Virus record (IMG/VR): IMGVR_UViG_3300002301_000042
Span: 1-34,315 of that record
Origin: a virus
Taxonomy: Duplodnaviria > Caudoviricetes
DNA: 34,315 bases
Strand: one strand, 5' to 3'
Shown here: one piece after another, positions 1-34,315 of the stretch
Layout: each line of letters begins with the position of its first letter
How positions within the stretch are numbered: position 1 is the first letter of the stretch
Notes under the pieces: generated by a model
Databases searched by the model: none
Told to the model about the DNA's origin: nothing
What the model saw: the letters and a program-made list of their open reading frames with translations, nothing else
Position numbers and translations under genes: made by a program

Positions 1-85
1 TTATAGACTGGTAGCCTGTGTTGCCTATTTTAGTCGGCTTTCCTGTAGCACCGAATCCTTTTCCTCCGCCCATAGATGTAGACAT
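1..85 (-). CDS. 5' part of a virion/ejection-type protein running off the window
   Basis: ATG at 85 preceded by GAGGT; open to the window edge (MSTSMGGGKGFGATGKPTKIGNTGYQSI). Same strand as the tail genes; function inferred from position only. Confidence 0.55.
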   Translation of the reverse strand, partial: MSTSMGGGKGFGATGKPTKIGNTGYQSI

Positions 86-105
86 ATATTACCTCATTTT
101 TCTCT

Positions 106-134
106 ATGTTAGGCTGTAAAGATATTTGTTGCAA
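106..134 (-). promoter_or_regulatory. sigma70-like promoter
   Basis: Minus strand TTGCAA-17 nt-TAACAT upstream of the ATG at 85. Confidence 0.45.
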
Positions 135-195
135 TGGATTCAAGAAAAGATTCGGACTACACGATTTTGAACAAATGTGCTAAAGTTATACGCAT

Positions 196-1710
196 ATGAA
201 AAAAGAACTCAGAAATTATCAGAAAGAAGCTTTGGAATGTATTATACAAAGTTTTAAAGAAAATAATAGACAAATAGTAGTACTTCCTACTGGAAGTGGT
301 AAGACAGTTTTGTTTGCCAACCTTCTAGATAAGTTGAATCTCAAAACTTTAATAATCGCTCATACTCAAGAACTTCTGCATCAAATTCAAAACACAATTT
401 ATAAAGAATGCGTGTTAAATAAAAGTTCAATATATGTTTCAAAAAATAAGATCCGAGAAAATGTCACTATCTGCTCTTTTCAACAGGCAATAATGTCTAA
501 GACATTGGAAAGATTCAAGGAGGAGAATTTTGAACTTTTGATCATAGATGAATGTCATAGAGCTGCTTGCATTGGTTATAGAAAAATAATTCATCAACTA
601 GGATTTGAAAAGAAGAATCTCATAGGATTCACAGCTACTCCATTCAGAACTGATGGACAATTGCTGCATCAAATATTTGGTAAAACAAGTTACGAACTCA
701 ACATTCTAGAAATGATAGATAGTGGATATTTGGTTGATCTAGAAGGATATAAAGTAAAAACAAACATTTCTCTCAAGGGAATTGAAAGAAAACGTGGAGA
801 TTTTTCTTCTTCTCAATTGGAATCTGTCATCAACACTAAAAATAGAAACGATATCATAGTAAAAAGCTATTTAGATCTTGCAAAAGGAGAAAAAGCAGTA
901 GCTTTTTGTGCAGGAATAAATCATTCCAATGAATTAAAGGAATGCTTTGAAGAAAATGGTATTGTCTGCGAGTCATTGCATGGAAAAATACCTAAACAGA
1001 GAAGAAAAGAAATCATATCTGCGTTTAAAGATGGAGGAATAACCGTTCTGACAAATTGTAACCTTCTCACTGAAGGATTTGATGAGCCTTCAATCAGTAC
1101 TTTACTGATGTGTAGACCCACGACTAGTAAAACTCTTTACATACAAATGATAGGAAGGGGAGCAAGACTCTATCCAGGAAAGGAAAAATGCAAAATCATA
1201 GAGTTCACGGATAATGCGTTCAATATTTGTTCCATGTCTGATTTAGTAGAATCCAATGGAAGAATCAAAATGAGAGATAGAGAATCTCTCAAAGAATATA
1301 AAGATCGAGTAAAGAAAGAATTGGAAGAAATTGCTACCTCTACTGTGATTGAAAAATATGAGATCATCAATAAATTGAAGGTAGGAGACTATCATAAGGG
1401 ATTCAAGATACAGAGAGAACTTTACAGAGATACCAATAGAAAAGATTACTTCATCATTGTTCACGAATGCGGATCTATTTATACGTGTCCTAAAAACAAA
1501 ATCATGGAAGTAGAAAACTGTATTTTTTGCTCTATGATCAAGAGTCAAAAGACTAATTGCATAAAGATTGAAAAAATATTTGATAATATAACTTTATTTT
1601 TTGGATGTATATGCGGAAAAATCAAGTCTTCTGAAATATCTAAGGATTTAAGCTTATTTGATGCTTTGAAAAACTCAAAAGAATGTAGGTGTAAAGATGG
1701 CGGGTCATAA
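196..1710 (+). CDS. Superfamily 2 DExH-box helicase (Irc3/RadD-like) with Cys-rich C-terminal extension
   Basis: Q motif LRNYQ, Walker A LPTGSGKT, DECH, TATP, LTEGFDEP and QMIGRGAR motifs; C-terminal HECG..C..CxxC and GCICG..CRC. Confidence 0.92.
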   Translation: MKKELRNYQKEALECIIQSFKENNRQIVVLPTGSGKTVLFANLLDKLNLKTLIIAHTQELLHQIQNTIYKECVLNKSSIYVSKNKIRENVTICSFQQAIMSKTLERFKEENFELLIIDECHRAACIGYRKIIHQLGFEKKNLIGFTATPFRTDGQLLHQIFGKTSYELNILEMIDSGYLVDLEGYKVKTNISLKGIERKRGDFSSSQLESVINTKNRNDIIVKSYLDLAKGEKAVAFCAGINHSNELKECFEENGIVCESLHGKIPKQRRKEIISAFKDGGITVLTNCNLLTEGFDEPSISTLLMCRPTTSKTLYIQMIGRGARLYPGKEKCKIIEFTDNAFNICSMSDLVESNGRIKMRDRESLKEYKDRVKKELEEIATSTVIEKYEIINKLKVGDYHKGFKIQRELYRDTNRKDYFIIVHECGSIYTCPKNKIMEVENCIFCSMIKSQKTNCIKIEKIFDNITLFFGCICGKIKSSEISKDLSLFDALKNSKECRCKDGGS

Positions 1711-2524
1711 AAATAAGAAAAATGTAACGGGAATGAAAATAAATAATCTAGAAATACTGGAGGAATTTTCCGTTCCATATACAGGAACAAATCCTAGAAG
1801 AAAAACGGCTCCTAAATTGAGATGTAAATGTGTTTGTGGGAATATTTTTGAAGCCTGGCGAACCAATGTTCTAAATAATAAAACAAAGGGATGTTTGAGA
1901 TGCTCTAATATTTCTTTCAAAATTGGAGATAAAATCGGATCTTTGACAATCCTAGGAAGAGATCTGTCGAAGAAAAGTGCCACCTTCAAATGCCTGTGTG
2001 ACTGTGGACATGAATGTTTAGTTCTGAGTCGTCATCTATCCCGTGGTCTTGATAAAAGATGTGAAAGATGTAGATATCCTGGTAAATATACGCCTAAGAT
2101 TCTAAGATCTAAGGAAGAAATGCAGATCCTTTTAAAAGAAAGAGCAAAATTAAAACATCAAAAAGCACACGACAAAAAAATCGGTAAAAAATTTCATAAA
2201 CTACAAGTTCTAGAATTTTCTTATTGGGAAAAAGGAACAAAGAGGAACAGAGCTTTTTACAAGTGTCAATGTGATTGCGGAAATATTTTAGATGTCCGAT
2301 CTGATCAATTGGGAAATGGTGTTTCTAGCTGTGGATGTTTGCATATTGAAAATGCTCCTAGAGGAGAAAAAAATCCTCATTCAAAACATACGAATGAACA
2401 AGCGAGACAAATGAGAGAAATGTATTCCAGCGGTCTATTCACCCAAAGAGAGATATCTAAAATGTTCGATTCTGATGAAACATCTGTCAGCAGAATCATT
2501 AGAAATATAGCTTACAAAAAATAA
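1697..2524 (+). CDS. Cys-repeat DNA-binding protein with C-terminal HTH, related to homing-endonuclease accessory domains
   Basis: Three CxCxCG repeats (CKCVCGN, CLCDCGH, CQCDCGN..SCGC) and the tail RGEKNPHSK..TQREISKMF..VSRII typical of HNH-associated HTHs; no HNH catalytic motif seen. Confidence 0.7.
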   Translation: MAGHKNKKNVTGMKINNLEILEEFSVPYTGTNPRRKTAPKLRCKCVCGNIFEAWRTNVLNNKTKGCLRCSNISFKIGDKIGSLTILGRDLSKKSATFKCLCDCGHECLVLSRHLSRGLDKRCERCRYPGKYTPKILRSKEEMQILLKERAKLKHQKAHDKKIGKKFHKLQVLEFSYWEKGTKRNRAFYKCQCDCGNILDVRSDQLGNGVSSCGCLHIENAPRGEKNPHSKHTNEQARQMREMYSSGLFTQREISKMFDSDETSVSRIIRNIAYKK

Positions 2525-2995
2525 TTAGGCATTACTAAGCCAAGTAAGCACTATTCGCCCTGATGTCAAACTAGGTGCACCTGCATCGACTTCAAAAACT
2601 ATATCAGTAGAGGTTAAATAGAACGATATCTGGTTAGGTATTGTTCCTCCGTTAGATCCGTACATAAGACCATAGCCGTTAGTTCCGTCAGTATAGGAGC
2701 CAAAGCAACTGGTGAACTGATTAGGATCAGTAACTTGTACGTTATGAGGGATATTGGATGTGCTGGTAAACGTATAGACCTGGCGTAGGGTCTGTTGCTT
2801 GGCAGAAGTTATAAAATAAGTCTCACCTGTGATAGCAGGTCTTGTTGTAGGGAACAGTCCTATAATTCTATCATTAACTGCTGCTGCTATATCCACATAG
2901 GATTTATTAGATTCAACTGTAAGTTGATTTAGGTCTTCTGGAAAGTTACGAGATGTTCGTAAGAATGCGACGGGGTTAACGACATTTGACGACAT
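2525..2995 (-). CDS. Virion tail-associated protein
   Basis: 156-aa ORF with AAGGA RBS, directly downstream of the nozzle-like gene; Ser/Thr/Gly beta-type composition. Confidence 0.6.
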   Translation of the reverse strand: MSSNVVNPVAFLRTSRNFPEDLNQLTVESNKSYVDIAAAVNDRIIGLFPTTRPAITGETYFITSAKQQTLRQVYTFTSTSNIPHNVQVTDPNQFTSCFGSYTDGTNGYGLMYGSNGGTIPNQISFYLTSTDIVFEVDAGAPSLTSGRIVLTWLSNA

Positions 2996-3025
2996 TATTT
3001 ATTCCTTTAAATTCACCCAAGTTTT

Positions 3026-5806
3026 TCAAGAAAGCAACTGCGAAGGCTGGATATCCAAAATCATAGAATGGAATTCTACCTCACTAAAGGCATTGATAGG
3101 GCCGTTATTATCATCCACCATAAACATTTGCTCATCAGCTATGGTAAATCCAATTTGTACAGTATCTCCTAGAAGAGATGTATTCATTCTATGCCAGATC
3201 TGTTGTTGCTGCATAGCTGTTGGAGTGTTGAGATTTATGTTTGCAGCTGTAAGACCTATGTCTGTGCTTTCGGGACAGGTATAAAGAACTGTGCTGTAGA
3301 TCAGAGAATTGTTTACTACATTGTTTGAAGGAACTATTGGGCTATCATTATATGCAGATGAGGAGTTTTGAGATAAGAAGATCAACAGTGCTATCTGAGA
3401 ATACGGAACATCTGTGTTGCTGAAAAGATACTGTTGAGGCCCTAGTCTAGTCTTTCTAGCCATATCCCAAGATATAGGAAATTGCTTAGTCTGTATGAAT
3501 GGAACATAAGCTCTCGTGATCATTCCACCACCTAAATATGTCCCTGTGGGAGTAGGAACATTAGGATTTTCAATGGTAAAGGTGTTCATTGTGATAGGAA
3601 GAACCTTATAGATATTTCCGTTGATGTTAGAAACTCCTAAGCATCCGGTTATGACGACAAAGTCGCCACTATTAAGCTGATGGTATGGAGAAGTGATTGT
3701 ATTCCCTGAAATAGCAGTGATGTAAAGAGAAGCCCCTTCACCCGTTCCTATGTCTTTTACAAGAACAAATCCCTGATGATTTCCTCCTATCACCTGTGGA
3801 TTCAGCAATGTAGATTTGCTAGAATTCCAAGGGTCTGTCCATTGGCTCCATGTAGGATAGAATTGTCCCACTGTAGCCCAAGTAAATCCTGTAACCCTGC
3901 GATAGAGTCCATAAGTAGTATAACATTCATTGAATATAGCAAAGGAATCATCTCGGTAGTTGTAGAAAATAGACTGATTAGGGAATGGATAAGATGTTGT
4001 GTTAGAATTTCCTTCTCTATAAGTAAAATACACCCATTCATCAGTAAAGTTACGAGCAGAGCACATCCTTTCAGATCCGTTGCTAGTCAATGATATTTCA
4101 AAGGCATTGTCCGGAACTTGCAGATCAAAACGTTGAGATCCTGTTTGAGAGGAGACAGAAAATCCTCTGCTACCTCTTGTAAGAACTCCCTTATCCATGA
4201 CAATGGCAGAAAACGTGCTGGAAGATCCGTACTCCGAATTAACAATGAATAAATTGAAAGGAACTAAGTCATTTCCTGTGTAGGTAAGCCTTGTCTGAAA
4301 GTTAGGAGCAAATCCTATCAATAGAACATCTTCGTTAGGAGCTACTGTTATAATAGGTTGATCAAGTCCTGATGTAAAATAACCACCAAATCCTATCTGA
4401 TCTTCAAACCAAGATGGAGAAGTTGCTGATTGATTAGCAGGAACTAATAAAGGGTTGAATATGTTAGTTGGATTGACAGGAGTTTCCTTGGTAGCATCAG
4501 GAGTGTTTGTATAGGAAGCTGTGTAGTAAGGAGTACCATTTTGACTATAGATAATCGTATCTTGGCAATAAATAGGCAATCCTGTCGATGTCTGAATCAC
4601 AGGGCCAAAGAACAAGAGCCTGTCCTTGAAAGGTAGGACAAGTCTAGCTCCTACAAGGTAATATTGAGCTAAAGGGTTATCTGCTATAGAGAAAGATGCT
4701 TGTGAGAGAGGAGGAGCAAAATTAACCCATCCAAGTCCTGATGTTACAGTAGGAATACCATCATACCAACGAAGGCAATCTATACTGGTTACATTTCCAT
4801 CAGAATCTAGAGCATTATTAGTTAAATATTGAAGGATACCTGGGGTCAATCCATCATTAGTTATCGTGGCGAATGGAAATTTAATCGTATATGTAGTCAC
4901 ACCCATTGAAGTTATTATAGAAGTGACATAACCAGTCTGAAAATTGATTGTGGGGGCAGAAGTTCCCGTAAATTCATTAGCAAAAACGAAGTCTCCTACC
5001 ACAAGAGATACAGGCTGTGAAAAAATGAAAGCTACTGTAGTTGCTGAAACAAACGTAGCAGAAGTAATGCTGGCAGATGGAATAAATATCATGCCTATGT
5101 TGGTTGTGGTATAGGGAACTGTGATCCCATTCGTAGTCCACATGGAGTTCTGATAGTTAGTTGTCCAGAATTGCTGATAGTTTTGTCCATTCCATTTAAG
5201 AGCTGTTAGAGAAGATTTAGCTGTATATCCAGGCATAGTAGAAGAATTAGCCTGTGGATTCTTATAGAAGCTTACGTCAGTGATTGCAGCGGGAGTTCCG
5301 CCTGTTATGTTATAGGAATAAGCTGTATCAAAACCTACTGTTCCAGGGAATACACCGACTCCTGGGATAAACTCTTCAAGACCCATCACAGGAAGTGCAG
5401 GATAGTAGGAATATGTGCCTACAACTGTTTCAGAGGCCCCAGAAACGATTGTTAGTACCCCAGTGGCATAGTTTATGGTTCCGCCTGTTCCAGTGCCTTC
5501 TGTGGCCGTTAAAGTGCCATTCTTTAAAGGGTCTGTGTAAACTGTTCCATCTGTACCGCCTGTTATGCTGATAGTACCTGGAACGACAGGAGCTGTTAGA
5601 GTGATAGATCCGCTTGTAAGGCTGGAAGAAAGGGAAATAGACCGTTGCAGTCGACCTAAAAGGGAGGTTCCTCTCTTTCTTTTGACACGTCCTCTCCATT
5701 GATAAGCGTTAGTGAGTTCAGGAAAGGAGTCATTGTCTATGACAAAGGCTGTGCGGTTAGTTGTTTGACCTTTATCTATAGGGCCTACGACAAGTTTTTC
5801 GCCCAT
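3026..5806 (-). CDS. Putative tail nozzle / DNA stabilisation protein (tubular B or P22 gp10-like)
   Basis: 926 aa, beta-rich, N-terminal NAYQWRGRVKRKRG, internal FKDRLLFF, small inserted beta domains (HQLNSGDFVVITG); position after the adaptor gene. Confidence 0.65.
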   Translation of the reverse strand: MGEKLVVGPIDKGQTTNRTAFVIDNDSFPELTNAYQWRGRVKRKRGTSLLGRLQRSISLSSSLTSGSITLTAPVVPGTISITGGTDGTVYTDPLKNGTLTATEGTGTGGTINYATGVLTIVSGASETVVGTYSYYPALPVMGLEEFIPGVGVFPGTVGFDTAYSYNITGGTPAAITDVSFYKNPQANSSTMPGYTAKSSLTALKWNGQNYQQFWTTNYQNSMWTTNGITVPYTTTNIGMIFIPSASITSATFVSATTVAFIFSQPVSLVVGDFVFANEFTGTSAPTINFQTGYVTSIITSMGVTTYTIKFPFATITNDGLTPGILQYLTNNALDSDGNVTSIDCLRWYDGIPTVTSGLGWVNFAPPLSQASFSIADNPLAQYYLVGARLVLPFKDRLLFFGPVIQTSTGLPIYCQDTIIYSQNGTPYYTASYTNTPDATKETPVNPTNIFNPLLVPANQSATSPSWFEDQIGFGGYFTSGLDQPIITVAPNEDVLLIGFAPNFQTRLTYTGNDLVPFNLFIVNSEYGSSSTFSAIVMDKGVLTRGSRGFSVSSQTGSQRFDLQVPDNAFEISLTSNGSERMCSARNFTDEWVYFTYREGNSNTTSYPFPNQSIFYNYRDDSFAIFNECYTTYGLYRRVTGFTWATVGQFYPTWSQWTDPWNSSKSTLLNPQVIGGNHQGFVLVKDIGTGEGASLYITAISGNTITSPYHQLNSGDFVVITGCLGVSNINGNIYKVLPITMNTFTIENPNVPTPTGTYLGGGMITRAYVPFIQTKQFPISWDMARKTRLGPQQYLFSNTDVPYSQIALLIFLSQNSSSAYNDSPIVPSNNVVNNSLIYSTVLYTCPESTDIGLTAANINLNTPTAMQQQQIWHRMNTSLLGDTVQIGFTIADEQMFMVDDNNGPINAFSEVEFHSMILDIQPSQLLS

Positions 5807-6403
5807 TTATACCTGCAATATTACGAAACTGATTTGTCCGCTGTTTGAAGCTGAAGTAAGGGTTAGAACGTTGCTGGCAAAAGACCATCCAGGTGTGAAG
5901 GTGGTTCCTGTTGTATTGGTCAATACGATTACATTATTTCCAGTACACGTTCCGGCAATCAAGTTGATGACATAAGTTTTTGTGCCAGATCCACCTGTAT
6001 TTGAAATCGTTCCATTTACATTGAATTGAGATGTAGGAGTAATAGCACTTGTGGATTCTGAAGCTGTAAAAGTAGCTCCGGCCTTGATGATAGAAGCTGG
6101 AAATATACCTAAAGGATTCACCGTATATAGATTTGTTTCAGTTCCTCCTGTGCCATTAGTGTAGACAGAAGGTCTTGAGCCTGGATAGGTGATAGCTAGA
6201 GCTGATCCTAATGTTGGAGTCTGATTAGCATAAAAGGTAGTTTGTAGATGCGTTCCGCTAGGTGCTGATGAGGAAGTATTGAACGTATTATGATCAATGG
6301 CCCATATGGAAGATACAGCATTTGTATTTTCGGTAAGGTTGGGCTGATCGACCGAGGGATCGTTAGAGGAAACTGGCGTGTTAAGTGTATATGAAATGCT
6401 CAA
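5807..6403 (-). CDS. Virion structural protein (198 aa, probable TTG start)
   Basis: The ORF-track start at 6505 lies 100 nt inside the upstream gene. TTG at 6403 overlaps the upstream TGA (TTGA coupling) and marks where Ser/Thr-rich composition begins. Confidence 0.6.
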   Translation of the reverse strand: MSISYTLNTPVSSNDPSVDQPNLTENTNAVSSIWAIDHNTFNTSSSAPSGTHLQTTFYANQTPTLGSALAITYPGSRPSVYTNGTGGTETNLYTVNPLGIFPASIIKAGATFTASESTSAITPTSQFNVNGTISNTGGSGTKTYVINLIAGTCTGNNVIVLTNTTGTTFTPGWSFASNVLTLTSASNSGQISFVILQV

Positions 6404-7551
6404 TTTGTACCTGTCCCTATTGAATTTGTTCCGTTTTGACCTTGTGAGGAAGAAAAAATCGTCTGGGTTCTTGTAGATGTAAACTGACGTTGGCTTCTTT
6501 TCCAAACAAGTTGTTCTTGTTCTCTAAACAGTGGTTCATAGAATTGAAACTGTTCTACATCACCTGTGTCTGAAAGAATCTTACGAGCAGCACCTCTTGC
6601 TATGTATTCACACATGTAACCAAATTGCACGGCTTGAGAAGATGCTAGGAATGCTGCTGGTGATAGATAGGCTTCAAGCTCTACGAGGTATGAAATATCA
6701 CATGGAGGTCTGATCGTTATAACGTTATTATAATACAAAATCCCTCTAGGAACGCCTTGCTCATAGAAGTAGCACTGAGCATTGATGTTAGATCCATCTT
6801 CTACATCTGCCGGAAAGTTAACTACTGCCACGCCTGTTTCATAGTTTACTGTATTGCTGGTTGTACTATATCCACCTGCACAAGCTGAATTACCAAAAGG
6901 AGCTGATCCTGGATTCATTAAGAGTCCATAATTTTGCGCTCCTGAAAGGAATTGACCGGAATCTGCTACGACCATCGTTTGACCTGATGTTCCTGTAGCA
7001 GTGAAAAAAACTCCTGAATAGACGCTTGTAGAAGGAATTGTAGTAAGGAAATCAGATACAATTGGTGGATCGCCATAAACTGAGTTTGTAGCAACAATCC
7101 CTGTCATATCAACATGTCCCGGAATAGCCGGAAAGAAAGGAAGGTCTATGGTGTAAGGCCCAGATGTTCCATTTCCTGTTGTAGCAGGAGTTAGGGCTTG
7201 TAGATAATTAGGCCATAGGTTCCAAAAATCTTGTCTTTGAGTAAAGAAAGGCACTTGTATCCCATTAACAGTAGCAAGAGGCATGAAGCCTTGATAAACC
7301 GGATAGGAAGCTATTTCTTGCGATCCAGGTTCTGTTTGGACTGTATACAAGGGCATGTTGTATGAGTCGATTCCTGGGGTTGTCTGAAAGCGATAAAGGG
7401 TCTTGAAATCGAAGAGCTGAACTCTGGCATCTATGTCAGTGATCCAAAAGCGGTTTATGTAATCTATGATCAAATTATCGGATATCATAGCGTTGGACGG
7501 ACTTTTGATGATCCGTCTGACATAGGTGATGACATCTCCCAACAAGAACAT
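6400..7551 (-). CDS. Putative head-tail adaptor (tubular A-like)
   Basis: 383 aa with helical N-terminus (DVITYVRRII..IIDYINRF) and C-terminus (EYIARGAARKIL) around a beta insert; position between head and nozzle genes. Confidence 0.6.
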   Translation of the reverse strand: MFLLGDVITYVRRIIKSPSNAMISDNLIIDYINRFWITDIDARVQLFDFKTLYRFQTTPGIDSYNMPLYTVQTEPGSQEIASYPVYQGFMPLATVNGIQVPFFTQRQDFWNLWPNYLQALTPATTGNGTSGPYTIDLPFFPAIPGHVDMTGIVATNSVYGDPPIVSDFLTTIPSTSVYSGVFFTATGTSGQTMVVADSGQFLSGAQNYGLLMNPGSAPFGNSACAGGYSTTSNTVNYETGVAVVNFPADVEDGSNINAQCYFYEQGVPRGILYYNNVITIRPPCDISYLVELEAYLSPAAFLASSQAVQFGYMCEYIARGAARKILSDTGDVEQFQFYEPLFREQEQLVWKRSQRQFTSTRTQTIFSSSQGQNGTNSIGTGTN

Positions 7552-7579
7552 ATATTAAACCTTTTACTTTACTGAGATC

Positions 7580-8161
7580 TTACCAAGAACTCTTACCCAT
7601 AAACAAGGACTTTCTTGCAGAAACAGGATAGCAGTCTAATCTTTGGATTGTAGTGTCCATAGCCATAGAACCATAGTACTTGCCCATGCCATCAGCACCT
7701 GTCACATTATCTTGCATAACGAGCCTGTGGTAGTATTTTCTCTTGATCTGCTCGGCTAGATAGCGAGGCCCCCAAACAGGGGTATTTACAGGAACGTCCC
7801 ATTCTTCTGCCGGGATTCCAGGAAAAGGTTTAGTCCAGAGATCTAATGACTCTCCGATTATTTCTTTGTTTTCAGCAATGAAGTGAACATATTCTTTAGC
7901 AAATTCCCAAGCTTCTTTAAACTTTTCATTGAATTTATCCTTGCAACCGACTCTTTTTTTAGGTTTAAGATAGATTTCCTTAGCCTTCTGTATCTGATTG
8001 GTGGAAAGCTTTGTCTGCGTGTCTTCGGCATCTCCCGCGGGAGCGAAAGATCTTTGTTCCACTAGGTCTTTTACACTAGAATCAAAGGCATTAAATTGAT
8101 CTTGTACTTTGTCTAGTTCTTTTTCTACGAAGGAAGAGGATGCTTTTGGTTTTTCTGCCAT
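7580..8161 (-). CDS. Hypothetical morphogenesis-region protein
   Basis: 193-aa ORF with AGGT RBS, co-oriented with structural genes. Confidence 0.7.
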   Translation of the reverse strand: MAEKPKASSSFVEKELDKVQDQFNAFDSSVKDLVEQRSFAPAGDAEDTQTKLSTNQIQKAKEIYLKPKKRVGCKDKFNEKFKEAWEFAKEYVHFIAENKEIIGESLDLWTKPFPGIPAEEWDVPVNTPVWGPRYLAEQIKRKYYHRLVMQDNVTGADGMGKYYGSMAMDTTIQRLDCYPVSARKSLFMGKSSW

Positions 8162-8207
8162 ATAATACCTATAGTAAAATGTTTACTACTAGCTTATATA
8201 GAAATAT

Positions 8208-8630
8208 TTAAGATATGTCAATAAAACTACCGGGAACATAGGTTGTTTGACCTGTTATTCCTGTGTTGATTTGTCCTGAATTTACATCACCTATCGCAGT
8301 GATTTGAGCAGGAACAAGGCCAAATGATGGAGAACTGATAAATGAGTCGTATTCTGTTGAATCAATATCCACCACAACTTCCAGAGCTGATGGGATAGAT
8401 ACAACATATGCTGTCTGATTGTTAATTTGTCGCATTCCATAGGAATAGGGAACTGTGATCCTTACTTGTTGGCCTATGACATAGTTAGGTTCTACAGTAA
8501 TACCTCCTGCATCTGTTGCTGTCATAGTGATTGTTGTTGTTCTTCCTGCGCTAATGGCAGAAATAGGGAATCTAGAGGGCTGGTAGTACCACGGATTGAT
8601 GGGGGGATTTGATTCCGGAGCTATTGACAT
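8208..8630 (-). CDS. Small virion beta-domain protein
   Basis: 140 aa; shares motifs with the C-terminal half of the 359-aa neighbour (ISAIS.G.TTTIT, GQQ, AQ..A.GDVNSG). Confidence 0.7.
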   Translation of the reverse strand: MSIAPESNPPINPWYYQPSRFPISAISAGRTTTITMTATDAGGITVEPNYVIGQQVRITVPYSYGMRQINNQTAYVVSIPSALEVVVDIDSTEYDSFISSPSFGLVPAQITAIGDVNSGQINTGITGQTTYVPGSFIDIS

Positions 8631-8633
8631 AAT

Positions 8634-8662
8634 AAAAAAAGGGGTAAGATTTCTCCTACCCC
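8634..8662 (-). terminator. Rho-independent terminator of the capsid operon
   Basis: Minus strand GGGGTAGGA-GAAA-TCTTACCCC followed by T7. Confidence 0.8.
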
Positions 8663-8702
8663 AAACATACCAACTATTAGATATTTTCTAACAGTTCAAT
8701 CT

Positions 8703-9782
8703 CTACGTATGGTAATCGTTAAACTGCGCCTCGAAATACCAGACCTGAGATGCAACACTGGCAACGGTTGCTCCTACAGAGAATCCTTGGAATGTATTGT
8801 TTACATACGCTCCATAGATTGCAGGGCCGTTGATAGTGTTATATCCATTCACAACAGGTGGCGGATACAAACTTGCGCCTGCATACGGAGTTCCACCTGA
8901 GTTCACATCGCCCACAGCTTTTACTTGAGCAGGAGATAATCCTGCTTTTATTTGAGCGACTGTTGGATCGCTGTTAAATGCTGTGAATGATGTTGAATTA
9001 GCGTTACATACAAAAGTCAGACTATTAGTAACCGAAGTTACATAATAGTACTGAGGACTTGCAGGAATGCTTGAATTTGGCAATTCGTTCAACTGAGTTG
9101 TACCCCAAGCAGATGGGATGTTGAATGCAATCTGTTGACCTACAACAAAATTGTGGGGAGCCGCTGTTGTGATAGTAGTTGTACTGCCTGTGCTGATTGC
9201 TTCGATGAATGAAACACCGGGAGCATACAGGAAAGGATACAGTACTTTCATAACATAAGCACCGGAAGGAGAACCACTCAAAGCAGTGTAGTTTGTTTGG
9301 TTCATGTTCCAGTTTACAATGAAGTTGTTCGCATCTGTGATGGTTGTAACTTCCATAGGGATACCACTCAATTGTGGCATACCTGTGGTTGAAGACTGGT
9401 ACATACCAACAAACATAACCACATCACCTACCGCATATCCGTGAGCTGTTACGTTCACGCTTGAAGTAGACTTTGTTGTAGCAATGACTTGCTGTTTGGC
9501 ACCAAATTGAAGCAGCAAACCCGCACTGAAGGTAGAAATACCTAAAGTAGTAGTAGCAGCAGGAACTAAAGCCAATGTGGTTGCTGTAATGGTTTCGTAG
9601 AGCGCAGCTCCTTGACCCATTGCATAATCCCAATACGCCTTAGCAGACCATGTCGCAGTTGGTGTAGTATACGCTGTAAAGTTATAAAGCTTTACAGTGT
9701 CCGGTTGGAATGGAAGCGCAATCAAATTGGTTCCTCCATTCGATGTAAAATGCCCTTTTGCTAATCTTGAATATTCAGCCAT
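8703..9782 (-). CDS. Virion structural / capsid decoration-like protein with two beta-domain repeats
   Basis: 359 aa, GGAGG RBS, directly after the capsid gene; repeats TAHGYAVGDVVMF and APHNFVVGQQIAF. Confidence 0.7.
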   Translation of the reverse strand: MAEYSRLAKGHFTSNGGTNLIALPFQPDTVKLYNFTAYTTPTATWSAKAYWDYAMGQGAALYETITATTLALVPAATTTLGISTFSAGLLLQFGAKQQVIATTKSTSSVNVTAHGYAVGDVVMFVGMYQSSTTGMPQLSGIPMEVTTITDANNFIVNWNMNQTNYTALSGSPSGAYVMKVLYPFLYAPGVSFIEAISTGSTTTITTAAPHNFVVGQQIAFNIPSAWGTTQLNELPNSSIPASPQYYYVTSVTNSLTFVCNANSTSFTAFNSDPTVAQIKAGLSPAQVKAVGDVNSGGTPYAGASLYPPPVVNGYNTINGPAIYGAYVNNTFQGFSVGATVASVASQVWYFEAQFNDYHT

Positions 9783-9791
9783 AAAACCTCC

Positions 9792-11525
9792 TTAGAATAA
9801 TTGGCTAGCGTACAGTGAAGTACATAGCTGGTTTCTGATGGCAGTGTCTTGAGTTAAAGCCTGCGCTTGTGCAAACTTAACGGCAAGAGTAGCGTTTTGA
9901 GCAAGCATGCCGGAATAGTAAGGGTCACGGTAGATCAAGTTCATGGAATATCCATCTTGATTTATGTGAGTAAGAGCTTGCTTACCGAGGACTGTATTGT
10001 AATACACGTCTTGTCCGTTAGCAGATGCTCCCCTTGCTACTGGGGCTTCTGAGGATGTTAAGATCCTAATATTGAACACGTTACCGTACTCTGATGGAAG
10101 TGCGGAGGTGTTATTAGAATAATCCCATTGGTTCTTGAATCCTTGTCCAAGCAAACCATCAAAGTCAGTTTGTAGCTCTGTAGAAGACAACATAAAATAT
10201 GAGCTTCTTACAGGGCCTGTCAATTCTGTTACTTGTTGACCTATTGCTAGGCGGGCCAAATCTTCTCAGCTGGCCTCTCACGCTTTCGTCATGAGTTCAG
10301 AGCACCGCATCTTTGCTTCTTTAACCAATTCGTACATAGCATCATAATCTTCTTGATCCCAAGCACCTTCTGCATGTGCTCTTTTCAATGCTCTGTCCCA
10401 AATTTTGAAAGATTTAGCAAAGTCTTCTCGCTTGCTTCGTTCAGGCTGTATTGGACTAGATAACTCGTCATTTGATACTGAATATTCACACGGAACCTTT
10501 TTCCAAGAGTTACTCATTCCATATCTATAATCATCGCCCATAACTTGCCCCTTGTTGTCGCCGTCTTTACGCTGCGAGTTCCAAGTCTATCAGAGAAGAT
10601 TTTAATTCGGCACACTTTCTACCGAATCTGTCCTCGCCTTCAATACCTGACATAAATTTGTAGGCATTGTTGGTATCCAAAGTTGTTGCTACTAGAGAAA
10701 AATCTGATATCCCATAGTTAGTAGGGTTATCATTATTTGATCCCCCACCGCAATTTATTTCCGCATTCTGTTACTTGTTGACCTATTTCTAGGCGCATAA
10801 GTCTTCTCAGCTTATGTCTCTATGTTTCCATAGAGTTCAGAGTACCGCATCTCAACCATAGAGCATACAAATCAAAGATATCTCGATCTGTCTATCCATG
10901 AATTCTTTGCTAAATTCTTCTGTTGAGTCTTCTCGCTTACTTCGTTCAGGGTCTAAATGAGCCTTATAGTTTTCTGAAGTAATTCCGGTGTCATTAAGAC
11001 AACCAATTAATCCATGCGCTTTAAGATTTTCCATTCTTTTACTCATAAAGTTCCCCCTTGTTGTCGCCGTCTTTACGCTGCGAGTTCCAAGTCTATCAGA
11101 GAAGATTTATCCTGCGCCATCATTAACGCAGCGGAGACGATATAGTCTCTAAGAATAAGATCCTCGGCCTGTCTCATTGCGACCGCAAGTCTTTCGCTTA
11201 CCCAAGCCAATACACCTTCTTGGTCTTGTAAAATTACCTGCTCGTTGATGACGCAGCCAGTACCAAAAAAAGCCATTTGTGCATCTATGATGTCACGTTG
11301 TGGCACTTGAGCAGGAGGATCAATACCGCTATTACCGAGTTGTACGGTAGGAGGGGTAAGAGCCTTCGGCCTCATAAAGCGACAAGTAGTTCCACCGTTA
11401 GGAGGCATACTGATCTTGTCAGCTGGTATGATATAGTTCATTGTTGGCGTAGGCACATAGAGCATAGCAGGCGCGAGCGACTGTAGGATCATAGGGCCTA
11501 GACTGCCAGTTGTAGTAATAGACAT
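9792..11525 (-). CDS. Major capsid protein (N4 gp56-like), spliced: exons 11525-11126, 10763-10621 and 10220-9792; 323 aa
   Basis: Position after the scaffold gene with AAGGA RBS. Exon lengths 400+143+429=972 nt give one open frame with junctions VSAA-S-EINCGGG and EGEDRFG-TGPVRSSYF. Confidence 0.88.
10221..10620 (-). ncRNA. Group I intron 2 in the capsid gene (400 nt)
   Basis: P1 TTCGGT|..GCCGAA with U-G at the splice site; P3 TCTTCTC/GAGAAGA; P7 GA(A)GCA/TGCTC; P8 CTTTGCT/AGCAAAG; P9 hairpins with a GCAA loop; terminal G at 10221. Confidence 0.88.
10278..10541 (-). CDS. Small intron-internal ORF (87 aa), unknown function
   Basis: ATG 6 nt after AAGGGG; crosses the ribozyme core (PERSKRED); no nuclease motif. 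Confidence 0.3.
   Translation of the reverse strand: MGDDYRYGMSNSWKKVPCEYSVSNDELSSPIQPERSKREDFAKSFKIWDRALKRAHAEGAWDQEDYDAMYELVKEAKMRCSELMTKA
10621..10763 (-). CDS. Capsid exon 2 (143 nt), absent from the ORF track
   Basis: Reads (S)EINCGGGSNNDNPTNYGISDFSLVATTLDTNNAYKFMSGIEGEDRFG without stops, in the frame required by both junctions. Confidence 0.88.
10764..11125 (-). ncRNA. Group I intron 1 in the capsid gene (362 nt)
   Basis: P1 CTGCGT|..GCGCAG with U-G at the splice site; P3 TCTTCTC/GAGAAGA; P7 GA(A)GTA/TACTC; P8 CTCAAC/GTTGAG; P9 CTCTATG-GAAA-CATAGAG; terminal G at 10764. Confidence 0.88.
10852..11046 (-). CDS. Small intron-internal ORF (64 aa), unknown function
   Basis: ATG 6 nt after AAGGGGG; crosses the ribozyme core (PERSKRED); no nuclease motif. 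Confidence 0.3.
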   Translation of the reverse strand: MSKRMENLKAHGLIGCLNDTGITSENYKAHLDPERSKREDSTEEFSKEFMDRQIEISLICMLYG

Positions 11526-11668
11526 TTGTTTTCCTTATGTGTCTAATTCTACTTGATATGATGATAGGTAAAACGAACCTTAACGTACGGTATTTTCTAT
11601 CATATCTGATGGAAGGTGCGAGTTCTTCCTAACGCGATTCATGATAACGTTCATGAGGACGAGTCTTA

Positions 11669-11698
11669 CTTTTAGCAAATTAAAGTTTTAATTGTCAA
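11669..11698 (-). promoter_or_regulatory. sigma70-like capsid promoter
   Basis: Minus strand TTGACA (11698-11693), then TGc-TAAAAG after an 18-nt spacer, just past the scaffold stop. Confidence 0.5.
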
Positions 11699-11703
11699 GT
11701 ATG

Positions 11704-12339
11704 TCATTGAAGCCTCAAGCTTTTCTTAAGTTGTTGCATCTTGTCATAAGCACTCTTTTGGCCTACAGGTGAAAAATCAGATTGAGACGCGTACGGGGCT
11801 GTAGCTTGTCCTGTTGGCTGATAGTAGGGAGATCTTCTCTTATTATCTACAGTCTGCTGGATAGAGGCTTTTTCTTCTGGAGGTTTATGTAGTCCAAGGG
11901 CCTTGATGTTCTTATACACAAGCTTCTGTCTTTCAAAAGTATCGGGCATCTCAAGAATTGCTTCCGCAAGTTCCGGATCTTTCTCAGCGAACTTTTGGGC
12001 GTGCTGCATAATTTCTTGAAAGTCTGGATTGGTTTTAAGCCAATTTTGTTGTCTTTCTTTGGTAAGAGCTTGTTGAACGGCACTTTGAATCTCATTTTGG
12101 GTCTGTTGTTTGATGTTTTCCCTTTCTTTTGAGAGGGTTTTATTTAACTTTCTTCTGTCGATATATGGATCATCGCCATCGTCATCGTCATCGTCTTTAG
12201 GAGCTGCTCTAGAGGCTTGTAACTCTGCAATACGAACGTCTTTTTCAGATAACATCTTCTGGAACATTTGTTCTTGCTTGCGAAAGTTGATTTCGGTAGC
12301 AGATGGTGCAGGGGCGGGTACGTTTGGATCAACAGTCAT
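11704..12339 (-). CDS. Putative capsid scaffolding protein
   Basis: 211 aa, charged and coiled-coil-like with an acidic tract, immediately upstream of the capsid gene; AGGAG RBS. Confidence 0.7.
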   Translation of the reverse strand: MTVDPNVPAPAPSATEINFRKQEQMFQKMLSEKDVRIAELQASRAAPKDDDDDDGDDPYIDRRKLNKTLSKERENIKQQTQNEIQSAVQQALTKERQQNWLKTNPDFQEIMQHAQKFAEKDPELAEAILEMPDTFERQKLVYKNIKALGLHKPPEEKASIQQTVDNKRRSPYYQPTGQATAPYASQSDFSPVGQKSAYDKMQQLKKSLRLQ

Positions 12340-12414
12340 GAAATTCTCCTGTACGATTTACATTAAAAAAGTTAAAGTTTTTAATATCTGTAACTTAAAT
12401 TATTTAATATAGGA

Positions 12415-12981
12415 TTGTCAATGAAAATTGATAGATTAGAGACCCATGATAGGCTTTTACACTTCAAAGGACAGGCTGATTATATCAGTAAAGGATGTCA
12501 AGATTGCATAAATAATAGACCTGAACAATTCACGATGCCCTTCTATATTTTTGCACATACAAGATCCATCGAATTGGATGAGAGAATAGCCATATTCGAT
12601 CAGGATGTGCTTTATTCCATGATAGATCCTATGTACATAAGAATATATACATGCCCTCAGCAGATTCCTACGGCTAGATTGATATGGTCTCCTAGGCTTA
12701 GTAAACCTACTCCTCAGCAAAATAGCATGTTATTTAAGGCTTATCCGGGCACAGACAACATAAAGATCATCTGGATGCTGCCTGCTAGAGAATTGTGGGA
12801 GCAGTATGAAAAGGGATTGATGCTGGAAAATAAGATGGTTATGGAAAGTATTCACATGTTTAAGAATGATTTTGCTAAGATGGCAGCTCCGGAAGATGAT
12901 GATTTGCCGGAAGAAACTATACAGTCGATCTACAAAAATATTGCCAGAACTAACGGAGATAAGAAATGTGGAATTATATAA
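12415..12981 (+). CDS. Hypothetical protein
   Basis: 188-aa ORF divergent from the scaffold gene; the start may be the ATG at 12421. Confidence 0.75.
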   Translation: MSMKIDRLETHDRLLHFKGQADYISKGCQDCINNRPEQFTMPFYIFAHTRSIELDERIAIFDQDVLYSMIDPMYIRIYTCPQQIPTARLIWSPRLSKPTPQQNSMLFKAYPGTDNIKIIWMLPARELWEQYEKGLMLENKMVMESIHMFKNDFAKMAAPEDDDLPEETIQSIYKNIARTNGDKKCGII

Positions 12982-13316
12982 AACCGCATCCTGATAGTAC
13001 TATATTCAAATTCAAGGAAGAAAAGATAAATGATGATATGCGATCTTCATTTGTTGATTTGCCGAGGGGATGGGGAAGTTTTTTGTCCCCGGAACTTCAT
13101 GATGTAAGTAAATTTACTTTAATGGATGAAGTATGTCCTCACTGCGGTTCGCGAGATTATGGGTGTTTGGAAATAGAGCTTCCCAAAGATCGAGAAGAAT
13201 ATGACAAAGCTAAAGTGAGAATGAGAGGATATATAAGAGGGATTGGAAGATTTGATCCATTTGATGACAAATATTGGGGACAGGCGGAAACCGATGAAAT
13301 TGCTAGAACTAACTGA
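12966..13316 (+). CDS. Hypothetical protein with CPHCG zinc knuckle
   Basis: 116 aa, GGAG RBS, overlaps the upstream stop. Confidence 0.65.
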   Translation: MWNYIKPHPDSTIFKFKEEKINDDMRSSFVDLPRGWGSFLSPELHDVSKFTLMDEVCPHCGSRDYGCLEIELPKDREEYDKAKVRMRGYIRGIGRFDPFDDKYWGQAETDEIARTN

Positions 13317-13321
13317 GACAA

Positions 13322-13897
13322 ATGGAAAATTATAGAATGACATGTGAAGATATTGATAGAGCTATCAAAGATCAACCCATTGATCTGAGATCTATATTAG
13401 GTTCCTTGTTGGAGAGAATTGAATCGCTAGAGGAAAAAAATCACGAACTTGAGTTGATCGTTGAATTCCATAAGCTGAAGATTCCATTGAAATATAGAGG
13501 ATCTGGACTACTAGGTGGCGATAAAAGCTTATTCAGAACTATCAATAAGTTTAAGACATCATTTCCTGCGATTGAGAATATATCTAGTAAAGGTACAGGA
13601 GGTTTTCCTGAAAAAATACCAATGCCCAAAGATCCTAAAGAGTATACAAAAGCTAAAGAACGAATGCTGGAATATGCTAAAGAGAAGGACAAAATAGTTG
13701 AGAAATACTTTAGAGTGTCCGACTATGATGGCAAAGTTTACATAGAAGATACTACAGACGAAGCACAAGCCGATAAGTGCGTTGAAGAAGGCGGTGTTTG
13801 GTATGATGAAAATGATATCGAAAAATATTTTCCTCACGAGAACAGGATAAAAATAATAAGATACAGAAGAGTTATGCCAAAGTCTTCGGAGGCTTAG
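13322..13897 (+). CDS. Hypothetical protein
   Basis: 191 aa with an N-terminal coiled coil, tightly packed after the previous gene. Confidence 0.65.
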   Translation: MENYRMTCEDIDRAIKDQPIDLRSILGSLLERIESLEEKNHELELIVEFHKLKIPLKYRGSGLLGGDKSLFRTINKFKTSFPAIENISSKGTGGFPEKIPMPKDPKEYTKAKERMLEYAKEKDKIVEKYFRVSDYDGKVYIEDTTDEAQADKCVEEGGVWYDENDIEKYFPHENRIKIIRYRRVMPKSSEA

Positions 13898-14120
13898 TCA
13901 ACCCTGCTTTCGAGACTGGATTGCCGAGTGATGTAGATCTCATTTTACCCATTGGATTGCGCACTCCGGTTCCATAATAATTTCCTGCTCCCGTAGCAGG
14001 TTGCCCACGAGTATTTGTGTCAGAGGGATTAAAAGCGTAGGGTGATTTGAGTCCATAGCCACTGACGGACTTTTGCTTGATGACAGGGATTTTAGTATGA
14101 GCTGTTTTTATTTTTGCCAT
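13872..14120 (-). CDS. Small basic Gly/Pro-rich protein (82 aa from MAKIKTAH)
   Basis: ATG at 14120 preferred over the longer call; paralogous motif with the upstream ORF. Confidence 0.65.
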   Translation of the reverse strand: MAKIKTAHTKIPVIKQKSVSGYGLKSPYAFNPSDTNTRGQPATGAGNYYGTGVRNPMGKMRSTSLGNPVSKAGLTKPPKTLA

Positions 14121-14358
14121 ACATATCCAATTTATATTCTGGCATATTGTCATCTTGCATGGTTTTAACACCTGTTCTAGGAAGAACAGCAGCGGTTGTA
14201 GCAGGATTTCCCTTATGGCCTACAGGTTGATTGAAACCAACTCCGTATGAATCACCAGCAGAAATCATATTCCTTTCATCATAGCAAGGAGCTTGGAAGT
14301 TCCAAGGATTCTTTGCTTTGGATTCTTTGATGCGTGGAGCGATTGGATTCTTAAACAT
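14092..14358 (-). CDS. Small Gly/Pro-rich protein
   Basis: 88 aa, strong AAGGAG RBS. Confidence 0.7.
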   Translation of the reverse strand: MFKNPIAPRIKESKAKNPWNFQAPCYDERNMISAGDSYGVGFNQPVGHKGNPATTAAVLPRTGVKTMQDDNMPEYKLDMYGKNKNSSY

Positions 14359-14517
14359 AAATTCTCCTTAAAATTCACATTTCATGCCACGGGCACATAA
14401 GGTTCAATGTGGAAGCACCTCTCTATTTGAGTTGGCCTAACACAAGCTCGAGCGAGTGTTAATTTTGTCTTTCCCCTAAGAGGGAAACCTATCAAATTAA
14501 CGATTGAGAATGCCGTC

Positions 14518-14739
14518 TTAGTTTCTATTACCAGGCTTCATACGATGTCCAGAAGCTTTCGCTACGCCCATCATTTGTTGCTGTTTAATTTTCTCAGTAG
14601 TATCCCAATACTCACCAAGTTCTCCATCGCCTTCTGCGCTAGATTCGTTCTTAGTTTTAGCTCCCATAGGGAAAACTGATCCATTAGAACCTTTTCCAGC
14701 CCAAAAGCCATGATCATTAATTTTTTGTCCGCCAGACAT
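14518..14739 (-). CDS. Small protein downstream of the portal gene
   Basis: 73 aa, AAGGGGG RBS, own promoter. Confidence 0.7.
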   Translation of the reverse strand: MSGGQKINDHGFWAGKGSNGSVFPMGAKTKNESSAEGDGELGEYWDTTEKIKQQQMMGVAKASGHRMKPGNRN

Positions 14740-14768
14740 AATTGCCCCCTTAGCGTTAAATTTTCTTT

Positions 14769-14796
14769 ATTATAGCACTAAGGGAATGAGGCGCAA
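14769..14796 (-). promoter_or_regulatory. sigma70-like promoter with extended -10
   Basis: Minus strand TTGCGC-16 nt-TATAAT with a TGn extension. Confidence 0.6.
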
Positions 14797-14948
14797 CAGA
14801 ATTTTTTGTAAAGCTCCCTATCTCTTCAAAGTGTCGCCATGAACTAGGATTCACGCGTGGTCAGAGAGTTACCAGCCAAGGGGGGCCGTCCTAAATTTGC
14901 TCAAATTGTACAATAGATGTTCAATATTGTGTAGACATAATCTTTATT

Positions 14949-17069
14949 TTACTGTTGAGGAGCCTCTGGCTGTGCGGGTGATTGAGTGCCTGGTATTTCT
15001 GACATCAGCTTAGATAAGAACTCATTTTCCATAGCTTCACCCCGAGATTTATCAGTCTCAGTGTCTTCTTTGGCTATATCTTGATTTTCCATTTCATTGA
15101 TCTGTCCCATCTTCATCATAGTCTCAACAGCACCGAGCTTAGCTGTAGCATCTACCATCTTCTCAAGAGCTTCCATCTTCGCTTTAACAGCGAGAGCGCG
15201 GTTTTTAGTAAGCTCAGACTCTCTTTCGTCTTTGAGTCCAAGATCAGCTTCGTAACGACCATATTTCTCTTTGGCAAGAGCCATATTAGCAGCTGATTTG
15301 CTGTAGATTTCTTGTAATTTAGCTTCTTCAACAGCGTGTTGAATGTTTTGAAGCTCAGCTTGAGCAGCAGCTTGTTGCTCTTTTTGTTGAGCGAGCATCT
15401 GCATAAGCTCTGTTTTGCCCTGTAGCGTTGATTTAGAGGCAATATAATCAGGAGGAATGATTCCACCAAGCAATTCATTAAGCTCAAGGATCTGCTTGAA
15501 TTCTTGCTGTTTCTGCGTGGATGTAAGAAGACCTTCTTCGACTACTGTCTGATAGGTTGAAAATATCTTAGAATAAAAGAAAGGAGATGGTTCTTCACCA
15601 ATAATCAAGCCAACTTTGGGAGCATTCCAATTGTTTTGGACAATCTGAAGCATGCGTTCGCCAAGAGTCTTCAGGGATAGATCCCACTGATCAAAGTACT
15701 TTTGAAGAACCATAAGATTTGCAGCTTGCTTGAGCATAACTGTAAGGGATGAGGCTTGTGACATGTCTTGGGCTGACCATGTTTCAAGATTGACACCAGA
15801 AGTGCTGAATATAAGTGATTGCAATTGATCAGCAAGTGCCATATCGGACTCAGGCACTGCACTTGGTACGATCTTTTCGACATCTGTAAGTTCATATCCA
15901 TCGTTGACAAGAACATCCCAACCCTGGCCACTCTTCTTGAGGTTGTCTTCATTAGCTACAGCTCCTACTTTTCTTTTCCACCCAGCGTTAATAGTCGCTT
16001 CAGAAATGTCATGATTGAGGATAATACGACGGTTAAGCAAATAATTAGAATCTCGCATAGTCCTGACAAGACCACGAACGCGTAGGTCATAATAGTTATT
16101 ATGAGGCTCATAATTCCAAAAAACAGGAATGAAAGGACAGTCATCAAAACCAAGAGGATTATCTCCTTGAAACATAAGTTGATCGTTAAGGACTACAGCT
16201 AACTTCCAAGTAGGAACTTCTACTTCAACCATCTCCATATCTGGAATGTTATAGAGAATTTGATCCATTTGCTCTTGGTCACCACCAAAATCAAAGAACT
16301 GGTTGCGAGATCGGCTATATAGCTTTTTTCGTTTTCGCTTCCATTTATACCAAACATAGGAAAGCACCATTAGATCATTTCTTGCCATATTATAGTTCTC
16401 AGGCAAGAAATAAAAGCTACCATATCTTTGTGGAGTACCGGACATTGGAGCTACTGTTTGATATTTATCAGGGAAACGAGACTCTGCTTCTTTCTTTGAG
16501 ATATATTCTTGAGTCCAGACGAATTGGGCATCAGAGGCATCATAGGATCTAAAGTAGGGATCTATCAAAAAGCTGTTGTATTCCCACACTTTGACCTTAA
16601 GCTGGCCTTGAGCCGGATCGCTTCCAGTGTAATCAAGATAAGGCTGTAGAAGAACCATACCTGTGATAGCTGCTTGCTCACAAGCACGAGAGAATTGCTC
16701 GTGAATACCTTCTACATTGCAAACATGCGTCATCAGCTTTGTGTACTGATCTGTCGTTTGATCATCAGCTCCTTCGCCTGCAATAAAATTGAGTTGCTTG
16801 CGATGTTGGCGTTGATAACCAGTCACCATGTTCACTGGCTGTTGTAAGAGATTGAAGTAAAAATTGTTGTTGTTGGCTGATGGAGTGAGATTGAAGTATC
16901 TGTTTATGAAGGTTTGCGAACCTGCATAGAACAATGTGTCTATGTTCGATTGGTTCCATCTTGACTGTTCGATAGGCTGGAACTTGCTGTAGAGATTATC
17001 AAGCCATTGACGGACGTTTCCTTGAGATGGTTCAAGAGCATTGTTCCAAGGTGGATAGTAAAAGGACAT
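14949..17069 (-). CDS. Portal protein (P22-like)
   Basis: 706 aa; FNLLQQPVNMVTGYQRQHR, FLIDPY..DASDAQFV, PFIPVF..GLVRTMRD motifs; long C-terminal coiled coil; downstream of terminase. Confidence 0.85.
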   Translation of the reverse strand: MSFYYPPWNNALEPSQGNVRQWLDNLYSKFQPIEQSRWNQSNIDTLFYAGSQTFINRYFNLTPSANNNNFYFNLLQQPVNMVTGYQRQHRKQLNFIAGEGADDQTTDQYTKLMTHVCNVEGIHEQFSRACEQAAITGMVLLQPYLDYTGSDPAQGQLKVKVWEYNSFLIDPYFRSYDASDAQFVWTQEYISKKEAESRFPDKYQTVAPMSGTPQRYGSFYFLPENYNMARNDLMVLSYVWYKWKRKRKKLYSRSRNQFFDFGGDQEQMDQILYNIPDMEMVEVEVPTWKLAVVLNDQLMFQGDNPLGFDDCPFIPVFWNYEPHNNYYDLRVRGLVRTMRDSNYLLNRRIILNHDISEATINAGWKRKVGAVANEDNLKKSGQGWDVLVNDGYELTDVEKIVPSAVPESDMALADQLQSLIFSTSGVNLETWSAQDMSQASSLTVMLKQAANLMVLQKYFDQWDLSLKTLGERMLQIVQNNWNAPKVGLIIGEEPSPFFYSKIFSTYQTVVEEGLLTSTQKQQEFKQILELNELLGGIIPPDYIASKSTLQGKTELMQMLAQQKEQQAAAQAELQNIQHAVEEAKLQEIYSKSAANMALAKEKYGRYEADLGLKDERESELTKNRALAVKAKMEALEKMVDATAKLGAVETMMKMGQINEMENQDIAKEDTETDKSRGEAMENEFLSKLMSEIPGTQSPAQPEAPQQ

Positions 17070-17126
17070 AAACCCTCTATTAATGTTTTACCATAAGATA
17101 GAGGAAATATTTTAATACTACAAATG

Positions 17127-17151
17127 AAAAACCCCGCCGAGTGGAGCGGGG
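17127..17151 (-). terminator. Rho-independent terminator
   Basis: Minus strand CCCCGCT-CCACTC-GGCGGGG followed by TTTTT. Confidence 0.65.
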
Positions 17152-17255
17152 ACAAAGAGGATATTTTATGAACAAGCCCATCTTAGCAACTGTACCCAAT
17201 TTCCGTACAGTTCCATTTTATGATATGAAAATCTTTAAATATCTCATATCATGGA

Positions 17256-17639
17256 ATGGACAAGGAGGATTGTATGATACCCCAATTAAGTTTAACACCG
17301 GAAGCTAGAGACATCACTTTTAGAGATAGCTGTAATTGCTGTTTTAAACGGCCTACAAGCCCTTCAACTCATGTGTATGTCAATTCAGTTGGCGATGTTG
17401 TAGAATTCGATAAAACCAAGACTGCAAGCGAAGCTGATGCCATTGTCAGATCAATAGACAATCTGGCTAGGATAGTTCACAGAATGATCGAGGATAGAGA
17501 GTTCGATAGACAAGAGATCCTGGATAACATCTCTCAAAAGATACAATCTATGCAACAGAATTCAGATGTATGCCTCACCAGAGGAGATGTACAAGAGATT
17601 GTAGAAAGGATTCACAGCTCTCCAAAGAGAAGGAAATGA
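17256..17639 (+). CDS. Hypothetical protein
   Basis: 127-aa ORF; GGAGG suggests the true start is the ATG at 17274. Confidence 0.65.
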   Translation: MDKEDCMIPQLSLTPEARDITFRDSCNCCFKRPTSPSTHVYVNSVGDVVEFDKTKTASEADAIVRSIDNLARIVHRMIEDREFDRQEILDNISQKIQSMQQNSDVCLTRGDVQEIVERIHSSPKRRK

Positions 17640-17789
17640 TCAATCATCTAAAGGTTCTGTCCGGAGATACAGCTCATCTATGTCTTCTTGCAACTTCTTT
17701 ATCTCTTTAGCAAGCAGCACAAGAGCATCCATCGTGTCGTATTGAGGATATATTCCTTCTTTCAGCTCGATTATATCATCTAGATTCAT
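17640..17789 (-). CDS. Small hypothetical protein (49 aa, below ORF-track cutoff)
   Basis: MNLDDIIELKEGIYPQYDTMDALVLLAKEIKKLQEDIDELYLRTEPLDD; GAGG RBS and TAATG coupling. Confidence 0.6.
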   Translation of the reverse strand: MNLDDIIELKEGIYPQYDTMDALVLLAKEIKKLQEDIDELYLRTEPLDD

Positions 17790-18043
17790 TATTCATCCTC
17801 TTCATAACGATCTAAAGAACTTGACAGGTCAGTGACGATCAAATCAAGACATGTTAATTTAGTTTGTATTTCATCTATTTGCTTTTGCATAGCATACAAA
17901 GACATCCCTACTTGTCTGTCTCTGGCGTGCTTAGCGTACTCTTCTTTCATGTGAGAAACGATTCTATCGTCTATCTTTATCTTAAACTCTTCCATGATCC
18001 TCTGAGCTTCTTTGTCTATAATCTTATCTATATCCATAACCAC
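17789..18043 (-). CDS. Small coiled-coil hypothetical protein
   Basis: 84 aa, co-oriented and tightly packed. Confidence 0.6.
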   Translation of the reverse strand: MVMDIDKIIDKEAQRIMEEFKIKIDDRIVSHMKEEYAKHARDRQVGMSLYAMQKQIDEIQTKLTCLDLIVTDLSSSLDRYEEDE

Positions 18044-18061
18044 CCGGGTGTAACTTTTGTT

Positions 18062-18586
18062 TCATGAAATCTTGTTGCTTTTGATAACTCGATATCCATT
18101 ATTTTCCAATAGATTTTTGGCCCATTCAATGTGATCCTCTAATCTGCATCCATTAGGTTGGTGAGTAGACCACAATTCGAGATTTTCTATGCGATTATCG
18201 TCCCGTATTCCATTTTTATGGTGAACATTCTCACCCTCTTTTAGAGGTCTTCCTAAATGTTCAGACATCACATGAATATGTTCAAATATTGCATGTTTAT
18301 CACTCATCTTATTTGGATGATTTCGTACAGTTATGATTCTATATCCATTGTGATTGATGTGACCTTCTCCTCTAGAAGCCCTCAATTTTACGTCCAAAGG
18401 TAGATTGTTTTTTATTCTATAAGCACGTCGTCTTTTTTCCAGGTATTCTTTATGCTTTTCGGGATTGTTTTTGAAAAATTCTCTATTCGCACATGAGGCA
18501 CACATATTTCCATTTCTTCTGTCTCTTTGCACGAGAATCCTAGTACATAAAGAACAATCAATCCTGATCTTTTTCCTAGTCTTCAT
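18062..18586 (-). CDS. HNH homing endonuclease
   Basis: [38 protein letters not shown]; N-terminal CxxC..CxxC; ATGA overlap with the terminase stop. Confidence 0.9.
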
Positions 18587-19875
18587 CGGAATCCGTATCC
18601 TCCAGGATGATATCTGTCCCTCAAAGCTTTTTCCTGTTTCTGATAGTATTCTTGTTCATTAAACGAGCTAACTTTATGAGTCGCAAGCACATAACGAGTC
18701 GCATCGATGGCGTGATCGTTCATTTTTAAAGGAGCATCTTCACCTAATTTAGCTTTTTTCGGGTCCCAAACATAGGACTGGATTTCTTTTATAAGATTCT
18801 TGCATTCTCTCATGACAAAAAAATTACCCTGCTGCATTTCATTAGTCATTTTATTGATGCCGTATAAAACATCATTATTTCCATCGACAGGTCTCATGCC
18901 TCTACGGCGCAAGTCTTCCTTAAAGGCTGCTGCTGATGGATCTATGTAGATGGATTTAACGGCATATGGCTCTAGGAATTCTTTAACCGCATCTGCATAT
19001 TCAGCATTGGTCTTTTGACGACCTTGTGCTTTAGAATCCCAGTAATATTCTTTTTCTACCCAAAGACGCTTACCTTGTTGTTCGTACTTGCCTGTTGATA
19101 CGCCTATAAGAACACAAGCAAATGCGTTAGACGTGCCTACATCAATACCAGCAATCCAATACTCAGCAGCGCGAGGAGGGCGATTAAGAACGTGCAGATC
19201 TGTGTCGAAGAAATCAAAGATAGCACCTTCTGCCAAGCACCATATCCCAAGATAGTTTCGTTTATAGGACAGACCAGAGTGAGAAAGTCTAATCCTTTCT
19301 TTATAGTCCTGATCGACAAAAGGATTATCATCAAGTGTGAAATGTAAAGAATAATAGTTTTTGTCTCCATCTATACCCCTGTCTATCCATTTTTTTATTT
19401 TGTGTTCAGGTTGTGCCGGGTTCATAGCTGCAAATCCACGAGACCAAGTGCATGAGAGACGGTTATCTATCATGTCTATCATGGAGTCCGGGTAGAGCGT
19501 CATCTCATCGCAATAAACACCTGACATGGTTTGACCCTGGATCTTACCTGCGCAAGATTCATCATTAGCACCCGTTGTATTGATTTGTTTGTCTTTGTAG
19601 GTCAAATATGCGTCTCCTGGATGCCATGTGCAAAATGGCCTGTAAACGCTGAATATAGGGTCTTCAAAGAGAAGCTTGATAGCGTTGTTGTAGATCGTTT
19701 TGGATGTATAGCCGATCATCCAGAGCTTAGAATCGGGACATTGATCCACAAAGTGCATAAAGCCATACAGAGTGCAGATAGTCTTTCCGGTACGAACTGA
19801 ACCGTGAGCTATGTTCCATTTAGCTGTGCAGTTAATGAGGAATTCAAGCTGCTTTGGAGCGAAGGGATCAGCCAT
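18583..19875 (-). CDS. terL: Terminase large subunit (PBSX-like)
   Basis: Walker A GSVRTGKT, Walker B VYCDE, MNP, nuclease motifs AGIDVG, IDPSA and DHAIDATRY. Confidence 0.93.
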
Positions 19876-20062
19876 CAGGCATCTCTGGTACAGGTATCTT
19901 CATCCAGAACAGATCATCTTTGCAGTATTTCTGTCTTGGCATCAAACCCAATTCATACTGATTGTTACATAATTGGAGAGTATCATATTCCCTATCATAT
20001 TTCCAGATAGGGAAGTCTTGGGGAAGAGGCATGAATTCAGAGAATCTAATCCAATTAGCCAT
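19868..20062 (-). CDS. Small DUF551-like protein
   Basis: Starts with WIRFSEFMP and ends WMKIPVPEMP; coupled to terL. Confidence 0.55.
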   Translation of the reverse strand: MANWIRFSEFMPLPQDFPIWKYDREYDTLQLCNNQYELGLMPRQKYCKDDLFWMKIPVPEMPDG

Positions 20063-20417
20063 TTTTAACTTTCCATATGTGTTGTTTAGCTGTTTTGAAT
20101 GAATTATGGATCAGATGAAGAGCTATTTGCTCAAGATCATCTAATTGCTTGGATTGCTCTGTTAGATCAGTATGAACTGATTGAGCGAGTAGAAAACAAA
20201 GCTGCGTTTGAACACATAGAAGAGCAGAAGTCCAAGCTGTTATACGATTAGATCCATGTTCTTTTTCAAAGGCTTGAATGCAGGCTAAGAGATAGTCTGT
20301 TTTATGTTTAGATTCTTGAACGTATGCTTCTCTGTCTTTGACTACATTTTCTACAGGAACGCCTGCTTGAGAGGCTATCTCTTCATCACTCATTGCTTGG
20401 ATTTTCTCTATGTCCAT
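20055..20417 (-). CDS. Hypothetical protein (120 aa from MDIEKIQ)
   Basis: GAGG RBS before the ATG at 20417; the longer call overlaps the divergent gene. Confidence 0.6.
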   Translation of the reverse strand: MDIEKIQAMSDEEIASQAGVPVENVVKDREAYVQESKHKTDYLLACIQAFEKEHGSNRITAWTSALLCVQTQLCFLLAQSVHTDLTEQSKQLDDLEQIALHLIHNSFKTAKQHIWKVKNG

Positions 20418-20481
20418 ATTTTCCTCTAACGGTTGAAATTGTACAATATATAGAATATACGATTTATGGAGGTAAAGATTT

Positions 20482-20667
20482 ATGAGGCAAGTAAAATTAC
20501 AACACAAGAATATCATCTACCATTGCTGGATAGAGAACAAAAAAGACATCAAAATAGGCGATGAGGTAACTCTTAAGGGAGAGGAAATGAATCCTTGGAC
20601 TATTTTAAGAATGTCTGTTAATCATGAAGAAAATCCTAACAGGACTTGGAAAGTGGGAGGTCTATGA
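20482..20667 (+). CDS. Small hypothetical protein
   Basis: 61 aa, GGAGGT RBS. Confidence 0.65.
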   Translation: MRQVKLQHKNIIYHCWIENKKDIKIGDEVTLKGEEMNPWTILRMSVNHEENPNRTWKVGGL

Positions 20668-21041
20668 AACAACGTAATCGTGCCAAGTGCAAGCTGTGTG
20701 GAGATGTAATAGAGAGCTTAACAGCCAGTGATCTTCAGATGTGTGATTGTGAGACTATCGGAGTCTATGGAGGTATGGAAGTCTATAGAGCCATCTTTGA
20801 TAAACCTGAGCATTTCATCAGAATAGATGATGAAGATAGGGAGATTCCTATTGAATACATAGAAAAGCCTGATGAGATGATCAAGGAGAATCCCGGTGTA
20901 AGTAGGAAGGACATGATAGACATGCTCAAACTGCATCTAGAGGGCTTTGATAATCTACCGGATCATGCCAAGCATCAGCCTGCCAGTCAGTATGATGTCC
21001 AGTGTTTAGCGATGATCATTTATGGAATATTGAGAAATTAG
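20664..21041 (+). CDS. Zinc-finger phage protein
   Basis: RNRAKCKLCGDVIES..CDC..GVYGG; GGAGG RBS and ATGA overlap support the start at 20664. Confidence 0.7.
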   Translation: MKQRNRAKCKLCGDVIESLTASDLQMCDCETIGVYGGMEVYRAIFDKPEHFIRIDDEDREIPIEYIEKPDEMIKENPGVSRKDMIDMLKLHLEGFDNLPDHAKHQPASQYDVQCLAMIIYGILRN

Positions 21042-21191
21042 TAGATTTATATTGACAGATTGATTACCCTAAGAGCCAGCACGGCGATTGAGGGCCTGTG
21101 CCGTAAGGACACACGCTATTCCCGTCGCGAAAGGGTTCGCGGGGGGCTTAAGTTAGTTAGTTCTAGTCAAGTTAAGTTCTTTCGCTTCTCT

Positions 21192-21368
21192 CTATCGAGT
21201 CTCATCTTTGCTTTTCTGTTTCAGATGATCGGGTAATAGCTCCCAAGCAAGTGGGTCAACCAGTGTTTGTCCGATCTTACCTGTCATAAGAAATTCTATG
21301 GCTTCATCTTGGTTCTTATTAAGAAAATCAGCAATATAACTACTGATCTGATTGAGTGGATCTGTCAT
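21192..21368 (-). CDS. Small hypothetical protein (58 aa, below cutoff)
   Basis: MTDPLNQISSYIADFLNKNQDEAIEFLMTGKIGQTLVDPLAWELLPDHLKQKSKDETR; overlaps the terS end. Confidence 0.5.
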   Translation of the reverse strand: MTDPLNQISSYIADFLNKNQDEAIEFLMTGKIGQTLVDPLAWELLPDHLKQKSKDETR

Positions 21369-21720
21369 TTTGAGCCTTAGTCAATTGATCCATGATGGCT
21401 TTAGAGGTCTCTATCTGCATCTGTGTGACAGTGACATCAATAGGCGTATCTCTTTGTTTAAGACGGTTTTTACCAAGCCAAACCATCATAGTATTATCAC
21501 CGGCTAAAGCCTTGTCATACTGTACATTACGCAGACAAGAATTTCCTTTCTCATACATTTTGGCTGAATATGCCGAGTAGTGCATTCCATAACGTTCTGA
21601 GGTTCTGTTATATAAGGTGTCCTCATGAATATTGAAATGAGGAGCTATTTCAGTACCGGAACATCCTGCGATTAACAGCTTATCGACTAATTCCCAATCT
21701 ATAGGTTTTTCTAAAGCCAT
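21340..21720 (-). CDS. terS: Putative terminase small subunit
   Basis: IDWELVDKL..GCSGTEIA..FNIHEDTL HTH and GDNTMMVWLGKNRLKQRD motif; upstream of terL. Confidence 0.7.
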   Translation of the reverse strand: MALEKPIDWELVDKLLIAGCSGTEIAPHFNIHEDTLYNRTSERYGMHYSAYSAKMYEKGNSCLRNVQYDKALAGDNTMMVWLGKNRLKQRDTPIDVTVTQMQIETSKAIMDQLTKAQNDRSTQSDQ

Positions 21721-21873
21721 AATTTATCTTTTGTTTTTACAGTGAAAGAGTAGAAGATATACAAATAGAGATAATATTGCTAGTGAAGTAAATATCATAC
21801 AAATAAGCATATTGTTTCGAAGGGAGATCTGTTCACTAAGCCAATTGCTGTAGTCATAATGAACAGACTCCGG

Positions 21874-22089
21874 TTATTTTTTCTTACGAGACTCACCGGC
21901 TTCTGAATAGCCAATGGCTACAGCTTGCTTAGGATTGGTTACTTTATCACCCGATCCTGAATGGAGAGTTCCTCGTTTGAATTCTTCCATTACGGTTTTC
22001 TTTTTATCTTTAGTAGATAGAGATTTACGTTTAGCAGCACCTGCACCCAGTTTATCCGGATGGGACATTGCTTTTTTGATCTTATCCAC
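21874..22089 (-). CDS. Small basic DUF6496-like protein
   Basis: VMEEFKRGTLHSGSGDKVTNPKQAVAIGYSEA motif. Confidence 0.7.
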   Translation of the reverse strand: MDKIKKAMSHPDKLGAGAAKRKSLSTKDKKKTVMEEFKRGTLHSGSGDKVTNPKQAVAIGYSEAGESRKKK

Positions 22090-22193
22090 TACTTCTTCCC
22101 TTTATGCTTTTTCTTGTTGAAAGCTTTTTTATGTTCTTTCATTGACATTTCTTTAGCTTCAGGTTCTTTCTTTGCTTCGGGCATCTTGGCCAT
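22089..22193 (-). CDS. Very small Lys-rich protein (34 aa)
   Basis: MAKMPEAKKEPEAKEMSMKEHKKAFNKKKHKGKK; GGAG RBS; stop overlaps the next GTG. Confidence 0.55.
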   Translation of the reverse strand: MAKMPEAKKEPEAKEMSMKEHKKAFNKKKHKGKK

Positions 22194-22245
22194 AAAATCT
22201 CCAATTGTTTGTTTAAATACATCATTTAACATAGACATTTTTAGA

Positions 22246-22443
22246 TCAATCCCAATCTTCTAGTATTCTTCCTTCTAGCTTCTTACCGGGCGGTAAAGAG
22301 GCATAGATCTCCAAAAGATAGGGTGTTTCCTCATCTATACAGACTGTGGACTGTAGTAAAGCTCCTTGATTGATCTTATGCAGATCATCCGCTGTCAGCT
22401 CAATAGTGAGTCTGGTGAGCTTGGTAGAATTAGCTATTGCCAT
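22246..22443 (-). CDS. Small hypothetical protein
   Basis: 65 aa, coupled to rusA. Confidence 0.55.
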   Translation of the reverse strand: MAIANSTKLTRLTIELTADDLHKINQGALLQSTVCIDEETPYLLEIYASLPPGKKLEGRILEDWD

Positions 22444-22834
22444 AAGCTTTCTCTATTTTGATAGTTGTATGATCATAAGATGAATAGCGTTTCTTAGCGT
22501 TTAGATTCACTACTAAGCCATCATCTTCTATCACTATGCCTTTGAGACAGTCTAAATAGAACTTACAGAGATTGTCCAGATCGAATTTAGAGACAGGGAA
22601 CAGTAATTCTTCTAAGCACTCTATTTGTTTCTTTTTGCTAAACGACTTAGGCATATTGAAGTAAAAAGTAATGTGAACAGTAACAGGGCATGTAGTGGGG
22701 GGGTGTGAATATTGTTGAGATATATCATACTGTACTTGCTCCTTTTCTCTATAAAGAGGATTGAATGTACGGTGTTCATACACACGGGGAGATTTGAAGG
22801 GAATGGGTTTACCTAAGATGTCTAGAATGATCAC
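22430..22834 (-). CDS. rusA: RusA-family Holliday junction resolvase
   Basis: GKPIP..PR, DLDNLCKFYLDCLKGIVIEDD and KRYS motifs. Confidence 0.9.
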   Translation of the reverse strand: MIILDILGKPIPFKSPRVYEHRTFNPLYREKEQVQYDISQQYSHPPTTCPVTVHITFYFNMPKSFSKKKQIECLEELLFPVSKFDLDNLCKFYLDCLKGIVIEDDGLVVNLNAKKRYSSYDHTTIKIEKAYGNS

Positions 22835-23037
22835 TTGGGTTCCTTCGGTATGAGTATGTAGTAACGTATGTCTTTTAGATCTATATCAGTTCTTTTAAGC
22901 AAGATGTATCCGCCCCCTTCTGTCCATATGTAGATTCCTAGGCGCTCATCAGTGATATCGGGTTTAGCAATGAATAGAATATCCCTGTAATGATCGGATC
23001 CGCTTAACGGATGTTCTGATGGATCTAGCCATGTCAT
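22831..23037 (-). CDS. Small hypothetical protein
   Basis: 68 aa, 4-nt overlaps on both sides. Confidence 0.6.
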   Translation of the reverse strand: MTWLDPSEHPLSGSDHYRDILFIAKPDITDERLGIYIWTEGGGYILLKRTDIDLKDIRYYILIPKEPK

Positions 23038-23204
23038 AGGATCACCTGTCCCTTAGTCACTTGTTCTATTAGCTTACGATATTTCTCTCTGCACTTTGTT
23101 TTACCATTGACCCAGTAGTAGATGGTAGAATGAGCTATCCCCCAAGCTTTAGCAGCTTCACGGTAAGACAGGTTGTTTATGCGTAAGTATGTTCTCAAAG
23201 TCAT
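23034..23204 (-). CDS. Cro-like HTH regulator (56 aa, below cutoff)
   Basis: MTLRTYLRINNLSYREAAKAWGIAHSTIYYWVNGKTKCREKYRKLIEQVTKGQVIL. Confidence 0.8.
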   Translation of the reverse strand: MTLRTYLRINNLSYREAAKAWGIAHSTIYYWVNGKTKCREKYRKLIEQVTKGQVIL

Positions 23205-23210
23205 GTTCTA

Positions 23211-23305
23211 ATTGTACATCAAGATATTTATTTAAGTCAAGTTTCATAGGGAGAATCGTTCAAATAAATATTGAGACTGTACAAAATGGGTGATTGTGGT
23301 ATAGT
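23211..23305. promoter_or_regulatory. Divergent promoter pair
   Basis: Minus: TTGACT (23240-23235)-18 nt-TACAAT (23216-23211). Plus: extended -10 TGgTATAGT at about 23297-23305. Confidence 0.6.
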
Positions 23306-23376
23306 GAAAAGGACAAGGTGATTGGGGAGACTCACCATTACAAAAACCCCTTTGAAAACTGAAATGAAGGTCATCT

Positions 23377-23553
23377 ATGACACCGGAACAACGCTATCTA
23401 TCGGATGTTTGCATCCACACATACCAATATATTATTGAATGTAAGAAACAGGATGTAGAGCCTGCTGTATGGGCTTTGGATCTGATTATAAACTTTGTAG
23501 AGAATGATTTAGAGAATTATAAAATGATCAGGAAAAACAATGGAGAAAACTGA
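23377..23553 (+). CDS. Small hypothetical protein (58 aa, below cutoff)
   Basis: MTPEQRYLSDVCIHTYQYII..; AAGGT RBS; TGATG coupling to the next gene. Confidence 0.55.
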   Translation: MTPEQRYLSDVCIHTYQYIIECKKQDVEPAVWALDLIINFVENDLENYKMIRKNNGEN

Positions 23554-23741
23554 TGAGTGAATTTATTGAAGAAAAAGAATTGGAAAGAATAAGACATCAT
23601 GCCAATGAACTATTATTTAATATCCATAGACTGATGGCTTTCAATTTACGCTCTATCGTAGAAGACGCTGGCAATGACATTTGCAAAGAAGCTGAAAATA
23701 TACAGAAAATCTTAAAACAAAGGGAAAATAATGGACTTTAA
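23553..23741 (+). CDS. Small hypothetical protein
   Basis: 62 aa, GGAG RBS. Confidence 0.6.
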   Translation: MSEFIEEKELERIRHHANELLFNIHRLMAFNLRSIVEDAGNDICKEAENIQKILKQRENNGL

Positions 23742-24363
23742 AATATCGAGCGACAGTATAGGACAAATAACAGAAGCGTTAAGCAAGGCACAAGGAAAAA
23801 TAGAAAATGCTCTTAAAGACAGTAAAAATCCATTTTATAAAAGCTCTTATGCTGATCTTTCGAGCGTTATGCTGGTGTGTAAGGAGCCTCTCACAGTACA
23901 TCAATTGGCTTTTAGCTCGTCCATTGTGATGGAAGCGGGGAACGCATTCTTAGTAGCTACCTTAAGCCACAGTTCAGGAGAATGGCTAAGGAGCTATATG
24001 CCCTTAATAACAGCTAAGAACGATATGCAGAGCTTAGGAGCTGCTATTAGCTATGCTAGGCGGTTTTGTTTAGCTGCTTTGTGTCATGTGGGAGTGGAAG
24101 AGGATGATGGAGAAAAGGCTGTAGATAGAGGAACAGGTGAAGTTAAGCAACCTCTTTCTGAGAAGAGCGTGCAATCTTATGCTAATTCTCCTCCGTTAAG
24201 TGACCTACAAAGACAGAAGATACAGGCGTTAGTGGATGCTATCAAGGACGATGCTTATATGGCTAAGCTGTGTACTTTCTTGAATGTGAAGAACATTCTG
24301 GATATTTCCGGTAAGGACTTTGACAAAGTCATGAACAGCTTAGAGAAAAAGGTGGGGGAATGA
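23731..24363 (+). CDS. erf: ERF-family ssDNA annealing protein
   Basis: KDSKNPFYKSSYADL, HSSGEW and GAAISYARRF..EEDDG motifs. Confidence 0.9.
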   Translation: MDFKISSDSIGQITEALSKAQGKIENALKDSKNPFYKSSYADLSSVMLVCKEPLTVHQLAFSSSIVMEAGNAFLVATLSHSSGEWLRSYMPLITAKNDMQSLGAAISYARRFCLAALCHVGVEEDDGEKAVDRGTGEVKQPLSEKSVQSYANSPPLSDLQRQKIQALVDAIKDDAYMAKLCTFLNVKNILDISGKDFDKVMNSLEKKVGE

Positions 24364-25235
24364 AAATCCTCAGTTTAACACAAGGCTCTGAAGCCTGGCA
24401 TGCTCATAGACGAAATTCTTTGGGTGCAACGACTGCTTCGATTTTATCCGGAAGTAATCCCTGGAAGACCCCTTATGATCTGTATGTGGAGATGGTAGAG
24501 GGAAAGATAGGGCTTACGAATGATGCTATGCGTAAAGGCGTTGAATTAGAGGATGAGGCTAGACGATGGGCTGAACAGCAGTTGGAATGTCAGTTGTTTC
24601 CGGTAACAGGTCAGCATGACGATAGGGACTACATGCACGCTTCCTACGATGGACTAAGCCTGGATGGGACGGTAGCTGTAGAGATCAAATGCTCTAAGAA
24701 AACGTATGAAGATGCTAAGAAAGGAACCGTTCCTATTTATTACATGTGGCAGATGCAGCAGCAGATGTTGATAGCCGATCTGGACGTTATGTACTATGTT
24801 TGCTACTGGAATGGCAGGGGAGAGATAATGACTGTAGAAAGAGATCCTAAGATGATCTCAGAGCTGTATACAAACGCTTCTGACTTCTATCATTGGCATT
24901 TGAAAGTAAAGATACCGCCTAGATCCGATAAGCCCGAAAAACAGGCTTTAAAGCAGCTTGATGAGGATTCTAGACAGGCTGTATTATTGAATCTGATGAA
25001 CAGAGATGAGATCGTTAAGAAGATCAAGCATCTGGAAGAGCTTAAGAGCTATCTCGATGAGCAGATATATGCAGAAGTGAAAGAAAGCTGTGAGATAGGG
25101 AAATGGAAGATCATCAAAAGTTCCGTTAGAGGAACAATTGATTATGAGAAGTTAGCACAGGCCACAGGCATTGATGTGGATTTATACAGAAAACCTAACA
25201 GAGAACAATGGAGGATCACCAGTGGAAAAGATTGA
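24360..25235 (+). CDS. YqaJ / lambda-exonuclease family protein
   Basis: QGSEAWHAHRR, G..LE, ASYDG, EIKC and YMWQMQQQM motifs; adjacent to ERF. Confidence 0.9.
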   Translation: MKILSLTQGSEAWHAHRRNSLGATTASILSGSNPWKTPYDLYVEMVEGKIGLTNDAMRKGVELEDEARRWAEQQLECQLFPVTGQHDDRDYMHASYDGLSLDGTVAVEIKCSKKTYEDAKKGTVPIYYMWQMQQQMLIADLDVMYYVCYWNGRGEIMTVERDPKMISELYTNASDFYHWHLKVKIPPRSDKPEKQALKQLDEDSRQAVLLNLMNRDEIVKKIKHLEELKSYLDEQIYAEVKESCEIGKWKIIKSSVRGTIDYEKLAQATGIDVDLYRKPNREQWRITSGKD

Positions 25236-25461
25236 ACTTGAAGTAGGAGATGTTGTGCAATTGAATCCTGAGCATCAGTTTGCAGGCATGTTAGTTGTGG
25301 TTACTGAGCCTAAGAGCTTTGGTTGTCAGGGATACTTAATGAGTCAGTTTAACTTTGAGGCTACTAGATTTAAAGGAGTGGCTTATGTTAGACCTAAGTT
25401 TGAGGAATTTGAGTATGTGGGCAGAATGCAGTGGGTATGGGAGCCTGAAAAATGCGAGTAG
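25222..25461 (+). CDS. Small beta-barrel hypothetical protein
   Basis: GGAGG RBS then GTG at 25222; GDVVQLNP..VVTEPKSFGCQGY. Confidence 0.65.
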   Translation: MEKIELEVGDVVQLNPEHQFAGMLVVVTEPKSFGCQGYLMSQFNFEATRFKGVAYVRPKFEEFEYVGRMQWVWEPEKCE

Positions 25462-25559
25462 TATTTATCTTTCTGGCAGGTATGCTGACCGGATGTATCA
25501 TTGAGTGGATCTCTTGGATGAGAGCTGCTAGAAAAAATGGATGGATTAAAAGAAAATGA
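25452..25559 (+). CDS. Small membrane peptide (35 aa)
   Basis: MRVVFIFLAGMLTGCIIEWISWMRAARKNGWIKRK; GGAG RBS; ATGA overlap with the next gene. Confidence 0.5.
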   Translation: MRVVFIFLAGMLTGCIIEWISWMRAARKNGWIKRK

Positions 25560-25963
25560 AAGAAGAATTCTATGGAAAGATGATTGAATGGATAGAGAAC
25601 ATAGGAAACCTTGCTTCCTCTGAGATTCCTGAATTTGTTAGAGAAGTAGCTACTTATGGATTTTATGGTAATCTTTTTGAAAGCGTAATATGGATTATCC
25701 TTCTGTCAGTAGGAATAGAGACTTGTAGAAGATTAAGAAATTGTATGCAGGTTGTACAGAAAGAAAATGCTGAACTCAGAAAAGATAAGATATCTTTTCG
25801 ATCAGAACGTGCTACGGATGGATACATGATAGGAATGACAGTGATTTACCTCGTGTGTTTCGCATTTGTAATAGGATTCTGCAACTGTGTAGAAAATTGT
25901 ATTAAAGCAAAAGTTTCACCTAAGTTGTATGTAATAGAGAGGTTTTTATGCTCAAAAAAATGA
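25556..25963 (+). CDS. Two-TM membrane protein
   Basis: 135 aa with two hydrophobic stretches. Confidence 0.65.
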   Translation: MKEEFYGKMIEWIENIGNLASSEIPEFVREVATYGFYGNLFESVIWIILLSVGIETCRRLRNCMQVVQKENAELRKDKISFRSERATDGYMIGMTVIYLVCFAFVIGFCNCVENCIKAKVSPKLYVIERFLCSKK

Positions 25964-26127
25964 TGATATTGTGGCCCGTATTAGCATTGTGCTCTTGTAT
26001 GGAAAAACAAAATGGGGAGATTGCTGATATGGTAGAGACCTGCTTCCAGCACAGGCAAGGAATTGTTATAACCTTCATGCCCACGCCTGAGCTAAGTCAT
26101 GATGGGAAAGAGGAGAAGATTAAGTGA
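25948..26127 (+). CDS. Small lipoprotein (59 aa, below cutoff)
   Basis: MLKKMMILWPVLALCSC signal with lipobox; GAGGT RBS. Confidence 0.6.
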   Translation: MLKKMMILWPVLALCSCMEKQNGEIADMVETCFQHRQGIVITFMPTPELSHDGKEEKIK

Positions 26128-26615
26128 TAATGGAATCTGAAAGACTTGAGAGATTGGATCAAAATAGATTCAATGAGGAATATTATGACGACAGAAAATT
26201 TTGTGATCGTCTTTGTGCATTTTTAGAAATAGATCCTCATGACTGTACATTAGTAGATGCTGCTTATTTTGATTTTAGCGTCCTTCCAGAGGATCAATAT
26301 GGCCATAAAATAATGAGCAGAGACGCATATCTAGTCTTCTGTATCAAAGATAATGGCGAATATCTATCTAGATGGATTGATCGGTGGGATTTAGACAGTG
26401 ATGATCCTATAATAGCTGGGAAATGCGAACATCCTCCGTATGACCCACAGACTACCAACCATGCTCCGGAAATCAAACAGAAATTCAATCCTGATCTTCT
26501 CAGTACTCCTTGTCCCAGTTTCTTTGATATTTTTAAGGGGAAATAAAATTCTTAAGTGGATTAGAAAGCATCATTTCAAAAAAAATTGCAGATGGGAAAG
26601 AGGAGAAGATTAAGT
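26101..26615 (+). repeat. 25-bp perfect direct repeat (26101-26125 and 26591-26615)
   Basis: GATGGGAAAGAGGAGAAGATTAAGT occurs twice. Confidence 0.95.
26124..26546 (+). CDS. Acidic hypothetical protein
   Basis: 140 aa between the direct repeats. Confidence 0.65.
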   Translation: MIMESERLERLDQNRFNEEYYDDRKFCDRLCAFLEIDPHDCTLVDAAYFDFSVLPEDQYGHKIMSRDAYLVFCIKDNGEYLSRWIDRWDLDSDDPIIAGKCEHPPYDPQTTNHAPEIKQKFNPDLLSTPCPSFFDIFKGK

Positions 26616-26616
26616 A

Positions 26617-26883
26617 ATGGGAATATACTATTCGGCGGTAGACTGGAAGGAAAAGAAACAATTTGAAGCTCCTAAGGGTTTTTCGATAAAAGCACCTGGA
26701 ATATTTCATCCGGAAAACCCATTTCCTAATATGGTCATGATGAAAAATTACCAGGGATATAATTTTGAATTGGTCGGAGACATGAGCGTTGAATATGAAA
26801 CGTCTTGTTGTTTTGAGGATATTACAGAAAAAGTTTACGAAGAATACTTATCATATTTTCCGGAATACAGGAAGGACAAATGA
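26617..26883 (+). CDS. Hypothetical protein
   Basis: 88 aa using the RBS in the second repeat copy. Confidence 0.65.
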   Translation: MGIYYSAVDWKEKKQFEAPKGFSIKAPGIFHPENPFPNMVMMKNYQGYNFELVGDMSVEYETSCCFEDITEKVYEEYLSYFPEYRKDK

Positions 26884-27260
26884 AATTTAGCGAAGCAATG
26901 GCTGCTCTTGAAGCCGGAAAGAAAGTTAGATTGCCAGAATGGCCTGAATCTCAATACATTCATTTGCAAAAACATTGGATTCAAGATGAGCGATTACGTG
27001 ATTGTGATATTGATTGTTCATGGATAAAAGATAATTGGGAACTGTACGAAGAACCCATCAAAATGTATTCATTCATGGAAGCTGTTCAGTTGATGAAGGA
27101 AGGTAAAAAAGTAAAAAGACTGCATGGTTCTTTTGGAGATTTTTCTATAAAAAGAGCACCTTGTGATTTTATTTTTTATTGCAAAGAATCCATCAGCTTC
27201 CCATTGAGAATTTCAGATGTTGAAGCAACCGACTGGATCATCGTGGAGGATAAGTGTTAA
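26880..27260 (+). CDS. Tandem DUF2829/Tad2-like protein
   Basis: Two units: MKFSEAMAALEAGKKVRLPEW..DNWELYE and YSFMEAVQLMKEGKKVKR..DVEATDWIIVE. Confidence 0.65.
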   Translation: MKFSEAMAALEAGKKVRLPEWPESQYIHLQKHWIQDERLRDCDIDCSWIKDNWELYEEPIKMYSFMEAVQLMKEGKKVKRLHGSFGDFSIKRAPCDFIFYCKESISFPLRISDVEATDWIIVEDKC

Positions 27261-27470
27261 ATGGCTGGAAAAACAGAAAAACAACTACTAAAAGAGGAAT
27301 ATGGAACCGCTTCTTCTATCAGCTTCGCTTTTTGTACTGTACATGATTCTCAAGGAAACATTCTAGAACCTAGCAAATGTAAGATTTGTGGAGGATACAT
27401 GGTCACAGCGTATGGGAAAGAATCCTTCAAGGAATTTTGCATGAACTCTCATTGTGAAGCAAATGACTAG
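27261..27470 (+). CDS. Small Cys-rich hypothetical protein
   Basis: 69 aa, CKICGG..CMNSHC; GGAGG RBS. Confidence 0.6.
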   Translation: MAGKTEKQLLKEEYGTASSISFAFCTVHDSQGNILEPSKCKICGGYMVTAYGKESFKEFCMNSHCEAND

Positions 27471-27592
27471 GTAGATGTGAAGTAAGATAAATCTTAGGAA
27501 ATCTCGGCACGGATTGTCGCAATCGACGGAGTGCTTCAATCGTCTGAAATGATGGCGAGCGACGGATTGCGATCCTTTTTAAAGGAACAAAA

Positions 27593-28174
27593 ATGGAAGA
27601 TGAGAAAAATTCTAAAATGCTGATCCAAGACTTAGAGGCAATTCCGGACATCTTTACAGATGGAGTCCGTGGCATCCTATTACTACGTCGTAACAAAGAT
27701 GGTGAAGAAGGTAATGCGCAGAGGAAGACAATTAAGAGAATCTCACGAGATACGCACGAGTGGCGACATATGGTGCAAGAACTCTTGGAAATAAGGAACA
27801 GAACACATCTTGAATACCGCATCTACTCTTCTGTCAATGAACGCGACATAGAAAAGGCCATCCATGAGTTTAAGAGAAGACAGCTAGAGAGTGACTATGG
27901 AAACCGCTGGGAGAACCAATCATTCTACATAGATTCGAATAACCGCTTCTTTAGCTGCTTAATGAATCCATCTTGCAGAGCGCAGAACAACTTTTTGATT
28001 GACTGCGATACGCCGGAAGAATATGAATTTGCACAACTTCAACTGAGAGAATCCGGACTCATTCTCATGGAATACAAGACAAAGAGTGGTTGGCATATTA
28101 TTACTAATCCATTCAATCCTAATGATTATGGAACTATGCAAATAAAGAAAGATGAATTAATGTACATTGGATAA
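27593..28174 (+). CDS. Protein with AEP (primase-polymerase)-like motifs
   Basis: RIYSSVNER, FLIDCD (hhhDxD) and KTKSGWHII (SGxH). Confidence 0.55.
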   Translation: MEDEKNSKMLIQDLEAIPDIFTDGVRGILLLRRNKDGEEGNAQRKTIKRISRDTHEWRHMVQELLEIRNRTHLEYRIYSSVNERDIEKAIHEFKRRQLESDYGNRWENQSFYIDSNNRFFSCLMNPSCRAQNNFLIDCDTPEEYEFAQLQLRESGLILMEYKTKSGWHIITNPFNPNDYGTMQIKKDELMYIG

Positions 28175-28179
28175 TCTTC

Positions 28180-28365
28180 ATGGAAGAATTAAATAGCGTT
28201 CTTGAAAAGTTAGACAACTTTGATCTTGAAGAGCTTCAAGAAAAGTATGTAGATGCTTGCAAGATGCTGTTTGCTCTGTTTGAATGTATCGACGAATGTT
28301 GCGATGGGAAAAGCCATAAAAGAATAAGCGATATGTTTCAATCTATCGTGAATTTTGAGGATTAA
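28180..28365 (+). CDS. Small hypothetical protein
   Basis: 61 aa, acidic and helical. Confidence 0.5.
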   Translation: MEELNSVLEKLDNFDLEELQEKYVDACKMLFALFECIDECCDGKSHKRISDMFQSIVNFED

Positions 28366-28428
28366 AATTTGTTTCTTCCCGTGTATGTTCGTTAGTCAGT
28401 TTTCAGACGTACACGGGAGGGACATTTC

Positions 28429-28677
28429 ATGAATGTATTCGGACTGACAGCAAATCTGCTGGATTTAATTTTTATCGTATTAGGAAAAAGTGGGAAGGTC
28501 TTGAATGCTCAAGGCAAACGTGTTTGCTTTGTTATAGATACCATTTGCTTGGTCTATTGGCTTTGGATGGATATACAAAGGGGATTATGGTCACAAGCTG
28601 CTTCTGTGGTGTTTGGATTGATCATAAACGTGTATGGATGGAAAAAGTGGGGAAAAGATGGAAGAGGAAATAAGTAA
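28429..28677 (+). CDS. Three-TM membrane protein resembling a PnuC half-transporter
   Basis: Hydrophobic segments ending GLWSQA..INVYGWKKW; GGAGG RBS. Confidence 0.55.
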   Translation: MNVFGLTANLLDLIFIVLGKSGKVLNAQGKRVCFVIDTICLVYWLWMDIQRGLWSQAASVVFGLIINVYGWKKWGKDGRGNK

Positions 28678-29278
28678 ATTCACAATGGGATTCGCCTATA
28701 AACGCAAAGAGGGAAGAATGAAAAGTTGTACGAAAACTAAAGCAATCATATGTGATATTGATGGTACATTGGCCAATATTGAGCATAGAAGGCACTTTGT
28801 AGACCCTTCTTTGGCCTTTGACAAGGGATTAGCCAAATATGAAGTTGATGCGAATTTTAATAGGATAGATCTCAATTTAGACGGCAGTAGATGGAAGCCT
28901 GACTGGAAGTCCTTTAATGAATCCATGATCTGGGATACGCCTAATGAGTGGTGTCAAGAACTATTGAGAGGAATGGTTTATACTTTAGATGTATGGAATT
29001 CTCCGAATACCATTATTTTCGTCACAGGCAGGGAAGAATGCTATCGAAAGATCACTTTAGATCTTATTCAGCAGATGAACTGTATGAGAGGAAATTTTCT
29101 ATATATGAGGCCGGATAAAGATTACAGACCTGATGTAGAGATCAAGAGAGAGATCTACGAGAAATACATCAAGGACAAGTATGATGTTCTCTTTTGTATT
29201 GATGACAGGGATTGTGTCGTAAAGCTATGGCGTTCACTAGGTCTAGTGTGCCTTCAATGTTCCGAAGGGAACTTCTAA
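28634..29278 (+). CDS. HAD-family phosphatase (polynucleotide kinase 3'-phosphatase-like); start uncertain
   Basis: CDIDGTLA, VTGR, LYMRPDKDYRPDVEIK and IDDR motifs; no kinase domain. Confidence 0.85.
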   Translation: MDGKSGEKMEEEISKFTMGFAYKRKEGRMKSCTKTKAIICDIDGTLANIEHRRHFVDPSLAFDKGLAKYEVDANFNRIDLNLDGSRWKPDWKSFNESMIWDTPNEWCQELLRGMVYTLDVWNSPNTIIFVTGREECYRKITLDLIQQMNCMRGNFLYMRPDKDYRPDVEIKREIYEKYIKDKYDVLFCIDDRDCVVKLWRSLGLVCLQCSEGNF

Positions 29279-29282
29279 TACT

Positions 29283-29320
29283 TGGCCAAATCGTCTCTTT
29301 TTAGGGACATTTGGCTGGTT
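29283..29320 (+). terminator. Hairpin after the phosphatase gene
   Basis: GGCCAAAT-c-GTCTCT..AGGGAC-ATTTGGCT stem; weak U tract. Confidence 0.4.
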
Positions 29321-29369
29321 ATCTAAAATTGTGGATTAAAAAGTTTAGTGGGAGTAGGCTGAAAAGAAT

Positions 29370-29407
29370 AAAGCTCCGCGCTTTAATGGTTAACGTGCGG
29401 AGCTTTT
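29370..29407 (+). terminator. Hairpin/terminator upstream of the replication gene
   Basis: AAAGCTCCGCG..TGCGGAGCTTTT inverted repeat. Confidence 0.55.
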
Positions 29408-29524
29408 AACGGACACATACGAAACGGAATATAGTCTTGGCGGATTTTATATTCAAGTTTGATTCGTACAACATAACACAAGTGCCTAGTTTTCATGTAG
29501 TACCAATCTTTTCTTTACTCGTGG

Positions 29525-30367
29525 GTGCCCGTATTAAAATCTTTAATACAGGAGACAAAAATGCAAGCACCAACCAACAATGCAGAAAATATTGAAGTCA
29601 TAACTTCTCTCAAACCAACAGAACTAAAAATAGTAAAAGCCTTTCTCTGGTTCTTTAAAGAAAGGATTGCAGGAAACCATAACCTGACATTTCCTTCTAG
29701 GACAATGCTGGCTGCTATGGCAGATTGCTCAGATTCTTCTGTAAAACTTTTCATAAAAAAATTCGAAAATGTTCTTATTTATCACAACAGAAGACGAGAT
29801 CCAAAAAGTAAAAGATGCCTTTCTAATCTCTATGAATTCAATATGGAATTTTTCGAGTGGTTAGTACTTTTCGATGCTGCCGGCTTTTTTGGAAGGCTGC
29901 TGAACAGCGTGAAATATGCCTTGAAAAAACTGAAAATGAAGATCTGGGAAATGTATTTACAAAACCAGGATTTCCTCTTTGATCTCCTATACAAAAACCC
30001 ACTTATGAACAACGATTTTACCCATGGCTTTTTGTCTAGATTACCCAGTATTAAATCTTATCTCTTACGAATCCTTTCTCCTTATAAAGTACTTCAAGGT
30101 GCTGATTCTTCGAATCGAAAACAAGATAGTGCTAGCGCACCAACTGACCGAAGAGGCTTTGGAAAAAGTAATGCAATTCTTGAGGGGCTTCCTCTCTCAG
30201 GTCATGATAAAGCTAAGCTGATGTGCATGTTCGGTACTTATCATTTGAAAAAGGCTAGAGAAGCTTTTTTATATAAGCATGGAGATAATGCTAACATTCA
30301 AAATCCAGCTTCGTTTATATTTATGACAGCTAGAAATAGTTCAATTAATTTATTTAAGGTGAAATAA
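29525..30367 (+). CDS. Putative replication initiator with N-terminal HTH
   Basis: FPSRTMLAAMADCSDSSVKLFIKKF..SNLYEF and C-terminal IQNPASFI; the ATG at 29561 has an AGGAG RBS and may be the true start. Confidence 0.6.
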   Translation: MPVLKSLIQETKMQAPTNNAENIEVITSLKPTELKIVKAFLWFFKERIAGNHNLTFPSRTMLAAMADCSDSSVKLFIKKFENVLIYHNRRRDPKSKRCLSNLYEFNMEFFEWLVLFDAAGFFGRLLNSVKYALKKLKMKIWEMYLQNQDFLFDLLYKNPLMNNDFTHGFLSRLPSIKSYLLRILSPYKVLQGADSSNRKQDSASAPTDRRGFGKSNAILEGLPLSGHDKAKLMCMFGTYHLKKAREAFLYKHGDNANIQNPASFIFMTARNSSINLFKVK

Positions 30368-31111
30368 ATGAAAATTCTTAAAAAGAAAAATGTAGACAAT
30401 GAATTTATAAATATAGATTTTGAATCTTTTGAAAAATACATCCAATCTATCGCCGATCACCAGGAAAAAAATGGATTTATTAATTTCATATATATGAAAG
30501 ATTATTTGAAATTCAAAGAATTGGTAAAAAAATTTTCATGGAGAATCGTCTATCATTCATTCATGTTTCATCTGTCCACAGATCCAAAGGCAACTTTGAT
30601 GGTCGAGCATTGCTGCGATAAGTGTAACGAAGTAACATATGACAAGTTGACAAAGTTAGAATTTTTTGAATTATTTTCAGAAGATAGAAAGAAAATATAT
30701 AGATGCTATAAATGTAGCTGGAAACTAGAAGAGAACTCAAATAACTATATTGAGAATTGGCTTACTCCTGACAATGATTGGTTTAAAGATGTTGAAACGG
30801 ATCAAATAATAACAATAGAAGACAAATGGACAGCTCTCAATGATGTAAGAAAAACTAGGGATCTTGATGAAGAAATGATCATAAATCATGCTAAAAAAAT
30901 GAAGTATAAAGATTTTTTAAGAACTCTGTATTGGAAAGTAGTTTCCATGAAAAAGAAATCTGACTTCTTTTTTAGATGCCAAATGTGTAATGGGACTAAG
31001 ATGCTCTCAACTCATCACAGAACTTATGACATAATAGGAAAAGAAATGTTGAACATGCAGGATTTAACGGTTCTATGCTCAAACTGCCACGGAAAACATC
31101 ATGAAAAATAA
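30368..31111 (+). CDS. HNH-domain protein
   Basis: C-terminal YKDFLRTLYW..CQMCN..HHRTY..DLTVLCSNCHGKHH. Confidence 0.8.
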   Translation: MKILKKKNVDNEFINIDFESFEKYIQSIADHQEKNGFINFIYMKDYLKFKELVKKFSWRIVYHSFMFHLSTDPKATLMVEHCCDKCNEVTYDKLTKLEFFELFSEDRKKIYRCYKCSWKLEENSNNYIENWLTPDNDWFKDVETDQIITIEDKWTALNDVRKTRDLDEEMIINHAKKMKYKDFLRTLYWKVVSMKKKSDFFFRCQMCNGTKMLSTHHRTYDIIGKEMLNMQDLTVLCSNCHGKHHEK

Positions 31112-31180
31112 TCAAAGTACTAACACATTTAAAGACCAATCCAGTAACATATTGTACAGATTAAAGAGAGAAATCTTTCA

Positions 31181-31513
31181 ATGAAAGTTTATAATAGACA
31201 GGATTTCCTTAAGCTACCTTCCGGTACTTTCTTTGCTAAAGGCCATAAGTGGATTGTTGATGGCTTTTGCATCAAAGGAGACACATGGACAAATGATTTT
31301 CTCTATAAAACTCTAGTTGATATAGACTCGCATGATAGCAATCAATGGGCTGATAGATTGGAAGAAATGCTTGATAAAGGGACTTCTTATCCCATAAACG
31401 AATCTGAGGCAAGAGATGGCATGTTTGATGATGAGGATGTGTTTTTAGTGTTTGAAGATGACGATTTGAAGTATATAAGAAAATTAATTAATGAAAAATT
31501 AGGTGATTTATGA
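31181..31513 (+). CDS. Hypothetical protein
   Basis: 110-aa ORF in the operon. Confidence 0.65.
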   Translation: MKVYNRQDFLKLPSGTFFAKGHKWIVDGFCIKGDTWTNDFLYKTLVDIDSHDSNQWADRLEEMLDKGTSYPINESEARDGMFDDEDVFLVFEDDDLKYIRKLINEKLGDL

Positions 31514-31692
31514 GCATTAAGTGCAAAATATTTGAAGAAACTAATAATAAATCTATGGAAGAAGTCTCTTGTGATATAGACGATTTCTTCCAGGACAGGG
31601 ATGTAGAATTTTTATCTATGTCCACATATACAGAAAGAGTAGATCAATACGAATATACATCTATAGCAATATTATACAATACAAAGGATTAA
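31510..31692 (+). CDS. Small hypothetical protein
   Basis: 60 aa, AGGTG RBS, ATGA overlap. Confidence 0.6.
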   Translation: MSIKCKIFEETNNKSMEEVSCDIDDFFQDRDVEFLSMSTYTERVDQYEYTSIAILYNTKD

Positions 31693-31694
31693 TT

Positions 31695-31964
31695 ATGAAT
31701 ATTAAGTTTATTGATTTTAAGAAAGTGTTTGGTGAGAAGTATTTCGGCATAGCAGCGATTGTTCTGGATGACAAGATCATGCTGAGATACAAAGTGATCC
31801 CAGGAAAAGAAGGTAAAGGATTTTACTGCAAGCCTGCCAGTTACAAAGTGGGTGATGATTACATTGATGCCTTTGAGATAGACAGCAACTTCACCAAGAG
31901 CGCAATTGATCAAGTGATCAGAGACCATGTTAAACCTTTACTTGATGATGGGATACCTTTCTAG
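31695..31964 (+). CDS. SpoVG-like / ssDNA-binding-like small protein
   Basis: GIAAIVLDD..KVIPGKEGKGFYCKPASYK and acidic DDGIPF tail like SSBs. Confidence 0.55.
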   Translation: MNIKFIDFKKVFGEKYFGIAAIVLDDKIMLRYKVIPGKEGKGFYCKPASYKVGDDYIDAFEIDSNFTKSAIDQVIRDHVKPLLDDGIPF

Positions 31965-31972
31965 GAGGAATT

Positions 31973-32209
31973 ATGCCTTGTATGTGTCATTACGATCCTC
32001 CTGAAGAATCAAAGAAGTACATAAAAGAATTATGTTCTAAACTTGTTGAGGAGGTTAAATATCTGGAAAAAATAGGAGATCCTCTTGGTGTATCAATCGA
32101 TCATGCTAAGGAACTGATAGATCATCTATACGACCCTTCTAAATGCAAAGAAAGCACCTTAAAATCAAATGACGATAAGGGTCTGTGTGATGGCATGGAA
32201 AACTTCTAA
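31973..32209 (+). CDS. Hypothetical protein
   Basis: 78 aa, AGGAGG RBS. Confidence 0.65.
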   Translation: MPCMCHYDPPEESKKYIKELCSKLVEEVKYLEKIGDPLGVSIDHAKELIDHLYDPSKCKESTLKSNDDKGLCDGMENF

Positions 32210-32224
32210 TAACTCAAGGAATGT

Positions 32225-32503
32225 ATGTCAAAACGCGAAAGAATTGAGGATCTAGGCCGTATCTGTGAAATGCTGAACGTTCTGACCAAGTCTGAGCTGT
32301 TTGAATGGAAAGAAAAGTATCTCAAGGGGTGCAGAAACAAAGAAGCCACTGAATATTTCTTTCAGCTAGAACATGACAAACAAAGTGACATAATTCACTC
32401 TTTGTCTTATCAAATAAGTGACATGCACGATAAGCTGTATGACATGTATCAAATAGCCAGATGGGGAGATGAGGAAGAAGATGCTGAAGGTAGGAATGTC
32501 TAA
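32225..32503 (+). CDS. Hypothetical protein
   Basis: 92 aa, AAGGA RBS. Confidence 0.65.
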   Translation: MSKRERIEDLGRICEMLNVLTKSELFEWKEKYLKGCRNKEATEYFFQLEHDKQSDIIHSLSYQISDMHDKLYDMYQIARWGDEEEDAEGRNV

Positions 32504-32735
32504 GATCAGTCACGGAGAATCAGAAAAGCCCTTAGACTATCATTCCGTCATCTATAATGTTAAAGGATTTGCTGATGTAGAGAAGTACACTCCGGCTGAT
32601 TGTGATCTTCTGTACTTGTTGTTAGATGATGGTAGAAAGAAAATGGGATGGTGGACGGGTCAATCGTACTATGGATTAAGGCTTAGACCTGAAGACAAGA
32701 TCATAGGCTGGAAGAAATGCAAGGAATTAAGCTAA
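32469..32735 (+). CDS. Hypothetical protein
   Basis: 88 aa; last gene of the plus-strand block; start may be 32496. Confidence 0.6.
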   Translation: MRKKMLKVGMSKISHGESEKPLDYHSVIYNVKGFADVEKYTPADCDLLYLLLDDGRKKMGWWTGQSYYGLRLRPEDKIIGWKKCKELS

Positions 32736-32824
32736 TAGGATAAGATTCCTGATTCCTAGGGCCATTAGGAACATCAATAGAATAATCGCTAAAGCCAGTG
32801 CGTAGCTCTTTTTTAAGTTGTTTG

Positions 32825-34315
32825 TCATGCGATGTACTCGGTAATGATTACAAGACCATTTCCTCCTGCGCCTCCTGTGACTCCACTTTGGTTCGGGCCA
32901 TTTCCTCCTCCTGCTCCTCCTCCTCCTGTAGTTCCGGAAGCTCCGGTACTTGAAACAGCCAAAGACGCTACAGCAGCTCCGCCAAAAAAAGAAGATCCTC
33001 CTGATCCAGGGAATGATGAAGCAAAAATAGTATAATTACTGAATCCAAAATTTCCTGGATTTCCAGCGGTCGTTAGAGTTCCCGTACCAATTATTCCGCC
33101 TGCACCTGCACTGGAGGCATTACTTGTAGAAGCACTTCCACCACCACCACCACTACCACCGGGAGCTATACATAAAGATCCTAAAGAAGTTGTTCCTCCG
33201 GTAGTGCCATTTCCGCCCGAAGATGAGCCTGCCGTTCCACCAGATCCTACGGTTACTGTTTGAGAAGAACCAATTGTGGCTGCATCTGCAACCAATCTGG
33301 CATAAGAACCACCACCACCACCACCACCTACAGAAACTTGGGTAGTACTAGTGCTAGGTGCGCCTCCACCACCACCTCCTGCTCCTACCATTTCAATTAT
33401 GCAATAAGACATGTTTGTTGTGGGAGTGTAGGTGCCGCTTGTAGAAAATGTCTGGATGTTGACAGCGGTTATTGCACCTGTTGAGACGATATTTTGCCAG
33501 CTTGGAGGTGCGCCTGAATTAGCCGTCAAAACATAACCTGCCGTTCCATTGGCTAACAGAGAGGGAACACCTGAGTTTGAGGTGATCAAGACTCCGTTAT
33601 TTCCTGTCGCTACAACGCCTAATTGATCGGTTGATGAGTTGATAGTTGTAAGCAGAGGATTGGAAGAGGTTACGCCATTAATGCCCGAAATATAGGCAGC
33701 GTTTAAATTTCCAAGTCCCGTGCCTGTGCCATTTCCTATTCGGAGTGCATGGGATTCTGCTGAGTTTCCGGCGTTTAAAGCTCCAATGACTATATTGCTG
33801 GACTCTGAGCCTGTATAGTTTGCTCCGACTGAATAGCCCAGCAGAGTATTATAGCCACCTGTTGCTAAATTTAGCCCGGAAGATCCTCCCATGACAGTGT
33901 TTGCAGAGCCGCCATTAAGAGTAGAAAGCGTCTTATAGCCGACGGCCGTATTAGCAACATCTCCTGTGCTAGCCAAGATGGATTGGTATCCTAAGCCTGT
34001 ATTTGAAGATCCAGTGGCAGAAGCGGTTCCCGTTCCTTTTCCTATGAATGTATTGTTGCTAGAGTCCGTTACATTTAACTTTACTGTAGATCCTGTAGCG
34101 GAAAAATCAACAGAAGCTCCACAGTTTACAGAGGATGCTAGAGCTGTTAATGTTATTGTCGTACCCGTAGCACTGCCGGAGTCTCCATCTATCGTTTGCA
34201 GGGCTGCATTTGCTTGCCAAGTGGGAAGGGCTGAGGAGCTGACATAGGTCAAAACTTCTCCTGCTGAGGCTCCTGAAATTGAAACTTGCTGCAAAGCTCC
34301 GGTGGTACTAGTCCC
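32825..34315 (-). CDS. Tail fibre protein, 5'-truncated by the window
   Basis: Frame stays open to 34315 (GTSTTGALQQ..); NTxxG repeats, GxVLT..G.PPSW motifs and a C-terminal Gly-rich domain (TFSTSGTYTP..GAGGGGGG..GLVIITEY). Confidence 0.82.
   Translation of the reverse strand, partial: GTSTTGALQQVSISGASAGEVLTYVSSSALPTWQANAALQTIDGDSGSATGTTITLTALASSVNCGASVDFSATGSTVKLNVTDSSNNTFIGKGTGTASATGSSNTGLGYQSILASTGDVANTAVGYKTLSTLNGGSANTVMGGSSGLNLATGGYNTLLGYSVGANYTGSESSNIVIGALNAGNSAESHALRIGNGTGTGLGNLNAAYISGINGVTSSNPLLTTINSSTDQLGVVATGNNGVLITSNSGVPSLLANGTAGYVLTANSGAPPSWQNIVSTGAITAVNIQTFSTSGTYTPTTNMSYCIIEMVGAGGGGGGAPSTSTTQVSVGGGGGGGSYARLVADAATIGSSQTVTVGSGGTAGSSSGGNGTTGGTTSLGSLCIAPGGSGGGGGSASTSNASSAGAGGIIGTGTLTTAGNPGNFGFSNYTIFASSFPGSGGSSFFGGAAVASLAVSSTGASGTTGGGGAGGGNGPNQSGVTGGAGGNGLVIITEYIA

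Follow-up and report, generated by a model that had tools for sequence, protein, structure and literature searches.

The capsid gene of the phage analyzed here is split by two group I introns which are likely to splice themselves out of the late capsid message, and each of them carries, in frame with the exon ahead of it, a Leu-Ala-Ala-stop ending that in our judgment probably tags the fragments made from unspliced message for destruction, the likely agent being ClpXP or a similar host protease. The window, i.e., the whole stretch of DNA that was analyzed, is a phage contig of 34,315 nt in which a scan of the open reading frames (ORFs) finds a terminase and a P22-like portal, followed by the capsid region on the minus strand. 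Introns in capsid genes are already known; new are the selected degron-like tails and a variant guanosine-binding site. The gene is arranged as follows (CDS, coding sequence):

11126..11525, minus strand: capsid exon 1, 400 nt, residues 1-133 and base 1 of codon 134, TIGR04387 positions 32-128
10764..11125, minus strand: intron A (group I), 362 nt, phase 1, after CDS nt 400
10621..10763, minus strand: capsid exon 2, 143 nt, residues 134-181, not called as an ORF
10221..10620, minus strand: intron B (group I), 400 nt, phase 0, after CDS nt 543
9792..10220, minus strand: capsid exon 3, 429 nt, residues 182-323 and the stop codon, phrog_1357 major head, TIGR04387 positions 183-313

Excision of 11125-10764 and 10620-10221 yields a single frame of 323 amino acids and a stop codon, and the hidden 143-nt exon (10763-10621) which had been proposed in an earlier note on this DNA is needed for this frame. 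A search with exon 1 returned 462 full-length relatives. When the best 120 of these 462 were compared with the joined protein the median identity was 86.9%, and 119 of the 120 homologues listed align over at least 300 residues. The closest among the matches listed, the intron-less P0002, is 91.8% identical over 317 amino acids with zero gaps, and across the junctions the alignment with this intron-less relative is collinear and free of gaps, as the earlier proposal would have it. P0002 (92% identical) scores 73.5 bits with TIGR04387 against a cut-off of 60; the family score is thus taken from P0002 together with exons 1 and 3, which are collinear, and not from the joined protein itself. Judged by TIGR04387 and phrog_1357 the split gene encodes a major capsid protein of the N4-gp56 family, and the TIGR04387 match upholds the capsid identity assigned earlier. 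The label does not make the phage N4-like, because tblastn of the capsid protein against phage records gave no match. Among the 34 window ORFs scanned there is no second capsid gene, in keeping with the earlier claim that the full capsid protein requires two splicing events. Skipping of the 143-nt exon 2 would shift the frame, and the product would be untagged.

A spliced aligner, run with a nucleotide profile from 67 distinct intron-less relatives, returned exactly the four boundaries of the earlier note, and hence the same ends for exon 2, with or without a U/G bonus. The last base is U in each upstream exon and G in each insert. In the relatives we mapped 152 distinct inserts at 34 sites of the same capsid gene; 22 of these 152 placements shift by one base when the U/G bonus is removed. 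The site of intron A is absent from all 152 relatives' inserts, and that of intron B is common to introns of 11 distinct relatives.

The cores of the two introns were assigned with reference to what we take to be the canonical group I layout (P3-P7-P8, with the G-binding G-C pair after a bulged base):

10839..10945, minus strand: intron A core; P7 5′ strand 10945-10938 plus one extra base; P3 3′ strand 10934-10928 (pairs with 11105-11099); J8/7 10850-10845; P7 3′ strand 10844-10839
10299..10440, minus strand: intron B core; P7 5′ strand 10440-10433 plus one extra base; P3 3′ strand 10429-10423 (pairs with 10599-10593); J8/7 10310-10305; P7 3′ strand 10304-10299

The complementary strands of the P3-P7 pseudoknot with P8 could be located in both introns. 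P1 has 6 bp in intron A and 8 bp in intron B, with a U-G pair at the splice site; P10, of 2 and 3 bp, respectively, is a weak helix. Of the peripheral elements P2 and P7.1/7.2 are absent, P5 is short and there are three P9 stems. The free fold of intron A contains P1, P3, P4, P5, P6, P8 and the P9 group (z −3.5), while that of intron B is less distinct (z −1.8). Covariation was assessed in 33 of the 35 relatives' inserts of 190-240 nt, two near-duplicates being left out. In these introns the 39 named pairs (P1, P3-P9) are paired in 98.2% of the cases and 34 of them change on both sides; slid controls pair at about 40%, and kinship among the introns inflates the covariation scores. The splice-site U-G and the P7 G-C are invariant in 33/33, whereas the other five pairs of P1, all seven of P3 and four of the six of P7 covary. 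P4 is formed by four standard pairs and an invariant A-G. A core-only covariance model built from 31 relatives' introns, from which the window introns were excluded, scores 36.7 and 35.1 bits for the two inserts and 11 bits for the next stretch of the window; its alignment covers P4-P6 and skips P7-P8, the region of the long loops and the variant P7. A sequence profile, also made without the window introns, has matches in the window to the two inserts alone, each of which it recognizes in both halves. A scan with the curated Rfam models, which the earlier note had offered as a check, gave no group I match for either insert (E<=1 on the window, E<=10 on the region), which is a score against a library and not a defining trait of group I introns. 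The group I features that had been claimed (P1 with U-G, P3, P7, P8, P9 and a terminal G) are borne out by the folds, the located strands and the covariation in relatives. On this comparative evidence the inserts A and B are confirmed as group I introns which split the capsid gene, and we infer that they self-splice. In practical terms, annotation wrongly breaks such capsid genes into fragments, and the introns escape Rfam.

Some inserts of the relatives have no such core. In 35 inserts of 30-93 nt, and in some of about 950 nt at CDS site 312, we find P1, P10 and a terminal G in the absence of a core, and in the inserts of 30-93 nt the P1 and P10 helices covary. The short ones are located at CDS sites 264, 275, 312 and 342 (L093, L116, L132, L145, L141, L164, L097, L111, L169 and others). 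The long ones at site 312 (L105, L109, L115, L133, L139, L140; 946-987 nt) have no detectable ribozyme core, and the Ala-Ala tail described below is present. An intron with a core lies at most 100 nt downstream of 40 of the 41 core-less inserts, the exception being at a contig end, compared with 8 of 110 introns that have a core themselves. Going by this arrangement, the core-less inserts likely borrow the ribozyme of the neighboring intron. Ribosomal bypass was considered for the tiny inserts and dropped: all 35 have a P1 of at least five pairs and 34 also a P10 of at least three, against 0.4 in shuffles.

When translated from the exon ahead of them, the two window introns end the protein in the same manner:

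11073..11081, minus strand: Ala-Ala-stop of intron A, in the P5 loop, in frame with exon 1; the unspliced product has 150 amino acids and ends Leu-Ala-Ala
10567..10575, minus strand: Ala-Ala-stop of intron B, in the P5 loop, in frame with exons 1+2; the product after removal of intron A alone has 198 amino acids and ends Leu-Ala-Ala

Despite the differing phases, the stop is reached 50-51 nt into the intron after a tail of 17 residues in both cases. An ssrA-like degron has a free C-terminal Ala-Ala on an unstructured tail, which the 17-residue tails ending Leu-Ala-Ala match, and ClpXP is described as recognizing the ssrA tag mainly by its terminal Ala-Ala (PMC7652416). By this resemblance the Leu-Ala-Ala tails are likely to mark the fragments of unspliced products for destruction. 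The window contains no core-less insert; both its introns have core and tag of their own, as independent splicing would lead one to expect.

Since translation is coupled to transcription in bacteria, message that has yet to be spliced gets translated. We propose that each intron would splice alone, in a guanosine-dependent reaction of two steps and in either order, with the flipped pair and the changed triple partner of the variant guanosine site (see below) compensating one another. A ribosome that enters unspliced intron A or B in frame would stop in the P5 loop and give rise to the fragment of 150 or 198 amino acids ending Leu-Ala-Ala. By the comparison with relatives, this ending is kept at the peptide level, and only where the ribosome arrives with a long capsid fragment. 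Degradation of the fragment would prevent half-made subunits from poisoning shell assembly, the toxicity of the fragments being assumed here, and would lower the cost of residing in a very highly expressed gene. Counter to this reading, the window introns let ribosomes run over P1, P3 and P4; most introns are said to stop ribosomes at the 5′ junction, thus sparing the ribozyme (PMC3073962).

The inserts of the relatives allow the ending to be followed across the family. An Ala-Ala end is found in 88 of the 146 relatives' inserts with an in-frame stop, compared with 0/143 and 0/144 in the other frames, a mean of 0.6 (maximum 3) in shuffles and 16/894 among other ORFs; the 152 inserts are related and the counts overstate the number of independent events. 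The Ala-Ala tails occur at 22 of the 34 insert sites, and their presence depends on the position in the gene: none of the 14 inserts at CDS nt <=101 (fragment of fewer than 35 residues) is tagged, 49 of 93 are at nt 198-366, and all 39 are at nt >=369. The intermediate class of 198-366 is resolved when exposure is considered, since introns with a core at CDS nt >=198 are tagged in 54/57 cases when free-standing and in 2/40 when they lie directly behind a core-less insert. Six inserts have no stop of their own, and in all six the ribosome would run out of frame into the next exon and end there at LAA (3), QAA (1) or LVA (2). This off-frame stop is found in 6/6 exons after stop-less inserts, in 6/67 intron-less genes and in 0/8 genes with other inserts at that site.

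Could the ending be selected as a peptide or as a stop context for a purpose other than ClpXP? It might park the ribosome at P5 and in this way aid the folding of the core, or it might serve Tsp, Lon or FtsH. The clustering of the tail stops at 50-63 nt into the intron speaks for parking, as does the report that group I splicing benefits when the upstream exon is translated (PMC3073962). Parking requires a stop at this position, however, and not two alanines, and the Ala-Ala ending is also found with stops at 15-36 nt in core-less inserts and at 78-90 nt in P6a. A further argument for such a role comes from a second set of introns, which were picked by the intron core pattern and partly overlap the first relatives' set. 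There the Ala-Ala end is present in 19 of 31 capsid introns beyond residue 122 (7/7 among the closest) and in 1 of 10 at residues 36-122, and 8 of the 12 remaining tails are valine-rich, e.g., VVAFS and VVLN, hydrophobic tails of distant relatives at the same place. The Ala-Ala ending is not universal among distant relatives. Weighing these points we regard a selected ending that does not act through ClpXP as unlikely. The valine-rich tails ending in Ser or Asn at the same P5 position belong to distant capsid genes (L193, L195, L218, L238, L240, L248, L261, L301) and to one portal gene (the intron in L222); these tails may mark another host group or another protease.

Somewhat less probable still is that the introns are real and self-splicing and the Ala-Ala-stop merely accompanies a P5-loop RNA motif that goes back to a single ancestor. 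The residues ahead of the tail, SSLIDLE, are indeed the translation of P3, J3/4 and P4, a 5′ block of about 58 nt is identical between the two window introns, and 48 of the 88 tails are in or before the P5 loop. However, the tails come in 21 different 9-mers, in which each of the four Ala codons is found at either position and each of the three stop codons occurs, and within the first 110 nt the motif occurs in frame 93 times compared with 6 and 5 times out of frame. The tail is moreover found in P6a (8 cases), in core-less inserts (32) and out of frame inside exons, and it is lacking in the shielded introns. This pattern across codons, places and exposure can be explained by selection on the end of the peptide and cannot be explained by RNA structure.

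The guanosine site of both window introns departs from the usual one by an extra base directly after the G-binding G in P7. The same extra base, of variable identity (U, C or A), is present in 23 of 104 parsed relatives' introns at 10 sites, most members of the family having the usual P7. In 28/28 introns in which the neighboring P7 pair is flipped to G-C the last base of J8/7 is G, while it is A in 75/75 introns with the usual C-G pair; one intron has another pair. The flipped pair and the last J8/7 base presumably correspond to the C266-G309-A306 triple in Tetrahymena numbering, and their covariation supports a working three-dimensional G-site. On a tree of 90 rows the variant is clustered (3 changes versus 16.7 when shuffled), and with 3 changes a single origin is not borne out. 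The variant represents a natural rewiring of the group I active site where its conservation is highest. No report of the P7 variant, of Ala-Ala intron tails or of core-less phage mini-introns was found in the open-access literature.

Through this same part of the core run two ORFs:

10852..11046, minus strand: 64-codon ORF of intron A, starting in the P6a loop and crossing P6, P7 and P3 to the P8 loop; no family match
10278..10541, minus strand: 87-codon ORF of intron B, starting in the P6a loop and crossing P6, P7, P3, the P8 loop and the second P7 strand

Neither ORF has a match in Pfam or NCBIfam, by which no endonuclease such as is typical of homing introns is found within the window introns, and there was no usable atlas match. 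For the 87-codon ORF we find one relative, which shares the second half only. In both introns the ATG lies 3-4 nt after the first P6 strand and is preceded by a purine-rich strand, which from its position could serve as ribosome-binding site. Among 29 introns with a P6a loop of 60-260 nt, 27 have an ATG, and in 25 the same frame is open into the core (0.9 in shuffles); in 14 of 19 introns with the variant P7 the P8 loop is also long and the frame open across it. Two further introns, L091 at site 366 (788 nt) and L165 at site 282 (774 nt), have a sense strand free of stops over P6a loops of 570-590 nt. Similarity among the 27 loop peptides is confined to 4 pairs, most being unrelated, so that translation and not its product may be what is conserved. 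We can only guess that ribosomes cover the long loops or melt misfolded cores.

These ORFs and the extra base after the G-binding G are what one could cite for the view that the variant P7 cripples the ribozymes and that the introns need each other or a protein helper, perhaps the core-crossing ORFs themselves; the core-less inserts of the relatives, too, must already rely on a partner. We consider this very improbable: the variant is also found as the sole intron of a gene and comes with compensating changes at its 10 sites, and two variant introns have no loop ORF, apart from the unrelatedness of the loop peptides. Beyond the reading preferred for the window, we lean slightly towards a lineage of group I introns that is specialized on capsid genes and brings along a protein quality control of its own. 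Every intron that can be reached with a long capsid fragment would hard-code an ssrA-like degron, even by means of the silent positions of the next exon; a sub-lineage would use for splicing a guanosine site that is altered by an extra bulge and a swapped triple, with ribosomes translating a short gene across the core; and in relatives one ribozyme would remove an adjacent core-less intron of 30-68 nt.

The ends of intron A proposed earlier are also matched by a natural junction at the DNA level. In DNA contigs of a ~99% identical strain from two studies (X3 and X4) 10763 is joined unambiguously to 11126 with intron A absent exactly, and this strain still keeps intron B; a more distant relative from a third study (X5) is also without intron A. 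As contigs of another study (X2) span both ends of intron A with zero differences, the intron is not an assembly error. Next to the intron A site, in exon 2 (window 10663-10763), 9 of 101 bases differ from the strain without intron A compared with ~1% elsewhere. This divergence is possibly a co-conversion tract, and it agrees with recombination with a diverged phage through which intron A was either gained or lost. That the capsid gene is dead or that the inserts are removed from the DNA and not from the RNA can practically be dismissed, although an allele without intron A exists as DNA and the window of 34.3 kb, shorter than the ~40 kb of many relatives, leaves room for a second capsid gene, since the exons are intact and 92% identical to relatives, the inserts have covarying RNA helices, U-G and terminal G, and presence or absence among strains is expected of mobile introns.

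The earlier note had considered a capsid gene an unusual host for introns. This does not hold, in view of precedents in LittleE, Tuc2009 and crAss-like phages and of the relatives themselves, 56 of 125 of which carry 1-5 inserts. In this retrieval-biased sample of near-complete relatives 69 have none, 19 one, 14 two, 11 three, 8 four and 4 five. A scan with the core pattern leads to an estimate of about 700 matching stretches in IMG/VR, and 41 of the 91 introns parsed fall in this N4-gp56-type capsid family. Of the other 50, 29 have an upstream frame of at least 40 codons, some splice sites being mis-called, and PHROGs named 14 further hosts (11 other capsid proteins, one portal, one ribonucleotide reductase and one HNH). 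As far as these sequences go, the intron lineage favors capsid genes, and the lowered cost of residence proposed above would explain this crowding.

In mycobacteriophage LittleE splicing of a capsid intron was demonstrated by RT-PCR and N-terminal sequencing, and Tuc2009 is cited there for another (Pope et al. 2013, PMC3706429). As in the window, the LittleE intron is a probable group I intron in the major capsid gene with U before it and G at its end. It is, however, a single intron of 819 bp with an endonuclease gene, in contrast to the two endonuclease-free introns around a 143-nt exon found here; the Ala-Ala tails and the variant P7 are on the side of the window, the available part of that paper making no mention of a tail. 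The crAss-like phages of the Delta and Zeta groups have intron-rich capsid genes, one being in five fragments (Yutin et al. 2021, PMC7886860), and like our relatives they have several group I introns per gene. These phages are unrelated to the window phage and much larger, and their introns were found by way of endonuclease domains; the part of the study available contains no analysis of RNA structure or tails. The available part of PMC11878797 has nothing on capsids.

The T4 td intron with I-TevI resembles the window introns in that an in-frame stop of the intron truncates the unspliced product and an ORF of the P6 loop overlaps P6a and P7. In td the stop is at the junction and the product is untagged, whereas the ribosome in the window reads 17 codons to the Ala-Ala end. 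Endonuclease ORFs which extend into the intron core are known as "core creep" (PMC3073962, PMC8565351); the ORFs of the window differ from these in having 64-87 codons, in not being endonucleases and in crossing P7 and P3 into P8. With tmRNA/ssrA the window shares that an incomplete protein ends in a hydrophobic residue followed by Ala-Ala (PMC7652416). The tag predicted here as degron is hard-coded in the intron and requires no ribosome rescue, and if our reading is true it is a cis-encoded counterpart of tmRNA tagging which shows how introns are tolerated in one of the most expressed genes of a phage.

Near-identical DNA is present in freshwater, lake, aquatic and marine metagenomes. The loci of 14 relatives sit in genome bins of unrelated phyla and of archaea, which look like mis-binned phage contigs. 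Searches of the window for tRNA and tmRNA found none, and a promoter and terminator scan stayed at chance level. Three free-standing HNH endonuclease-like genes are located at 1697-2524, 18062-18586 and 30368-31111 of the window, one of them directly after the terminase, and are candidates for mobilizing the endonuclease-free introns. The capsid gene is preceded by a gene for 211 amino acids (window 11704-12339) in the position usual for a scaffold protein; its matches to cyclodipeptide synthase are sub-threshold only and probably due to chance. Between this gene and the capsid gene, at window 11698-11704, the contigs of the X3 and X4 strain have ~250 different bases. Further along, at window 26880-27260, there is a Tad2-like (Thoeris anti-defence) domain (PF11195, E 7e-11).

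Follow-up and report, generated by a model that had tools for sequence, protein, structure and literature searches.

Predicted group I introns in a phage major capsid gene keep the capsid frame open and end it in an ssrA-like Ala-Ala tail, a likely degradation mark on products of unspliced RNA

The window analyzed here is a whole stretch of 34,315 nt from a Caudoviricetes record (IMGVR_UViG_3300002301_000042), a phage record of approximately 34 kb whose annotation contains portal, terminase, helicase, recombination and tail-fibre genes. A major capsid gene lies on the minus strand, between a probable scaffold gene, so named from its position, and other virion genes; all capsid-gene features given below are on this strand. 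Its open reading frame starts at 11525 in the window translation and is interrupted twice. Exon 1 (11126–11525) comprises 133 codons and one nucleotide, and intron 1 (10764–11125; 362 nt) accordingly enters in phase 1 after 400 exon nucleotides; exon 2 (10621–10763) is 143 nt long; intron 2 (10221–10620; 400 nt) enters in phase 0; and exon 3 (9792–10220), which runs to the stop codon, matches PHROG 1357 (E = 2.4e-7). When both introns are removed in silico, a single open frame of 323 amino acids results. The capsid homologs match the PHROG 1357 major head protein, with Pfam Phage_capsid_4 scoring below or just over its cut-off, and an AlphaFold2 model of one uninterrupted homolog had a mean pLDDT of 38, too low for the model to be used. 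The boundaries of intron 1 are confirmed by DNA contigs of two runs (X3 and X4), which omit exactly 10764–11125 and represent an intronless allele; for both introns the spliced frame aligns without gaps to uninterrupted homologs, and the boundaries of intron 2 are predicted from this alignment. The intron 2 site is the most often occupied of the intron family (18 introns). Elsewhere in the window, ORFs of HNH-type endonucleases lie at 1697–2524, 18062–18586 and 30368–31111, two of them overlapping the ends of the helicase and terminase genes. A scan of the window for promoters and terminators returned signals at shuffle level only, and no tmRNA was found within its 34 kb.

By anatomy, namely a P1 with a U-G pair, covarying P3, P4 and P7 and a terminal G, these elements are classed as group I introns, with self-splicing putative. 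In both window introns the 5' exon ends in a U that pairs with a G in P1, and the intron ends in G; since our intron caller required the U-G pair and the terminal G, the presence of these two features in the 179 homologs described below is no test. P3 is paired in 177–179 of the 179 homologs at each of its seven positions, with U-A/C-G swaps, and P4 in 160–165 of 165 parsed introns. P7 has the guanosine-site G-C in 95 of the 97 canonical introns and in 81 of the 82 extra-bulge introns, and the positions next to it covary. The extra-bulge P7, found in 82 of the 179 homologs, has an added bulged base after the guanosine-binding G together with a C-G to G-C swap, and 76 of these 82 introns have a long P6 insert. 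Both window introns are of this type. The core of intron 1 spans 10838–10945 (P7 5' strand with the extra bulge, 10945–10936; P3', 10934–10927; P7 3' strand, 10846–10838), and that of intron 2 spans 10298–10440 (P7 5' strand, 10440–10431; P3', 10429–10422; P7 3' strand, 10306–10298). Rfam returned no group I match for the window introns at the gathering score or up to an E of 10, and we assign no group I subclass because this subfamily is not covered by the Rfam model. Each intron carries a passenger ORF without a family match: that of intron 1 (10852–11046; 64 aa) starts in P6 and runs through P7 and P3', and that of intron 2 (10278–10541; 87 aa) lies in P6/P8. Both begin just past P4', preceded by GGGG as a Shine-Dalgarno-like run, and continue across the catalytic core.

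If intron 1 is retained, the capsid frame crosses the junction at a leucine codon (U|UA), avoiding a stop there, and continues into the tail LMMAQDKSSLIDLELAA and a stop codon (11073–11125), for a product of 150 amino acids; this tail is encoded by the P1 loop, P3, P4 and P5 of the predicted fold. If intron 1 is spliced and intron 2 is retained, the frame closes on RKCAELKSSLIDLELAA and a stop codon (10567–10620), for a product of 198 amino acids. The initial annotation had claimed that both read-throughs end in KSSLIDLELAA, with stops at 11075–11073 and 10569–10567, and that the difference in phase is compensated by 17 versus 18 nt before a block shared by the introns; window translation and in-silico splicing bear out the tails and stops, and the phases and spacings match base for base. 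These two copies by themselves prove little, because the shared 61-nt block is 97% identical between the introns and the copies are not independent. The accompanying caveat that two copies would fall in the same frame one time in three by chance is fair for the window alone; the homologs depart from chance by far.

Homologous introns were collected from viral, metagenome and genome collections with locus search patterns built on P3/P4 and P7, the tag being excluded, and at least 340 unique anchors were obtained among the matches listed, 259 of them with P1 and P3'. Alignment of the spliced junction with uninterrupted homologs gave an independent host frame for 180 introns; one of these (L042:1144), whose 3' site was inconsistent, was removed, leaving 179. 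The KSSLID register is kept in 152 of the 179 splice-confirmed introns (among the matches listed) and at 62 of 78 insertion sites, against an expectation of one third, and in 127 of 153 introns after de-replication at 85%. The site count keeps one wrong merge, of codons 11 and 123, which were split for the position test. The 79 of 259 candidates without spliced-homology confirmation stand outside the main counts; a frame could be set for 38 of them by the open-frame rule, 24 of these being in register, and 41 had no frame. To stay in register, the family had to reset it for three phases and for P1 lengths of 15–36 nt. The junction codon is UUA or UUG in 12 of 12 read-through phase-1 introns, whereas 118 of the 128 other read-through introns have A as their first base; in phase 1 this base would create a stop. 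The aligned junctions thus establish, at the level of sequence, that P1 length is retuned to each insertion site and phase and that junction stops are avoided. One subgroup (L056, L064, L048, L183, L197, L207, L242 and L325) has no tag in the usual register, at a site without a confirmed coding frame.

Of the 179 introns, 140 are read through, and every one of the 140 tails has at least 15 residues. Eighty-eight end in AA and 19 in xA (107 in Ala altogether), and the 33 with a non-Ala terminus fall into a V/A-V/A-x-S/N class (24; for example, VAYS and VVFN) and a remainder of nine; LAA is the commonest end triplet (52 tails). Random entry frames or the lack of AA-stop in introns at other sites had been named at the outset as the outcome that would speak against a degron, and neither was found. 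In the same RNA register, AA occurs in only 7 of 39 unread introns compared with the 88 of 140 read-through introns (Fisher 5e-7; at site level, 3 of 22 versus 40 of 56), although such P values overstate independence because the intron tree is too poorly resolved for independent-pair tests. In this intron-core tree (173 rows, 152 columns), 13 of 169 branches are starred and read-through changes state at least 26 times; an independent-pair test on it yielded four supported pairs and was not significant. Ancestry also contributes to the tags, as is seen from the AA of those 7 of 39 unread introns and from the 14 of 26 in which J6/7 remains in register.

Whether the frame is held open depends on where the intron sits. 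Among capsid sites, read-through occurs at 1 of 10 at or before codon 55 and at 52 of 54 after it, a cut-off that was picked after the data had been seen, with 50 and 60 giving similar counts. In portal genes, six of six introns at codons 26–51 stop early and two of two at codons 337–355 read through; the two deep portal tails are VALS and QAAL, neither of which is AA. It is thus established for the sites compared, as judged from their predicted frames, that read-through is found where the fragment would exceed approximately 55 residues and that early sites use the textbook immediate stop. In an anchor-free survey of capsid ORFs, which overlaps the main homolog set, AA is the end of 122 of the 213 ORFs cut short at model positions 56–299 and of 1 of the 19 truncated earlier. 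Of 77 natural capsid ends, 2 are AA and 23 are Ala; they replace a first background of AA ends (23/462; 19/473), which was discarded as contaminated by other tagged introns. Among 80 loci fetched by capsid protein, 63 are uninterrupted and 15 of 15 distinct truncated tails end in AA, these loci being close relatives with at least two contigs already in the other set. Untagged deep introns were also found: another major head protein (PHROG 9953) has four, all at a single site, and ribonucleotide reductase has two, for which the frame was set by the open-frame rule only; the reductase exception fits a rule confined to structural genes, but the head-protein exception does not. In tape-measure genes, related introns with predicted splice sites (L149, L150, L155, L194, L202 and L282, and also L277) stop at the junction (U|AA), and the exon supplies a tail of GALAA, GASAA, GAVA or GALVA directly before that stop.

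The tag occurs in five locations: P5, J6/7, the P1 loop, coreless mini-introns and the +1 frame of the next exon. Short introns have a second AA-stop at P6'/J6/7, whose UGA lies in the host frame in 25 of 28 introns when the ribosome gets there and in 4 of 19 with an earlier P5 stop (4 and 2 rows, respectively, were left unparsed), and the loops just upstream of this stop often add ssrA-like residues (EQYALAA, EHFALAA). In two introns, L329 and L200, it is the P1 loop that carries the tag; L329, which is not in register, reads KNHYALAA-stop in this loop and EALT at its P5 tag. ESLAA is the end of an intron of another type, in a different gene. Long stop-free sense frames with an AA end at P8/P9 run through introns at L005:876-1499, L026:2273-2830 and L330:1723-2433 (minus strands), possibly as a second, back-up tag.

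The coreless capsid inserts are 28–79 nt long overall and consist of a P1 hairpin and a terminal G. At the capsid site FFG|TGC (L510–L539), a search with a P1-like pattern ending in G found 23 distinct inserts of 32–79 nt that have no core motif and lead to AA (17) or VA (6) ends. Twenty of them have no stop of their own; they come in eight lengths, all 2 mod 3, and reading of the next exon in +1 then gives xAA- or xVA-stop in 20 of 20. A +1 stop at the same exon position is present in 6 of 77 intronless genes and in none of the three inserts with their own stop. These 20 inserts may share one origin, with indels that all kept the frame. A full intron lies nearby in 17 of the 23 cases versus 12 of 77 capsid genes without the insert; for the other six, none was detected within 3 kb. 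We regard the coreless inserts as candidates for splicing in trans. In the capsid-protein set, 19 short inserts passed the cut-offs (score ≥40, P1 ≥6 bp), 11 of them ending in AA, and most other candidates were partial fits within full introns. Further coreless inserts are found at L004:1536-1565, L035, L274, L346, L342, L026, L067, L184 and L301 and at L328:1696-1649.

Taken together, these observations make it likely, in our judgement, that the introns leave the capsid frame open through their 5' portion and terminate it in an ssrA-like Ala-Ala tail that marks fragments made from unspliced RNA for a host protease reading ssrA, probably ClpXP. ClpX is described as binding the terminal Ala-Ala-COO and as needing a tail of approximately five residues or more (PMC7652416); a free C-terminal Ala-Ala is present in both window tails and in the 88 homolog tails, and all 140 tails are long enough to reach ClpX. 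In the mechanism that we propose, a ribosome would arrive at the junction before splicing, unwind P1–P5 and terminate; the released fragment would carry an unstructured handle of 15–20 residues and be cleared by ClpXP or a related protease, and the RNA could then refold and splice. Long capsid and portal fragments might otherwise enter and block virion assembly, and the tag would cut the cost of introns in highly expressed structural genes. The initial annotation had proposed such a degradation tag against assembly-poisoning capsid fragments; the homologs support that reading, and its poisoning step is favoured indirectly by the dependence of read-through on insertion position.

The tail could instead be selected as a peptide for some other end, such as recognition by another protease (Tsp/Prc, FtsH, Lon or ClpAP/ClpCP), lower expression at termination, or a role as a timing device or protease decoy. 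The 24 non-AA nonpolar tails (VAYS, VALS, VVFN) would suit such an end, as would several mini-intron tails that end in V, I or C, the host being uncertain; but the dominance of AA and of the LAA triplet, and the likeness of the de novo tails EQYALAA, DYALAA and KNHYALAA to YALAA, the ssrA end given in the literature, speak against them, and if the tag were a decoy or a timing device its loss at early sites would not be expected. We consider these other ends rather unlikely.

Selection might also act on where the ribosome stops, a fixed point of termination in P5 aiding intron folding or coupling to the passenger ORF in P6, with the residues incidental. Ribosomes are described as chaperones of T4 intron folding (PMC3073962, PMC3984707), and 107 of the 179 introns contain an internal ORF, most of which start 60–79 nt past the anchor, just beyond the P5 stop. 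Yet the place of the stop varies among the P1 loop, P5, J6/7 and exon 2, introns that lack an ORF have tags too, as do coreless inserts, and positioning would require a stop rather than GCN-GCN and leaves the dependence on fragment length unexplained, which makes this reading improbable. Of 102 passenger ORFs scanned, 95 have no PHROG match, three are endonuclease VII-like, one is HNH and three belong to families without known function; none of the 107 ends in AA, and the tag is therefore not a remnant of a homing-endonuclease (HE) fusion.

The initial annotation had cautioned that these codons are also constrained by P4/P5 structure. This holds for the KSSLIDLE part, which is RNA structure (P3 and P4 pair in nearly all introns), and fails for the AA tail, given its synonymous variation, its varied fold positions and, most decisively, the coreless inserts. 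The 67 AA tags in P5 comprise 17 synonymous codon sets, all three stop codons, 40 DNA haplotypes and four lengths, a variation counted among AA tags only and hence partly conditional, and the AA codons fall in the stem, the loop or the 3' strand of the P5 fold, depending on the variant. That P3/P4 fix KSSLIDLE, that P5 and P6'/J6/7 happen to spell AA-stop and that the register is inherited, as a by-product of RNA structure and common descent, is a reading that we hold to be very improbable and largely refuted by the sequences: it has in its favour the structural KSSLIDLE, the J6/7 motif as core sequence, the one block shared by the window copies and the retained tags of some unread introns, but codon positions 1 and 2 give Ala with a variable third position and a variable stop codon (subject to the condition just given), the AA codons change their place in the fold, the register must be reset for each phase and P1 length, and coreless inserts and exon codons are free of ribozyme-core constraint and therefore count against it.

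The comparison of codons and locations thus establishes that the predicted frame ends in a nonpolar, mostly AA tail, with free synonymous codons, at several unrelated places. Selection on the tail at the peptide level is strongly supported by these sequence comparisons because of the dependence on fragment length, the 15 of 15 AA tails against 2 of 77 natural ends, and the diversity of codons and sites. Beyond the likely ssrA-like mark itself, we lean, by a small balance, towards a broader proposal: phage introns would have arrived repeatedly at a prokaryotic form of surveillance of unspliced mRNA, placing an ssrA mimic on their own failure product from any free sequence (P5, J6/7, the P1 loop or the alternative frame of the next exon) and only where the fragment harms assembly. 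Such surveillance would let capsid genes hoard introns, including coreless inserts of 28–79 nt that need excision in trans by a neighbouring ribozyme.

As for the host, 5 of 400 further Chlamydiota genomes contain a match to the capsid exon (a strong one in three of them), against 0 of 400 further genomes for each of two control phyla; these matches may be misbinned contigs, and the host is uncertain. Neither the capsid exon nor intron 2 had a match in a collection of cultured phages, so that no isolate-based host can be named. The tmRNA tags of four Chlamydiota assemblies end in QAAA, LMAA, EEAA and LVAI, and the chlamydial ClpX is reported to degrade a VAA-tagged reporter (PMC7468207).

LittleE and Tuc2009 (PMC3706429) and the crAss-like Delta/Zeta phages (PMC7886860) are described as having group I introns in structural genes, those for the capsid included, and in some cases more than one intron in a gene. 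The accessible text of the former contains neither "unspliced" nor "truncated", and no unspliced products or tags are discussed in the accessible text of either; introns within tmRNA genes (PMC11915505) are, from the text available, a separate matter. The fate of the truncated protein from group I introns is not mentioned in the accessible parts of reviews of phage and bacterial introns. We found no report of an intron-encoded ssrA mimic in the full-text literature searched, mostly without subscription journals or supplementary files; the intron-encoded degron as a kind is already known from HAC1, and we could find no prokaryotic precedent.

If the tail is a degron, prokaryotes would have a built-in clean-up of unspliced products analogous to that of HAC1, the tolerance of introns in the most highly expressed structural genes would be explained, and the cost of a self-splicing intron would become directly measurable by an AA-to-DD change. 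The approximately 100 naturally evolved C-terminal tails may serve as probes of protease specificity and provide a design rule for intron-based expression switches.

The T4 td intron and similar group I introns are described as having an in-frame stop just inside the intron (PMC3073962, PMC3984707, PMC8565351), and in reviews this junction stop is said to keep ribosomes out (PMC3073962, PMC3984707). As in that type, unspliced RNA of the present family would yield a truncated protein with its stop in the intron, and members at early sites are alike in this respect. Members at deep sites do the opposite of the junction-stop rule: the junction stop is avoided, and the ribosome would run 45–110 nt into P3–P5/P6 to a selected tail. 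This amounts to apparent peptide-level selection inside a catalytic RNA, and the selection apparently extends to synonymous codons of the host exon. In the engineered SIBR system, as described in the text available (PMC8565351), an SsrA tag follows the intron and is carried by the spliced product, which is the reverse layout.

The phage tail resembles the tmRNA/ssrA tag, as described in PMC7652416 and PMC9382460, in placing a C-terminal Ala-Ala, mostly Leu-Ala-Ala, on an unstructured tail of an incomplete protein. It differs in that it is written into the DNA, closes at an ordinary stop codon and involves neither a stalled ribosome nor addition in trans by tmRNA and SmpB, and the window tail is without the upstream SspB-binding part of ssrA. 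The nearest functional precedent is the intron-encoded degron of yeast HAC1 (Di Santo et al. 2016, PMC5114014). There, according to the accessible text, unspliced mRNA gives a truncated protein whose short intron-encoded C-terminal tail targets it for destruction, and the window is alike in that the tail is encoded in the retained intron and does not appear in the spliced product. The HAC1 case concerns a single regulated eukaryotic gene, with protein-catalysed splicing and a Duh1-dependent degron demonstrated by experiment, whereas the phage case is a mobile ribozyme family at approximately 78 sites in phage structural genes, with a bacterial ssrA mimic and putative degradation, and is best regarded as a functional analogue of HAC1 rather than a member of the same system.
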